A DNA stretch of 64,000 nucleotides from Bacillota bacterium (GCA_963666425.2 OY762825.2:1440001-1504000), one strand, 5' to 3'. Counted from the stretch's first letter, positions 1-64,000 are shown. Notes: generated by a model from the letters alone, not told the origin. Translations and numbers: made by a program.

Positions 1-3000
1 GCGAACTATTTTTCAAAGCATCAACCAACTGGTCAATCAATCTGTCAATTGTCTGACGATAGAGCTTTCCAACCGCACTATCACCATCGGAACACTTGTA
101 AACGCCGTAAGCATGTTTCTTCAATTCTGCCGCTGTAATCTTATCTGCTAGAAAAGCCAACTTGAGGTTCGAATACTTGCTGATATCGCTCATACCTGCC
201 TCATATTTCAGCAAGTACAGGTAGTAGTTGAGAATCAAACTTGAGATAACGCCTGGCAAAGTGCTCTCAACTGATTTTGTTGCCCATCGGTTAATAGAAA
301 CCGAGTCTACAAGGATATCTTTATACTCGTGAAACTTAATAAAGTTTTTTAGATAGCTTTGGTCTTTTTCACGTGATGGACGCATAATGTCGATAACCAA
401 ACCAGTGTACTTTCTGCCGACACGCGAGTAAGCTTGAATATATTCAGCTGTATTTCCGGGTATTCCATAGAAAAGCATCAGGTTGAACCTATCAGCATCC
501 ACGCCATGAGAAATCATACTGGTAGCAGCAATCATATTGAAATCAATACCATCTATCATGCTCTCGGCGTGTTCGATGGTTGAAAGCGTAGCCCTTACCT
601 CCTGGAATGTATCATCACCAGTCATCTTCTTAGCGATGAGCGGTTGAACACCTTCATCAATTAGTTCTGTATTGATAGGGTCTTCCAACGCTTGAAGTAC
701 TCGGTTGCTTTCAAGTTTGACATTGTTGTATTCAAGAATAATCCAATATTCTTCCAATAACCGCTTAACCTCTGCTGTCTGCTCCTCTTTTGAGCCTATG
801 ATTTCAATTCCCGTAAAAGAGAGAACCAATTGAGGGTTAGAATAAAGATTCCAGACTACCCGTTTCAGATATTGTAACGAGTAAGCAACGCTATTCACGA
901 TTGCTTTGCCGAATGGTGCATATCCAATAATGATTCTGCCAATGTCCTTCATGTCAATGAACGAATAGAAGTTGTGATCAAGGTAGGGAGAGGCAGCAGG
1001 AAAGCGAATTGAACCTTTATAATACAAATGCTTAGCTTGTTCAGCGTAAGCAGAAATTGTAGCAGTTGCCCCGATTACCTTTATTCCTCTGTTACAGCCC
1101 GACAAAACCTTGATAAAATACTCAATTAGGGTTTCGTAATGGGAGTCATATGCTCCCAATGACTCTCTGATAAGATGCAACTCGTCCTGAATCATCAGCG
1201 TTGGTGCGGGGTCCTTCATCGACACTTTTTTGTAATCAGCAGGGTCACATTGACAACCGTATACCAGACATTTTGTCTTTGAAGTAAACCCATGCTTTGG
1301 ACATTCGAAATCTGCTCCGAACAGGAAGTTGTGAAAGTTCGAATTAAATCCGAGCGCCGTCATCTTATCCACGGTGGAAATAATTACGGAGGGCAAGTAT
1401 CTGTATATATCGTTATCCACCATATAGAGCGGAATAACACCCCGTGAAGCACACTCTGAATTACTGCAAATGTGCCTTAAACAATTGGCCTCGACATCAT
1501 AAACCACATGAACGGTTTCCTGCCCACAGAACGGACAAACATCTATCAAACGATATTTCGCGTCCATCTCGTCTGGAGAAAGCTCAAGCAATGTACTTTG
1601 AAGGTCTTTATCGATATTATTCGGCGTATTGCCGTCACCAACATAATATCCAAGGCTGAACGGACTACCCCCCAGTTCTTTTGCTTGGCGTATTACCTCG
1701 GCAGTAGCAAGTATGTTAGCGACACGCTGAACCTGTTGTACAGATAGCAAGCGGAGCGGATACTTCAACATCGCAGTAACGCCATAATTCTTACCACGTA
1801 AGCGGTCAAAGAACAAATTAAAAACGAGAATACCCAAAAACGCCTCTGTTTTACCACCGCCAGTTGGGAAATATAGGATATCAACATCATCAGTTTTGGC
1901 TTTGCTTTTGATATCATCATCGAGCATTAGGTCTTGCTCGTGTGCCACGACATCAAGAATCAACGAAACGATAAAGACAATCTGAAATAAACGCCAACTG
2001 TCATAACCTTTACTCTTAGCGGAATCCCTGAAGGATTGATTCATATAACAAAAAGCGTCACTGAGCATATTGTGTTTACTGAGCAGTTCAATGCCTGTGG
2101 CAAACCGCGTCATTTCCAAATTAAAAGCCGCAATCTCATTGCCGAACTGTCGCACACCATTCGGGGTAAGAAAACTGCGCCTTTGTTCAAAATCAGCCAC
2201 CCAACGCCTAATTTCATTTTGCATCTGTACGTGAATGCCTTTTAGAGTTTTAATCGGTTCAGTAATCAGGTCGTCAAATTTGATTGCCATTTTATCGTTC
2301 GTCTTTAAGCGATACTGAACATAGTACGGCACATGGGTTGTCTGTATCTCGACATTGTGCATGTCATATGACACATTGCAGTTATTGCCAAGGGCATAAA
2401 CGAATCTATCGTATTTATAATCGTCGGCGAAATAGTCCAGTTCAATTGGGACAAATTCTGTGTCAATGCATCTAATCTTTATGCCAGAATTGAACAGAGT
2501 GGCTATTCTGTATTTGTCTGTCTTTGCTGAAGACTGCCCAAAACCCGCACTTTCGTCGCTCCAAGGTGTCTCGTTGCTTAGTGCGACGGTCACATTAAGG
2601 TGATCACCGCTTCCTTTCAAATCCACACTCAGAGAGTAATCAAAACGAAGGAACATGTCAAATTCCTCGCGAGTCTGTTGCTTCTTGATATAAGCCTGCC
2701 AATTTTCCTCGGTAATCAAGTCATCAATCTTAAGTTTATCCCTAAACTGACACTGCATAATGTTTGGGCGGGCTTTTGCCTCTGCGCAAAGAGCCTCGAC
2801 TTGCCGCTTAATCTCTTTATAAAACGGAGAATCTCCTGGTACACTTCCGCACTCAAACGTGGGATTGTAGATGTCTGCAATTTTCACTTCAACGAAAAAT
2901 TTTCCTCTGTCGATGGCAATCTTCTCATAAATTGGTAGAAGCTGAACCTTGTGGGCTTGCATCTCCGAAGTTAATTTGCCTGTGCTGAACGCTTCAGTAA

Positions 3001-3352
3001 GTGCAAAAAAGTCGGCAAACTGGGGTTCGGTGAATGTTGCTATAAAATTCTTCAGAAAAAATTCCCGCTGCTGATCAAGAACCGGCAAAACCCTAAAGAA
3101 AAAATTACCCTGCGGATAGATCTGCAATACAGCAGTGCCAATATCCTTTTGGGGGATTCGGAAGTCTACACTTATTTGTTTAATCAGCACGCTCGACGAA
3201 AAACCATCCTCTGCACTTTGCGGAGATAGCTTACCAACATAGATGCGGTCTTCGGGACTGTTGAACAACCACTGTTCCTTGTCTGTGCCAGAAATCGCAT
3301 CTACAAACCTATCCATGATGTTCTCTGCCAAAATTTCTCTATTGTTATGCAT
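1..3352 (-). CDS. DrmA-like superfamily 2 helicase with Cys clusters (>1117 aa, runs off the left edge; absent from the ORF track)
   Basis: Translated by hand from ATG at 3352 (MHNNREILAENIMDRF). Motifs: WRLFQIVF, Walker A ILYFPTGGGKTEA (~1841-1879, frame verified against the ATG), KYPLRLLSVQQVQR, CPFCG..C..C and CPKHG clusters, motif II IQDELHLIRESLG, ATAT, ATSMISHGVD, motif VI AEYIQAYSRVGR. Start overlaps the stop of the upstream gene. Confidence 0.88.
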   Translation of the reverse strand, partial: MHNNREILAENIMDRFVDAISGTDKEQWLFNSPEDRIYVGKLSPQSAEDGFSSSVLIKQISVDFRIPQKDIGTAVLQIYPQGNFFFRVLPVLDQQREFFLKNFIATFTEPQFADFFALTEAFSTGKLTSEMQAHKVQLLPIYEKIAIDRGKFFVEVKIADIYNPTFECGSVPGDSPFYKEIKRQVEALCAEAKARPNIMQCQFRDKLKIDDLITEENWQAYIKKQQTREEFDMFLRFDYSLSVDLKGSGDHLNVTVALSNETPWSDESAGFGQSSAKTDKYRIATLFNSGIKIRCIDTEFVPIELDYFADDYKYDRFVYALGNNCNVSYDMHNVEIQTTHVPYYVQYRLKTNDKMAIKFDDLITEPIKTLKGIHVQMQNEIRRWVADFEQRRSFLTPNGVRQFGNEIAAFNLEMTRFATGIELLSKHNMLSDAFCYMNQSFRDSAKSKGYDSWRLFQIVFIVSLILDVVAHEQDLMLDDDIKSKAKTDDVDILYFPTGGGKTEAFLGILVFNLFFDRLRGKNYGVTAMLKYPLRLLSVQQVQRVANILATAEVIRQAKELGGSPFSLGYYVGDGNTPNNIDKDLQSTLLELSPDEMDAKYRLIDVCPFCGQETVHVVYDVEANCLRHICSNSECASRGVIPLYMVDNDIYRYLPSVIISTVDKMTALGFNSNFHNFLFGADFECPKHGFTSKTKCLVYGCQCDPADYKKVSMKDPAPTLMIQDELHLIRESLGAYDSHYETLIEYFIKVLSGCNRGIKVIGATATISAYAEQAKHLYYKGSIRFPAASPYLDHNFYSFIDMKDIGRIIIGYAPFGKAIVNSVAYSLQYLKRVVWNLYSNPQLVLSFTGIEIIGSKEEQTAEVKRLLEEYWIILEYNNVKLESNRVLQALEDPINTELIDEGVQPLIAKKMTGDDTFQEVRATLSTIEHAESMIDGIDFNMIAATSMISHGVDADRFNLMLFYGIPGNTAEYIQAYSRVGRKYTGLVIDIMRPSREKDQSYLKNFIKFHEYKDILVDSVSINRWATKSVESTLPGVISSLILNYYLYLLKYEAGMSDISKYSNLKLAFLADKITAAELKKHAYGVYKCSDGDSAVGKLYRQTIDRLIDQLVDALKNSS

Positions 3353-4424
3353 GACTAGACCACCCCTTTTCGCTGAGCCGCTTGTGGACGAATTCAGATT
3401 TCAATCCAAGGTTCGAGATAAGCTGTTCGTAAATCCAGCAGTAGACCTCTTTACTTATAATGTCACCATACATTTGAAGAATGCTCAGGGCTCTCAACAG
3501 TTCAGAATAGCTACTGATGGTACAGACTATTTCATTGGCGTTATCATGAATCAAGTCAGCGAAATGTTGGTCAAACATAATAAACATTTCATCAATTCTG
3601 AGCCAGTTTCGAAAGTGGTCTGAGCCAGCTACTTCAGATAGCCAAATTAGCTGAACAGCATTTTTGCAACTTTCAATGGAGAGGTAATTCGATTCGATTT
3701 CTGACAGAATGATTTTCCATCGTTTGAACTTTTCTCGTTCTTCATCATCATGCGCCTTTGCTATGACAAAATCTAAATACCCACAATAATCATTTTCCAG
3801 CTCAAAGTTTTTTTCACCCATCTGAATAGAATTTTCTTCAGGAGTTGAATTTATATGGCTATCAGCAGGTGTAGTGAGCTTTCTGGATATTTGATTTGCG
3901 CTATCATCTTTTGTGAATACGGCATCTTCTCCATCATCCAAATCCAACGGCTCGCCCGTAAAAAGCGTAGGGGTACTTACAATTCCCGACCCATATATTG
4001 TTTCTCCACAGATAATTGCTTTTTTGCTTTCAGCAGTGCTATCAATATCAAGAGTCTGAGCAATAAGAATGCTTCCTTCAGCAATAATGGTTTTTGCCTT
4101 GAGCGCTTGTGCTGTTATTCTACTGTTGGTTTCAATGCTTATCGCTGTAATTTCCTCCGACCATATTTCATCATAAACAATAATAGTGTCAGCTTTACAC
4201 TTACCCATACAGAGAAATCTACCCTTGACATCAATTTCGTTCGCTTCCAAGTCGCCAACGACTATTAAATCAAAAAGAGCCGTTATCTTTCCTTTACACT
4301 TGATGTTGGATGCAACAATGTAACTGGCTTTGAATGTCACATCGTCACAATCTATGCAATATGGTAGAATAAATCTCCCGTCTGACGCAACTATACCTAT
4401 GGTCTTGTCATTGTATGTTGTCAT
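3345..4424 (-). CDS. Hypothetical protein: N-terminal bactofilin/beta-helix-like repeats plus helical C-terminal domain
   Basis: 359-aa ORF. First ~160 aa are short I/V-x-x-x-G beta repeats (NIKCKGKI, VVGDLEANEIDVKG, IIAEGSI). Overlaps both neighbours. Fold is inferred. Confidence 0.65.
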   Translation of the reverse strand: MTTYNDKTIGIVASDGRFILPYCIDCDDVTFKASYIVASNIKCKGKITALFDLIVVGDLEANEIDVKGRFLCMGKCKADTIIVYDEIWSEEITAISIETNSRITAQALKAKTIIAEGSILIAQTLDIDSTAESKKAIICGETIYGSGIVSTPTLFTGEPLDLDDGEDAVFTKDDSANQISRKLTTPADSHINSTPEENSIQMGEKNFELENDYCGYLDFVIAKAHDDEEREKFKRWKIILSEIESNYLSIESCKNAVQLIWLSEVAGSDHFRNWLRIDEMFIMFDQHFADLIHDNANEIVCTISSYSELLRALSILQMYGDIISKEVYCWIYEQLISNLGLKSEFVHKRLSEKGWSSHA

Positions 4425-6405
4425 TGGTTTTTACCCCCTGCATTGATTGTCTAATCAAATCCATATATATTGATTCACCCTTCGGAGCAGAGAGTATAAT
4501 GGTTAATTCATCTTTTGCTCTCGTACAGCCAGTATAAATAAGGTTAATGTTCATTTTGAATGCTTCAAGCTTATCAGGCAATTGTTCCTGAGTGGCCGAT
4601 TTAAACTCTGTCAGTGTTCTTGTTTTTTCGTGTGTTCCCAAAGGCCTTAATCCAGCCAACACAACTGCCTTGAAGTCGAGCCCAAGAGCACCTTCGATTG
4701 AAACAACCGTAACGCCTCGCCGAGACCCGTAGGTTACGCCTTCAGATTGACCTTGATATAAAAACGCCGGTGTTTCCCACCCATGATTGTTGAAGTATTG
4801 AATAATATACGGTCTAAGTTTGTAATAATGTGTTTGCCAACCCCTTGTCGTGTATTTAGCATTTTCATTAAAAAGAATAATGGCTATATCAACTTCGCTT
4901 AGGCCTTTATCATTGATCAGGCACTCGATAGCATCCCCAATGGCGTTTGCTTCCCCAATGTTGCTTAACTCGCTCAATTCAACCAATATAGGTGCATTGC
5001 CGGGTCTAAAAGCAGTTCCGCGCAAGAATAATTCAGGGTCAGAGGTTAGGTCGATACCTAAATTTGAGCCCAATTCCTTCGCCACCGAAACATATCTATC
5101 TATGGCATCATTAATTGGCTTAGAGTTGCGATAATTCGTCTCAATTGGAAGAGTTTTACCTCTGTATTCAGGGTATGTGTCACCCCCACCTTGCCAAGGT
5201 GCTTTGCTACGTTTAATGTTGTTTTTTACATCTTGCGATTTGTCACCGGCGATGACAAAAAAATGATCATCTGCTCTTTTGCTTTTAAGCAGGTTAAAGC
5301 AGAAGCGATACCATTCTGGTTTGAAAATCTGAATTTCATCAATGAAGATTCCGCAGAATCTCTCTTTGATTCTGCCTTGCGCTAGCGCGTTATTAGCCAC
5401 TTCAAACAATCTATCGTAAGAGTCGTTTTGATCGTGATGGTTAGCCGAGGGAAGCGGTATACCATTGCTCTCCAATAACGATTTACATAAGGAGAAAAAA
5501 GTTGAGCAACGCACATTTTTATTCATGAATCCTGCTTGGGCTATTGCCCAAGTATAGTAGTTGTTAAGATTTCTGTTGTAGCAAGTGATGAGAAAGTTTT
5601 CGCTTGGATTAAGGCTTGCCAGTTTGAAACATTTGGAAATGAGCAACACGCTTTTCCCACTGCCTGCACAAGCAAGAATAAGTTGGTTGCCCTTAGCGAT
5701 CTTGTTTATGATTTCAATTTGTTTGCTATCCAAGCGGTAAGACTGTACGGCTCTGTCCGTTGAACCTAAAGCTCCATCTGTGCCGGGCATGGTGTTGTTC
5801 TCGTCCAGGATATATTTTCGCGGTATCGTGATTTCAGGGCAAAGCCTCTGAAACACGTTGTTAATTTGGTCTTCCTGAAGTTCATCAGCCTCGCCTAAAT
5901 AGTTCTTGACCGCATCTGCACCTTCTTTGCGAATCTGTGCTATGGTCTCTTTGAAAAGTACGTGATTGGAGCAAAACTGACGTTCACTTTCATCAAGGCC
6001 AGATGTCACTTGACTTTCGTCAGCTTTCGGAAATACAAAGCAAATATTAAGCTCAAACCGTAGTTTACCCGACGGATCAGTGAGGTAACGACTTTCTTCA
6101 AGTCTTTTTGCGATATCACTTCTAAGCATTCCGTACACGGCAGGGTTGCCCAGCGCCTTGATGGCCATCTGTGCTGCAGCATCTAGTACTTCAATAAAGC
6201 GAAACAAGAGTATCCCTTTGTCGACGAGTAAAAGATTGAATAGTTCAGGTTTTCCACCACCTGCATCCTTTTTGCGCGGGTTTATGTGCAGTACATAATA
6301 CGCCAACTTCTCACTGGAAAAAGCCCGCTCAACTGTCCGCAGGAATGATTTTTCGTCAACTGGAAGTTCCAGCTGCTCGCTTTTTTCGGGATAGACTTGC
6401 ATCAT
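4408..6405 (-). CDS. UvrD/Rep-like superfamily 1 helicase with N-terminal NERD-like region
   Basis: Motifs ACAGSGKS, TCYNRNL, FIDEIQ, AGDKSQ, TNYRNS, GLDFKAV, YTGCTRAKDEL. Confidence 0.85.
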   Translation of the reverse strand: MMQVYPEKSEQLELPVDEKSFLRTVERAFSSEKLAYYVLHINPRKKDAGGGKPELFNLLLVDKGILLFRFIEVLDAAAQMAIKALGNPAVYGMLRSDIAKRLEESRYLTDPSGKLRFELNICFVFPKADESQVTSGLDESERQFCSNHVLFKETIAQIRKEGADAVKNYLGEADELQEDQINNVFQRLCPEITIPRKYILDENNTMPGTDGALGSTDRAVQSYRLDSKQIEIINKIAKGNQLILACAGSGKSVLLISKCFKLASLNPSENFLITCYNRNLNNYYTWAIAQAGFMNKNVRCSTFFSLCKSLLESNGIPLPSANHHDQNDSYDRLFEVANNALAQGRIKERFCGIFIDEIQIFKPEWYRFCFNLLKSKRADDHFFVIAGDKSQDVKNNIKRSKAPWQGGGDTYPEYRGKTLPIETNYRNSKPINDAIDRYVSVAKELGSNLGIDLTSDPELFLRGTAFRPGNAPILVELSELSNIGEANAIGDAIECLINDKGLSEVDIAIILFNENAKYTTRGWQTHYYKLRPYIIQYFNNHGWETPAFLYQGQSEGVTYGSRRGVTVVSIEGALGLDFKAVVLAGLRPLGTHEKTRTLTEFKSATQEQLPDKLEAFKMNINLIYTGCTRAKDELTIILSAPKGESIYMDLIRQSMQGVKTNDNIQ

Positions 6406-7937
6406 TATTTTTTTCCTCCCGACTTCAGTTCCTCTATGAATTCGCAGTACAGACTATCGACAGTCGCACGCTCAAAGTTGCGTGACAAAACTTCCATCAT
6501 CGCTTGTACAACCTTTTTCTCTGATTTTGAAAAGTTAGAAGGGATGTCCTTCTTCACTCTGAAGTTCGTTGATTCATCAACTTCATACGCAAGTGTGGTG
6601 AGCCGTTCCATTAGACCGTTTTTTTGCTCTACAACTTCAACAGGAGCATTTTTCGGAATAGCATATAGGTCGCGTCTTGTCGCGGCAAGTCCAGCTATAA
6701 CCTGTTCTTTTTCGGTGGCTGAATGAAATCCTGTAGTGAGAACTTCTTCAAACTTAGATACATCGTATTCAACCTTTTTGATCGTCTTTTGCATCGGGTT
6801 GTTTCTAACCTTGGATGCTGCACGGATTTTATCACTTATCTCCGTACCGATTGTTTCCCTTAAACCAATGGTAAACTCTGAGAAAGTTGTGCTTTTCTCA
6901 AAGTCGTCGCGGCGGGCATTCGGAATTAGGTTAGGAGAGACAACATAAACTTCACCAACCGCCCAACCGTTGAAACGGCTCTCTTTGTAGTAAGGAGCGA
7001 GGGTTCGTCCTCCACCGATAAGAATATTACCTTGTCGTAACCTTAACCCAGAAATACGCTCGTCAAACAGTGTTCCTGAAAAATCCGTGTTAGCGTACCA
7101 ACCGTAGGCAATCATATTCTGATTGCAATCATTTATTCTAAAGAAGGAGAGACTGAGGATTTCATCTTTCGTTACACCTGTACGTGAATTTGACTCAAAG
7201 GACACCTTATATGGCTTGTATACTTGAGAAAGAGATTCAAATGACTCACCTATAAAGACGGGGTATTCGGCAATAGTGATTCCGTTTTTCAACAACTCTT
7301 TTTTTATTTCTCGTTCCCAATAGAATCTGTCTCTAAAAGGTATAGGTGCAACCTGTGAAATATAGTCTTTGACCGTTTCTAAATCCAAGAGAGATGAAAT
7401 ATCGTCGACATCTTCCATTTTTACGATGAAGTAATGCGCCGATGACTGTTCCTGCATAATCTTGATTTCAGTGACGACTTCGATGACGCTCTGGAGATTA
7501 TATTCCGTGCTTTGACCCGGGACTAAAAGGGCTTTCAATTTCTCGCAATCAAAAGTAATAAGCGTCTTTTCGTTTTCACCTAATGCAGTAGTACAGAAAC
7601 TGAGCTTTTTACAATACGAAAGACCTCCAAGACGACCTATACCGCGAAAACCGCGATTTGTCGTATGTAGTTTGGTGGAATTACCGATATCAAGCAGCAT
7701 CTTCCTAACCAAGTCTTTCTTAATGCCTGTTCCATTGTCACGAATACTGATTTCCTGCTTTGTTCCATCAACGATTATCTCAATACGGAAGTGCTCTGCC
7801 TGTGTTAAACCTTCTGCAAGCGCAGTATCAAGTGAATCTACCGCGTTCTGAATATACTCTCGATAGCAGGACTCTGGTTCACTGTACATACCAGTAGTCA
7901 GCGATTCGAGAGTGAATTTACCGATTTCAATTTCCAT
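6405..7937 (-). CDS. GHKL (HSP90/MutL/MORC-like) ATPase
   Basis: Bergerat motifs REYIQNAVD, IRDNGTGI, GFRGIGRLGG; transducer-like IPNARRDDFE; helical tail; RBS GGAGG; TAATG overlap with the next gene. Confidence 0.85.
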   Translation of the reverse strand: MEIEIGKFTLESLTTGMYSEPESCYREYIQNAVDSLDTALAEGLTQAEHFRIEIIVDGTKQEISIRDNGTGIKKDLVRKMLLDIGNSTKLHTTNRGFRGIGRLGGLSYCKKLSFCTTALGENEKTLITFDCEKLKALLVPGQSTEYNLQSVIEVVTEIKIMQEQSSAHYFIVKMEDVDDISSLLDLETVKDYISQVAPIPFRDRFYWEREIKKELLKNGITIAEYPVFIGESFESLSQVYKPYKVSFESNSRTGVTKDEILSLSFFRINDCNQNMIAYGWYANTDFSGTLFDERISGLRLRQGNILIGGGRTLAPYYKESRFNGWAVGEVYVVSPNLIPNARRDDFEKSTTFSEFTIGLRETIGTEISDKIRAASKVRNNPMQKTIKKVEYDVSKFEEVLTTGFHSATEKEQVIAGLAATRRDLYAIPKNAPVEVVEQKNGLMERLTTLAYEVDESTNFRVKKDIPSNFSKSEKKVVQAMMEVLSRNFERATVDSLYCEFIEELKSGGKK

Positions 7938-8961
7938 TTTGAATACCTCCCATTAGCATATTAGTATTGGCGTTTTTCTCACGTTTAGCTCCTTCTGATA
8001 CAATTCTCATGATATCTCCGACGTCACACATCAATGTCGTGTAAATTCTTATCAAAATTTCTGTATTGACATTTCTATATTGGTTTAGGAAAACTCGACA
8101 AAATAAGTGCGCGAAGATGATGAACCTGCTGTGTTGAAGCCCAAGATAAGAACGCCGGACAAAGAGAAGAACAATTAGAGCCGTTTGTTTTGGAAGATCA
8201 TTTTGGATACATGTTCCGGTGTGGCAGTGCCCTGGGTCGAGATGTGTGATACCCACTTCTCGGACTTCACAACGTGAACGGTAAGCCGCTAAACACACTA
8301 TTCACTCAATAATTAAATGCGAACTGTATATTCACCATTCTTTTGTGTGAAACGAGATCGCTGCGCGGGTCTCACCAATTAATCCGCCATTGGTTTATTT
8401 TGATCTGTTTAATTCCCGTTCTTTTGTTTAGTGTTTGAAAAATCTAATGAATTTTCTTTGAGCACTTCCAACTATTTCAGTTTTTAATTATACTTATCTA
8501 AAATGTTATTATATCATTCTAAATTCCTCTTTTACTAACTAAATTCCTTTCATTTTTGAATTATTTAATTATCAAGCTGATTAACTGGAATAGTGAAAAT
8601 CTATTCATCCCACACTTTAAACAACGAATAATCTGAAGGATACATATCAACGGTCCACATTTTAACAACCCCCTAAGGGGTACGAATTCTACCTAACCGT
8701 TACTATTTCAGCGATGATAGTTCCCTCCCCTTTCCTTGCCCAAATAATGAAAAACGAGCCTTCAAAGCAGACTTTTTCAACTTGAAAGCTCATTTTAATC
8801 ATATAATTGGCACGTTTTACAGAAAAAATTAAATAATCTATTGTATCAATAGCTGAATCCTGATTGAGAAGAGAGGTGTGATTCGAACCTATACCGGAAC
8901 GTTATTCAACAAGGTTTACTTCTTTCATTCAACTCATATATTTGCATAGCAACTAACCAAC

Positions 8962-9006
8962 AAAAAAAAATCCAATCAGAACATAAGCTGTTCTGATTGG
9001 ATTTTT
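8962..9006 (-). terminator. Intrinsic terminator, copy of the transketolase terminator
   Basis: AAAAATCCAATCAGAAC..GTTCTGATTGGATTTTT, nearly identical to 12195-12235. Confidence 0.8.
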
Positions 9007-9035
9007 AGTAATATCGACTTTTTTTATCGACTATC

Positions 9036-9650
9036 TTACTTTCTCGCCAAGGCTTCCTTCGCCGCCTGCACAATGTGGGCAGTGGTCAAGCCGTATTTTT
9101 CCAGCAACGCGTCCGGTTTGCCGGACTCGCCAAAGGTATCGTTAATGCCAACTCTTAGCAGCGGAGCCGGGTATTGTTCGGCCAGCAATTCCGCCACGGC
9201 GCTGCCCAGGCCGTTGATAATGCTGTGTTCTTCTGCAGTCACAATGGCGCCGGTTTTCTGCACGGAGGCAAGGATGGTGGCACTGTCAAACGGTTTGATA
9301 AAGAGCACATTAATCACTTTGGCCGCAATGCCTTCTGCCGCCAGCAGATCGGCCGTTTCCACCGCATCGGCAGGCGCAATCACCACCATATTGGGAATGC
9401 CGAGCATCAGACCGAGATCTTCCACCGATTGATGAGTGGCGCCGTCTTCTCCCACGGTTAGTCTGGCGTGGGTGGCCACAATTTTTACGTTCATTTTAGG
9501 GTAGGCAATGGAGTTACGGATTTGGTCATAGGCACGTCCGGTCATAAAGATGGCAAAGGTGCTGATAAAGGGGGTCTTGCCGCTGGCGGCAAAACCGGCG
9601 GCGATGCCGGTCATATCGGCTTCGGCAATGCCGCAACTGAAAAAGCGCTC
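9036..9650 (-). pseudogene. Diverged, 5'-truncated duplicate of the transketolase C-terminal subunit with an in-frame 186-bp (62-aa) deletion
   Basis: Matches 12283-13083 with scattered substitutions; AVETA is joined directly to DLLAAEG. Confidence 0.9.
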
Positions 9651-9680
9651 TATGTTAAGCGCACCACCGGTATGGAACAG

Positions 9681-9818
9681 GATAGTACGGTTGTTTTGAA
9701 CGTGCTCATCGGTAATTGGTGCTTCGCCATGCAGATCTTCTTCCTCCACATTATAATTCATCGTTTCTATTGCATGATTCTTTGCGGCAATCGTCAATGC
9801 AGGCAGAAAATCCGCAAG
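9681..9818 (-). pseudogene. dinD: DNA-damage-inducible protein D, C-terminal fragment
   Basis: LADFLPALTIAAKNHAIETMNYNVEEEDLHGEAPITDEHVQNNR resembles the DinD C-terminal region. Confidence 0.7.
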
Positions 9819-9908
9819 TCAAAACCTAGATATTATCGCGACCAATTGAGCTTGTTAAAGAGCCTTAAAGAAGAATATGATCTCGATATCATAGATAAAA
9901 CTATGCTT

Positions 9909-10999
9909 TTATACCTTTGCTTCTCTAAAACTCAAAAGTTCAATACTCTTGTACCAATAAAAATAAGCTTCCGGATCAAACTTCATAATGGACTTGAATT
10001 TTTTGAAATCAGGATGTTCGATGACAAATTCTCTTAGGTCTATTTTAGGATTGAATTTCTCAACCTCAGAAATATCATACTTTAAAAGAAGAGCCAGGTA
10101 TGCTGCCTTAGAAGCACTATTAACAGCATTTTCCAAAATGTAATTCTTAGAAAAGATGTAGTCCTTTATTCTATTCACTCCGGTTTGTAATTGAGCAAAG
10201 GTCTCCTTTTCAATCCGTCCTCTTTCACTTAAAATCTTTGAGGTTTCAAATATATCATTAAGAACATCCGCATAAGATAGATCTTCGTCTTTTTTTCTGT
10301 ATGTTAATTCTTGTTTTGCCATATGCCTAAAAGTATTCCTTACGTCATCTATATCTTCCATTTCGTCAAATAAGTTACCTACATCAAACAGTTGCTTTAT
10401 GATTTCCAATTCTTTGTTTTTCCCATAGGGTATGCCTGTAGTATTCGGTGCATAGGCTGTAAGTTTGTCACCGAGGATACAGTCGACACTCGGCATTGTT
10501 ACTTTCACTGCTGGTTCTGAGTACTCAATTAAGCTACAGTCAATAATTTTTTCTATTACTTTTACATAGTGGCTTTTATCAAAGAGCACATCTAGTAGAA
10601 TATAGCTTTCTTCACCGTCAAGAACCGATGTATAGACCATTTTATAATGAGCTTTAGGTACTTCATTATTTCCTTGTCTAACATTCTCCTCAAAGCGAAT
10701 AAAAATCTCACTTCCCTCTACGATTTTAGAAAGCACCTCTTCCATGTCAATATCCTGCTTCTTTTCCTCTATAATGATGTCAATATCAATTGAAAACCTA
10801 TGCATTTTATTGAGCAACAGTAATAACGATGTCCCACCTTTGAATATGAATTTTAAGTCCGTTCTTGCCAGCTCTTCTAATAAGTGAAGTGCTTTGGTTA
10901 CTTTTTCAATAAGCGTAGGATCTGCTTTTTTTTCCCTCTCACATATTGACTGCTTTTCTTTAATATCCATTCTTTTGTGTAAGTTGTCTCATTTATCAT
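9909..10999 (-). CDS. AbiEii/AbiGii-family nucleotidyltransferase toxin (type IV TA); 5' end out of frame at an A8 run
   Basis: FIFKGGTSLLL, RFSIDIDI, GDKLTA, KQLFD motifs. RBS-preceded ATG at 10999 is in a different frame and joins the main ORF by a -1 shift at 10926-10933. Confidence 0.85.
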
Positions 11000-11008
11000 T
11001 TGTGCACC

Positions 11009-11758
11009 TCACATTAATAATTCGTCTTCCTCAATATCAGTCTCCTTTTTAAGAAAAAAAATCAATCTATCCTTTACATGTCTCTTGTTGGCATACTGCC
11101 CTAATGTTGACTGGTTGATATTGAAAATCTTAAAAAACTCCTGAAATATATTCTGAAGCTCTGCTCCTTGATAGGTGGCGAACAACTCATCATCCGTAAA
11201 AATATCTACCATGATCTTCTCAATTGTAGGAACTTTTAAATCTTCTCTTTCTGTCAAAGGTGATGTCATCGTAAGTTTTTTTATGATAATATTGTTTTGA
11301 CCGGATATTACATAATTCTCTACTTCAAACTTTCCTGGGTTTAAGTAGACATCTCTATACGATTCTTTCAGAAAGGCAAATACCGCAGGTGCAGCATCCT
11401 TCTCTACTTCCAAGATTATGTTGCTGCTGAATGCCTGATGTACCATGTAGTTATTCAACCACGAAGTCTCCCAGATAGCCACATCCGTATAAGGAAACTG
11501 TTTTTTAACTTTCACAAACAAACTGGTGAGTTTTCTATCTATTGCCGGTTCAAAATCTTTTTTGCTATTTGTTGCATAAACACCTTTCTTCAGCGTGCTG
11601 ATTACTCCATCATTTTTTAGAGTATAAACCCTCGACCTAAAAGTTGTTTTCTTTAAGTCCGGCTCACAATCTGCATAAAAACGATACAAATCATTACTAC
11701 TAAATGGTTTATCACCGAAATATATCTTTATTTCTTTTGTTCTTAACTTATCATTCAT
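11009..11758 (-). CDS. AbiEi-like antitoxin (winged-helix N-terminus, DUF6577-like)
   Basis: N-terminal wHTH (TFRSRVYTLKNDGVISTLKKGVY), C-terminal VPTIEKIMVD; directly upstream of the AbiEii gene; start set at MNDK after GGAG. Confidence 0.75.
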   Translation of the reverse strand: MNDKLRTKEIKIYFGDKPFSSNDLYRFYADCEPDLKKTTFRSRVYTLKNDGVISTLKKGVYATNSKKDFEPAIDRKLTSLFVKVKKQFPYTDVAIWETSWLNNYMVHQAFSSNIILEVEKDAAPAVFAFLKESYRDVYLNPGKFEVENYVISGQNNIIIKKLTMTSPLTEREDLKVPTIEKIMVDIFTDDELFATYQGAELQNIFQEFFKIFNINQSTLGQYANKRHVKDRLIFFLKKETDIEEDELLM

Positions 11759-11783
11759 TACAATCATCTCCATTTCAGAACCC

Positions 11784-11885
11784 AACATAAGGAGCATTTT
11801 AAATTTTAGCTCCTTATGTTTAACTATCGAAATCACTATTTTCTACCCAACATACGGAGCCTTTTTTATTTTTGCTCCTTATGTT
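11784..11885. promoter_or_regulatory. Two palindromic operators AACATAAGGAGC-N13-GCTCCTTATGTT (probable AbiEi autorepression sites)
   Basis: 11784-11820 (perfect) and 11849-11885 (one mismatch), between the promoter and the abiEi start. Confidence 0.75.
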
Positions 11886-11896
11886 TGGTTGTTACA

Positions 11897-11925
11897 ATTA
11901 TATAACAAATGATTTTATTATGCAA
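11897..11925 (-). promoter_or_regulatory. Sigma-A promoter of the abiE operon
   Basis: TTGCAT-N17-TATAAT on the minus strand. Confidence 0.7.
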
Positions 11926-11984
11926 GAATTAAATCAAACATTCGGATCGGATGACCAACTATCGAGCAATTTTTCAGATGACAG

Positions 11985-12170
11985 CATAAAGTCCTTTACA
12001 TCACGTTTTGAACCGCTACCCAATTGAACCATTTTCGTGGTCTCACGGAAATGGGTGGCCGCCTCTATTCCTATAATCTAGCAGGTACCTATTGCACGAG
12101 AAATTGCATTATCGTAATTTTCCCATCGCTCAGAGCCGAGTAACGGCATCAACTCTCTGGCAAACCAAAA
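11985..12170 (-). pseudogene. dinD: DNA-damage-inducible protein D, N-terminal fragment with internal stop
   Basis: FWFARELMPLLGSERWENYDNAISRAIGTC*..HFRETTKMVQLGSGSKRDVKDFML. Confidence 0.75.
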
Positions 12171-12194
12171 TGTGAAATAAGACCTAGCTATAAC

Positions 12195-12235
12195 AAAAAT
12201 CCAATCAGAGCCTAGGCAGTTCTGATTGGATTTTT
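12195..12235 (-). terminator. Intrinsic terminator after transketolase
   Basis: AAAAATCCAATCAGA..TCTGATTGGATTTTT inverted repeat. Confidence 0.8.
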
Positions 12236-12282
12236 ATATGTTTAATATTTATAGGGTTATCGGCTTATTCTTTTCAAACTGA

Positions 12283-13236
12283 CTACTTTCTCGCTAACGC
12301 ATCCTTCGCCGCCTGCACAATATGAGCGGCTGTCAAACCGTATTTTTCCAACAGTGCGTCTGGTTTGCCGGATTCGCCAAAGGTGTCGTTGATGCCAACT
12401 CTTTGCAGCGGAGCCGGGTATTGTTCGGCCAGCAGTTCTGCTACGGCGCTGCCCAGGCCATTGATAATGCTGTGTTCTTCCGCAGTCACAATGGCGCCGG
12501 TTTTCTGCACGGAGGCAAGAATGGTGGCGCTGTCAAACGGTTTGATAAAGGGCACATTAATCACTTCGGCCGTAATGCCTTCTGCCGCCAGCAGATCGGC
12601 CGCTTCCAGTGCGAGTGCGGTCATCATGCCGGTGGCAGCCAGGGTAATGTCTTTGCCTTGGCGCAGGACATTGGCTTTGCCCCATTCCAGTTTATAATCG
12701 TCGCCGAAGAGGACCGGTATGGCGGAGCGGCCCATGCGGATGTAGACCGGGCCCTGATAAGCGGCAGCCAGGCGAACCGCCGCGGCTGTTTCCACTGCAT
12801 CGGCGGGTGCAATCACCACCATATTGGGAATGCCGCGCATCAAGCCGAGATCTTCCACCGATTGATGGGTGGCGCCGTCTTCTCCCACGGTCAACCCGGC
12901 ATGGGTGGCCACAATTTTTACGTTCATTTTAGGGTAAGCCACCGAGTTGCGGATTTGGTCATAAGCGCGGCCGGTCATAAAGATGGCAAAGGTGCTGATA
13001 AAGGGCGTCTTGCCGCTGGCAGCCAAGCCGGCGGCGATGCCGGTCATATCGGCTTCGGCAATGCCGCAGCTGAAAAAGCGTTCCGGATACACCTTGGCAA
13101 AACCGATGGTCAAGGTGGAGGTGGCCACATCGGCATCCAGAACAACAATATTAGGGTTTTCGGCGCCAAGCGCAATTAAGGTTTCCTGATAGGCCTCACG
13201 GGCTGCTTTAAGTGTTGTCATCTTAATCTCCTTCAC
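12283..13236 (-). CDS. tktB: Transketolase, C-terminal subunit
   Basis: GIAEADM, VGEDGATHQ, EEHSIINGLGS motifs. Confidence 0.93.
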   Translation of the reverse strand: MKEIKMTTLKAAREAYQETLIALGAENPNIVVLDADVATSTLTIGFAKVYPERFFSCGIAEADMTGIAAGLAASGKTPFISTFAIFMTGRAYDQIRNSVAYPKMNVKIVATHAGLTVGEDGATHQSVEDLGLMRGIPNMVVIAPADAVETAAAVRLAAAYQGPVYIRMGRSAIPVLFGDDYKLEWGKANVLRQGKDITLAATGMMTALALEAADLLAAEGITAEVINVPFIKPFDSATILASVQKTGAIVTAEEHSIINGLGSAVAELLAEQYPAPLQRVGINDTFGESGKPDALLEKYGLTAAHIVQAAKDALARK

Positions 13237-14051
13237 TCCGCCAATTCCGCCAGCGCCAGCGCCAGTTGTTCTGCATTGGGCGCGGTGCCATGCCAGGACG
13301 CTTTGTTTTCCATAAAGGAAATCCCTTTGCCCTTGACCGTATGGGCTAAAATAAGGGTTGGTTTTTCGGTTTCGCGGCGGGCGGCGGCAAAACCTCGGCG
13401 AATGTCGTCGAAATTATGGCCGTCAATTTCTACCACGTTCCAACCAAAGGCCAAGTATTTTTCTATTAAGGGGAATACGCTCATCACGTCGCAGACTTTT
13501 CCGGTGATCTGCAGATCATTGTTGTCTAAGATTGCCGTCAGGTTTGCCAAATTATAATGGCCGGCCGTCATGGCAGCCTCCCAAATTTGCCCTTCCTGCT
13601 GTTCGCCATCGCCCATCACCGCGTAAATCCGGCTGCTGCGCTGGTCCATCCGAGCCGCCAAAGCCATGCCGACGGCTATGGAAAGGCCCTGCCCCAGCGA
13701 ACCGCTGGTGAAGTCAACCCCGGGCGTTTTGTTCATATCGGGATGTCCCTGCAGACGGCTGTTGATCTGCCGAAAGGTCATCAGCTCCGCTTTGGGGAAA
13801 TAACCCCTGGCTGAGAGGGTGGCGTAATAAACCGGCGTGGCGTGCCCTTTGCTGAGCACAAAGCGGTCGCGGTTGGGGTCACGGGGGTTCTTCGGATCAA
13901 TCTGCATTTCTTCAAAATAAAGGACGCTCAGCAGTTCCACCAAAGATAAGGAACCACCGGGATGACCGGATTTAGCTGTGGCGACCATTTTCACAATGTC
14001 GCGCCGGGTTTCTTTGGCAAGGGCAAAGAGGTCGGTTTGCATTTGTTTCAC
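13233..14051 (-). CDS. tktA: Transketolase, N-terminal (TPP-binding) subunit
   Basis: SGHPGGSLS, DRFVLSKGH, GSLGQG, GDGEQQEG..DNN. Confidence 0.93.
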   Translation of the reverse strand: MKQMQTDLFALAKETRRDIVKMVATAKSGHPGGSLSLVELLSVLYFEEMQIDPKNPRDPNRDRFVLSKGHATPVYYATLSARGYFPKAELMTFRQINSRLQGHPDMNKTPGVDFTSGSLGQGLSIAVGMALAARMDQRSSRIYAVMGDGEQQEGQIWEAAMTAGHYNLANLTAILDNNDLQITGKVCDVMSVFPLIEKYLAFGWNVVEIDGHNFDDIRRGFAAARRETEKPTLILAHTVKGKGISFMENKASWHGTAPNAEQLALALAELAE

Positions 14052-14157
14052 ACTCCTGCTTTCTTTTATCGGTTTGTGCCGGATTGCTTGTTTCTGAAGC
14101 CTTTTCGCAGGCGAACAAGCGAATCCCTTTTTGTATTTTCAATCCTGTTGAAAGCGG

Positions 14158-14901
14158 CTATTTCTTATTTGCCGCTCTTTTTTGCTTTTTTACTTCCCGC
14201 ATGAATTTGGGGATGGCCAGCAATCGTCCCATACGTTTGGGGTCGCGCAAAGCCCGGTAAAGCCATTCCATGCGAATGGATTGAATCCAGTGCGGCGCCC
14301 GCTTTTCCACGCCGGCCATGACATTAAAACTGCCGCCCACCCCGATGCAGACAGGCACGTTCAATTCTTTCAGGTGTTTCTGAATCCACAATTCCGCCGG
14401 GCGTGGTTTACCCAAAGCGCAGAAGAGCATATCTACTTTTGCTTCGGCAATGGTTTTAATCATGATGGCTTCTTCCGTTTCATCAAAATAGCCGTCATGG
14501 GTGCCGCATACCACCAAACCGGGGTAGCGCGTCACCGCCTGGATCACCGCTTTTTCCGCCACACCGGGCGCCGCGCCTAAAAAGTAGGTGCGGTATTTTT
14601 TTCCGGCCGCTACTCGCAGCATTTCCTGCATTAAGTCGTAACCGGCCACCCGTTCCGGCAAAGGGCTACCCAGTTCCCGTGCGGCCCAAAGAATCCCGCT
14701 GCCATCGGGCACCAGCAGATCCGCCTTTTTTAAGGCCCGGCCGAATTCTTTTTCTTGCAGGCCGTTCCAGGCAATTTCCGGATTGATGGTGACGATATGC
14801 GACGGCGTGCGTTTTTCAATGCGCTTTTCTACCCAGGCTACCGCCTCCGGCATGGTCAGGCCGCTGACCTGAAAGCCAACAATATTCACCGTTTTATTCA
14901 T
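14158..14901 (-). CDS. tagA: WecB/TagA/CpsF glycosyltransferase (N-acetylmannosaminyltransferase)
   Basis: VTINPE, PDGSG, ERVAGYDL, GVGGSF, RAP..MEWLYR; start trimmed to MNKT, which overlaps the csaB stop. Confidence 0.9.
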   Translation of the reverse strand: MNKTVNIVGFQVSGLTMPEAVAWVEKRIEKRTPSHIVTINPEIAWNGLQEKEFGRALKKADLLVPDGSGILWAARELGSPLPERVAGYDLMQEMLRVAAGKKYRTYFLGAAPGVAEKAVIQAVTRYPGLVVCGTHDGYFDETEEAIMIKTIAEAKVDMLFCALGKPRPAELWIQKHLKELNVPVCIGVGGSFNVMAGVEKRAPHWIQSIRMEWLYRALRDPKRMGRLLAIPKFMREVKKQKRAANKK

Positions 14902-16060
14902 GGCGATCCTCCTCAATGGCGGCAAAAGCCAATTGCGCGCTGAGCATGGCCTGCTCGCGTAACTGATTGAGGGTTCGCAGTTCCGCTTCGCCCAAAGTGC
15001 TGCCGCTGTCCAATTGTGCTGTTACCAACGCATACAATTCTTCGCTTCGCAAATCCAAAATATTACCGGCGATGGTTTGCTGCACGCGCCGGGCAAAATG
15101 ATCCACTTTGGGATCATAGCGAATGGCAATGGCTTTGGTTTGCGCCACCGCCGCAAAAACCAGGGCATGCAGCCGCACGCCAATCAGCAAATCACAGGCG
15201 TCAATCAGGGAGATGACTTCCTCCACATGATGCCCGGTGGGTAAGACAGCGGTTTGTTGCTGGTTCTTCATGCGGGCCAGGATGGCTCTCGATATTTTCT
15301 CATCATCATTTTCCTGCATGGGAATAAAGACGATGCGCGCGTTTCTTTCTGCGACCAATCGGTCTAAGGTGAGCGCCAGTTGTTCCACCCATTTTTCGTT
15401 GTCACCCCAGGGGCGAACGGAGACGCCAATCAGCGGGCCGCTGCCCGGCTGCAGCTGCAATTGCTGCAGCAGCTGCTCGCCTAATTTGGCTTCCGGCCGG
15501 GGAAACAGGAGCACCGGGTCAGCGGAGAGTTGAATGCGCTCGGCTTTTAAGCCAAGCCGCTGCAGTTCTTCCACCGATTCGGCATCGCGCACCGTAATTG
15601 CCCTGGCGCGTTTTAAGATCAGCGAGGTCAGGCGTCGGTTCCACTTGCCGTTCAAGGGTCCGATGCCTTGCGCATAGATCATGAAAGGGCAGCGGTGCAA
15701 AATCGCCAACAGCAAAATGGCCAGATAATAGCGCAGGCTGCGTGAACTGGTCACGTCCTGTAAGAGACTGCCGCCGCCGCTGATCAGCAAATCACTGCTG
15801 CCCAAGGCATGCCAAATGGCGGCAAAGTCGGTGCGCGAGAGAGAACGCACACCGTGGCTCTGCCGGGTGACATTCGGATTCGCCGATAAAACGGTCAGCT
15901 CCGCCGCGCTGTTCTGCTGCAGCAGGGCTTTCTGCACGGAAGTCAGAATGGCTTCGTCGCCCAGATTGCTGAAACCGTAATAACCGGAAATTAAAATCCG
16001 CGCCGCTCTCGCAGCTCCAGGCCGCTCTGCTGCTTTAGAGTTCTGTTTGCTTGTTGTCAT
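14894..16060 (-). CDS. csaB: Polysaccharide pyruvyl transferase CsaB
   Basis: ISGYYGFSNLGDEAIL, SGGGSLLQDVTS, YAQGIGP, RLHAL, YDPKV. Confidence 0.92.
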   Translation of the reverse strand: MTTSKQNSKAAERPGAARAARILISGYYGFSNLGDEAILTSVQKALLQQNSAAELTVLSANPNVTRQSHGVRSLSRTDFAAIWHALGSSDLLISGGGSLLQDVTSSRSLRYYLAILLLAILHRCPFMIYAQGIGPLNGKWNRRLTSLILKRARAITVRDAESVEELQRLGLKAERIQLSADPVLLFPRPEAKLGEQLLQQLQLQPGSGPLIGVSVRPWGDNEKWVEQLALTLDRLVAERNARIVFIPMQENDDEKISRAILARMKNQQQTAVLPTGHHVEEVISLIDACDLLIGVRLHALVFAAVAQTKAIAIRYDPKVDHFARRVQQTIAGNILDLRSEELYALVTAQLDSGSTLGEAELRTLNQLREQAMLSAQLAFAAIEEDRHE

Positions 16061-18182
16061 CACTTGGTTCCTCCCAATATCGTTTCCGGAGCCAAAGCGC
16101 AAATCTCATCACAAAATAAGCGCCGAGCCCCAGGCAAACGCCCAGTAAGATGCCCCAGAGGCCACGCTCAATAGCAATCATCATTCCGGAACGCACATGA
16201 GCAAAGGAATTCACCACGGAGACCCAACCAACGGTTGCCATGGCCAGCAGCGGTCCCACCAGGAAGGCAAAGCCGGCGGCTAAAATGCCGGGGATCAGCA
16301 GAGACGCCGGGTAGCCGATCAGGAATTCCTTGATCCGCGGTCTTGCTACCAAGACCTTCTCCAAGAACGCGCGCATCTGCAGCTCCAGGGGGCTGATGCT
16401 GCTGACGGCAGCGTTGCCGGAACGCAGCAGATAATAATAAGCGGCAAAGAGAGCGACTCCGGTGATCGTCAGCCACATCACACTAATCGGGCTGCCGAAT
16501 AAACTCTTGATATCGCTGCGAATTTCCAGCCAGCCGCGTTTGCCGGCCGGTTTGTGGAAGCTGTAACCGTAACGCAGGAAGAACCACAACCCTAAGATCA
16601 GCAGCGGCAGGATGAAGCCGGCTTTTACACCGCGGAAATACTGCAGTTCCAGCATAAAGTTGTTGTCACTCATCATGATTCCCAGCAAAATACCGCCGTT
16701 CAGGGCAATCAGGAAGCTGCCGAGAGCCGCTTTGATGCCATAAAACAGGACACCGCCGGTTTTTAAATTTTTCGGCATTTCTTCCAGGTAGCGCATGGCA
16801 AAAATACCCGCCAGGACCGGATAAAGCACCTGCACCGCAAAGGCAAGCAACTGCCGCAGCGTTACCCAGCTGCCGGCGACCGTGCCGCCGGAGCGGGCCA
16901 GATAACCAACCGCCAGGGCTGCCGCAGCGGCGAGTGCCGATAAGATCAGCCAGTACTTGGTTTTGCCTTCCACACCCCACTGCATTAAAAGCAAGACAGC
17001 GGAAAGCGCCAAGGCCAAGGGAAGCAGGATCATGCGTCCGGCTAAATGGAACGATTCAATCGAACGCGCCGCCCCCACGGTATAACCGGAGTTTTCAATA
17101 CTGGCGACCGCGGTTTTCACCATGGCCTGATTCTTGCTGAGGATTTCACTGGTAATCACGGAACCGTTGGTAAAGAGCCGCAGATACATGATCCGTATGT
17201 TGCGGTCTACCGCAGAGCGCTGCCAGCGTTCCGCAATGCCGTCATAGGTCAGCCAATTCTTTTTATCCAATTCCGCCCGCTGGATGGAATAGACGCGGAC
17301 CGCCTGAAAATCCGTTGCCTGCAGCAGCGCGCTGTCGCCGGTCAAACGCAGACTGTCCAATTGGGTGGCATTTTCTACCAAACCGTAATTCCAGCCGTAT
17401 TGGTTGAGAATCTCTATAAAAGCGTTGAAAGCGCCATCTTGTGGGATTTTCTCATACGCCACACCGCTAAAATCGGTGGTGCCGGGCAGCACTTTACCGG
17501 TAGCAATGATATTCGAAACCTTGCCGCAGGCAATCAGCGGCTGATAAAGAGCACGCAGCTGCGCCGCTGTGATGCCGGGCATTTCTGCGGGCCGCGGTTC
17601 AATCAGGAAGCCCAACGCCAGATATTCCTGCAGTTCGGTTTGGTCATACCACAAACCGGCTGTTTTATAAACATCCCAATAAGCGGAAGGAATTTCTAAG
17701 ATCCCCATCTTGTCGTTCTGAAAGCTGCGCCAGCCAAAATGCTGAATCGGACCGGACAACGACGCGGTGATTTGAGCAAACATCGTCAGGTTCTCCGTGA
17801 CGACATAGCGGCTCATCGTTTTTAAATTGTTCTGCAAAAGCAGAGCAAAGCTGCTTTGCCCGTCGGTACGCAGCGCATTCGCCGCTTCAGGATAATCCAA
17901 CACGGTCAGATCGCCGCGCTTCTCCAGATCTTCAAAGGTTTTCTGATTCAGCGTAGCCGTGGTCGCGCCGGCGGCTTTAAACCCAGCCAGCGCATCCAGA
18001 TATGCTTGCCGATCGCCGTAACCCGCGGCGGCGAAATAGATCTCTTCGGTATCCAGAGAGATCTCGACCGATTTGGCCTTGCCTTCTGTCTGAATTCTCT
18101 CATAAGCGGTAAACCAGACAGGCAGCATCGAGAGTACAATCAGTAGAATCAGAAGTTTTTGCAGACGTTTAAAATTAAGCAT
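16035..18182 (-). CDS. DUF5693-family membrane protein (paralogue 2)
   Basis: DRNIRIMYL, FRGVK, RSGN, RPRIKEFLIGYP, NSFAH motifs; csaB-linked. Confidence 0.8.
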   Translation of the reverse strand: MLNFKRLQKLLILLIVLSMLPVWFTAYERIQTEGKAKSVEISLDTEEIYFAAAGYGDRQAYLDALAGFKAAGATTATLNQKTFEDLEKRGDLTVLDYPEAANALRTDGQSSFALLLQNNLKTMSRYVVTENLTMFAQITASLSGPIQHFGWRSFQNDKMGILEIPSAYWDVYKTAGLWYDQTELQEYLALGFLIEPRPAEMPGITAAQLRALYQPLIACGKVSNIIATGKVLPGTTDFSGVAYEKIPQDGAFNAFIEILNQYGWNYGLVENATQLDSLRLTGDSALLQATDFQAVRVYSIQRAELDKKNWLTYDGIAERWQRSAVDRNIRIMYLRLFTNGSVITSEILSKNQAMVKTAVASIENSGYTVGAARSIESFHLAGRMILLPLALALSAVLLLMQWGVEGKTKYWLILSALAAAAALAVGYLARSGGTVAGSWVTLRQLLAFAVQVLYPVLAGIFAMRYLEEMPKNLKTGGVLFYGIKAALGSFLIALNGGILLGIMMSDNNFMLELQYFRGVKAGFILPLLILGLWFFLRYGYSFHKPAGKRGWLEIRSDIKSLFGSPISVMWLTITGVALFAAYYYLLRSGNAAVSSISPLELQMRAFLEKVLVARPRIKEFLIGYPASLLIPGILAAGFAFLVGPLLAMATVGWVSVVNSFAHVRSGMMIAIERGLWGILLGVCLGLGAYFVMRFALWLRKRYWEEPSDDNKQTEL

Positions 18183-19932
18183 GCTGATCCGTTCCTTTCA
18201 CAGTGGCATTGGGTTCCGATTCCGGTTCGGTTTCCGGTTGATTATTTTCTTCTTTTGGCTTTACTTTTGCCAAAATCCAGGTCAAGGCAAGAAAGGCAAT
18301 CAATCCCAGCAGGCTGCCCAAGACCAAACCCCAGCCGGTACGCTGCAGAGATAATAAAAAGGGTGTATGCAAATGCATATAGGTATTGAAGATCGAAACC
18401 TGCCCGGTGGCAGCCAGCAGCAGGGCCAGAAAACTCCAAGCCGGCTGCCAAGCCAGCAGCGGCAGGATCAGTAATACCGGATAACCGATCAGGAATTCTT
18501 TAAAACGGGGGCGCACCCCAAAGAAACGGTCCAAAGCCTGCCGCAGCCACAATTCAAAACCGCTGACGGCTCCGGTTTCATTACCGCTGCGCAGAATATA
18601 AAAACCGATGCCGGCCAGCGCAATGATACCCACGATCAGCGTTTTCCAGGTCAGGCGTTCTTTCAAACGGCTCAGCTGCTGGCCGTGTTCCGTCTGCTGC
18701 CACAGCCAATAGGCGGCAATTAAGACGAGCGGCAGCAGGTACGCCAGCTTGACACCCCGAAAACTGCGGGCTGCCAGCAAATAGGCGTTTTCCGATAAGA
18801 GGGCGTTGCCCAGGATGGCGCCGCTTAAGGTCAGGGCCGTCACAGCCAGCATGCCAAGCAATGCTGTGCGCAATTGAGTCGCTCTGCCAGGCGGCGGACC
18901 ATTGTGCCATTGCCGTAAGTATTTTTGGTAAAGGGTCAAACCCAAAGTGGGAAAGACAATCGCCGCCAGCAGCGCCATGCCTTCCAGTAAAAGATAACCG
19001 GAGATCCATAGGTTGGTATAACAAAAAGACGCCAATAAGAGCGCGCTTAAAGCAAAGGCATACAATAAGGGTTCTGAGACACGGGGGAACCAGGCGGCAA
19101 ATAGAAGCGCCGCGGCAGCCAGAATTCCTGCCGATAAATAGAGGAAGGGCTGAAATTCCACACCAACCACCGGCAGAGAGGCCGCTTTGCCTAAGGTATA
19201 ATCCTTTTCCAGGAGATCAGTCTTGGTTTGCGTGATCCACTGCTGCAGCGAAGCCAGTTCATTGCCGGCAGTCATATCCATGTGCTTAAATGGTTTGAGA
19301 AATAAAATCCTGACACTGCGGTCGGTAACCGCCAGCTGTAATTCTTCTCTGGTATCATAGGGGTAGCCGGGATGGATGCGGATGGCCTGATAACGATTGG
19401 CAGCTAAATAGTAATCCAGTCCCTCCTGCTCGCCTAAGAACTCTACAATTCCCAGCGGATGACCCGCCATGGCTAAAATTTGCGCGGCAGACAACATGGC
19501 TTCATCGTCGCCCCAGCCATAGGCTTCATAGCCGCTGAAAAATAGCTTACTGCTGTTCGGCAGCAGCAATGCGGCATAGAGAGTCGCTTGCACATCGGTA
19601 TAGCCCTTGGCCGCTAAGGTATTGGATAATTGCGGTATCAGCATCAGATCGTTGGCTTTGGCATAAGTCAGCAGATCCGCATTGGGTGCCAGGGCATCTT
19701 CATCCAGCAGAACCAGCGTCGTCATACCCCAGTCTTGCGCTTCTGCCACCAACTGCAGCGTTTCCATTTGACAGCTCGCAGCGATTGCTTGCAGATCGCC
19801 ATATTCCAAGGCAATCTCAACCGCTCGGTTTGCTTCCTCGTATGGAACCCGGATGGCTAATTGCTTGCCGGCCATAACGAGAGCCGCCACCAGCACGATC
19901 CAGAGGGGAATATAGCGCAATCGTTTTATCAT
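18175..19932 (-). CDS. DUF5693-family membrane protein (paralogue 1)
   Basis: DRSVRILFL, FRGVKL, RSGN, RPRFKEFLIGYP, NTYMHLH motifs. Confidence 0.8.
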   Translation of the reverse strand: MIKRLRYIPLWIVLVAALVMAGKQLAIRVPYEEANRAVEIALEYGDLQAIAASCQMETLQLVAEAQDWGMTTLVLLDEDALAPNADLLTYAKANDLMLIPQLSNTLAAKGYTDVQATLYAALLLPNSSKLFFSGYEAYGWGDDEAMLSAAQILAMAGHPLGIVEFLGEQEGLDYYLAANRYQAIRIHPGYPYDTREELQLAVTDRSVRILFLKPFKHMDMTAGNELASLQQWITQTKTDLLEKDYTLGKAASLPVVGVEFQPFLYLSAGILAAAALLFAAWFPRVSEPLLYAFALSALLLASFCYTNLWISGYLLLEGMALLAAIVFPTLGLTLYQKYLRQWHNGPPPGRATQLRTALLGMLAVTALTLSGAILGNALLSENAYLLAARSFRGVKLAYLLPLVLIAAYWLWQQTEHGQQLSRLKERLTWKTLIVGIIALAGIGFYILRSGNETGAVSGFELWLRQALDRFFGVRPRFKEFLIGYPVLLILPLLAWQPAWSFLALLLAATGQVSIFNTYMHLHTPFLLSLQRTGWGLVLGSLLGLIAFLALTWILAKVKPKEENNQPETEPESEPNATVKGTDQHA

Positions 19933-20174
19933 CGTTTCTCCATCTCCAGCAATTCTTTTCCATGCTTGATCCTATTTCTTGCCCACTCAGGCATAATGAT
20001 TATGGTTTCCACCTCTGCGCCGGAAAACCCTTTTTCCTGCGCTGCCTTTCTCTGCTTCAGCACGGCCAATTGCGCGCACCTGCTCGCGCTGGTCAAGCCG
20101 CTGAAAAGATGCTATACTAATGGTGTGATACAAAATAAAGACAGCAGCGCAGCACTGCGCTGATCAAAAATGAG

Positions 20175-22412
20175 GTGTTTCTTATGGCGAAAACATTGGT
20201 TCTGGCCGAAAAGCCGTCAGTCGGACGCGAATTGGCTCGGGTCCTGGGCAGCAATCAGAAAATGAACGGTTATCAGGAAGGTCCGCGCTATCTGGTGACC
20301 TGGGCTTTGGGCCATCTGGTGACCCTGGCAACCCCGGAAGAATACGATAAAAAATATGAAAAATGGGAACTGGAGGTGCTGCCGATCATCCCGGAACCGA
20401 TCAAGCTGGTGGTGATTCCGGAAAGCGCCCGTCAGTACAACGTTGTCAAACAATTGATGCAGCGGCCGGATGTGACCGATCTGGTGATTGCCACCGATGC
20501 CGGCCGCGAAGGAGAATTGGTTGCCCGCTGGATCATGGAAAAAGCCAATTGGCGTAAACCGGTGCAGCGCCTATGGATCTCTTCCCAAACCGATCTGGCC
20601 ATCAAAGAAGGCTTTCAAAAATTGAAGCCTGGCCGGGAATACGAAAACCTCTATCATTCCGCCCAGGCGCGCTCGGTTGCCGACTGGTTGGTTGGCTTTA
20701 ATGTTTCCCGTGCTCTCACCTGCCGCTACAATGCCCAACTTTCGGCCGGACGGGTACAGACGCCCACTCTGGCTATGATTGCAGGCAGAGAAGAAGAAAT
20801 CCGCCGCTTCCAACCGCAGCCCTTTTACACCATCACCGCCCGCTGCAACGGCTTTACCGCCACCCGGCGCGATCACAGCAACAATACAAGACTCAGCGAT
20901 CTTGCCTTAGCGGAAACAATCACCAATAAATGCCGTCAGGCCAAACAGGTTCAGGTCAGGCAGATTAAAAAAGAGCAGAAGCGGGAAGCACCGCCTTTGC
21001 TGTTCGATTTGACCGAACTGCAGCGGGAGGCCAACCGCCGTTTTAGTTATACCGCCAAGCAAACCCTGCAATTCATGCAGCGCTTATACGAAGAGCATAA
21101 ACTGCTCACCTATCCGCGCACCGATTCGCGCTATTTAAGCAACGATATCCTGCCTACTTTAAATTTACGCCTGCGTTCGCTGGCCGCTTCGGCCGCCTAC
21201 GGCAAACTGGCGGCGCCGTTTGTCAGCAAAAAAATCACCGCCAAACCGCGCTTTATCAATGATGCCAAGGTGACCGATCACCATGCTATTATTCCCACCG
21301 AACAGCCGGTCAATTGGCTGAATCTGACCGCCGATGAAAAACGCATCTACGATCTGGTCGTCCGCCGCTTTTTGGCCGTGCTCAGCGAAGATTTTCTCTA
21401 CGAGCAAACCGAAGTCACGCTCGATTTGGCCGCTGAGATTTTCACCGCCCGCGGTAAAGTGGTGACTTCAGCGGGTTGGAAAAATATCTATGACCAAAGC
21501 TTGTTTAGCAGCAATGAGGAATCGGACGACGAAGAGGAGGAGGAAGAGGATCGCAAGGACAAGCAGCAAACCCTGCCGCCGCTGCAGGAAGGTCAGCGCC
21601 TGCCTGTAACGGAAGTGCAGCTGCTGACCGGCAGCACCAAACCGCCCAAGCGTTATACCGAAGCCACCCTGCTTTCGGCCATGGAGCACCCGGCCAAGTT
21701 TATGACCGACAACAAACTGCAGAGCATCATCGAGGAAGTCAACGGCATCGGCACCCCTGCCACCCGTGCGGAAATTATCGAACGTCTCTTCACCGCCAAT
21801 TACTGCGAGCGGCGCGGCAAAGAGATTTTTCCGCTCAGCAAAGGCGAGCAGCTGCTGAAATTGGCTCCTTCCGATCTGAAATCCCCCACCCTGACGGCAG
21901 AATGGGAACAGAAACTGACGCTGATCAGCAAGGGTACGCTGAAAGACAAGACCTTTATCGACGAAATGAAAGCATATACCCAAAAGCTGGTCAACGATGT
22001 CAAGCAGTTTGTGGGTGATTACCATCATGATAATATGACCCACACACGCTGCCCCAACTGCGGCAAATTCCTCTTGGAAGTCAACGGTAAGAAAGGCAAA
22101 ATGCTGGTCTGCCAGGATCGGGAGTGCGGTTATCGCGAAAACCTTTCTTTCCTGAGCAATGCCCGCTGCCCCAATTGCCATAAAAAGCTGGAAGTCTTCG
22201 GCGACGGCGAGAAAAAGATCTATTCCTGCAAATGCGGTTTCCGGGAAAAATACGATCGCTTCAATCAGATGCTGTCCGAAAATAAGCAGCATGCATCCAA
22301 AGCGGAGATTCAGCGTTTCGAGCAGGAACAGTCTCGCCGCAATGCCGCCAGCGATACGTCGGCGTTTGCCTTGGCCTGGCAAAAAGCCCACGAGAAAGAA
22401 GAAAGCAATTAA
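20175..22412 (+). CDS. topB: DNA topoisomerase III
   Basis: LAEKPS, ATDAGREGE, SAGRVQTP, catalytic TYPRTDS, GTPATR, C-terminal zinc ribbons. Confidence 0.93.
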   Translation: MFLMAKTLVLAEKPSVGRELARVLGSNQKMNGYQEGPRYLVTWALGHLVTLATPEEYDKKYEKWELEVLPIIPEPIKLVVIPESARQYNVVKQLMQRPDVTDLVIATDAGREGELVARWIMEKANWRKPVQRLWISSQTDLAIKEGFQKLKPGREYENLYHSAQARSVADWLVGFNVSRALTCRYNAQLSAGRVQTPTLAMIAGREEEIRRFQPQPFYTITARCNGFTATRRDHSNNTRLSDLALAETITNKCRQAKQVQVRQIKKEQKREAPPLLFDLTELQREANRRFSYTAKQTLQFMQRLYEEHKLLTYPRTDSRYLSNDILPTLNLRLRSLAASAAYGKLAAPFVSKKITAKPRFINDAKVTDHHAIIPTEQPVNWLNLTADEKRIYDLVVRRFLAVLSEDFLYEQTEVTLDLAAEIFTARGKVVTSAGWKNIYDQSLFSSNEESDDEEEEEEDRKDKQQTLPPLQEGQRLPVTEVQLLTGSTKPPKRYTEATLLSAMEHPAKFMTDNKLQSIIEEVNGIGTPATRAEIIERLFTANYCERRGKEIFPLSKGEQLLKLAPSDLKSPTLTAEWEQKLTLISKGTLKDKTFIDEMKAYTQKLVNDVKQFVGDYHHDNMTHTRCPNCGKFLLEVNGKKGKMLVCQDRECGYRENLSFLSNARCPNCHKKLEVFGDGEKKIYSCKCGFREKYDRFNQMLSENKQHASKAEIQRFEQEQSRRNAASDTSAFALAWQKAHEKEESN

Positions 22413-22413
22413 G

Positions 22414-22510
22414 CAAAAAAAGCACCCGTCCGATGAGATACCAACCGGCAGTTCCCTCTGAAAAGAGGCAGCTGCGCCGGATCGTTCTCACTGGGCGGGT
22501 TTTTTTGCCG
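22414..22510. terminator. Long bidirectional hairpin between convergent genes
   Basis: GCAAAAAAAGCACCCG..CGGGTTTTTTTGC with an extended inner stem. Confidence 0.6.
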
Positions 22511-22547
22511 CTTTGCTCAAGGGGGAAAAAGCCAGACGGCGCTTGAA

Positions 22548-23402
22548 CTAGGACGTTACCTTGAATTTGGGCTGCGCATCGGTCGCCAGCAAGCGCTGCC
22601 AGAAAGGGCTGCAGGCTTTTACCATTACCGGGACAAATTCCGTAAAGCTTTGCAGCAGCGGGCGCAAACTTGAATAATGCTGAAAAGGGTATTGCGCAAA
22701 CACTTGGCTGCAGGCTGCTGAGATTTGGCTGATTTGCGCCGCAAAGGGTGTATCCCGCAGCGGCTGCAGAATATTTTCTCGTTCGCTGCAAGAATCCAAA
22801 GCCAGGGAGCCGCAGAGATAAATGCAGGCTAAGAAGGTCGCTTCAAAATGTGCTTTACGTTCTTCCTGTCGATTGGCAGAGAACGAGGTCATCGTGCGGG
22901 CCAATAACCGCTGTTCGGATAGCAAACCGGTGGTTTTTGCCTGCAGTAACTGCAGCGGTTCCGATTCCGCTGCCATGCGGGTGGCGTAATATTCATCCCA
23001 GACGCGGTAAAAAAAAGTCGTATAATCGGAAACAGCGGCATAAAACTCCCCTGAGATACTGCCCCGGATGGCCTTGAGTCGATTGTTGTTGTCGACATGC
23101 GCCAACTCATGCTCTACCGTATTCTGCAGCAAACGGTTCGCTTCCCGATCCTGCCAGCTGTTTTGCCACAGCACTTCAGAGATGAGAATATAGGATTCAC
23201 CATTTTTGCGGCGAATGAACTCACCGCCGTATTGGCTTAAAAAAAGCTTGGGGGTAAAGAGAATGCCGCTCAAACCGCTTAAATCCAGCGCTCGGCTGAG
23301 GACAAAGGGTTCCAGCCACTGACGAAGCAGTTGGCTGCGTTCCGGGTCTTCCCGGTAGGCAGTATCGTCCACGGCAACAAAGCAAGAAAAGCGATCGCTC
23401 AT
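22548..23402 (-). CDS. Hypothetical protein with HExxH zincin-like motif
   Basis: EHELAH followed by WDEYYA; overlaps the AI-2E gene stop. Confidence 0.6.
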   Translation of the reverse strand: MSDRFSCFVAVDDTAYREDPERSQLLRQWLEPFVLSRALDLSGLSGILFTPKLFLSQYGGEFIRRKNGESYILISEVLWQNSWQDREANRLLQNTVEHELAHVDNNNRLKAIRGSISGEFYAAVSDYTTFFYRVWDEYYATRMAAESEPLQLLQAKTTGLLSEQRLLARTMTSFSANRQEERKAHFEATFLACIYLCGSLALDSCSERENILQPLRDTPFAAQISQISAACSQVFAQYPFQHYSSLRPLLQSFTEFVPVMVKACSPFWQRLLATDAQPKFKVTS

Positions 23403-24610
23403 TCTATTTCGTCTCCGTTGTTTTTTTCGTTTTCTTCGTTTTCTGCGAGCGCGGCAAACAGGTTTTTCTCATAGAGATGCTTCTCGTCCAGGCGGGCGTG
23501 CACAATTTCCCGCAGTAAAGCGTAGAGTACCGAGACCAGAGGAATGAACAGAAGCATTCCCCAGATGCCCCACAACGTGCCGCCCACGCTGACAGCCAGC
23601 AGTACCCAGATAGCCGGCAGGCCGACGGAATTTCCCATCACCCGCGGATAAATCAAATTGCCTTCCACTTGCTGCAGAACCAGGAAGAGAATGAGAAACC
23701 AAAATGCCTTGAGGGGATCGAGCATTAAAATCAGGAAAGCGCCGATCACACAGCCAATAAAAGCGCCGAAGACCGGAATAATCGCCGTAAAGCCAATGGT
23801 CACGCTAATCACCAGGGCATAGGGGAAACGGAAAACCGTCATACCAATTAAAAACATCATGCCAAGGATGAAGGCTTCCAGGCATTGTCCGGAGAGAAAA
23901 CTGGCAAAAATCTTAGAAGATAGGGTACAAATTCGCAAGATGTTTTCGGTATGGGAACGCGAAAGAAAAGCATACAGCATTTTAGTTACTTGCCGACCCA
24001 ATTCTTCCTTTTGCAGCAGCAGATAAATGGCAAAGACGATGGACAGCACAAAGGTCAGCATACCGCTGAAAATAGAAGTGACGACCGAAACGGTTGAGTT
24101 AAAAATACCGCCTAAGGAGGTTTCGGCAAATTTAGAAATAGCACTATAAATACTGTTCCAATCAAACTGTAGGTCTCGCACCCATTTCACCGCATCCTGG
24201 AATTGCCAGGATGCCAAAGAGTCTTCCAGCCAGATTTTAAATTGATCGAAATAGCCCGGCAGGTTTTTTTTCAGGACCATTAAGGTATCCGTCAGTTCCG
24301 GAACAACCGCAACCATGACAATGGCAATGATGGCAGTCAGGAAAATCACGGTCAGCAGAAGGCTAAGCACGCGGTGGCATTTTTTGGGCAGGGGCAGTCT
24401 GCGCTTGCTGAAAATTTCCCGCTCCACTGTTTGCATCGGCACATTGACAATAAATGCGATGATGCAGCCCAAAATAAAAGGGGCCAGTAATCGAATGAAG
24501 AGGAGAAAAAAACGCCAAATCGCGTGCAAATTCTGCAGTCCCCAGAGCAGCAGAATACCGGCTGCAATGATCTTAAACCAATACATGAAATCATGTTGAT
24601 TGTTGTCCAT
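23399..24610 (-). CDS. AI-2E family transporter
   Basis: PFILGCIIAFIVN, IPVFGAFIG, QQVEGNLIYPRVMG. Confidence 0.9.
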   Translation of the reverse strand: MDNNQHDFMYWFKIIAAGILLLWGLQNLHAIWRFFLLFIRLLAPFILGCIIAFIVNVPMQTVEREIFSKRRLPLPKKCHRVLSLLLTVIFLTAIIAIVMVAVVPELTDTLMVLKKNLPGYFDQFKIWLEDSLASWQFQDAVKWVRDLQFDWNSIYSAISKFAETSLGGIFNSTVSVVTSIFSGMLTFVLSIVFAIYLLLQKEELGRQVTKMLYAFLSRSHTENILRICTLSSKIFASFLSGQCLEAFILGMMFLIGMTVFRFPYALVISVTIGFTAIIPVFGAFIGCVIGAFLILMLDPLKAFWFLILFLVLQQVEGNLIYPRVMGNSVGLPAIWVLLAVSVGGTLWGIWGMLLFIPLVSVLYALLREIVHARLDEKHLYEKNLFAALAENEENEKNNGDEIE

Positions 24611-25010
24611 AGCGGTTTCACTCCCATCCTATCGATTTCTATTTTTATCATTCATGCACGACAGTTATTCTTAAATATCTTAATTCGTTCCGATAACTGC
24701 CATTTCCTGCAAAAGCAAATCAATACCTGTTTTTCTACCCTGCTTCTTGCTCCGGTATGTTCCAGAAAAAAGCGTTCTTCTGTCTAATTCCTACGCATTA
24801 ATCAGCAATTTATAGTAAGTAAATATAAATATAATATTTTTTAATTTTGTTTTAAATATTAATTTATTCAGCAAGAAATTCGTAGCAACTATTCGCCCTG
24901 TCAGAATATTAACATTTAATTTTCAATAAAAATCGTCTGATTTTTCAATTTTACCATACAATTGACATAATTCTGCTTGCTTTTTTTTCATACTAATTTA
25001 ATTAAATTCC

Positions 25011-25039
25011 TTGACATTACACCATATAAGCGATAAGCT
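25011..25039 (+). promoter_or_regulatory. Sigma-A promoter upstream of the DUF6754 operon
   Basis: TTGACA-N17-TAAGCT. Confidence 0.55.
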
Positions 25040-25120
25040 AGGCTTCGTAAAGTGCCAGTATCCTAAAAAACTTTACAAAGGTAATCCATATTGCTGCGCT
25101 CATTCTGATCATCGTGCGTC

Positions 25121-25170
25121 GGAGGGGGGTGAAGTCTATCGTGTAGATGGCTTGACTCCCCCTTTTTTTA
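25121..25170 (+). terminator. Terminator-like hairpin in the 5' leader (possible attenuator)
   Basis: GGAGGGGGGTGAAGTC..GGCTTGACTCCCCC followed by a T run, ~45 nt before the first start codon. Confidence 0.55.
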
Positions 25171-25212
25171 ATCCCTTCATTCAAGACAGCAATAAAACCG
25201 GAGGTGACTTTT

Positions 25213-25992
25213 ATGCCTATTTTCAGTGGTCAATTGATTGTGATGCTGATCCAAGTATCCATCGCTGTCGCGATCTATTTTCTGATTCAACATGCGAAAG
25301 CAGGTCATCGTCTTCCTAAAATCCGACGCTTAGCCGGTCTGGATGCCATCGATGAAGCCATCGGCCGCGCAACCGAAATGGGACGTCCTGTCATTTTTGC
25401 CAATGGTTCCAATGGTTTGGATGATGCGCAGACAATCGCTTCTTTCCCCGTCTTATCTTATGCCGCTCATGCCTGCGCCAGATACGATACAAAGCTGATT
25501 GCCGTCAGCTATGTGGCTGCTGTTTTTCCGGTCATGGAAGCAATCGTACGTGCCAGCTATATTGAAGCAAATAAACAAACTTCCTATGACCCCGTCAGTA
25601 CTGTCCGCTTCATTGCATCCGGTTGGGGTGCAGCTGCTTCTGCCTTACAGGGGACGATGCGCCGCGAACGGGTCGCAGCCTGTCTCTACATGGGTGCTTT
25701 CTTCGCTGAAACTACAATGATTTGCGAAGTAGGCGCAAGTCTGGGTGCCATTCAAGTGGCAGGAACAGCGCAGACGGCTCAGTTGCCTTTCATGATTTCT
25801 TCCTGCGATTATACCTTGATCGGCGAAGAATATTATGCCGCCGGCGCTTACCTCTCCAAGGATGTTGTGCAGAGGGCGAATCTGATTGCCCTGGACTATG
25901 CCAAGGTGTTTGCAATCGGTTTGATCCTGCTCGGAGCACTGATGGCCACTTTAGGAAATGCCACTGCTCTGATCAGTTTTCTGATGTTATGA
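25213..25992 (+). CDS. DUF6754-like membrane protein
   Basis: IRRLAGLDAIDEAIGRATEMGRP, QLPF, DYTLIGEEYYAAGAYLS; TM segments at both ends; RBS GGAGG. Confidence 0.75.
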   Translation: MPIFSGQLIVMLIQVSIAVAIYFLIQHAKAGHRLPKIRRLAGLDAIDEAIGRATEMGRPVIFANGSNGLDDAQTIASFPVLSYAAHACARYDTKLIAVSYVAAVFPVMEAIVRASYIEANKQTSYDPVSTVRFIASGWGAAASALQGTMRRERVAACLYMGAFFAETTMICEVGASLGAIQVAGTAQTAQLPFMISSCDYTLIGEEYYAAGAYLSKDVVQRANLIALDYAKVFAIGLILLGALMATLGNATALISFLML

Positions 25993-26055
25993 TGAAAAAT
26001 CAAAAGCAATTTGGTCATTCTTTTCTTACTTGGATGAGGGAAAGGCAGGTGTCCT

Positions 26056-26673
26056 ATGCTTAAGCGTTATCTTCCATTCATTATGTCGATTGGCATTGGT
26101 TTGTCTTACATCATCAGTGGGTCTTCGCCGGCCATTGCAGGCTGGAAAACCACTTTGGATAAATGGTTTCAAATCTCCACCGCTTTTGCGGTTTTAATTG
26201 GAACCGTCAGTTTATCCCAGGTCCATTGGCGTAATCTACGCCGACCGGACCGGCGAATTTACAGTGCTGCTCTGGGTATTGCTTTATATGGTACCATTCT
26301 ACTTGGCTTGATTCAAACAGGTAAAGGTGCCCAATATCAAACTTGGTATAATATGACGATTGTACCTTTGGAAGCTGCAATCCTCTCCCAAATTGCATTT
26401 TATATCACGGCTGCTGCTTTCCGTGTGCTGCGGATACGCTCCTTTGAAGCGTCCCTGATGCTGATTTCTGCCGTGTTTGTCATGCTATATAATGTTCCGA
26501 TCGGCGCAGCTATCTGGCCTGGCTTCCCGGTCATCGGCAAATGGCTGATGAGTATACCAAATACCGCAGCAATGCGCGCCATCACCATGGGCGCAGCGTT
26601 GGGAGGTTCAGCTACAGCAATCCGCGTTTTTCTTGGTCTGGAACGTTCCTATTTAGGCGGCGGTGATGAGTAG
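26056..26673 (+). CDS. Uncharacterised multi-pass membrane protein (DUF6754 cluster)
   Basis: ~5-6 hydrophobic segments; AAFRVLRIRSFEA, PNTAAMRAI..GLER. Confidence 0.75.
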   Translation: MLKRYLPFIMSIGIGLSYIISGSSPAIAGWKTTLDKWFQISTAFAVLIGTVSLSQVHWRNLRRPDRRIYSAALGIALYGTILLGLIQTGKGAQYQTWYNMTIVPLEAAILSQIAFYITAAAFRVLRIRSFEASLMLISAVFVMLYNVPIGAAIWPGFPVIGKWLMSIPNTAAMRAITMGAALGGSATAIRVFLGLERSYLGGGDE

Positions 26674-26693
26674 AAATGAAAGGAGGGAGTTCA

Positions 26694-27551
26694 ATGTCCT
26701 TTTGGCGTAAACTAAATCAGATGGATAACCGGATTATTTATACCGCATTATTACTGATATTGATCGGCGCTCTGATCTTCCCAATGGGCCTTCCGATCAC
26801 CATTGGAACTTCTTCTCAGGCCGCCTATGATATATTCAACAATTTCAAAACTGGTGATATCTTATATGTCTCTTTTGATTATGATTCAGCCGGAGCGACT
26901 GATATCCAGTCCTCTGTTGTGTCATGCATCCGGCTTGTTTTTAAAAATGGTGGTCGGGTGGTAGCAGGCGCCCTATGGCCGATTGGTGCGCAGCAAGCTG
27001 AATACGCCTTTCGTGATATGCTGAAAGAATTTCCGGACTTGGTCGAAGGTGTCGATTATCTCAATCTTGGTTATAAACCCGGCGGACAAATGTATATCGA
27101 AAAAGCGATGGATAGTATTGTGGAAGCTTGTGCCAATGTTGATAATGCCGGCCGTAATCTATCGCAGTCTCCCATTATGAAGGACTTAAAAACACTGAAA
27201 GACGCTGCTGCCGTCATCTGCGGCAATCATGGCTCCCCCGGCGCTTCAGAATGGGTACCCATGTATGCGACATCTTATGCGGTACCGAACAAGATTCCTT
27301 TTGTTGTCTGTGCCTCGGCAGTCAATGCGACGATTAACGCACCTTATGTGCAGTCCGGTCAGATCACTGTCTATCTGAGCGGCATCCGCGCCGGTGCAGA
27401 AATGGAAATCCTAACCGAGCATCTGGGCAATGCCGTTGCCGGTATGGATGCGCAGAGTCTGTCTCATCTCTTGGTTCTTGGCTTGATGCTGTTGGGTAAT
27501 ATTTCCTATTTCATGGTTAAAAGAGAAGAGAAAGCCAAAAAGGAGGCGTAA
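26694..27551 (+). CDS. Uncharacterised membrane-anchored protein with soluble alpha/beta domain (DUF6754 cluster)
   Basis: DNRIIY..TM, SFDYD, GVDYLNLGYKPG, PYVQSGQ, GAEME..MDAQSLSH..TM. Confidence 0.75.
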   Translation: MSFWRKLNQMDNRIIYTALLLILIGALIFPMGLPITIGTSSQAAYDIFNNFKTGDILYVSFDYDSAGATDIQSSVVSCIRLVFKNGGRVVAGALWPIGAQQAEYAFRDMLKEFPDLVEGVDYLNLGYKPGGQMYIEKAMDSIVEACANVDNAGRNLSQSPIMKDLKTLKDAAAVICGNHGSPGASEWVPMYATSYAVPNKIPFVVCASAVNATINAPYVQSGQITVYLSGIRAGAEMEILTEHLGNAVAGMDAQSLSHLLVLGLMLLGNISYFMVKREEKAKKEA

Positions 27552-27554
27552 AGC

Positions 27555-28196
27555 ATGCAGCTTTCAACAAGTTTTGCCGTATGGTTGACAGCGGGAATGA
27601 CTTTAGCGATTTATAGCGGCGTCTATAAAGAAAATCCATTTTATCGGCTCGTTGAACACATCTATGTTGGTGTTTCCGCCGGCAACGGTGTAGTTTCTAC
27701 CATTGACAACTATATCCGTCCAACGATTCAAATCGATCTTGCTGAAAATGGCACCTGGACCTATTTGATTCCGATCTTTATCGGTTTATTTGTTTATGCC
27801 CGATATAGCAAAAACCGTAAGATCAATTGGTTAAATCGTATCCCCCTGGCTTTTTGGGTCGGTATCGGTTCCGCAGTGGTGATCACGAAAGCCTTTAAGG
27901 CGAATTTCCTTTCTCAGATCACGGCTACTTTCCTGCCGGCTGTCACGAACAACCCTTTGACGATGTTCAATAACATTCTGATGATTGTTGGTGTCGTTTC
28001 TGTATTATCCTATTTCTTCTTTACTTTTGAAATGCCCAAGCCTTTAAAAGTAATGCCGAAATTTGGTCGTTACATTATGATGATCGGGTTCGGTGCTGCT
28101 TACGGCAATACAGTGCTGTCGCGTATTTCTGTTTTGCTTGGCCGTTTGCAATTTTTATTGGGTAATTGGTTGGGAATCATCCAAACCAGGGTCTAA
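27555..28196 (+). CDS. Uncharacterised multi-pass membrane protein (DUF6754 cluster)
   Basis: TLAIYSGVYKENPFYRLVEHIYVG, LSYFFFT, MIGFGAAYGNTVLSR. Confidence 0.75.
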   Translation: MQLSTSFAVWLTAGMTLAIYSGVYKENPFYRLVEHIYVGVSAGNGVVSTIDNYIRPTIQIDLAENGTWTYLIPIFIGLFVYARYSKNRKINWLNRIPLAFWVGIGSAVVITKAFKANFLSQITATFLPAVTNNPLTMFNNILMIVGVVSVLSYFFFTFEMPKPLKVMPKFGRYIMMIGFGAAYGNTVLSRISVLLGRLQFLLGNWLGIIQTRV

Positions 28197-28271
28197 TCGG
28201 GCCAAGAAAGGAGCTCGAGCGTTTTCGTTCCGGCTCCTTTCATCCATCCAGGGATAAAAACAGAAAGAAGG

Positions 28272-29789
28272 ATGCCAAAGATGTCTAAGGCAGGTTTACT
28301 GCAGGAATTTCATGCTTATCAGCGAAAGACAGCCGCACAGCGTTATGTCAATTTTCTGATCAACTGGGATGCTGCCACAGAAGCACCTAAAAAAAGTATG
28401 CTCTATCGGGCTCAAATGCAGGGTGAATTGGCAGCGAATCAGTTTGCTTATCAAATGGATGCCAAAAATCTTGATCTCCTGGAGAATGTCAGCAGCCGCA
28501 GTGATATAGATGAACTCGATCGCCTCTCCGCTAAAAAATATTTAAAAGAGATCAATAAGATTCGTCATATCCCTCAAGAAAAGTACGTGCAATCGGTGCA
28601 AAACCGCTCGATTATCGCCCGGGTTTGGGAAGAAGCAAAACAGACCAACGATTATCCCTTGTTTGCGCCTTACCTGGATCAGTTCTTGAATGATGTTAAA
28701 ATGGCACTGGACTATCGGGATGTGCGGCAAGATGACCACTTTGACGTCTTGCTAGACGATAATGAAGAAGGAATGGATAGCCGAAAATACGATCTTTTCT
28801 TCACTGCCCTGAAAGCTGAACTCGTCCCTCTCACCAAAAAATGCTTACTCCAAGGCCGCAAAATCGATGACAGTTTACTCTATGCTGATGCAGCAAAAAG
28901 TAAACAGGAGGAGATGGTTCGCTATCTGGCGGATGTTTGCCATTATGATCTCAAAGCAGGCGTTATTAAGACCAGCGTTCACCCCTTTACCAGCAGTGCC
29001 GGTTCTCCGGATGATGTTCGCTTCACAGTTCGCTATCATGAGAATTACTTCACCGGATCACTCATGTCTGCCATGCATGAAATGGGCCATGCCATTCACG
29101 CTCAGCAGTGCGATCCCGCCAGTGCCGGTACGAATCTTTTCGGCGGACCTTCTGCCGGCATCGCCGAATCGCAGTCCCGTTTCAACGAAAACTATATCGG
29201 CCGCAGCCTCACTTTCTGGCAAACACATTACAATAAGCTGCGGCAAGTTTATCCGGAATTGCTGAAAAATGTGGAAGTCACTGATTTCTGGCGGGTGCTG
29301 AACCGGATCAAACCAACTGCCAATCGTTTGGAAGCCGATGAACTCTCCTATCCGTTCCATATCATTCTGCGTTATGAATTGGAAAGAGCTATTTTCTCAA
29401 ATCAAATCAATGTGCAAGAACTGCCTGAACTTTGGCGGGAAAAATCTCTGGAATATTTGGGTGTAGTACCGAAAAACGATAGTGAGGGAGTGCTTCAGGA
29501 TGTGCATTGGGGAGGAAATGTTGGCTTTGGCTATTTCCCGACCTATGCGCTCGGAACCGCTTATGCAGCTCAATTTCGGGCAGCCATGCAGCGCGAACTT
29601 GAAATTGACCAAGCAATACGAGACAATCGCCTTGATTTGGTCAATGGTTGGCTGAAAGAGAAAATCCATTTTCATTGCGGCAGCAAAACACCGGAGCAGA
29701 TTCTGCTGGAGGCAACCGGGGAGGCTTTCAACGTGCGCTATTACATCGATTATCTGAAAGAAAAATACGAAATGATTTATTTCCACTAA
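28272..29789 (+). CDS. Carboxypeptidase, M32 family
   Basis: HPF, DVRFT, HEMGH, ESQSRF, RLEADE, GVLQDVHW, GYFPTYALG. Confidence 0.92.
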   Translation: MPKMSKAGLLQEFHAYQRKTAAQRYVNFLINWDAATEAPKKSMLYRAQMQGELAANQFAYQMDAKNLDLLENVSSRSDIDELDRLSAKKYLKEINKIRHIPQEKYVQSVQNRSIIARVWEEAKQTNDYPLFAPYLDQFLNDVKMALDYRDVRQDDHFDVLLDDNEEGMDSRKYDLFFTALKAELVPLTKKCLLQGRKIDDSLLYADAAKSKQEEMVRYLADVCHYDLKAGVIKTSVHPFTSSAGSPDDVRFTVRYHENYFTGSLMSAMHEMGHAIHAQQCDPASAGTNLFGGPSAGIAESQSRFNENYIGRSLTFWQTHYNKLRQVYPELLKNVEVTDFWRVLNRIKPTANRLEADELSYPFHIILRYELERAIFSNQINVQELPELWREKSLEYLGVVPKNDSEGVLQDVHWGGNVGFGYFPTYALGTAYAAQFRAAMQRELEIDQAIRDNRLDLVNGWLKEKIHFHCGSKTPEQILLEATGEAFNVRYYIDYLKEKYEMIYFH

Positions 29790-29815
29790 GGAGTCAGAAA
29801 GAAGGATGTTTTTCA

Positions 29816-31477
29816 ATGACAGACGTTCAATTGACCCAACTTTATCGTGAACAGGACCTACAGATTGCACTTTTTGCCGATCGTTTGCGGGATGCAAGGC
29901 GCTATGAAACCGATTTATTTATTCCAACTTTCGATGCAAAACTAAAAATGGAACAGCAGCTCAAGACGTTAAGTGCCGGTATTCAACAATTGTCAGCCCC
30001 GGATCCGGTCTATCAAATCATGCAGGAACACTATCGCAATTTTTTAACCGGTCAGGAAAAAGTGCTGCAAACGATGTTTGCGCGCCCCGCTCGTTACCTC
30101 AACAGCATCACCTATACTGTGACCAATTTGAGCCGCAAGGATAGTCGCGATGCGGCGACGCGCAGCAGTATCTTAATCAAACGCTTGGCGCAGGCAGAAG
30201 AGGTCTGGCAGGGTATTCTGGCCTGGTTGGAAACCGCTTCTGCCACTGATATTCAGGAAATGATCAATGCGCAGCAAATTATGGTGGCTACATTAAAAAA
30301 AGAGACTGAGCATCTGGCGGAGAATTTTTCCGGTTTAGCAGCCACGGACATCGGTAAAATTGCATCCGCGATTGAAGAAGTAAGCACACGCAGTCAAACA
30401 TGGCAAGCGGTTGCAGCAGCAATTCTGCAAAAAAAGGGAGTTCCGGTCATGGGAATGCTGCCGGATGACGCTTGTATCGGCTTTGAAGAAGAATATTACC
30501 GTAACCTGCTTTGGAACGAACTGGGTGTAGATTTGAAGGAGCTGTTATCCTGGTATCAGGAGGAAATTGAAAAAACACGCCAAGCCGTGTTTGCCATCGG
30601 CGCTCAGCTGCCCATACCGGAAAAAGCGCCGAAAACAATGCAGGAAGTCAATGCCATCCTGTTAAAATATGCCGGTCCAAAAAACACGCCTGCAGAAATG
30701 TTTGAAGCGGGCCGTAAATATCTGGCCATTTCCCGCGCTGCCTGCCGTTCGCATGTTTGGCTGCCCGATGATGAAACCTGCCAATTGAATCCGGTTCCGG
30801 AACAATTGAAAGTCTCTTATCCTTGGGGAGGTTACGGCGGCGGAGACAGCACACGCCGACCTTTGATTGGTGAAATGTTCCTGAATAATTATAATTATAA
30901 GGCAGTTACGGATGGCTGGATCAAGATGAACACCGTTCACGAAGCCTATCCGGGTCATCATGTCCAGTTTGTGCGCAATGCTCTGGATCATACCCCGGAA
31001 ACAATTAAAATGGGCAGCCGTTCTGTTCCCATTATGGAGGGCACCTGTCACCGCTCGGAGCGCGTCTTCATCGATAATTTTGCCGAGGATCCATTCTATC
31101 CGCTGTTCATCGCGTACCGTCGTCATCACACTTCGGTCCGGATCAAAGTGGATCTCGGTCTGCGCTACTTTGGCAAACCGATTGGCGAAGGCGTCAAGAC
31201 TTTTATGGATGAATTGGATTTTGATTATCACACTGCCCGAGGTCAAGTACAAGCGATGGAAACCATGCAGGGTTATTTCACTTGTTATTATTACGGCTAT
31301 AAGCGCCTGAGCGATTTAGAAGAAAAATACCACTTTGATGAAAAAGCCTATACGGAGCTGCTTTTCTCTGCCGGCAGAGTCAGTCTGGAAACATTTGAGA
31401 AATTTCTGATGCTAAGCCCCACAGACAAACAGCGCTATTGTAACGACTTCGCCAGCTTGCTGCAGTTTGGTGCGTAA
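29816..31477 (+). CDS. DUF885-family putative metallopeptidase
   Basis: HEAYPGHHVQ, EG, GYFTCYYYG; start set at ATG 29816 after a purine-rich RBS. Confidence 0.75.
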   Translation: MTDVQLTQLYREQDLQIALFADRLRDARRYETDLFIPTFDAKLKMEQQLKTLSAGIQQLSAPDPVYQIMQEHYRNFLTGQEKVLQTMFARPARYLNSITYTVTNLSRKDSRDAATRSSILIKRLAQAEEVWQGILAWLETASATDIQEMINAQQIMVATLKKETEHLAENFSGLAATDIGKIASAIEEVSTRSQTWQAVAAAILQKKGVPVMGMLPDDACIGFEEEYYRNLLWNELGVDLKELLSWYQEEIEKTRQAVFAIGAQLPIPEKAPKTMQEVNAILLKYAGPKNTPAEMFEAGRKYLAISRAACRSHVWLPDDETCQLNPVPEQLKVSYPWGGYGGGDSTRRPLIGEMFLNNYNYKAVTDGWIKMNTVHEAYPGHHVQFVRNALDHTPETIKMGSRSVPIMEGTCHRSERVFIDNFAEDPFYPLFIAYRRHHTSVRIKVDLGLRYFGKPIGEGVKTFMDELDFDYHTARGQVQAMETMQGYFTCYYYGYKRLSDLEEKYHFDEKAYTELLFSAGRVSLETFEKFLMLSPTDKQRYCNDFASLLQFGA

Positions 31478-31500
31478 AACAGTCTAGCCAAATTGAGTAG

Positions 31501-31542
31501 AAAGGGCTGTAGCAAAATTATAAATTGCTACAGCCTTTTTTT
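31501..31542. terminator. Intrinsic terminator
   Basis: AAGGGCTGTAGCAA..TTGCTACAGCCTTTTTTT. Confidence 0.75.
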
Positions 31543-31811
31543 GTGTGTAGTTGCTTGTTTCACCGGAGTATGCGCTGTACAGCCGCACACCGGCACGTAG
31601 GTAGCAAAAGTGATGACAGGCTGACCGGTGCTGCACTTGCCCTTTGTGCTTCTTCTGCTCAGTCTGCATTTCGACTTTAGTTTTCTCAACTGGCAGGTGA
31701 TCCAATACCTTTGATGTAACAAGTCCGCCTTGTTCAATTAAGGGGTGCAAATAAACCGCTTACTTTTTTACGGTAAACGGTTAACTGCACTCGACTAAAT
31801 GTAGTATTTTT

Positions 31812-32078
31812 TTATACGGAAATGAACTCAGCAAATCTCCGTAAGGCGTTGATAACAGCATTGTGTGATTTCCTACCAAGAGCCTCTTTGCAGCCACCAA
31901 AATCATATTGAGGTAAAATCGTCTCAATGTTCTCGGCTAAACCCTGCCATGATAAATGCTCGTCCTTGCATATTCTACTGATACGTTTGCCGTAATCATA
32001 AACGGTGCTAGGACGACCGCTTGGCGTAATCTCTTTGTAACCCCGAGAGATTAAAAACTGCTTAAATCGTTTTTCCAT
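31812..32078 (-). CDS. Small hypothetical protein (88 aa)
   Basis: RBS GGAGG before MEKRFKQFL..TPSGRPSTVYDY..SHNAVINALRRF. Confidence 0.6.
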   Translation of the reverse strand: MEKRFKQFLISRGYKEITPSGRPSTVYDYGKRISRICKDEHLSWQGLAENIETILPQYDFGGCKEALGRKSHNAVINALRRFAEFISV

Positions 32079-32300
32079 AAGCGCCTCCATTAATTGTGTC
32101 GGCCACAATAAACTTCGTGATGGTGAATGGTTTATTAAAACCGTTTGCCAGTGACAAGTATGCAGGAGATAACCGGAAAGTGGCGCAAGAGAGTGTAGCC
32201 CTCTTATTCGGAGCAAAGTTCATCCTTTAGAACCTGCGCTCACCGAGTCTATAAAAAGTAGACCCCGGTTCAAATACCGAGGTCTGTTTTGATCATTTAA

Positions 32301-32684
32301 TTAAACGGTTGCTTTCCAAAGTCCATGCAGATTGCAGTAAGCATAGACAGCAAGCGCTTTATCGTTGGGGGTGAGTGCGAAAACAACTTCGGGAACATCT
32401 CCGGCCTTTAAAGTCTTGCGTTGGCCGCCCTGCTCGCTCAGAAGATAGATCCATTCGATATGATGCTCTTCTGTCATAGGATGCGGCACGGAACCAACTG
32501 CAACTTTCACATTAGGACCGTCTACAGTAACAACAGGGATGTGTTTTTCTTTGCTCGCTTCTACGGTGTTGGGTAGTAGTTCTGTCATTTTTTGGTTGCA
32601 GCAAACCATACGCACACCAGAGTCGTGAATCAAACCTGCTATGTTACCACAGATATCACAACGGAAAAATCTACATTCTTTCAT
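32301..32684 (-). CDS. dfx: Desulfoferrodoxin / superoxide reductase
   Basis: CDICGN..CC, EKHIP, HPMTEEHHIEWI, YCNLHGLW. Confidence 0.93.
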   Translation of the reverse strand: MKECRFFRCDICGNIAGLIHDSGVRMVCCNQKMTELLPNTVEASKEKHIPVVTVDGPNVKVAVGSVPHPMTEEHHIEWIYLLSEQGGQRKTLKAGDVPEVVFALTPNDKALAVYAYCNLHGLWKATV

Positions 32685-33008
32685 TCTGCCATCTCCTTGT
32701 TTTGTTATTCTTCGCCCGGCAATCACCGAACTGCTGCTGCCTTATCGGACAGCATGGATTCGCTCGGTCATTGTCTGCTATTTTTTATCATAACAGTATT
32801 CGTTCGCATTTTCAAGGGGTAAATGAAATATTCCTGTAGCGTGCAGGTTCAGCTGCTTTTTCAAAACCTTCGCTTGACGAAAGAACAAGGGTGAAGTATG
32901 ATAAAAGCACCAGTCTGGCCATTGCTGCAACAGAGCAGATGTGTAACTCACCTCCTGTTCAGGATGACCGGCGAGCAGTAACTACAACGATTTGGAGGAG
33001 GATTTACT

Positions 33009-33578
33009 ATGCCAAAACTAGCGGTTGGCGACAAGATGCCTAATTTTACGTTTGATACCGCCTATCATTCCGATCTTACCATTGCGGATATTCTCCCAAA
33101 GCAACAAAGAACCCTATTTTGGGTGCTGCGCTATATTGGCTGTACCACCTGCCGTTACGATGTGCATCAGCTGGCCGGCAATTATCAGAAGTTCCTCGAT
33201 TTGGACAGTCAGATCTATGTTGTGATGCAAAGCGAACCGGCCAATGTCCGCGAATATCTGGCCGAGCAAGCGCTGCCTTTTGAAATCATTTGCGACAGCA
33301 AACAGGAAATTTACCAGACGCTGGTGATTCCCGCAACAGCCACCCGGGAAGAACGTCAGCCCACCGAAGCCGCCGATCTCGCCAAATTAGCGGATAAAAT
33401 GGCGAAGCTGAAAGCCGGCGGTTTTGTGCACGGCAAATACGAAGGCAATGAACAGCAGCTGCCCGCCTTGTTTGTGGTAGAACAAAACGGCACTGTTTCC
33501 TATGCTCATTACGCCAAAAACAGCATCGATATGCCCGCTGTGGAAGAAATGCTGGCTCTGCTTGGCACGCTGAAATAG
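33009..33578 (+). CDS. AhpC/TSA peroxiredoxin-like redoxin
   Basis: VGDKMPNF, RYIGCTTC, QLPALFVV. Confidence 0.8.
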   Translation: MPKLAVGDKMPNFTFDTAYHSDLTIADILPKQQRTLFWVLRYIGCTTCRYDVHQLAGNYQKFLDLDSQIYVVMQSEPANVREYLAEQALPFEIICDSKQEIYQTLVIPATATREERQPTEAADLAKLADKMAKLKAGGFVHGKYEGNEQQLPALFVVEQNGTVSYAHYAKNSIDMPAVEEMLALLGTLK

Positions 33579-33685
33579 GCAAATTTTAGAGAATCTGTTC
33601 TCACCTATGCTTGCATTTGTCTTGTGGTGCGAGTAAATGATTCTTTTTATTCGTTTTCTTGCCGAATACTACAGATCGAAGCCGC

Positions 33686-33713
33686 TTGACAAAAAAGAAA
33701 ATTGGCTTATAAT
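33686..33713 (+). promoter_or_regulatory. Sigma-A promoter for the metNIQ leader
   Basis: TTGACA-N16-TATAAT. Confidence 0.75.
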
Positions 33714-33732
33714 AGGGAACAATAATTGATTG

Positions 33733-34032
33733 GCATTGATGAGAAGAGTAAGCCTCACACGCTTTTTACAGAGAGCCCCGTTTGGTGAAAAGGGGTAGAG
33801 CGCAACAGACTGAAGATGGTCTCGGAGCCGCACGGGCGAAGTAATTTAGGTCGTGCCGGGTTCTCCCGTTACAGAGATAGACTATCGCTGGTTTTTTAAC
33901 GGAGCATTTCCTTAAATTCCGGCCGCAGTTGAAGAGGCTTTTTGTTGTGAAGCAAAAAGCAAAGCAAGGTGGTATCACGAAAGCATACGCTCTCGTCCTT
34001 GGAGTGTTCTCCAAGAGACGAGGGCTTTTTTT
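33733..34032 (+). promoter_or_regulatory. T-box riboswitch, Met specifier
   Basis: Stem I with AGAGA and GGTGAAA motifs, specifier GAAG-ATG-G (33812-33819), T-box AAGGTGGTATCACG (33966-33979), terminator 33989-34032; precedes a Met transporter. Confidence 0.9.
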
Positions 34033-34060
34033 ATCGACATTTTGAAAGCGGTGAATTGAT

Positions 34061-34801
34061 GTGATCCAGATCGACCAACTGACCAAGACCTACAGCCGGC
34101 CGCAAAAAGAAGATCTGACTGCATTGCGACAGATTTCTTTCAGCATTGGTGACGGTGAGATTTTTGGCATCATCGGTATGAGCGGCGCCGGCAAATCCAC
34201 CTTACTGCGCTGTTTAACTTTGCTGGAAGCGCCCGATGGCGGCCGCATTTATTTCGACGGTGAAGACACCGCACAACTGCAGGGTCAGCCGCTGCTGAAG
34301 CTGCGCCGCAAAATGGGCGTCGTCTTTCAGGGCTATCATCTGCTGATGCAGAAGACGGTCCGGCAGAATATCAGCTTTCCCTTGATCTTGGCGCACAGTG
34401 CGACGGATCGAATGCGCAGCCGCACAGAAGAGTTATTGGAATTGGTCGATCTGAAAGACAAAGGCGACGCCTACCCCGCCCAGCTATCCGGCGGGCAAAA
34501 GCAGAGAGTCGCTTTGGCGAGAGCGTTGGCCAATGACCCCAGGGTCCTCTTCTGCGATGAACCCACTTCGGCGCTGGATGCTCTAAACAGCCGGGCAGCT
34601 TTGCACCTGCTGCAGGAAATCAACCAACGTCTGGGTGTCACCATCGTCATCGTGACCCACGACCTCTCGATCATTCGCGCTGTCTGCCACAAGATCGCCA
34701 TTTTGGATGACGGCGCTTTGGCGGAATGGGGCGATGCCGAGACAATCCTGCAGCACCCTGCCAGCCGGATCGGAAAGTTACTGCTCAATGCCACAACCTA
34801 G
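34061..34801 (+). CDS. metN: Methionine ABC transporter ATP-binding protein (no NIL domain)
   Basis: GMSGAGKST, LSGGQKQRV, CDEPTSALD. Confidence 0.88.
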   Translation: MIQIDQLTKTYSRPQKEDLTALRQISFSIGDGEIFGIIGMSGAGKSTLLRCLTLLEAPDGGRIYFDGEDTAQLQGQPLLKLRRKMGVVFQGYHLLMQKTVRQNISFPLILAHSATDRMRSRTEELLELVDLKDKGDAYPAQLSGGQKQRVALARALANDPRVLFCDEPTSALDALNSRAALHLLQEINQRLGVTIVIVTHDLSIIRAVCHKIAILDDGALAEWGDAETILQHPASRIGKLLLNATT

Positions 34802-34851
34802 CCTTGTTGTTTTGGCGCGGCATTTAGAAATGAATCAGCAAAGGAGCCACA

Positions 34852-35517
34852 GTGATGCTTACTGTTCTTACAGCTTACCGCAACGTCTTTTGGCAGGGAA
34901 CCTGGGAAACCATCTATATGACCGCTCTGTCCACCGTCTTTGCTTATCTAATTGGGCTGCCGCTGGGGATTCTGCTTTTTATCAGCCAAAGCGAGGGGAT
35001 TTCTCCCAGCAAGCCGTTCTATTTCCTATTCGGCTGGATCGTCAATATCGGACGTTCCATTCCTTTCACTGTTTTGCTGGTTGCCGTTGTGCCGCTGACC
35101 CGTTTGATCGCCGGTAAAATCATCGGTCCGACCGCCGCTGTTGTGCCGCTGGTAGTGGCAGCCGCACCTTTTGTGGCACGCTTAACCGAAAGCGCTTTGG
35201 CGGAGGTGGATCCCGGTGTGCTGCAAGCTGCCATCTGCATGGGAGCGGATAAAAAGCAAATCATCTTCCGGGTACTGTTAACCGAAGCCGTACCCGCACT
35301 GGTCCGCAATTTTTCTCTGACTTGTATCACGCTGTTGGGTTATTCCGCCATGGCAGGCGCGGTCGGCGGCGGCGGCTTGGGCGATATTGCCGTGCGCTAT
35401 GGATTGCATCGACACGAAGCAGGGGTGATGCCCGTTACGCTGCTGCTACTGATCATCATGGTCTGCAGTATCCAGATCGGATTTGCCCGTTTTGCCAATC
35501 ACCTCGATAAAAAATAA
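34852..35517 (+). CDS. metI: Methionine ABC transporter permease
   Basis: GTWETIYM, GRSIPF, YSAMAGAVGGGGLG. Confidence 0.9.
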   Translation: MMLTVLTAYRNVFWQGTWETIYMTALSTVFAYLIGLPLGILLFISQSEGISPSKPFYFLFGWIVNIGRSIPFTVLLVAVVPLTRLIAGKIIGPTAAVVPLVVAAAPFVARLTESALAEVDPGVLQAAICMGADKKQIIFRVLLTEAVPALVRNFSLTCITLLGYSAMAGAVGGGGLGDIAVRYGLHRHEAGVMPVTLLLLIIMVCSIQIGFARFANHLDKK

Positions 35518-35604
35518 CCATCTCACGACCGAAAATCAGGAAACACGCCATTTTTAATCTACTCGTTGTCAAATAAATAAGTAAATGAAAGAAGGATTTC
35601 AGCC

Positions 35605-36447
35605 ATGAAAAAACTAACCATAAAAATGATTCTGCTTGCCCTTGGTCTTTGCCTGCTGCTGGCCGCCCTCTCTGCTTGCTCCAAGAAAACAGAAACACCC
35701 GCGCCGGCAGCAAAAACGCCGGTTGTGCTCAAGGTTGGCGCGACGCCCGTACCGCATGCGGAGATTTTAACACAAATCAAACCGCTGCTGGCAGAAAAAA
35801 ACATCGACCTGCAAATTGTAGAGTTCACCGACTATGTGCTGCCTAATTTGGCTTTACAGGATGGGGATCTCAATGCCAATTTCTTTCAGCATGTGCCTTA
35901 TCTCGATTATTTCAATGAAAGCAATAAAACCAATTTAGTTGCCATCAAAGCAGTCCATTTTGAACCGCTCGGCATTTATCCCGGTCGGACAGCCAGTCTC
36001 AATGCTTTAAAAGAAGGAGCCACTATCGCCATACCCAATGATGCCACCAATGAAGCCCGGGCGCTGCTGCTGCTGCAGAGCTTGGATCTGATCACGCTGA
36101 AGAGCGATGTAGGTCTGAAAGCCACCCCCAATGAGATTGTCGGCAATCCACTCAAACTGAAGTTCACCGAATTGGAAGCCGTTTACCTGACCACCGCCTT
36201 GCCGGATGTTGACTTAGCGGTGATTAATGGCAACTATGCGGTGGAAGCGAAGATCACCGATACGCTGCTTGCCTGTGAGGACAAAGATTCGGAAGCCGCC
36301 GCAACCTATGCCAATGTGCTGGTTGTCAAGGCCGGCAATGAGAAGAAACCGGAGTTGCTGGCTTTAGCGGAAGCATTGACCAGCGATACCGTCAGGAGTT
36401 TTATTGAAAAGACCTACCACAACACGGTGATTGCTGTTTTTGAATAG
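35605..36447 (+). CDS. metQ: Methionine ABC transporter lipoprotein (MetQ/NlpA)
   Basis: Lipobox LSAC, VGATPVPHAEIL, NFFQHVPYL, PNDATNEARAL. Confidence 0.92.
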   Translation: MKKLTIKMILLALGLCLLLAALSACSKKTETPAPAAKTPVVLKVGATPVPHAEILTQIKPLLAEKNIDLQIVEFTDYVLPNLALQDGDLNANFFQHVPYLDYFNESNKTNLVAIKAVHFEPLGIYPGRTASLNALKEGATIAIPNDATNEARALLLLQSLDLITLKSDVGLKATPNEIVGNPLKLKFTELEAVYLTTALPDVDLAVINGNYAVEAKITDTLLACEDKDSEAAATYANVLVVKAGNEKKPELLALAEALTSDTVRSFIEKTYHNTVIAVFE

Positions 36448-36486
36448 CAGAAAGCGCCTTCTCAAAAACCGAGAAGGCGCTTTCTG
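36448..36486. terminator. Bidirectional terminator
   Basis: Inverted repeat CAGAAAGCGCCTTCTC..GAGAAGGCGCTTTCTG. Confidence 0.75.
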
Positions 36487-36498
36487 GTTCGTTTCGTT

Positions 36499-37380
36499 TT
36501 AGTTGCCTGTTGCCAGGTATTCTTCCAGACAAAGTCCGTTTGCCGAGATCACGGCGGCGGCTTCTGTACCCACATAACGATAATGCCAGGGTTCATAACC
36601 GATTTTGGTGATATCTTGTTTGTCTTCCGGATAACGCAGAATGAAACCATACGTACTGGCGTACGCAGCCAGCCAAGCATAGGCGGGATCCGATTCAAAT
36701 TCAGTGGTCAGACCGTTGCCGGCCTGCAGCCAGTCATAAGAGACGATATCCGCCGAGAGACCCAACTGATGTTCGCTGGTGCCCGGTACGGCCACCCAGC
36801 GCCCAGCCTCCGCCACCGCCGCATCGTAAGCGTAGCCCTGATTGAGGTAGGTCTGAATTTCTTGTTGGTAGAGATACTGCTGCAGATCCGCATCACGGTA
36901 AGCGGAGCAAAGACGCAAAGCAATGCCGTCCCGCAGGGCGGCAGCAATCATCTTCTGCATGGGTTCGACAGCGCGCGCATCCAGCTCGTAATAACCGTCG
37001 ACACTCTGCAGCAGCGCCGGTGCGTAATTGAGCGATAATCTGTTGGCAGAATTGACCAGAAAAAGCTGCCAGTTGCTCTCATTCGGCATTCTCTCCGTGG
37101 GATCGCTCGTCCCCGGATCTTCGACAGGGTCGGGGTCAGCGGCAGGTGTTCCGGGTTGGACAGGGTCCTCCGGTTTCGTGGGTTCTCCCGGCTTACTGGG
37201 TTCTTCCGGTTTTGTGGGTTCTGCCGATTTTTCGCCTGGGTCCGGTTGGTTCGGCTCTTCCGCTCCCGGCTGCAAAGGCGGCGGATCGGGCATAAAAAAA
37301 TCGAAGACGAAATAACCGATACAGCCAAGCACAGCAAGGCCGAAGAGTACGACCAGCAGGCGTTTTATTTTAAGGGACAT
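36499..37380 (-). CDS. M15B (VanY-like) D-Ala-D-Ala carboxypeptidase with N-terminal TM and Pro-rich linker
   Basis: SAYR, PGTSEHQLGLSAD, YEPWHYRYVG. Confidence 0.9.
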   Translation of the reverse strand: MSLKIKRLLVVLFGLAVLGCIGYFVFDFFMPDPPPLQPGAEEPNQPDPGEKSAEPTKPEEPSKPGEPTKPEDPVQPGTPAADPDPVEDPGTSDPTERMPNESNWQLFLVNSANRLSLNYAPALLQSVDGYYELDARAVEPMQKMIAAALRDGIALRLCSAYRDADLQQYLYQQEIQTYLNQGYAYDAAVAEAGRWVAVPGTSEHQLGLSADIVSYDWLQAGNGLTTEFESDPAYAWLAAYASTYGFILRYPEDKQDITKIGYEPWHYRYVGTEAAAVISANGLCLEEYLATGN

Positions 37381-37571
37381 TTTAAATTACCTTCTTTTTT
37401 CATAGTGATGTCATTTTAACACAATCAGCTGCTTTTGTCAGCAAATACAGCAGTATTATCCGGCCGGTTCACGCAAAATTAAAAAAGAGCAGGAATTTCG
37501 CGCGCTGAACTGGAAATCATTCAACAAACTGATACTCTCTTTGACGATTTTGTTGGAAAGAAGGTTCCCTG

Positions 37572-38675
37572 ATGCTGCTGACCGTTTGCTGGCTTATTTC
37601 CCTGCTGAGCGTTATCGTGCAATTCGTTTTGGTCAATTATGCCAAAGCCAATCCGCAGTGGACAGAATCCGTTTATAGCCGCGGCATCTATCCAAAAATC
37701 GCAGCCGGTCTGCAAGCTCTGCATCGTTTTTTTTATTTCTCTCTGGCGGAATTGCTGTTGTTGCTGCTGGTCGGGCTGGCACTTGCCTGGCTGGTTCGGA
37801 AAATCCCCGCCGTCCTCCGCCAATATCGAGCCGGCGCCACGCCGTGGAGCTTGCTGCAGCGACCGCTTTGCCTGACCGTGACGGGCATCTGCCTGCTCAC
37901 GCTGTTTTTTCAATTGAGTTGGGGTCTCAATTATTATCGGCTGCCGCTGGCGGATCAGCTCGGTCTGAACGTAGAAGCAACGGCGCCTTCCCAACTGCGC
38001 AATCTGACGCTGGAGCTGATTCAATCAGCCAATGCCTTGCGCGGTCCGCTCTTTCAATCTGCCAATGGCACCATGACCTTATCCGGCTCGCTTTCTTATT
38101 ATTTAATCAACGCCCCCAACTGGTATCAGACCGGTTATTTTGACGCCCGCTTGCCGCTTTTGGAGATCACTTCAGCCGTCAAACCGGTTGTACTGTCCGG
38201 GTTGATGTCTTTTAGCCAAATCACCGGTTTCTATTTTCCTTTTACCGGCGAAGCCAATGTCAATCTCAATGTACCGGATGAGCAGATTCTTGCCACCATG
38301 GCCCACGAACTGGCTCACCGTCACGGTTATGCCAGAGAGGATGAAGCGAATTTCATCGCTTATCTGGTAACCACTCAGTCTTTTCTCAGTCCGGAAGTAC
38401 GTTACAGCGGTACTATGCTGGCTTTATCATATTGTCTGAATGCCTGTTATGCGGTGGACCCAAGCCATTATGCAACGCTCTATGCAGAACTCAGCGGTCC
38501 GGTGGCGACGGATTTTGCCTTCAGCCGCAGTTTCTGGCAGCAGTATGAAGGACCGGTGGAACAGGTTTCTACCAGCATCAACAATGGTTATCTGCAGAGC
38601 AACGATCAGAGTGACGGGGTAGAGAGTTATGGCCGCATGGTCGATCTGCTGCTCGCCTTGGACCGCTCGAAATAA
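37572..38675 (+). CDS. DUF3810 membrane protein (HExxH)
   Basis: WGLNYYR, FPFTGEAN, HELAH..AREDEANF, YGRMVDLL. Confidence 0.85.
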   Translation: MLLTVCWLISLLSVIVQFVLVNYAKANPQWTESVYSRGIYPKIAAGLQALHRFFYFSLAELLLLLLVGLALAWLVRKIPAVLRQYRAGATPWSLLQRPLCLTVTGICLLTLFFQLSWGLNYYRLPLADQLGLNVEATAPSQLRNLTLELIQSANALRGPLFQSANGTMTLSGSLSYYLINAPNWYQTGYFDARLPLLEITSAVKPVVLSGLMSFSQITGFYFPFTGEANVNLNVPDEQILATMAHELAHRHGYAREDEANFIAYLVTTQSFLSPEVRYSGTMLALSYCLNACYAVDPSHYATLYAELSGPVATDFAFSRSFWQQYEGPVEQVSTSINNGYLQSNDQSDGVESYGRMVDLLLALDRSK

Positions 38676-38700
38676 TCTCAAGTCTTGATCAGAAGTCTGC

Positions 38701-38729
38701 TTGACAGGAACCAGCGGAAACCTTAGAAT
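38701..38729 (+). promoter_or_regulatory. Sigma-A promoter
   Basis: TTGACA-N17-TAGAAT. Confidence 0.65.
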
Positions 38730-38765
38730 CAAGACAGAGCAACAACAGAGAAAGAGGCGATTTTC

Positions 38766-40376
38766 TTGTATGATTTACTAATCAAAAATGGCACCATTGT
38801 GGATGGAACCGGCAAGAAGCGTTATCGCGCTGACGTGGCGGTGCAAAACGGTAAGATTGCCCGCATTGCACCGATGATCAGCGAACCCGCCCAGCACAGT
38901 CTGGACGCAGAAGGTTTGATTGTCTCCCCCGGCTTTATTGATTATCATAGTCACAGTGACAATGCTGTCTTGTTAGCACCCGACAGCTATAATTATTTGG
39001 AGCAAGGCGTCACCACCCAGATCACCGGTCAATGCGGCAGCGGTCCGGCTCCTGTGTTTGAAGACACCGCTTATCGTGGCCAATATGGTCTTTCCGAAGA
39101 AGTTTGGCAAAAGCTCTTGGCGGCACGCCAGGATTTCCAGAGTTTTATGGCTTATGTCTCAACATTGAGTTTGGGCACCAATTATGCTTTTTATATCCCG
39201 CACGGCAACGTGCGCGGCAAGGTCATGTATTACAGCCCGGAAAAGCCAAACGCAGCACAAATGCAGGCCATGCAGGCTTTGGTCCGCCAAGCCATGGAAT
39301 GCGGTTATCTGGGCATGACCAGCGGCTTGGTTTACGCTCCCTCCGTTTATGCCGATGTGGATGAGCTGGCGGAATTGTGCAAAGTGGTGGCGGAATACCA
39401 TGGCAGTTATGCTTCCCACATTCGCGGCGAGGGAGACAAGGTGGTTTCCTCCGTGGCGGAAGCGTTGGAGGTCGGCCGTAAAGCCAATGTGCCGGTGATT
39501 GTATCTCACTTGAAAGTCTTGGGTCTGCATAACAAAGGCAAATCGTCGGTCATTTTAAAAATGATTGCCGATGCCAATGCCGCAGGCAGAATCGTGCGTG
39601 CCGATCAGTATCCCTTCCTGGCCGGCTCCGCACCTTTTATCGCGCAAATCCCGCCGAAATTCCTGACCGAAGGCAAAGAAGCTTTGCTGGAACGTTTAAA
39701 AAATCCGGAGTTCCGTCAAGTTGTGGAACACTCCATTTTCCATGAGACGGATGAATTCCAAAGTTCAATCTATGAAGCCGGCTATGACGGTTGCTTCATG
39801 GTTTCCTGCGATACCACGCCGCAGTATGTGGGCAAGAACATCGGAGAAATTGCCCGGGCGGAAGACAAACAGCCGATTGATGTTGCCTGCGACATTTTGA
39901 TTGCCAACGCCGGCGATGTCCAGGGGATTTATTTCTCACAGAACAACGACGACATGCTGAATATTATCGCCCAGCCCTTTGTGATGGGCGGTTCCGATTG
40001 GAGCGACTATATCACCCATCGTGATCCGGAACAGCTCTCCGGCGGACACCCGCGCAGCACCGGCACGATGACGCGCCGTTTGGAATTGCTGCGTGACCAT
40101 GGTCTGCTGACTCTGGAAGACGCGGTGCACAGTATTACCGGCTTGCCGGCTGAAACGTCTGGGTTAGACGGCATCGGTGTTTTGCAGGAAGGCATGCGGG
40201 CGGATATCACGGTCTTTGATTATGCCGCTGTCCGCTGCAACGCCGACTTTACCCATCCCTTCCGCAAAAACGATGGTATTTGTTACGTGCTGGTTGGCGG
40301 CGCACTGGCTGTGGAAAACGGCAGCGCGACCGGCGTCAAGAATGGTGTGATCCTGAAAAAGCATGTGACAGAATAA
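38766..40376 (+). CDS. N-acyl-D-amino-acid deacylase (D-aminoacylase)
   Basis: PGFIDYHSHSD, QGVTT..GQCG, SHIRGEG, SHLK, GSD, GHPR. Confidence 0.88.
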   Translation: MYDLLIKNGTIVDGTGKKRYRADVAVQNGKIARIAPMISEPAQHSLDAEGLIVSPGFIDYHSHSDNAVLLAPDSYNYLEQGVTTQITGQCGSGPAPVFEDTAYRGQYGLSEEVWQKLLAARQDFQSFMAYVSTLSLGTNYAFYIPHGNVRGKVMYYSPEKPNAAQMQAMQALVRQAMECGYLGMTSGLVYAPSVYADVDELAELCKVVAEYHGSYASHIRGEGDKVVSSVAEALEVGRKANVPVIVSHLKVLGLHNKGKSSVILKMIADANAAGRIVRADQYPFLAGSAPFIAQIPPKFLTEGKEALLERLKNPEFRQVVEHSIFHETDEFQSSIYEAGYDGCFMVSCDTTPQYVGKNIGEIARAEDKQPIDVACDILIANAGDVQGIYFSQNNDDMLNIIAQPFVMGGSDWSDYITHRDPEQLSGGHPRSTGTMTRRLELLRDHGLLTLEDAVHSITGLPAETSGLDGIGVLQEGMRADITVFDYAAVRCNADFTHPFRKNDGICYVLVGGALAVENGSATGVKNGVILKKHVTE

Positions 40377-40454
40377 TAAAAGCACTGGAGAGATAGCATA
40401 AAAAAAACGTGCCTGTTCCGCCGCATGGCTGAGCAGACACGTTTTTTAAATTTA

Positions 40455-41150
40455 TTATTCCTCAGTCAAGGCAAGCCGGGCCGCGGCTTTGGCATGGATC
40501 AGGGCGGTATCGTACGTTTTCAGCGGGCTGTTGTCGTCATGAATCAGCAGACCGATTTCCGTGCAGCCTAAGATCACCGCTTCGGCGCCGCGGGATTGCA
40601 AATCCTGCAAAATTGCCTGAAAGGTATGCAAGCTGTCTTGCCGGATAATGCCGTGACCCAATTCTGCATGAATTGTATTTTGAATAAAATCCCTCTGCTG
40701 CTCCTCTGGCACGATCACCTCAAGACCGCGTTTTTGCAGGATGTCCCGATAGAAAGGCATTTCCATGGTAAATTTCGTACCGGTTAGGGCTACCGTGTGG
40801 ATGCCATCCGCTAGTAATTGATCGGCAGTGACTTCGGCGATATGCAGAAACGGCAAACCGGTAGCCTGAATCACGTCATCCGCCACCAGATGCATGGTGT
40901 TGGTAGCCATCAGGATAAAATCGGCGCCGCCGGCTTTTAGTTTGAGTCCGGCCTCCGCCAAGATGCGGCCCGCTTCCGGCCAGTTGCCGTTTTGGTGAAC
41001 TGCTTCAATCTCAGCGAAATCGACGCTGTAGAGCAGGATTTTAGCACTGTGCTCGCCGCCCAATGCTTCCTGAATATAAGCATTGATTTCACGATAATAG
41101 GTGATACTGCTCTGCCAGGTCATGCCGGCCAGAATACCGATGGTTTTCAT
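40455..41150 (-). CDS. Aspartate/glutamate racemase family protein
   Basis: MKTIGILAGMTWQSS, ATNTMH, ILGCTEI. Confidence 0.9.
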   Translation of the reverse strand: MKTIGILAGMTWQSSITYYREINAYIQEALGGEHSAKILLYSVDFAEIEAVHQNGNWPEAGRILAEAGLKLKAGGADFILMATNTMHLVADDVIQATGLPFLHIAEVTADQLLADGIHTVALTGTKFTMEMPFYRDILQKRGLEVIVPEEQQRDFIQNTIHAELGHGIIRQDSLHTFQAILQDLQSRGAEAVILGCTEIGLLIHDDNSPLKTYDTALIHAKAAARLALTEE

Positions 41151-41237
41151 TTTACTTCGCGCTCCCTTGTTTTTTTCTCCCAGCTTCTTCATTGCGGCCG
41201 GTCTTTTCGAGGTAAAACCTGACCTTCCGCAATTTTT

Positions 41238-42368
41238 CTAGATATGAAACAAATCCACCAATTTATCAGTGGCTTTTAAACCGGAACCGGTCAATTCCAT
41301 AACGGGAATCTCCTCGGCCGCGATCACACCCAAGCGGCGCAGTTTAGCCAGACCCGCCGCCACCACGCCGCTGGTTGGTTCCACGTAAAAACCGGCTGCC
41401 GCCAGGCCTTTCACGCCCTGTAGGATTTCCTCTTCTTCCACCGTTATGATCCGGCCGCCGCTGGCGCGCACCGCCCGCAGCACCGCATCCCCCTTGATCG
41501 GCAGAGCGGAAGCAATTCCCTCCGCCATTGTCTTGCCTTTCGTAATAGCCACCGGACGTTCCAAGCCTTGAGCAAAGGCTTTGGCCAAAGGATCGCAGGC
41601 AGCTGTCTGGACCGCATAGATTTTCGGCAGATGCTTGATCTCTCTGGCGGCCATCAAATCGGTAAAGCCCTGCGCTAAACCCAAGACAAGAGAACCGTTG
41701 CCCACCGGCACGATCACGGAAGAAGGCGCTCTCCAGCCCAGTTGTTCCCAAATTTCATAAGCCAGCGTTTTCACGCCATGCACGAACCAAGGGCTCCAAT
41801 TGTGGCTGGCATAAAAGGTTTGCTCCGCCGCCGCTTCTGCCGCTTTGGTGGTATCTTCTCTGCTGCCTTCCACCTTGGTCAGCTTGGCGCCATACAGCGC
41901 GATTTGCGCTGCTTTGCCGGCTGAAGTATAAGCTGGAATAAAAATGTTGGCCGCGATACCCGCCACCGCACTGTAAGCCGCCACAGAAGCGCCGGCATTT
42001 CCGGAAGAATCCTCAATCAGCTCATGAATATCCCAGCGGCAAAGCTGAGACAGCATCACTGTCGTGCCGCGGTCTTTATAAGAACCGGTCGGCATCATGT
42101 AATCCGCTTTCAAATACGCCTTACCCCAAGGGCCCTGCGCCTGCAGCAAAGGTGTGAACCCTTCTCCCAACGTGACGGCGCGATCGGGTTCTTCAATGGG
42201 CAAAGCCTCGGCATAGCGCCATAAGCTGGCAGGTCCACGGGCAATTTCATCTTTATCAAAATGAGCGTTATATTCCAATGCTAAATAACCACCGCAATGG
42301 CAGCGCCAGCGTGGTTCATTGCTTTCATATTGTTCGCCGCAAACAGAACAGGTCAAAACAGCAGACAT
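41238..42368 (-). CDS. thrC: Threonine synthase-like fold-type II PLP enzyme
   Basis: N-terminal CxxC..CxC, TLGEGFTPL, PTGSYKDRG, SSGNAG, PVGNG, VEPTS, LTGSGLK. Confidence 0.75.
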   Translation of the reverse strand: MSAVLTCSVCGEQYESNEPRWRCHCGGYLALEYNAHFDKDEIARGPASLWRYAEALPIEEPDRAVTLGEGFTPLLQAQGPWGKAYLKADYMMPTGSYKDRGTTVMLSQLCRWDIHELIEDSSGNAGASVAAYSAVAGIAANIFIPAYTSAGKAAQIALYGAKLTKVEGSREDTTKAAEAAAEQTFYASHNWSPWFVHGVKTLAYEIWEQLGWRAPSSVIVPVGNGSLVLGLAQGFTDLMAAREIKHLPKIYAVQTAACDPLAKAFAQGLERPVAITKGKTMAEGIASALPIKGDAVLRAVRASGGRIITVEEEEILQGVKGLAAAGFYVEPTSGVVAAGLAKLRRLGVIAAEEIPVMELTGSGLKATDKLVDLFHI

Positions 42369-42517
42369 GAAATTCACTCCTTCATTCACTCCGAATCCTG
42401 AATCTATTTCGTGCCGAAACAGGAGTAATCCTGCCGGAAAACCTAATGTAACAAAGGATTCATTTCTCACTTGGCGAATTAGCAGACAAAGATCAGAAAG
42501 AGAAAGAAGGGCTCAAA

Positions 42518-43090
42518 ATGCAGACGATCCAGACCAGCCGCTTACTCTTACGGGAGTGGCGATCCACAGATGTCGACGATTTATTCGAATATGCCAAAGA
42601 CCCCGATACCGGTCCCAATGCCGGCTGGCAGCCGCACCAAAACAAGGAAGAATCTGCGAAGATCATTGAGATGTTCCAACGGGAACAACAAGTTTGGGCA
42701 ATTGTTGAGCAAAAAGATCAAAAGGTGATCGGCTCCATCGGTTTGCATCAGGATCAGCACCGCCGCAATGACAAGACCCGCATGCTCGGTTACGTCATCG
42801 CTAAAGCCTATTGGGGCAAAGGTTATGCCACCGAAGCCGCCCAGGCGGTTTTGCGTTATGCCTTCACTCAGCTGGAACTGGAGCTTGTCTCCGTCATGCA
42901 CTTTCATTTTAACCTCGCATCCAAACGGGTGATTGAAAAATGCGGCTTCCGCTACGAAGGCACTCTACGCCAGGCAATTCGCTTGTTTGACGGATGTATT
43001 GCAGATGATGTCTGTTACTCTCTGCTGCGTCAAGAATGGCAATTGCTGCAGGCAGACCAGAAATCTTCTCCTGCTGCAACACTCTTATAA
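42518..43090 (+). CDS. GNAT N-acetyltransferase (RimJ/RimL-like)
   Basis: TSRLLLR, YWGKGYATEA, NLASKRVIEKCGF. Confidence 0.88.
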   Translation: MQTIQTSRLLLREWRSTDVDDLFEYAKDPDTGPNAGWQPHQNKEESAKIIEMFQREQQVWAIVEQKDQKVIGSIGLHQDQHRRNDKTRMLGYVIAKAYWGKGYATEAAQAVLRYAFTQLELELVSVMHFHFNLASKRVIEKCGFRYEGTLRQAIRLFDGCIADDVCYSLLRQEWQLLQADQKSSPAATLL

Positions 43091-44239
43091 ACCAAAGCGC
43101 AGCATCTGCTGACGATACTGCTCCACTCGCTCGGTATCCACTGCTCCGAGATGGGCAACCCACATTGCCAAAAGCATCCGTCGCTGACGCAATACACGCA
43201 CCGCCCGCAAAAGCCAACAGCACGGCAAGAGAAACGGGAACCTGTGCAGAAAATCATACTGCCCCTGCATATTTTCCCGGTTCAAAAATACTCTTTGAGC
43301 AAAGGCAGCCCAGCGAGTACGCGAATTGAGCGGCTGCTGACGGAAAAGCTGCAGGGCTGAATTTTCGCCGCTGCCATAGGTACCGCAGGAGAAAATAAAG
43401 CTGCCCAATTCTTCAATGACCGGCGGACTCGATCTTTGGCAAAACCACAGCTCCGCCAAATGCTCCAAATTCTGAGCAAACGTGAGAATTCCGGCCCGCT
43501 GCAGCTCCGCTTTGATGAAATGCCAGTCCAAACTGTTTTTATATTTCTCCCGAAAGAGCCAGAGATCCAAAACGGAGCGGATGCCGCTGCCGCCATGCAA
43601 AAAATGATTGGTCAGATGCGCCAGGAGAAAAAGATAAAAACCTTCGTTGCTCAAAGACTTTTGGAATTGATTTTGACTTTCTGGATTGACATATTGCCAA
43701 CCCGGCGAGAAAAAGCGGCTGAGCGGTGAAGCGGAATCAAACAACTGGGGATGAAACTCCAGATGCAAGAAAGGCTGCTTATAAAAAGTGTAATGATTCC
43801 CTCTGCCCGCCACGATGGTTTTGTAACCTCTATCACTCAGGATGGAACGCACCTTATCCATGCTTTCGGTGTGGCACAACAAATCGATGTCCGCCATGCT
43901 GCGCATATCCGGCAGCGGATAAAGTTCGCGCAGGATCCAGCCTTTCAAAGGAACGAAAGAAATCTCTTCTGCCTGCAAAGCCTGGAATATCTCCTGCATT
44001 TCAAAGCTGCGAATTGTCTGCCGCCGCACCTCCCGAAGATGTGCTTCACAAAACAAGTGATAAATCACTGTCTCATTCCGCTGCAAACCATAAAAGAGCA
44101 GGCTTTCCAAACTATGTGCCTTTGCCAACTGATACAGCAGTTGCCAATCTTCCCTATCCTCCGCAAGCATCACCTTTTCCTGTTTCAGCGCGCAGCGCAG
44201 CAACTGCAGAAATGTTTGCTGTAAAGATTCGTTCTCCAA
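43085..44239 (-). CDS. Uncharacterised nucleotidyltransferase (NTP_transf_5-like)
   Basis: LKGWIL..YP..RSMADIDL, EFH, HFLHGGSGIRSVLD. Confidence 0.8.
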   Translation of the reverse strand: MENESLQQTFLQLLRCALKQEKVMLAEDREDWQLLYQLAKAHSLESLLFYGLQRNETVIYHLFCEAHLREVRRQTIRSFEMQEIFQALQAEEISFVPLKGWILRELYPLPDMRSMADIDLLCHTESMDKVRSILSDRGYKTIVAGRGNHYTFYKQPFLHLEFHPQLFDSASPLSRFFSPGWQYVNPESQNQFQKSLSNEGFYLFLLAHLTNHFLHGGSGIRSVLDLWLFREKYKNSLDWHFIKAELQRAGILTFAQNLEHLAELWFCQRSSPPVIEELGSFIFSCGTYGSGENSALQLFRQQPLNSRTRWAAFAQRVFLNRENMQGQYDFLHRFPFLLPCCWLLRAVRVLRQRRMLLAMWVAHLGAVDTERVEQYRQQMLRFGL

Positions 44240-44382
44240 TTCCTCAATCCCCTCGCTTTAACTCAACAGTCTTCTACTTCGCCTTCTATTTTGGCTATTT
44301 CTTGCCATTTACCCCCAAACCCTGCCTCTATCCCTGCACCAACTCCACCAATATCAATGATCTAAATAGAAAATTTTACTAA

Positions 44383-44962
44383 TCACCATCAACCTACCGC
44401 CGAGAATGCCGGCGGTATCCCCTTTATCTCCATCAGCCTGCCGCACAGAACACCGGTGGTGTCCTGTAGGCGGCATTTAGCGCAGCTAGCCGCCATAAAG
44501 ATACTGCCGGTGTTTGTACACCGCCCTACATTCGCTCATTCACCCCGTCCCCAGCTCTCATGCTCCTCAATCTCCATCAGCCTGCCGCTCAGAACGCCGG
44601 CGGTGTCCTGTAGGCGACCTATGCGCTCGCGCATGAGACGCCGGAAGGATGCTGCCGGTGTTCGTTATACACACTTCAATAAAATATATCCTACTCGTCC
44701 CCAGCCCTCATGCTCCTCAATCTCCATCAGCCTACCGCTCAGAACGCCGGTGGTGTCCTGTAGGCGGCCTATGCGCTCGCGCATGAGACACCGGAAGGAT
44801 ACTGCCGGTGTTTGTACACCGCCCTACATTCACTCATTCACCCCGTCCCAGCTCTCATGCTCCTCAATCTCCATCAGCCTGCCGCTCAGAACGCCGGCGG
44901 TGTCCTGTAGGCGACCTATGCGCTCGCGCATGAGACGCCGGAAGGATACTGCCGGTGTTCGT
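44383..44962. repeat. Tandem array of four ~147-bp REP-like hairpin units plus a partial unit
   Basis: ATCTCCATCAGCCT starts at 44426, 44570, 44720 and 44867; each unit contains GAACGCCGGYGGTGTCCT..AGGATRCTGCCGGTGTTY (first unit more degenerate). Confidence 0.9.
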
Positions 44963-45016
44963 TTGCAAGCCTGAAATTCATATATCCCCATCTCCCCGTT
45001 TTCTCTCCGCGTACAT

Positions 45017-45062
45017 AACAAAAGAAAGCATCCAAGCTTACGCATGAATGCTTTCTTTTGTT
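45017..45062 (-). terminator. rrn operon terminator
   Basis: AACAAAAGAAAGCAT..ATGCTTTCTTTTGTT hairpin just after the 5S. Confidence 0.75.
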
Positions 45063-45066
45063 GTTT

Positions 45067-45183
45067 GCCCGGCAGTTACCTACTCTCCCGGAAGGTTGCC
45101 CTTCGAGTACCATCGGCGTGGGAAGGCTTAACGGCCGTGTTCGGGATGGGAACGGGTGGATCCCTTCCGCTATCGCCACCGGA
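45067..45183 (-). rRNA. rrf: 5S rRNA
   Basis: Reverse complement TCCGGTGGCGATAGCGGAAGGGATCCACCCGTTCCCATCCCGAACACGG..GGGAGAGTAGGTAACTGCCGGG. Confidence 0.95.
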
Positions 45184-45332
45184 CTATTCAAGAATGTGGT
45201 CTCCCACACCCTGAAAATTGCATAGAGAAGTCAGTATTTGTCTTTCATTCGTCTAGATTCATTACTCTGCCGTCATCTTGTATTTCTTTTTGCGTCGGGC
45301 TTACAACCTCACTTGCTTTTCGCAAAGCCGTT

Positions 45333-48305
<2,973 letters not shown>

Positions 48306-48518
48306 TTTTCTCTACTTTGCGCGAAAGTTTTATTCCCACCATGTCGCCATGCCGGGTTTTATTCTTTCAGTGAAGTTGTTCCCTTCACTTTTTAATTTAC
48401 TTCCTACGACTTTTCATAAATCCTTCGTTTGTTTTACTTACTGTTTTAAAAGATTTGCTATCTTTCTTCTCTATGCAATTTTCAAGGTGCAAGTGTCTCT
48501 CTTTTGGTGAAGGTTTGT

Positions 48519-48594
48519 TGGTGGAGATGAGCGGGATCGAACCGCTGACCCCCTGCTTGCAAGGCAGGTGCTCTCCCAGCTGAGCTACACCCCC
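48519..48594 (-). tRNA. tRNA-Ala (TGC)
   Basis: GGGGGTGTAGCTCAGCTGGGAGAGCACCTGCCTTGCAAGCAGGGGGTCAGCGGTTCGATCCCGCTCATCTCCACCA. Confidence 0.97.
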
Positions 48595-48621
48595 GACTCT
48601 ATTCTTTTTCCACAAATCTTC

Positions 48622-48700
<79 letters not shown>

Positions 48701-48728
48701 CTGTTTTTCTTAAAAAAATTCAGGGTTT

Positions 48729-48750
48729 GATCCCTGAGAACTAAACAGCG
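48729..48750 (-). other. rRNA precursor processing stem (pairs with 50525-50546; an equivalent 23S pair is 48466-48489 / 45207-45230)
   Basis: GATCCCTGAGAACTAAACAGCG vs CGCTGTTTAGTTCTCAAGGATC; CTTCTCTATGCAATTTTCAAGGTG vs CACCCTGAAAATTGCATAGAGAAG. Confidence 0.8.
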
Positions 48751-48817
48751 ATTGATTGACTGACGAAGCGGATCCGGTATCGATCTTAGAAGTTACCTTC
48801 TTTATGAAAGTGCTCCC

Positions 48818-50333
<1,516 letters not shown>

Positions 50334-50592
50334 ATTTTCTATTGCAGAGCTAATCTAGCTCTTATTTACGAAATTTTCGTCTTTCGACTACTGGCTTCTT
50401 TTTGCATATCTTGCGATATGACTTTTTTGTAACCCCTTCGATTTCTTGTCACGCACATGACAAGTCCTCTTCGGTCACTCGTTTTTGAATTGACCGGTTC
50501 TTGTTATCTTCGTCTTTTTTCTTTCGCTGTTTAGTTCTCAAGGATCTGTGTCCTCACGTTCCGGTTTACTCTTGTTCCGTGAGTGCTTTGTT

Positions 50593-50621
50593 ATAATACC
50601 TGTTTTCATCTTTTTTGTCAA
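50593..50621 (-). promoter_or_regulatory. rrn promoter
   Basis: TTGACA-N17-TATTAT on the minus strand with an AT-rich upstream region. Confidence 0.75.
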
Positions 50622-50847
50622 GCGAATTTCCTTATTTATTTTGTGGGATTCTTATGTCTTGCCAGATAATTGTGAGATTTTTGTTTTATCTGCGTTAATG
50701 CATTTTATTTTACTGTTTCTCTGTCTAATTTTCTAGCCCAGACAGCACATCCCGAGATTTTTCAGGAAGCTTTGCTTGTCAGACAGGAAAAGCCATGCTA
50801 AAAACAGAAGAGTATGGCTATGATTCTATTATTAGGAGGAAATTACA

Positions 50848-51822
50848 ATGCAAGATCACGTTTTACAGCTAAACCAAGCCATCGCAGCCATCACAGCTGC
50901 GCCGGTACGGAATTTTTTCTTTGCAGCCTGCGGTGGTTCTATGGCAAAAATGGAACCCGGGCAGTATTTATTGGAACAGGAAACAGATATTCCGGCTTTT
51001 GTCTATTCATCAAATGAACTGATTCACCGGGCGCCTCATGCTTTGGGCAAAGGCTCTGTGGTGATTTTGTGTTCCACTTCCGGCAACACGCCGGAGACCG
51101 TTGCCGCCGCTCTCTTCGCACGCAATAAGGGTGCCCTGACCATTGGTCTGACGCATAAAGTGGATTCTCCGCTCTGGCAGGCTGCCGAATACAACATTCA
51201 TTATTCCAGCGGTGACGAAGCCGACTGCAGCGAATATAACGCCGCCATGCTCTATCGCCTGCTCTTTGGCGTTCTCAATGTCTGGCAGCCGCAAGCGAAG
51301 TATACCGCCATACTGGATGCGATCATGACTGCTTATCCGGCAGCTTTAGCACGCACCGTTCTGGATCATGCTGCCATTGCCAAAGAATTCGGCCGCAAAC
51401 ATAAGCGGGAAGAAATAATCTATACGATGGGCAGCGGTATCTGCTATTCTGCAGCTTATACCTTCTCGATCTGCATTTTAATGGAGATGCAATGGATTCA
51501 CTCTGCTTCGATCCAAAGTGGGGAATTCTTCCACGGCCCCTTTGAAATTACGGATGACAATGTGCCGATCATTTTGATCAAGAGTATCGATGACACCCGT
51601 CCGCTGGATGAAAGAGCGGAAGCGTTTGCCAAGCAGTTTACCGACAAATTGACGGTTGTAGATGCAGAAGGCTTTTATATGGAAGGAATTCCGCAGGAAA
51701 TGCGTAAGTATTTTGCACCTTTGTTTGTCACCCCTGTGCTGCGCAGTTACGCGGAAGAATTGGGAGCCCAGCGCGGTCATCCGCTTTCTGTTCGCCGCTA
51801 TATGTGGAAAATGGATTATTAA
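50848..51822 (+). CDS. frlB: Fructosamine-6-phosphate deglycase (SIS domain)
   Basis: ACGGS, STSGNTPET, CILMEMQWIHS..SGEFFHGPFE, HPLSVRRYM. Confidence 0.88.
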   Translation: MQDHVLQLNQAIAAITAAPVRNFFFAACGGSMAKMEPGQYLLEQETDIPAFVYSSNELIHRAPHALGKGSVVILCSTSGNTPETVAAALFARNKGALTIGLTHKVDSPLWQAAEYNIHYSSGDEADCSEYNAAMLYRLLFGVLNVWQPQAKYTAILDAIMTAYPAALARTVLDHAAIAKEFGRKHKREEIIYTMGSGICYSAAYTFSICILMEMQWIHSASIQSGEFFHGPFEITDDNVPIILIKSIDDTRPLDERAEAFAKQFTDKLTVVDAEGFYMEGIPQEMRKYFAPLFVTPVLRSYAEELGAQRGHPLSVRRYMWKMDY

Positions 51823-51833
51823 AGGGGAGCATC

Positions 51834-52679
51834 ATGAAATTATTGGCCATTGGTGATAATGTTGTCGATTGTTATTTGCATCAAAAAACCTATTACCCGG
51901 GCGGCAATGCGGTCAATGTTGCCGTCAATTGTCATCGTTTTGGCGGTGATCGAACAGCTTATCTTGGCGTTTTTGGCACCGATCAGAAAGCAGAACATCT
52001 GCAAAACTGTCTGAAGCAAGAAGGGGTAGAATTTGACCGCTGCCGCCGCCTGGTGGGACGCAGCGGAGCTCCCCTGGTTAATTTAGTCGACGGTGACCGT
52101 GTCTTTGTCCGCTCACGCAAAGATACCGCGCAGCATCTGGTGCGCCTGAACTTAACCAAAGCGGATCTCGCTTATCTCGGTGATTTCGATCTGGTCCATA
52201 CCAGCTGTTTTTCTTATTTGGAATCGTTATTACCGGAAATTGCCAGGCGCTGTTTGGTTTCTTACGACTTTTCCACCCATCAGCGGGAAGATTTTTATCT
52301 GCGCCAGGTTTGTCCGCATTTGAAATTTGCTTTCTTCTCCGGAGCGGATTTAACAAAAAGCCAACAAGAAGCGCTGATGGATACGTGTCACGCTTACGGA
52401 ACAGAAATCGTGGGAATTACGATGGGTGTCAAAGGCTCTTATTTCTCACACCGGGGAGAGCGTTTTCAGCACGGTATCGTGCCGGTAGAAGCGGTGGACA
52501 CGCTGGGTGCCGGTGACGCCTTCATCTCCGGGTTCCTGACCGCTTATATTAACAATCAGGGGCAAATGCTGCCGGCGCTCGACGAAGCCGCGGCCAGAGG
52601 CGCTGCCGCCTGCGCTTATTCCGGCGGTTGGGGTTACGGTCATGCCTTTGACGGCGACGAGGAAGACCCCGAATTATAA
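51834..52679 (+). CDS. frlD: Fructosamine/fructoselysine 6-kinase (PfkB family)
   Basis: IGDNVVDCY..YPGGNAVNVAV, SYDFS, VDTLGAGDAF; adjacent to frlB. Confidence 0.88.
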   Translation: MKLLAIGDNVVDCYLHQKTYYPGGNAVNVAVNCHRFGGDRTAYLGVFGTDQKAEHLQNCLKQEGVEFDRCRRLVGRSGAPLVNLVDGDRVFVRSRKDTAQHLVRLNLTKADLAYLGDFDLVHTSCFSYLESLLPEIARRCLVSYDFSTHQREDFYLRQVCPHLKFAFFSGADLTKSQQEALMDTCHAYGTEIVGITMGVKGSYFSHRGERFQHGIVPVEAVDTLGAGDAFISGFLTAYINNQGQMLPALDEAAARGAAACAYSGGWGYGHAFDGDEEDPEL

Positions 52680-52688
52680 ATAGAAAGG

Positions 52689-54086
52689 ATGAATGTTATG
52701 CTGCCAGGTAAAACCGCAAAGACTGCGATTGAAAAAGAGCGTGCTGCTTTAGAAGCCTTAAGTTTAGAGATTTGGAACCATCCGGAGGGTCCTTTCGCGG
52801 AATACATTGCCAGTCGTGCCATCACGGAATTATTACGAAAAAACGGTTTTCAGGTAGAAGAGGGGTATGCCGGTATCCCGACAGCCATCCGCGCCAGCTG
52901 GGGCAGCGGAAAACCGGTCATCGGTTTTTTGGGCGAATATGATGCCCTCCCCGGCCTCAGCCAAAAACTGCAGACGACACAGGAAGCGGTAGCAGCCGGC
53001 GGTTACGGTCAGGGCTGCGGGCATAACTTGCTGGGTGTTGCCCATGTCGGCGCCGTGATCGGCTTAAAAAACGAAATGGAAGCCGAACAATTGCCCGGAA
53101 CCGTGGTCTTTTATGGCTGCCCTGCCGAAGAAATCCTGACCGGGAAAGGTTACATGGCGCGCGGCGGAGCCTTCCGCGACTTGGATGCCGCTATCGCCTT
53201 CCATCCCGCCAATGTCAATGCCGTATCCGGTCAAAACGTGGGTTTAAATTCGGTCAAGTTTAATTTCCGCGGCCGCACAGCCCATGCCGGTGGGGATCCG
53301 CAAAACGGACGCAGCGCTTTGGATGCCGTAGAATTAACCAACGTTGCCGCCAATTACCTGCGAGAACATGTCACGACGGATGTTCGCATCCACTATATTA
53401 TTACAAACGGCGGTTTAGCGCCCAATATTGTGCCCGATAAAGCGCAGGTTTGGTATTATGTCCGCGCTCCCAAACGGGAACAGGTAGTAGAAGTTTACAA
53501 CCGTTTGGTCAAAGTAGCGGAAGGTGCCGCCATGATGACGGAAACCAGCCTCGAAGTAGAACTTCTGGGCGGCTGCTATCCGATTTTGAACAATCAGGTG
53601 CTGGCCAATGTCATTCAGGACGCCATGCAGGAAACCCCCAGACCGGAATATAGTGCCGAGGAACAGCAGTTCGCGGAAGCGCTCAATGCGACTACCGCTC
53701 AGGAATCGGCCGCTTACCATCAGGCGCTGCACGTTCCGATTGGTGAGGGCATCAGCAGAGATGTGCTGCCGCTCAGCGAAAACAAGGAATACGGCTCCAC
53801 CGATGTCGGTGATGTCGGTCATATCGTACCGACCATTTACTTCTACGCCACTTGCTACAATCTGGCAGCCCCCGGGCACAGCTGGCAAATCACAGCTTGT
53901 TCCGGTTCTTCCATCGGACAAAAGGGCATGCTGTTTGCTGCCAAGGCGATGGCTGTCTTTGGCAGCCGCTTGCTGCGTGAGCCCCAGTTAGTGGCCGCTG
54001 CTAAGACTGAATTTGAGGCCGTGATGGCCGGCAGTGTTTACGAATGTCCGATCCCTGCTGATTTACCGATTCCCGCTGCCAAATAG
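52689..54086 (+). CDS. M20 amidohydrolase (AbgB-like)
   Basis: GEYDALPGL, GCGHNLLG, GCPAEE, TAHAG..GRSALDAVEL, GSTDVGDV. Confidence 0.85.
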   Translation: MNVMLPGKTAKTAIEKERAALEALSLEIWNHPEGPFAEYIASRAITELLRKNGFQVEEGYAGIPTAIRASWGSGKPVIGFLGEYDALPGLSQKLQTTQEAVAAGGYGQGCGHNLLGVAHVGAVIGLKNEMEAEQLPGTVVFYGCPAEEILTGKGYMARGGAFRDLDAAIAFHPANVNAVSGQNVGLNSVKFNFRGRTAHAGGDPQNGRSALDAVELTNVAANYLREHVTTDVRIHYIITNGGLAPNIVPDKAQVWYYVRAPKREQVVEVYNRLVKVAEGAAMMTETSLEVELLGGCYPILNNQVLANVIQDAMQETPRPEYSAEEQQFAEALNATTAQESAAYHQALHVPIGEGISRDVLPLSENKEYGSTDVGDVGHIVPTIYFYATCYNLAAPGHSWQITACSGSSIGQKGMLFAAKAMAVFGSRLLREPQLVAAAKTEFEAVMAGSVYECPIPADLPIPAAK

Positions 54087-54100
54087 CCAGGAGGTTCGCC

Positions 54101-55249
54101 ATGCTGTCTGCTCAACAATTAGCCAATTCCTATGTTACGGTCGATTTCGGCAAATTTCAACACAACTTGCAGCGGGTGCAGTCGTATCTGAACCCCGGCA
54201 CGGAATTGATGTTTACCGCTAAATCCAACGGTTATGGTCATGGCTTAACCGAGATGGCGCTTTATGCAGCAGAGCATTGCGGGATTCGCAAAATCGCAAC
54301 CGCAATGATTCTGGAAGCAGTGACGCTGCGGCAAGCTGGCTACACTGGTTTTCTGATGGTGTTGGGAGGAATTCCGCCGGCTGCTCTGCCCGCGGTGGCA
54401 GACTACGATCTGGTCACAGCTTGTTATAATGCAGATTTGGCGGTCCGCTTGAATGAACTGGCAGCAAAAGCCGGTAAAGTGCTGGACATCCATCTCAAAA
54501 TTGACAGCGGCATGCATCGTTTGGGCGTCACACCCGGTGATGAGCTGCAACAGCTCCTGGACGTTTTAAAAAAGCTATCTCATTTACACATCGATGGCTG
54601 CTTTACACATTTGGCGAACGCCGATGAGGCGGATCAGCTTGTCAGCAATCGGCAGTTGGATCTCTTCGATCAAGCCATCGATCAATTGCATGCCAACGGC
54701 ATAGAACCGCGGTGGCTGCATACAGCCGGTTCCGATGCAGTGATCACCTGCCGCCGCAGTCATTATAATCTGGTGCGCCCGGCTGCGATCCTTTATGGCT
54801 ATGATACCGCTGAAGGTCCTTTTAATCGCTTGGGTGTCGAACCCGTCTTGAGTTGGCATGCGGTTGTAACCAATATCCGCACCGTTCAGCCTGGTGAAGC
54901 TGCCGGCTATAGCGGCTTTTATCGGCCAACCCAAGCCACTCGTCTGGCGATTGTCGGGTTCGGCGCCAGCGATGGTTACCTGCGTGCGCTGGTCAGTCAG
55001 GAACCAAACAAGAATGGCTATGTTCTGATTCATGGTCAAAAGGCGGCAGTGGTCGCTATTTGCATGGACCAAAGCTTTGTCGATATTTCGCAGATCCCGG
55101 AAACCAAGATCGGCGATACGGTAACCGTGCTGGGCAGCGATCAATCGCTCAGCGTGACTGCCTATGAGTTGAAAGCGCTCAGTCATACCACCATTGGTTA
55201 TGTTTTAGCATCGATCAGCTCCCGTCCGCCGCGGATTTATCTCAATTAG
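54101..55249 (+). CDS. alr: Alanine racemase-family PLP racemase
   Basis: AKSNGYGHG, HLKIDSGMHRLG, FTH, VRP, AGYS, ICMDQ. Confidence 0.8.
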   Translation: MLSAQQLANSYVTVDFGKFQHNLQRVQSYLNPGTELMFTAKSNGYGHGLTEMALYAAEHCGIRKIATAMILEAVTLRQAGYTGFLMVLGGIPPAALPAVADYDLVTACYNADLAVRLNELAAKAGKVLDIHLKIDSGMHRLGVTPGDELQQLLDVLKKLSHLHIDGCFTHLANADEADQLVSNRQLDLFDQAIDQLHANGIEPRWLHTAGSDAVITCRRSHYNLVRPAAILYGYDTAEGPFNRLGVEPVLSWHAVVTNIRTVQPGEAAGYSGFYRPTQATRLAIVGFGASDGYLRALVSQEPNKNGYVLIHGQKAAVVAICMDQSFVDISQIPETKIGDTVTVLGSDQSLSVTAYELKALSHTTIGYVLASISSRPPRIYLN

Positions 55250-55419
55250 GCAAGCCTGGCGCTGAGGAGACGGAAAATCATGTGTTTTTTACCTTATTGC
55301 GCCTGCTTTCCTGCCTTTACTGTAAATGTTATACAAATGTAACACATCCAGCCAGATTTTTACTGTATCATGAAGATAGACTTTAAAAAGTCAATCAAAT
55401 ACAAGAGGTGAAATGAATT

Positions 55420-55770
55420 ATGAACGAACAAAAATGCACTACCAAAAATACTATATGCTTTATTCTGAAACTGCTTTTTGTCAACCTTATCGTACACGCC
55501 TGTGTTTACGGCGTTGTGCATCTGATCAAAAAGCACAAAGGCTTCTCATGCTGCGGTCACCATAGTCATTCTGTCTGCCACTGCGGCGACGACTGCGACT
55601 GTGATGAAGACGAGTGTGACTGCGACTGCGATGATGAAGAATGCGATTGCGACGAAGAATGCGACTGTGAAGACAAAGCCTGCGAATGCGGCTGCGGCTG
55701 TGGCAAAGAAACCGTAGAAACCGAACCGTGCCATTGCGAAGAAAAAGCAGAAGCAACCAAACCTGAGTAA
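55420..55770 (+). CDS. Membrane-anchored Cys/Asp/Glu-rich metallothionein-like protein
   Basis: 116 aa, 22 Cys mostly as CxC, a His patch, N-terminal hydrophobic segment; own RBS (GAGGTG) and downstream terminator. Confidence 0.65.
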   Translation: MNEQKCTTKNTICFILKLLFVNLIVHACVYGVVHLIKKHKGFSCCGHHSHSVCHCGDDCDCDEDECDCDCDDEECDCDEECDCEDKACECGCGCGKETVETEPCHCEEKAEATKPE

Positions 55771-55781
55771 TGTAAAACAGC

Positions 55782-55820
55782 AAAAAACCGCCTGAAACAA
55801 AAGTTTCAGACGGTTTTTTT
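55782..55820. terminator. Bidirectional terminator
   Basis: AAAAAACCGCCTGAAAC..GTTTCAGACGGTTTTTTT. Confidence 0.8.
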
Positions 55821-55853
55821 CATAGCTGCTTAGCAAATATTCTGCCGAATTAT

Positions 55854-55897
55854 TTATGCATTACATCGTAGTCTTCCTGGTCTTTGAACTGCATTTC
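55854..55897. repeat. att site (direct repeat of the ABC-transporter gene 3' end)
   Basis: 43/44 identity to 61631-61674; 35-bp perfect core ACATCGTAGTCTTCCTGGTCTTTGAACTGCATTTC. Confidence 0.92.
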
Positions 55898-56057
55898 ATT
55901 TAGATAAATTCCAAAATGCGAATCAAAATAGGTATTAGAACGCGTGTATTCCGTGTTTTTTGGTTCGTTTTCGATGACTTATGTATAAAAAAGTTTTTCC
56001 GTTGCGGACAGGGTTGCGGACAAATAAGTAAAGAAAACAATATATCGAACGATATTT

Positions 56058-57278
56058 CTAAACACTAATACCTTTAGAATAAGCAAATAATATTCTTGGT
56101 TGCGGAACATCACTTAGCCCCTGTGGTAATCTAATAACTTTGAGTCTGCCTTCAAGCATCAATTTATGAAGGAGATTTTCTCCATGATCTTTATTATCCA
56201 TAGTTGCCCCATATGTTTTAAGTAACTTTATAACACTGCTCATTTGGGTTTTCGTAATCTCTTTAGCTTTTCCTGCACAATAAATTGAGTAAAAAAACTT
56301 AAGAACTATCTTAGTATGATATATGTCATAGAAATCGAATATGCTTTGAAAATACGAGTAATCAAACTGGCTTAATGAGTGCCCGTAAAACCTTATAGTA
56401 TCTGTATCCGAAGTCAATACTTCTGGGACATTGCTCATAGTGGTCTGGGGGGAATTCATGAGTCTAGCTGTCTTAGTAAATGCATATCTAGGTGATTCAG
56501 TACCAATTTCACTATATTCTGACAATGCATCTCTGCTTGCCATTTCATCAATACCAAAAATTACGTTATCCTCTGTAGCTTGACCATGAATCGAAACAAA
56601 ATTCCTATATAATGGTTTATCTTTACCAATAAATGCCTCTTTAATGCTTTTTGTATAATTAAAACTCAAAATCGAAGTATGTTTCAGACGATTATTTGTT
56701 ACATCTCCTTTAGATTTGTCTTCAATTATTTCTAAGAAAAGTTTTTTTATTGTATTCAAAGTATCCTGAGTTGATAATGAATCTTGATTGTTGATATATC
56801 CTGCAAACTTCTGTTCGAATTTTATCAGTTCACCATACTGATACTCATACATATCTTCTTTGCTTAACATACTTTCTAGACAGAAATTATTCAGTGCTGT
56901 GGTATAGTGATAATCACTATTATTCTTCTTTTTAAGGTAAACTCTTAAACTATGACAATATGCCCCCTTTAGATAATCATCCCAATCACTTTGGTTTCCT
57001 ATATTTATAATCTCAGATATCACATTTTCAACATCGGTCCAATTCTTGATTTTAGCATTCTTGAGTATATAGAAAATGATATCCCAAAATGTTACATTTG
57101 GGTATTTTTCTTTGCATGATTTCATTTTATCTAACTGTGATTCTATTAAACCATCCATCTCATCACAAAGTCTTTTGACCGACCCTTCTCTTTCCATTTC
57201 AGAAAAATAATCATTATAACTGGTTTTCATACCTACGTTTAAATCAAAACCATTCCCTAAGATTACTAAATCCGCCAC
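56058..57278 (-). CDS. abiH: AbiH-family abortive infection protein
   Basis: LVILGNGFDL..MKTSY..Y, SFNYT, IHG..VIFG, FTKT, YGHSLSQFDYSYF. Confidence 0.85.
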   Translation of the reverse strand: MADLVILGNGFDLNVGMKTSYNDYFSEMEREGSVKRLCDEMDGLIESQLDKMKSCKEKYPNVTFWDIIFYILKNAKIKNWTDVENVISEIINIGNQSDWDDYLKGAYCHSLRVYLKKKNNSDYHYTTALNNFCLESMLSKEDMYEYQYGELIKFEQKFAGYINNQDSLSTQDTLNTIKKLFLEIIEDKSKGDVTNNRLKHTSILSFNYTKSIKEAFIGKDKPLYRNFVSIHGQATEDNVIFGIDEMASRDALSEYSEIGTESPRYAFTKTARLMNSPQTTMSNVPEVLTSDTDTIRFYGHSLSQFDYSYFQSIFDFYDIYHTKIVLKFFYSIYCAGKAKEITKTQMSSVIKLLKTYGATMDNKDHGENLLHKLMLEGRLKVIRLPQGLSDVPQPRILFAYSKGISV

Positions 57279-57489
57279 TTCTATTCCACCTCCACATTAT
57301 TGAACTATCGCCAACAGCTAATTCTGCATAATAATTGGTAACAATATACAAATAATATACACCGATTAACAAGTGAAATCAATAACTAATTTATTCAAAT
57401 TTCGTTCAACGTATACACCAAAAACAGCCGGCAGAGATTATCCCCCATCGGCTGTTTTGCATATATACCCTACTTAATCATCCGCTCCA

Positions 57490-58062
57490 TTACGGCATGC
57501 GCTTATTGATGATGCGGTCAAGGATTACCAAGGACCGGACCATATCCTCAGACAAATCAAGTCCGGATCCGGTCCCCTGCAGCACTTCTTCATCAATCAA
57601 TTTCTGAATCGTAGGCTGATAATACGAAGGCAGCTCTTCAAACTTCTGGTATCGCTTTCCTTTTTCTTCAATATCAACCTCGTACAATTCAGCGCTTGGC
57701 TTGTAACCGTTGACGTTCGTATACGTTCCGTAAACTTCCCGGATATATCGTCCCGGTCCACCCGGTAATACTTGGCCGTCAATGCCATCGTGTTTATCAT
57801 AGAAAGCGTAGAATCCAATATGCTGTTTCTCCACAGCTTCCTTGTATCCATAACCAACTGTCTTGACATTCTGCCGAATCCAATCAAGTGTATTCGGATC
57901 AAGAATCAAGTCCTTCCATTCAGCCGATGGATAGATGGTCCGGCCAAGAATTTTCTTCTGGTATGTTTCCGGTTCAACAGAAATCAGCATCCAATGATGA
58001 TGCGCTGCATAGCCATCAAAACTATTGCCTGGTAAATGCGCTTTTAGCAAGGTTGCTTTCAT
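57490..58062 (-). CDS. Phage lysis-module protein, endolysin-like C-terminal domain
   Basis: ATGA overlap with the holin relic; C-terminal PTIQKLIDEEVLQGTGSGLDLSEDMVRSLVILDR resembles clostridial lysin tails; catalytic domain not recognised. Confidence 0.5.
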   Translation of the reverse strand: MKATLLKAHLPGNSFDGYAAHHHWMLISVEPETYQKKILGRTIYPSAEWKDLILDPNTLDWIRQNVKTVGYGYKEAVEKQHIGFYAFYDKHDGIDGQVLPGGPGRYIREVYGTYTNVNGYKPSAELYEVDIEEKGKRYQKFEELPSYYQPTIQKLIDEEVLQGTGSGLDLSEDMVRSLVILDRIINKRMP

Positions 58063-58250
58063 TCGCTCACGTCCTCCTTTTGTTTGGCTTTCGTACCAAG
58101 CAAATCAACAGCATTGTAAAGAATATCCGGCAGCGGAACATCCATCAGCTTGGCCAATTCCAGGATACTGACCAGTTCAAAAAACATAAACCCAATCGCA
58201 ACCGCGTTCCTAACATAATCAGTACTCATAATCAAATCAATCCTATGAGC
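58059..58250 (-). pseudogene. Phage holin (holin_4_1-like), 5'-truncated
   Basis: AHRIDLIMSTDYVRNAVAIGFMFFELVSILELAKLMDVPLPDILYNAVDLL; in-frame stop just upstream. Confidence 0.7.
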
Positions 58251-58494
58251 CGTTTCGTTCGTTTACTTCCTTTCGCATAGTTGACATTCCCTCCACGCTC
58301 AAATGCTGATAGCGATTTAGCGTCCCCAGAGCGTATTCTATGATTTTCTTTTGGTTTTGATACTCTTGGTCGTGTGGTGGATTTTGATGCGGTTTAAGGG
58401 TACCTAGCTAAAATCATCGGTTTTATTTTTCTTATATATTGTATTTTTTTGTTTATTCCCTTATACTGGAAATTGAGAGGAGAGGTGGTAAACA

Positions 58495-58890
58495 ATGGCT
58501 GATGTTGGTAAGACGATGGCACAAGCTATGCACTTAGCGCTGTCTTTCAATAATTATGAAAAGTTATTGAAACCACCGCGTAATTATAATTTAGCCGACT
58601 GGTTGTATGAGCAACTGCTAGAATCTATATCAGTTTTCGAAGAATCGATTCCAGATGATATGCAGACAGGTGGAAGATTTGTTTCTTTTCAAGATATTGT
58701 TTTCAGTATTGATGATATCAGCTATGTAAATCCAAATATCATTGTGTTTTATGGAACACTACCAGATGGATCATCTGTAAAACTTTTGCAACATACATCT
58801 CAACTGAATATTCTCCTGTACCTCAACAAACTGTTGCCAAATGGGAATCAAATAAATCTTCGCCTCATCCAGAAATTGTTGCAAAAATAG
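58495..58890 (+). CDS. DUF6173-like protein, C-terminus probably replaced at a deletion junction (~58818)
   Basis: FEESIPDD..VSF..IDDISYVNPNIIVFYG..LLQHTSQLNILL. Confidence 0.65.
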   Translation: MADVGKTMAQAMHLALSFNNYEKLLKPPRNYNLADWLYEQLLESISVFEESIPDDMQTGGRFVSFQDIVFSIDDISYVNPNIIVFYGTLPDGSSVKLLQHTSQLNILLYLNKLLPNGNQINLRLIQKLLQK

Positions 58891-59350
58891 CAAGTGTATT
58901 CGGAGTAATCATTAACCCTTTAATGGGTATTGATACCGGAACTCCTCATCGTACCAAAAGGAGTCTGGATTCCAGTCCTCGGCAAGATCGCTGCTGGTGT
59001 CCCCCTGAAAGCCATTGAAGACTTCATCGATCCGACGAAATACGCAAGAAATTGCTGCGTTGGGTGAACACTTCGGTCTGCTTATCACCGGTAACAGCAT
59101 GGCTCAGCGAATCCAAGAGAAAGACGTCGTGAACGTAAGTAGGCAATCCGATTGTGAGATCGGAGATGTTTCAGTGGTCATGGTCAATGGCCATGATGCT
59201 ACGATAAAAAAAATAAAAAAAGGGCCCGATGGCATCATATTGATACCATCGAACCCCACATATGAGCCTGTATTTTACAGCAATGAGTAAATCGCCACTC
59301 TTCCTGTTACTATTATTGGTAAAGTGATAAAGTTATGAGGGGAATTTTAA
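58818..59350 (+). pseudogene. XRE-HTH / S24 peptidase (CI/LexA-like) phage repressor relic
   Basis: QQTVAKWESNKSSP..IASVFGV (HTH), IPVLGKIAAGVP, GNSM, ATIKK, LIPSNP..Y; frameshifts and internal stops. Confidence 0.8.
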
Positions 59351-59455
59351 ATAAGTCCTATTAATCTGGCTTCACATTTAGAAGTATAATTCAGACATTA
59401 AGTTACTTAGTTGTGATTTTCTCTATCAAAATCATACAATAAATATTTTACCTTT

Positions 59456-59854
59456 TTGGTAAAATATATCTTGCTTATATTGCGAGGAGGTGGTATCATC
59501 AATATACAGTATAAGAGTACAAAGGTCGAAAATTATTGCAATCTCTATTCAGTAGCAAAGAAAAAGTTCAACGAGCAAGTAGCACCGCATCTTATAGCAT
59601 TAGTGAATTTAATGAAAAATTCAAGCAATCTAGAAGATATTAACAAATTGCAAAATTATAATATTCACCATTTACATGGCGGAACCAAGGGTAAACGTAT
59701 CTTTGGCGTTGATGTAGCAGGAAGAGACTCGGGATGGCGTATGCAAATAATCTTACTAGATGATTCTGGGGAACAAACTGATACAGACTCAAATACAACA
59801 TATGCAGATATTAAATCAATTAAAATAATGGAGGTAGGGATGCATTATGGCTAA
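59456..59854 (+). CDS. HigB/RelE-like toxin
   Basis: YNIHHLHGG..FGVDV..WRMQII..IMEVGMHY; 8-bp overlap with the HigA-like gene; true start uncertain. Confidence 0.65.
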   Translation: MVKYILLILRGGGIINIQYKSTKVENYCNLYSVAKKKFNEQVAPHLIALVNLMKNSSNLEDINKLQNYNIHHLHGGTKGKRIFGVDVAGRDSGWRMQIILLDDSGEQTDTDSNTTYADIKSIKIMEVGMHYG

Positions 59855-60968
59855 AAATGAACTTTTTACAGAATATAATGATATAGTAGCCATCCATCCC
59901 GGATACTATATAAAAAACGAGATCGAACAACTGGGTATTTCACAAGATGAATTTGCCATCAGCTTAGGTACCACTGGCAAATACGTAAGTGATTTAGTAA
60001 ATGGCAAAGCTTCTATTTCACAAGAAAGTGCAATTAAACTTTCAAAGCGGTTAGGTACTTCATCCGATGTTTGGTTAAATCTGCAACACGAATACTCTAT
60101 GCAGATTACTAAAATTATGGAATTAAAGACGATTGAACATGAAAAACCCTTACTGGATATATTGACATCTTCACAGTATTTCCAACAATTTAAAATAGAA
60201 GTACCGAGGAAAATGGTAGATAAATACAATAGTATCTGTAAGTATTTGCAAATATCCAACCTTTCAATGTTACAAAATTCGAATTTCTGCTTTAGCCCTA
60301 GAAAAGCAAATGCAACCGGATTAACAAATTATAATAATATTATAATAAATGCCTGGCTGCGGACCGCACAGAATTCAACTAATGAATTCAATGTACATGC
60401 TTATTCTAGTGAAGCCTTGGTAAATTTACTACCTGCAATCAGAGAACTAACACTAGAAAAACCTGATGTTTTTCAACCAAAATTGGATGAATATTTCAAA
60501 AATGCTGGGATTTATTTTATTGTGATGCCCTATTTGAAAAACTTATGCCTTAGGGGTGCTGTTTTTTGGACCGATAAAAGTTCAAAAAAGCCAGTAATCG
60601 CCATTAACGTTCGAGATAGATATGCTGATCAGTTTTGGTTCTCACTTTTTCATGAAATCAAACATATTCTACAAGGAAAAGCTATACAATCTGCTTACTA
60701 CACCTTCATTCCATCAAAATCATGTGAATTATCAGAAGATGCAAGAAAATTTGAAAATGAAGCTGATGAATTTGCTAGCGATTATTTGATTCCTAAAGAG
60801 AGATATCGCGATTTACTAGATAGCGATTTATCAAGAAAAACAATTATTGAATTTTCACATGACATCAAAATTCATCCTGGCATCGTTGTTGGTCGTTTGC
60901 AACACAACGAAAAATTAGGTTTTCACGAATTCAATGATTTAAGAGAAAAATATAGCGTCGAAGTTTAA
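59847..60968 (+). CDS. higA: HigA-family antitoxin HTH fused to an ImmA/IrrE (M78) metallopeptidase-like domain
   Basis: IHPGYYIK..ISQDEFA..WLNLQ; FWFSLFHEIKHIL, ENEADEFA, HPGIVVGRLQH. Confidence 0.85.
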   Translation: MAKNELFTEYNDIVAIHPGYYIKNEIEQLGISQDEFAISLGTTGKYVSDLVNGKASISQESAIKLSKRLGTSSDVWLNLQHEYSMQITKIMELKTIEHEKPLLDILTSSQYFQQFKIEVPRKMVDKYNSICKYLQISNLSMLQNSNFCFSPRKANATGLTNYNNIIINAWLRTAQNSTNEFNVHAYSSEALVNLLPAIRELTLEKPDVFQPKLDEYFKNAGIYFIVMPYLKNLCLRGAVFWTDKSSKKPVIAINVRDRYADQFWFSLFHEIKHILQGKAIQSAYYTFIPSKSCELSEDARKFENEADEFASDYLIPKERYRDLLDSDLSRKTIIEFSHDIKIHPGIVVGRLQHNEKLGFHEFNDLREKYSVEV

Positions 60969-61039
60969 CAAATTTCGACGCTAATTCATTGAACTTAGAA
61001 ATTCTGTACCTACTAGGGGTGCTCAAATTTGACCATAAA

Positions 61040-61460
61040 GTAAAAAACGCCAACAGTGAAGGGTCCGTTTACTGGTATGAGCCCAGGCAATGTTGGCGCG
61101 GATCCGTGACCATTGGCATTGATGCAAAAGGGAATCCACGAGGAAAAACTTGCTGCTGGTGCTTTATGGACTGAGAATTGCGATAGAATCATTCATACCA
61201 AAATGAGCAAAACGGTCCAATATGCAAATGCCTTATGGGGATTACATTATATCTGCGATCTCGCAGGCATAACCAGAATCTCTCCTCATCAGCTCCGCCA
61301 TAATTACGCTACCAGGCTGGTCACTGCAGGTGTTCATCCACGAGTCGCACAAGAGCTTCTTGGCCATGAGGACATTACAATGACTATGAAGATTACAGTC
61401 AAGTAACCAACGATGCACGGCAAGAAGCGGCTAAAAGACTAAGTGAATTGAAGTCACTTG
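61040..61460 (+). pseudogene. Tyrosine integrase relic (N-terminal arm domain joined to catalytic C-terminus; frameshifted)
   Basis: NSEGSVYW..WRGSVTIGID..G, then HQLRHNYATRL..QELLGHEDITMT; catalytic Tyr out of frame. Confidence 0.85.
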
Positions 61461-61626
61461 ATTTTTTTCGGAACCCGTTGCGGACGCGTTGCGGACAGAG
61501 CCAGAAATAAGCCACTAAAGCAGAAAAACAGCCGATTTGTATTTTCATACATAATTGGCTGTTTTCTTCATTATTATAGTGTTTTACAAGAAAATATTGC
61601 TTATTTTCAAGGCTTTAATGCGATTT

Positions 61627-63444
61627 TCACTTATGCATCACATCGTAGTCTTCCTGGTCTTTGAACTGCATTTCGTAGAGGTTCTTATAAACCCCTTCCT
61701 GCTGCAGCAGTTCAAGATGGGTACCGCTTTGCATAATCCTGCCCTTTTCCATGGTATAGATGCAATCCGCATTGCGGATGGTGGAAAGACGGTGCGCAAT
61801 GACCAAGGCCGTGCGTCCGGTCAGCAAGCGATCGAGTGCCTGCTGAATCAGCAGTTCGGTATAAGCATCGACCGAGGAAGTGGCTTCGTCCAAAATCAGA
61901 ATGGCCGGATCGGATAATAAAGTGCGGGCAAAAGAGATCAGCTGACGCTGTCCAACCGACAATCGGGAGCCGCGTTCCTGCACTTGGGTATCATACCCAT
62001 CCGGTAAGCGCATGATAAAATCATGGGCATTGACTGCTTTGGCCGCCTCGATGACTTCTTCGTTTGTAGCGTTCAGCTTGCCATAACGGATATTATCCCG
62101 TATGGTGCCGGAGAAGATAAAGGTATCCTGCAGCACAATCCCCAACTGGCTGCGCAGCGAATGCAGGGTGACATGGCGAATATCCTGGCCGTCAACCGTG
62201 ATTCGCCCGCTCTGTGGGTCATAAAAACGGCAGAGCAGGTTGATGATGGAGCTCTTGCCGGCGCCGGTTGCACCGACAAATGCCACTGTCTGGCCTTTGG
62301 AAATCGTAAAATTCACATCAAACAGAATTTGCTGCCCTTCCACATAAGAAAAATCGACGTGTTCATAGTTGACCAATCCTTGAATCGGCGGTAGTTCAAT
62401 CGCATCCGCTTCATTTTTCACATCCGGAACCTCATCGATGTACTCGAAAATACGTTCCAGAGAAACGCCGGCCGACTGAATGGTATTCAATTCATTGGAA
62501 AGGTCACGAATCGGGGTAAAGAAGCGCGTCACATACACCATAAATGCGCTGACCATACCGACCGTCATGCCGCCCAGATTTTTCACGACAAAAACGCCGC
62601 CAAAGCCGAGCACGAGTGCGATTCCCAAGGCGCCAATACATTCAACCAAGGGGAAGAAGGCGGCGTGCAGCACACCGGCGATCATATTGGCATCAAAATT
62701 CTCTTGATTGACCTGATCGAAACGCTGTGAATTTCTGTTTTCCCGCGTAAAGGACTGTGTTACCTTAATGCCGGAAATACTCTCCTGCAAATTGGCATTG
62801 ACATCCGCAATCCGCCGGCGCACCAGAAAATAAGCCTCACGCATTTTAGTTGTAAAATAGATGGTCGTGAAAATGATGATTGGTAAGGTTAAAAAGCAAA
62901 TCAAGGCCAAGCGCCAATTCATCAGCAGCATGATCACCGTGATCGTGACCAGGGTGAAAAGATCGTTGATGATATTCGTCAAACCCGAAGTGACGAGTTG
63001 ATTGAGCGCATCAATATCATTGGTCAAACGCGACATAATCCGGCCAGCCTGCCACTTATCATAGAACTTCAGGCCCAGTTCCTGGATTTGCGTAAAGAGG
63101 GTTTGCCGAATATCGAAGATGATATCCTGACCGACCTTGGACATCAAATAGGTCTGCCAATAAGTAAAGAACCAGTTGGCCGAATAAGCCAAGATATAGA
63201 CAATCACGATTTGATTGATGACGATCAAATTTTTTGCAACCATACCGTAGTCAATTGCATAACGCAGCAGGGTTGGCGCGATCAGACTGGTTGCAGAACC
63301 CAACAGCATACAGAGGATGGAAATCACCATTTTCATGGTATATGGTTTGATAAAAGAACCTAAGCGAATAAAGAGCTGCGGATCCAGTTCATTGAGGGGC
63401 TTTTTATCGTCGTCACTGTTCATTCCCATTCCACGCATTCCCAT
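61627..63444 (-). CDS. ABC exporter, fused permease/ATP-binding subunit
   Basis: TM domain, GATGAGKSS, LSVGQRQL, LDEATS, IAHRLST. Confidence 0.93.
   Translation of the reverse strand: MGMRGMGMNSDDDKKPLNELDPQLFIRLGSFIKPYTMKMVISILCMLLGSATSLIAPTLLRYAIDYGMVAKNLIVINQIVIVYILAYSANWFFTYWQTYLMSKVGQDIIFDIRQTLFTQIQELGLKFYDKWQAGRIMSRLTNDIDALNQLVTSGLTNIINDLFTLVTITVIMLLMNWRLALICFLTLPIIIFTTIYFTTKMREAYFLVRRRIADVNANLQESISGIKVTQSFTRENRNSQRFDQVNQENFDANMIAGVLHAAFFPLVECIGALGIALVLGFGGVFVVKNLGGMTVGMVSAFMVYVTRFFTPIRDLSNELNTIQSAGVSLERIFEYIDEVPDVKNEADAIELPPIQGLVNYEHVDFSYVEGQQILFDVNFTISKGQTVAFVGATGAGKSSIINLLCRFYDPQSGRITVDGQDIRHVTLHSLRSQLGIVLQDTFIFSGTIRDNIRYGKLNATNEEVIEAAKAVNAHDFIMRLPDGYDTQVQERGSRLSVGQRQLISFARTLLSDPAILILDEATSSVDAYTELLIQQALDRLLTGRTALVIAHRLSTIRNADCIYTMEKGRIMQSGTHLELLQQEGVYKNLYEMQFKDQEDYDVMHK
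61631..61674. repeat. att site within the 3' end of the ABC-transporter gene
   Basis: Direct repeat of 55854-55897. Confidence 0.92.
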
Positions 63445-64000
63445 TATGCTTCACCTCCTGATGGCAAGATCGAGGGGGCAGGCGGCATCGGCGGTTGTTC
63501 CTGCGGACGTAATTGCATTTCGTAAATTTGGTGATAAATCCCGCCGGTATCCAAAAGCAGCTCTTCATGCGAGCCTTCCTGCACGATGCGTCCTTTATCC
63601 AGGACCACGATTTTATCGGCATTGCGGATGGTAGAAAGTCGCTGGGCAATGATAAAGGTAGTAGAGTTTTCGGTTAACTTGGCAAAAGCCTGCTGAATGG
63701 CATGCTCAGTCTCCGTATCAACGCTGGAAGTTGATTCATCCAGGATTAAGACTTTCGCTTCCATCAGCAGCGCTCTGGCAATGGCCATCCGTTGTTTTTG
63801 TCCGCCGGAAAGACCAACCCCGCGTTCTCCTACCACTGTTTCATAGCCGTCTGGTAAGGTTTGAATGAATTCGTGGATTCTGGCCGCTTTGGCGGCAGAG
63901 ATAATATCCTCCAGAGTGGCGTCCGGCTTGCCATAGGCAATGTTATTGCGCAGGCTGTCATTAAAGAGGAAGGTTTCCTGCAGCACGATACCAACCTGAC
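63444..64000 (-). CDS. ABC exporter partner subunit (partial, begins beyond the right edge)
   Basis: LQETFLF, LSGGQKQR, LDESTSSVD, IAQRLST; TAATG overlap with the next gene. Confidence 0.9.
   Translation of the reverse strand, partial: QVGIVLQETFLFNDSLRNNIAYGKPDATLEDIISAAKAARIHEFIQTLPDGYETVVGERGVGLSGGQKQRMAIARALLMEAKVLILDESTSSVDTETEHAIQQAFAKLTENSTTFIIAQRLSTIRNADKIVVLDKGRIVQEGSHEELLLDTGGIYHQIYEMQLRPQEQPPMPPAPSILPSGGEA

What the first reader, a model, noticed from the sequence alone, without database searches (positions are those of the whole stretch)
1..7937. Candidate undescribed anti-phage system: GHKL ATPase + SF1 helicase + beta-helix protein + DrmA-like SF2 helicase
Seen: four minus-strand genes overlap end to end (1, 17 and 8 bp) in an AT-rich island beside an AbiE module. 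The last gene (>1117 aa, missing from the ORF track) carries DrmA-type motifs (FPTGGGKT, YPLRLLS.QQ, QDELHL, MISHGVD, EYIQA.SRVGR, Cys clusters). Known: DrmA-like helicases form the core of DISARM, with related SF2 helicases in Azaca, Druantia and Dpd; GHKL ATPases (e.g. MzaA) and UvrD-like helicases (Gabija GajB) occur in other defence systems. Canonical DISARM places drmD/drmMI or drmE upstream of drmA, not these three genes. Inference: a new multi-ATPase defence operon or new DISARM/Azaca-like class; further genes (DUF1998, PLD, methylase) may lie beyond the left edge.
Basis: partly seen in the sequence, partly recalled or inferred. Interest (0 to 1): 0.85.

Follow-up and report, generated by a model that had tools for sequence, protein, structure and literature searches.

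The report
DISARM-like operon with radical-SAM enzyme
The four genes are the first half of a conserved eight-gene mobile operon, probably an anti-phage system, that keeps the two core DISARM helicase proteins but replaces the usual nuclease and DNA methylase with a helicase-nuclease, a radical-SAM enzyme and two Hsp90/MutL-type ATPases.

Summary
In detail: four overlapping minus-strand genes lie in a low-GC island beside AbiEii. They encode a GHKL ATPase, an SF1/UvrD-like helicase, an acidic beta-helix protein and a DrmA-type helicase.

They are only half of the unit. The operon runs 7.1 kb past the left edge of the window: DrmB (DUF1998), a NERD-nuclease::UvrD helicase, a 670-aa radical-SAM enzyme with a B12-binding-like N-domain, and a second, paralogous GHKL ATPase.

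This eight-gene order recurs in all 16 related loci found in other species, as far as their contigs reach. These are mostly anaerobic Bacillota, plus one Bacteroidota. The flanks vary and are rich in defence and mobile-element genes. No PLD nuclease (DrmC), DNA methyltransferase, DrmE or SNF2 gene belongs to the cassette, so it is DISARM-related but not DISARM class 1 or 2.

The radical-SAM/GHKL pair is itself a portable module. It also occurs with DndB-like, SNF2 or PIN proteins on alphaproteobacterial plasmids and IMG/VR contigs, and it was swapped as a pair in one locus.

Best reading: an undescribed DISARM variant in which NERD-UvrD replaces DrmC. The radical-SAM enzyme may replace the methylase as the self-marker, but that step is inferred, not shown. 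PADLOC and the papers I searched do not describe this system.

The parts
7927..8298 (-). Remnant of the upstream HTH regulator gene (5'-truncated in this genome)
   Evidence: Only the last 48 codons (about window 7930-8073) match the small Cro/C1-type HTH_26 proteins that sit directly upstream of GHKL1 in L003, L004, L005 and L018. Identity to L004 is 73% over residues 56-103. The HTH-bearing N-terminal half is not encoded in any frame of window 7800-9100. Pfam finds no family for this ORF.
6405..7937 (-). GHKL1: GHKL (Bergerat-fold) ATPase, 510 aa
   Evidence: PF13589 HATPase_c_3, 6.1e-12. A profile of this family matches HtpG/Hsp90 N-domains over residues 15-90 only (E 1.4e-06). N31, D67-N68-G69-x-G71 and G96-F-R-G-I-G101 are invariant in 20 of 20 sequences. 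It is 44% identical over 380 aa to GHKL2 at the other end of the operon. No PADLOC model matches.
4408..6405 (-). UvrD1: SF1/UvrD-like helicase, 665 aa, with an N-terminal domain of about 220 aa of no known family
   Evidence: PF00580, 5.2e-07. PADLOC C3a187 'NERD+UvrD', 2.4e-24, covers residues 174-640 only. Walker A (A247-S252) and D356-E357-x-Q359 are invariant in 12 of 12 sequences. The helicase core aligns with the second helicase of the operon (hhalign probability 94%). The N-terminal domain shows no detectable NERD similarity (hhalign E 0.36).
3345..4424 (-). Acidic beta-helix protein, 359 aa; the fastest-diverging gene of the cassette
   Evidence: No Pfam or PADLOC family. 255 homologues at E<=1e-3, some carrying precomputed PF03961 (FapA). 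AlphaFold2 pLDDT 85.4: beta-helix 1-160, disordered 174-196, helical domain 199-352. The matches are generic right-handed beta-helices. pI 4.6, with 34 K+R against 59 D+E. It has the lowest identity of all cassette genes in 15 of 16 loci, 35-75% against 59-93% for the others.
1..3352 (-). DrmA-type SF2 helicase (1151 aa; the last 34 codons lie left of the window, and the ORF ends at G000:C1 1439897)
   Evidence: PADLOC DrmA PDLC02576, 6.1e-155. NCBIfam DISARM_DrmAS scores 358.7 bits, below its 950-bit cut-off. The nearest annotated plasmid relatives are about 30% identical over 96-99% of the length and sit in DrmE-DrmA-DUF1998-PLD operons.

The operon continues left of the window, all on the minus strand (G000:C1 coordinates):
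- DrmB, 1437995-1439884, 629 aa.
- NERD::UvrD helicase, 1436361-1437992, 543 aa.
- Radical-SAM enzyme, 1434345-1436357, 670 aa.
- GHKL2, 1432871-1434343, 490 aa.

The gaps between these genes are 12, 2, 3 and 1 nt.

Best explanation
The finding is the 5' half of an eight-gene, horizontally mobile operon, preceded in relatives by a small HTH regulator. It is a previously undescribed variant of the DISARM family of anti-phage systems.

Gene order: GHKL1 - UvrD1 - beta-helix protein - DrmA - DrmB - NERD::UvrD helicase-nuclease - radical-SAM enzyme - GHKL2.

Proposed mechanism (shown: composition, conservation and intact catalytic motifs; inferred: every functional step):
1. DrmA-DrmB is the DNA-sensing and translocating core, as in Serratia DISARM.
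2. The NERD::UvrD protein, at the operon position where DISARM class 2 has the PLD nuclease DrmC, is the executing helicase-nuclease.
3. The radical-SAM enzyme sits where class 2 has the methylase DrmMII. It has a B12-binding-like Rossmann domain followed by a CX3CX2C barrel. Together with its tightly linked partner GHKL2, it is proposed to put a covalent self-mark on host DNA that holds the system off.
4. GHKL1 with UvrD1 is proposed to act like MutL with UvrD, an ATP-driven clamp that loads or activates the helicase. The two paralogous GHKL proteins may form a heterodimer.
5. The acidic, fast-evolving beta-helix protein is proposed to be a regulator, sensor or DNA mimic.

My odds:
- Conserved DISARM-related system: about 0.85.
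- It defends against phage or plasmid DNA: about 0.7.
- NERD::UvrD is the effector nuclease: about 0.5.
- The radical-SAM enzyme is the self-marking DNA modifier: about 0.35.

The confidence given for this explanation (0.55) is for the statement as a whole, mechanism included.
For: Operon structure. There are eight co-directional genes. Three junctions overlap (1, 17 and 8 bp) and four have gaps of 12, 2, 3 and 1 nt.

Conservation (tblastn of the operon's proteins against the 16 loci):
- All 16 of 16 loci carry UvrD1, the beta-helix gene and DrmA in that order.
- 14 of 16 reach DrmB and the NERD helicase. The other two contigs end inside DrmA.
- 13 of 16 reach the radical-SAM gene.
- 12 carry GHKL2, and one more (L005) keeps only its first 23 codons.
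- Record titles place the hosts in Oscillospiraceae, Desulfosporosinus, Saccharofermentans, Christensenellaceae, Faecalibacterium, Jutongia and one Bacteroidetes MAG.

Patchy distribution. 2 of 6 genomes of the host's family carry the cassette marker, and the same-genus genome lacks it.

Flanks in relatives (Pfam on 71 of the 139 flank ORFs, those nearest the cassette):
- ABC-3C systems in L004, L008 and L011.
- AbiEii in L017.
- A PLD-ResIII-DUF3427 protein in L013.
- A Shedu SduA_C protein in L019.
- Recombinases, a relaxase and TniB in others.

Core identity. DrmA scores 6.1e-155 and DrmB 3.4e-52 against PADLOC models.

Position analogy. The closest annotated DrmA relatives lie in DrmE-DrmA-DUF1998-PLD (+methyltransferase) operons.

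Intact catalytic motifs:
- NERD D55, E69 and K71, with the Walker motifs, are invariant in 14 of 14 sequences.
- Radical-SAM C156, C160 and C163 are invariant in 46 of 46 sequences.
- The GHKL N-box and G-boxes are invariant in 20 of 20 sequences.

Radical-SAM fold. The model has pLDDT 93.3. VIA-align gives AprD4 Z 21.8 (rmsd 3.6, 350 residues), MgmA Z 20.6, CysS 18.1, TsrM 18.1 and OxsB 17.3, all spanning residues 1 to about 410.

No methyltransferase or PLD domain appears in the eight proteins or, conserved, in the flanks.

The radical-SAM/GHKL pair behaves as a unit:
- The two genes are 1 nt apart.
- In L009 the pair is 46% and 45% identical to ours, while DrmA, DrmB and the NERD helicase are 78-84%.
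- The pair recurs next to DndB-like, PIN_8 or SNF2 genes on plasmids pNL1 and pR132505.
- It is adjacent in 13 of the 80 kept IMG/VR loci; one of these is the cassette itself, and all 13 are among the loci with at least 32% identity.

DrmAB mechanism and definition come from passages of PMC9142583.
Against: - No experiment exists for any member of this cassette. Defence is inferred from homology and context.
- The radical-SAM substrate is unknown. The best structural match, AprD4, is a diol dehydratase, not a methylase. MiaB/RimO-type methylthiotransferases score within 3 Z units, so the fold does not fix the chemistry.
- Sequence profiles find no solved relative.
- In Serratia DISARM, DrmC is dispensable and self-discrimination rests partly on DNA structure (PMC9142583). 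A nuclease and a self-mark therefore need not map one-to-one.
- Several natural copies are decayed: the NERD helicase is split in L003, DrmB is split in L017, GHKL2 is deleted in L005, and GHKL1 is reduced to 65 codons in L012. In this genome the HTH regulator is truncated.
- NCBIfam DrmA and DrmB scores lie far below the curated cut-offs.
Confidence: 0.55

Rival explanations
1. This is the same eight-gene defence system, but the radical-SAM enzyme is an effector or small-molecule maker rather than the self-marker. It might damage or alter invading DNA by radical chemistry, or make a modified nucleotide as viperins do. Self-discrimination would then rest on DNA ends and structure alone, as proposed for DrmAB.
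For: The best structural match is a non-methylase, AprD4 (Z 21.8). Viperins are among the barrel-only matches at Z about 10. DrmAB discriminates partly by DNA structure (PMC9142583 passages). A radical-SAM enzyme is essential in the unrelated Ophion defence system (preprint 10.1101/2025.09.30.679545, passages).
Against: The gene occupies the DrmMII position. In sister systems it sits beside DndB-like proteins; DndB belongs to the Dnd DNA phosphorothioation gene set. Short relatives in Phocaeicola and Bacteroides phages lie among DNA methyltransferase genes. The enzyme is far larger than viperins, with a B12-binding-like domain and a 240-aa C-terminal helical domain.
Confidence: 0.2
2. The cassette is two independent systems that travel together: a DrmA/DrmB/helicase system, and a separate radical-SAM plus GHKL system that also exists on its own elsewhere.
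For: The radical-SAM/GHKL pair occurs without DrmA or DrmB on alphaproteobacterial plasmids and in IMG/VR contigs. The pair was exchanged independently in L009.
Against: The two GHKL paralogues bracket the DrmAB genes instead of lying side by side. All junctions are overlaps or gaps of at most 12 nt. The order is the same in every locus that reaches the genes. The cassette marker (the beta-helix gene) was never found without the neighbours, 16 of 16.
Confidence: 0.15
3. It is not a defence system but a DNA repair or maintenance module of a mobile element, comparable to the MrfA/YprA repair branch of the same helicase family.
For: YprA-family helicases include a DNA-repair branch (preprint 10.1101/2025.09.15.676423, section 5). 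GHKL plus UvrD resembles the MutL-UvrD repair pair (PMC2292703 passages).
Against: The helicase matches DrmA models at 6.1e-155, and DrmA and DrmB are split into two genes. That preprint describes the split as typical of the DISARM branch. The neighbours are defence genes and mobile-element genes. The distribution is patchy.
Confidence: 0.05

Closest known systems
DISARM class 2 (DrmE-DrmA-DrmB-DrmC-DrmMII; as described in PMC9142583 and annotated on Halomicrobium and Streptomyces plasmids)
   Same: DrmA and DrmB are separate adjacent genes in the same order. DrmA aligns over its full length at about 30% identity. A nuclease gene and then a putative modification gene follow DrmB.
   Different: There is no PLD nuclease, no SAM-dependent DNA methyltransferase and no DrmE. 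Their places hold a NERD::UvrD helicase-nuclease, a radical-SAM enzyme with GHKL2, and GHKL1 + UvrD1 + the beta-helix protein.
Unnamed radical-SAM + GHKL + DndB-like operons on alphaproteobacterial plasmids (pNL1 NC_009426.1, pR132505 NC_012854.1) and IMG/VR contigs
   Same: The radical-SAM enzyme is homologous (38-40% identity over residues 2-416 or 2-449), followed directly by a GHKL2 homologue (about 35% identity). A second GHKL paralogue lies nearby.
   Different: The partners are DndB-like (DGQHR), PIN_8, SNF2 and ParB-like proteins instead of DrmA, DrmB and UvrD helicases. The radical-SAM enzyme there lacks the long C-terminal helical domain (537 aa against 670 aa).
Tiamat-like 'Type III-C' neighbourhood (preprint 10.64898/2026.09.30.754977, section 23)
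   Same: A GHL-type ATPase is encoded together with a GajB/UvrD-like helicase, DrmA and DrmB.
   Different: There the ATPase is fused to a helicase and a cytosine methyltransferase is present, with no radical-SAM enzyme, second GHKL or beta-helix protein. I saw only the text, not the figure or the sequences.
Prokaryotic MORC/paraMORC ATPases of restriction-modification systems (Iyer, Abhiman, Aravind 2008, PMC2292703)
   Same: GHKL ATPases with intact ATP-binding motifs sit in operons with SF2 helicases and nucleases. The proposed MutL/UvrD-like role is the same.
   Different: That paper links them to DNA methylases and does not contain the word 'radical' (0 occurrences). Whether GHKL1 and GHKL2 carry the S5 domain, or belong to any paraMORC family, was not tested.
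Radical-SAM enzymes with an N-terminal B12-binding or B12-binding-like domain (TsrM, MgmA, CysS, TokK, OxsB; AprD4)
   Same: Two-domain architecture: an N-terminal Rossmann-like domain followed by a CX3CX2C barrel. Z is 17-22 over about 320-400 aligned residues.
   Different: Sequence identity is 11-16%, and sequence profiles find no relative. There is an extra 240-aa helical C-terminal domain. The substrate is unknown, and cobalamin binding could not be tested.
ARMADA type II (ArmA-D; preprint 10.1101/2025.09.15.676423)
   Same: A YprA-family helicase is combined with a GajB-like UvrD helicase in a strict gene order.
   Different: ARMADA has a BrxHII-like helicase and a PglX-like methyltransferase. 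Its YprA belongs to the Druantia-like clade, whereas ours matches DrmA models and is split into DrmA and DrmB.

Membership tests
DISARM (classes 1 and 2) | DrmA SF2 helicase | tested here: met
   PADLOC DrmA PDLC02576, 6.1e-155, covers residues 54-1081. NCBIfam DrmAS scores 358.7 bits, below its 950-bit equivalog cut-off, so this is a divergent DrmA.
DISARM (classes 1 and 2) | DrmB (DUF1998/MZB) encoded next to DrmA | tested here: met
   PADLOC DrmB PDLC02582, 3.4e-52; Pfam MZB, 1e-05. NCBIfam DrmB_fam scores 84.5 bits, below its 240-bit cut-off.
DISARM (classes 1 and 2) | DrmC, a PLD-family nuclease | tested here: not met
   No PLD domain in any of the eight proteins at E<=0.01. None is conserved in the flanks of relatives; the only PLD found is a separate PLD-ResIII-DUF3427 protein in L013.
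DISARM (classes 1 and 2) | DNA methyltransferase DrmMI or DrmMII | tested here: not met
   No methyltransferase domain in the eight proteins. No DNA methyltransferase appears among the 71 flank ORFs scanned; only tRNA-U5-type methyltransferases turn up, in L016 and L023.
DISARM (classes 1 and 2) | DrmD (SNF2) or DrmE accessory protein | tested here: not met
   No SNF2 domain and no DrmE match among the three upstream proteins in the Pfam, PADLOC or NCBIfam scans.
MORC/paraMORC GHKL ATPases | GHKL domain with conserved ATP-binding motifs | tested here: met
   PF13589, 6.1e-12 and 6.2e-08. The N-box Asn, DxGxG and GxxGxG positions are invariant in 20 of 20 sequences.
MORC/paraMORC GHKL ATPases | C-terminal S5-fold domain and the family-specific motifs | not tested
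Sequence profiles match only residues 15-90 of solved GHKL proteins.
Cobalamin-dependent (class B) radical-SAM methyltransferases | CX3CX2C cluster motif in a radical-SAM barrel | tested here: met
   C156, C160 and C163 are invariant in 46 of 46 sequences. PF04055, 1.6e-08.
Cobalamin-dependent (class B) radical-SAM methyltransferases | N-terminal Rossmann-type B12-binding domain | tested here: inconclusive
   Pfam B12-binding is weak (E 0.0038, below cut-off). The model aligns from residue 1 with MgmA, TsrM, CysS and OxsB (Z 17-21). It aligns equally well with AprD4 (Z 21.8) and with MiaB/RimO (Z 18), whose N-domains serve other roles. No Cys is conserved in the N-domain.
Cobalamin-dependent (class B) radical-SAM methyltransferases | Cobalamin binding and methyl transfer | not testable with these tools
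   Needs biochemistry.
Gabija (GajA + GajB) | GajB UvrD-type helicase paired with GajA ATPase-Toprim nuclease | tested here: not met
   UvrD1 gives only partial GajB matches (best 9e-10 over residues 222-273). There is no GajA in the operon.
NERD::UvrD helicases (PADLOC 'RTasNERD-Hel', C3a187) | N-terminal NERD PD-(D/E)xK domain fused to an SF1 helicase | tested here: met
   This applies to the sixth gene only. It matches RTasNERD-Hel at 2.6e-64 over residues 1-536, and Pfam NERD at 9e-11. D55, E69 and K71 are invariant. UvrD1 does not meet this feature: its N-domain shows no NERD similarity.

The most novel reading that the evidence does not exclude
A radical-SAM enzyme with a B12-binding-like domain, working with a dedicated GHKL ATPase, installs a non-canonical covalent mark on DNA. 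The mark would be one that ordinary SAM methyltransferases cannot make, such as methylation of an unactivated carbon. The DrmAB helicase would read it as 'self'. That would be the first restriction-modification-type immunity based on radical chemistry. The radical-SAM/GHKL pair would be its portable modification module, shared with DndB/SNF2/PIN-type systems and copied in short form by phages as counter-defence.
Probability: 0.3. Interest if true: 0.9.

Novelty: new variant of a known kind. Interest (0 to 1): 0.72.

Why it matters
DISARM is defined by DrmA, DrmB and DrmC plus a methyltransferase, and how it tells self from non-self is still debated. This cassette keeps only DrmA and DrmB and rebuilds everything else, so it is a natural experiment on what the core needs.

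If the radical-SAM enzyme is the self-marker, it points to an unknown DNA modification and a new enzymatic route to epigenetic marks. If it is an effector, it is a new way to attack invading DNA.

The radical-SAM/GHKL pair recurs with at least three different partner sets, which makes it a candidate building block of bacterial immunity. It also gives prokaryotic GHKL/MORC-like ATPases a testable partner. All members found so far are in anaerobes, where oxygen-sensitive defence enzymes have hardly been explored.

Tried and rejected
- Complex prediction of the radical-SAM enzyme (residues 1-450) with GHKL2 returned 'no answer' (score 0.00, controls not run). It says nothing either way.
- Foldseek of the beta-helix model against the PDB gave no match at E<=1e-3. 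The VIA-align wide search tested only residues 1-182 in practice, so the C-terminal helical domain remains unexamined.
- Profile searches of the PDB found nothing meaningful for the radical-SAM enzyme (best E 0.08, to GapR-like UPF0335 proteins over residues 547-618) or for the beta-helix protein (best E 0.033).
- I tested whether the UvrD1 N-domain is an inactivated NERD domain. hhalign gave E 0.36, so I dropped the idea.
- A search for att-like repeats between the two ends of the low-GC island found only chance 11-13-mers. No tRNA gene lies in either flank.
- Order-level sampling was uninformative because only 10 genomes are held for the order.
- ESM Atlas look-ups returned only unnamed HATPase_c_3 and radical-SAM clusters.
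- No paper describing this architecture turned up in searches for: DrmA + DrmB + radical SAM; paraMORC, DUF1998, radical SAM, HATPase_c_3, DISARM; DGQHR + radical SAM; DndB, radical SAM, GHKL, defense; cobalamin-dependent radical SAM with DNA modification, restriction and phage defense (listing only); class 3 DISARM and DISARM-like.
- Supplementary tables could not be opened, including Table S1 of the YprA census. They may list this clade among the 'many uncharacterized DISARM-like classes'.

Full report
OBSERVATION

The window is G000:C1:1440001-1504000. One search confirms four minus-strand ORFs at 6405-7937, 4408-6405, 3345-4424 and 2-3352, overlapping by 1, 17 and 8 bp. The last one runs off the left edge.

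GC is 0.38-0.44 across them, against 0.52-0.57 in the host-like DNA right of about 12000. To the right lie AbiEii (9909-10970) and a DUF6577 protein (11009-11836).

Family scans gave:
- GHKL ATPase: PF13589, 6.1e-12.
- UvrD-like helicase: PF00580, 5.2e-07; PADLOC 'NERD+UvrD' C3a187, 2.4e-24, over residues 174-640.
- The 359-aa protein: no family.
- The last gene: PADLOC DrmA, 6.1e-155 over residues 54-1081, against 2.3e-05 for DpdJ and 1.5e-03 for DruE.

THE UNIT IS LARGER

I fetched the 18 kb left of the window (L002). DrmA ends 105 nt beyond the edge, giving 1151 aa. Four more genes follow on the same strand, with gaps of 12, 2, 3 and 1 nt:
- DrmB, 629 aa: PADLOC 3.4e-52; Pfam MZB/DUF1998 1e-05.
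- A NERD::UvrD helicase, 543 aa: Pfam NERD 9e-11; PADLOC RTasNERD-Hel 2.6e-64 over the full length.
- A 670-aa radical-SAM protein: PF04055 1.6e-08; weak B12-binding hit at E 0.0038; no PADLOC or NCBIfam family.
- A second GHKL ATPase: PF13589 6.2e-08.

The listed 519-aa ORF of the second GHKL overlaps the radical-SAM gene. Its true start is a GTG 29 codons in, giving 490 aa. Three results support this: similarity to GHKL1 begins there, relatives have stop codons upstream of it, and their ORFs are 490-493 aa.

GHKL1 and GHKL2 are paralogues, 44% identical over 380 aa. The two SF1 helicases share only their helicase cores (hhalign probability 94%). The UvrD1 N-domain shows no NERD similarity.

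After a 246-nt gap comes an AAA_14/DUF4143 ATPase (PADLOC candidate PDC-S01, 1.2e-58), then an ABC-F gene in DNA of higher GC.

CONSERVATION

The 359-aa protein has 255 homologues at E<=1e-3 among 1721 candidates. A scan of one genome per species with an alignment of 26 of them found 16 loci, out of 84 pattern matches. tblastn of the operon's proteins against these loci showed one and the same order, as far as each contig reaches:
- UvrD1, the beta-helix gene and DrmA are present in 16 of 16 loci.
- DrmB and the NERD helicase are present in 14 of 16. L004 and L006 end inside DrmA.
- The radical-SAM gene is present in 13 of 16. L012 ends just after the NERD helicase.
- GHKL2 is present in 12. 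In L005 only its first 23 codons remain.
- GHKL1 is full-length in 14, cut by the contig end in L006, and reduced to its last 65 codons in L012.

Some copies are decaying: the NERD helicase is split in L003 and DrmB is split in L017.

By record title the hosts are Oscillospiraceae, Eubacteriales, Desulfosporosinus, Saccharofermentans, Christensenellaceae, Faecalibacterium, Jutongia, other Bacillota MAGs and one Bacteroidetes MAG. Source names add Parabacteroides and a Desulfovibrio MAG. All are anaerobes.

In the host's own family, 2 of 6 genomes carry the marker and the same-genus genome does not.

FLANKS IN RELATIVES

I scanned 71 of the 139 flank ORFs, choosing those nearest the cassette.
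- A small Cro/C1-type HTH gene sits directly upstream of GHKL1 in L003, L004, L005 and L018. L008 has an HTH_17 gene in that place.
- The other neighbours vary: ABC-3C systems (L004, L008, L011), AbiEii (L017), a PLD-ResIII-DUF3427 protein (L013), a Shedu SduA_C protein downstream of GHKL2 (L019), serine recombinases or a resolvase (L003, L010), relaxases (L015, L021), TniB (L020), or housekeeping genes (L007).
- No DNA methyltransferase or PLD gene is a conserved neighbour.
- The Desulfosporosinus contig is also listed in IMG/VR.

In this window the HTH gene is a remnant. Only its last 48 codons match, and the HTH half is absent in all frames.

THE PROTEINS

Catalytic positions are kept:
- The GHKL N-box Asn, DxGxG and GxxGxG are invariant in 20 of 20 sequences.
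- The Walker motifs of UvrD1 are invariant in 12 of 12.
- NERD D55, E69 and K71 and the Walker motifs of the second helicase are invariant in 14 of 14.
- Radical-SAM C156, C160 and C163 are invariant in 46 of 46. No other cysteine is conserved across the wider family, which argues against a methylthiotransferase-type auxiliary cluster.

Beta-helix protein. The model (pLDDT 85.4) has a beta-helix at 1-160, a disordered linker at 174-196 and a helical domain at 199-352. Only generic beta-helix matches appear, and the low-rmsd ones are right-handed, such as tapirin 4wa0_A (Z 14.7, rmsd 2.4 over 162 residues). The protein is strongly acidic (pI 4.6). It has the lowest identity of all cassette genes in 15 of 16 loci, 35-75% against 59-93% for the others. 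In L009 it ties with the swapped pair described below.

Radical-SAM enzyme. The model (pLDDT 93.3, pTM 0.86) has an N-terminal Rossmann-like domain, the barrel, and a 240-aa helical C-terminal domain. Foldseek ranks TsrM first (1.5e-08), then MgmA, MtaB, OxsB, AprD4, MiaB/RimO, TokK and CysS. VIA-align gives:

| Structure | Z |
|---|---|
| AprD4 | 21.8 (rmsd 3.6, 350 residues, model 1-411) |
| MgmA | 20.6 |
| MtaB | 19.0 |
| RimO | 18.4 |
| MiaB | 18.3 |
| CysS | 18.1 |
| TsrM | 18.1 |
| OxsB | 17.3 |

 The architecture is therefore that of radical-SAM enzymes with a B12-binding-like N-domain, but the chemistry is not fixed by the fold. Sequence profiles find no solved relative.

GHKL proteins. 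A profile of the family matches only residues 15-90 of HtpG/Hsp90 N-domains (1.4e-06). I did not test whether an S5 domain follows.

THE RADICAL-SAM/GHKL PAIR IS A MODULE OF ITS OWN

The radical-SAM family is wide. A profile search of 1.84 billion representatives gives 1763 hits at E<=1e-3, 920 at <=1e-10 and 310 at <=1e-30.

On plasmids, 12 alphaproteobacterial records carry a 38-40% identical homologue. The annotated regions of pNL1 and pR132505 read:

PIN_8 protein - GHKL - DndB-like (DGQHR) - radical SAM - GHKL

pNL1 also has a DndB::HEPN protein nearby, and pR132505 an SNF2 helicase and a ParB-N protein. Both 'ATP-binding proteins' there are homologues of GHKL1 and GHKL2, at 29-36% identity.

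In IMG/VR, 475 of 574 candidate stretches encode a relative. Among the 80 loci kept, 13 have a GHKL gene directly beside the radical-SAM gene, and all 13 are among the loci with at least 32% identity. One of them is the cassette itself. Their contexts fall into two types:
- [unknown]-[unknown]-SNF2-[unknown]-(DndB)-radical SAM-GHKL.
- [unknown]-[unknown]-GHKL-radical SAM.

Short, more distant relatives (25-31% identity, no GHKL) are common in phages. In Phocaeicola phage PV4-TP1 the gene lies among DNA methyltransferase and PAPS-reductase genes.

Within the cassette the pair was exchanged as a unit. In L009 the radical-SAM gene is 46% and GHKL2 45% identical to ours, while DrmA, DrmB and the NERD helicase are 78-84% identical.

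I reproduced its core on two plasmids.

COMPARISON WITH KNOWN SYSTEMS

The nearest annotated DrmA relatives are about 30% identical over 96-99% of the length. They sit in canonical class 2 DISARM operons: DrmE-DrmA-DUF1998-PLD in Halomicrobium, and the same with a DNA methyltransferase in Streptomyces.

Position by position:
- The NERD::UvrD gene takes the place of DrmC.
- Radical SAM + GHKL2 takes the place of DrmMII.
- GHKL1 + UvrD1 + the beta-helix gene takes the place of DrmE.

DISARM as described in PMC9142583 (passages) typically holds a methyltransferase, DrmA, DrmB and the PLD nuclease DrmC. Two of these four are absent here, and NCBIfam DrmA and DrmB scores fall below the curated cut-offs. 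I therefore file this as DISARM-related, not as a member of class 1 or 2.

What the papers say:
[quoted passage not shown] Its text never mentions GHKL, MORC or Hsp90, and 'radical' occurs only as 'radically'.
- The Tiamat preprint (section 23) describes a neighbourhood with a GHL-helicase fusion, a cytosine methylase, GajB, DrmA and DrmB. That is related in theme but differs in composition.
- Iyer et al. 2008 (PMC2292703, passages) link MORC/paraMORC GHKL ATPases to SF2 helicases, nucleases and methylases in R-M systems and propose a MutL/UvrD-like role. Radical SAM is not mentioned.
- The Dnd reappraisal (PMC10853773, passages) does not mention MORC, Hsp90, DISARM, DrmA or DUF1998, and its two uses of 'radical SAM' concern DndC, not a separate radical-SAM enzyme.

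PADLOC-DB v2 has no model for GHKL1, GHKL2, the beta-helix protein or the radical-SAM enzyme.

HOW IT MOST LIKELY WORKS

Shown: an eight-gene operon that is tightly packed, conserved in order across phyla, patchily distributed, located in defence and mobile-element contexts, and intact in its catalytic motifs.

Inferred from the Serratia DrmAB work: DrmA-DrmB loads on free single-stranded or 5'-overhang DNA of an invader and translocates.

Inferred from position and motifs: the NERD::UvrD protein unwinds and cuts.

Inferred from four observations, the radical-SAM enzyme with GHKL2 marks host DNA:
- It occupies the DrmMII position.
- Sister systems place it beside DndB-like proteins.
- Phage homologues lie among DNA-modification genes.
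- The pair was swapped as a module.

Inferred by analogy with MutL-UvrD: GHKL1, perhaps as a heterodimer with GHKL2, clamps DNA and activates UvrD1.

The acidic, hypervariable beta-helix protein may be a DNA-mimic regulator or a sensor exposed to phage counter-measures. This is the weakest step.

Rivals:
- The radical-SAM enzyme is an effector or nucleotide modifier (0.2).
- Two co-travelling systems (0.15). Against this, the GHKL paralogues are interleaved around DrmAB and the order is invariant.
- A repair or maintenance module (0.05).

VERDICT

This is a new variant of a known kind: a DISARM-related system with a novel component set. It contains a sub-module, radical SAM + GHKL, that may be a new type of DNA-modification unit. 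Nothing has been tested at the bench, and the chemistry of the radical-SAM enzyme is open.

Noticed in passing
window 8963-9797 and 12192-13082: About 830 bp covering the 3' part of the transketolase C-subunit gene and its terminator hairpin is present twice, at 89-91% identity. The two copies bracket the AbiEii/DUF6577 module. The left copy (ORF 9036-9797, 253 aa) is a truncated gene fragment. This looks like the scar of an insertion into, or next to, the transketolase gene's 3' end.
   Followed up: partly
G000:C1 1431281-1432624 (L002 9281-10624, minus strand), left of the window: An AAA_14 + DUF4143 ATPase (447 aa) lies 246 nt downstream of GHKL2 in the same low-GC island. It matches the PADLOC single-gene defence candidate PDC-S01 at 1.2e-58. 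It is not conserved next to the cassette in relatives.
   Followed up: partly
L003 16433-18060; L017 14744-16641; L005/L023; L012 2055-2249: Natural copies of the cassette show decay. The NERD helicase is split in L003 and DrmB is split in L017. GHKL2 is reduced to 23 codons in L005, and GHKL1 to its last 65 codons in L012.
   Followed up: partly
window 3345-4424 (beta-helix protein): Cys72, Cys76, Cys139 and Cys301 are invariant, and Cys43 is kept in 96% of the 26 aligned homologues. This is unusual for a cytoplasmic beta-helix and may indicate a metal site.
   Followed up: no
L002 12345-14357, radical-SAM residues 547-618: The only sequence-profile matches to solved structures are non-significant ones (E 0.08-0.2) to GapR-like UPF0335 proteins. 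They fall in the C-terminal helical domain.
   Followed up: no
window 11780-11821 and 11845-11886: Two copies (88% identity) of a 42-nt hairpin-forming element lie at the 5' end of, and just upstream of, the DUF6577 gene.
   Followed up: no
L027 (Phocaeicola phage PV4-TP1) 5989-6906; L026 (Marinitoga camini virus 1) 6001-7083: Short homologues of the radical-SAM core occur in phage genomes without a GHKL partner. In PV4-TP1 the gene lies among DNA methyltransferase and PAPS-reductase genes. In the Marinitoga virus it lies next to HerA/NurA-like genes.
   Followed up: partly
L004 1121-4176; L008 2909-6225; L011 2895-5545: ABC-three-component (ABC-3C) conflict systems lie directly upstream of the cassette, or of its HTH gene, in three unrelated loci.
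   Followed up: no
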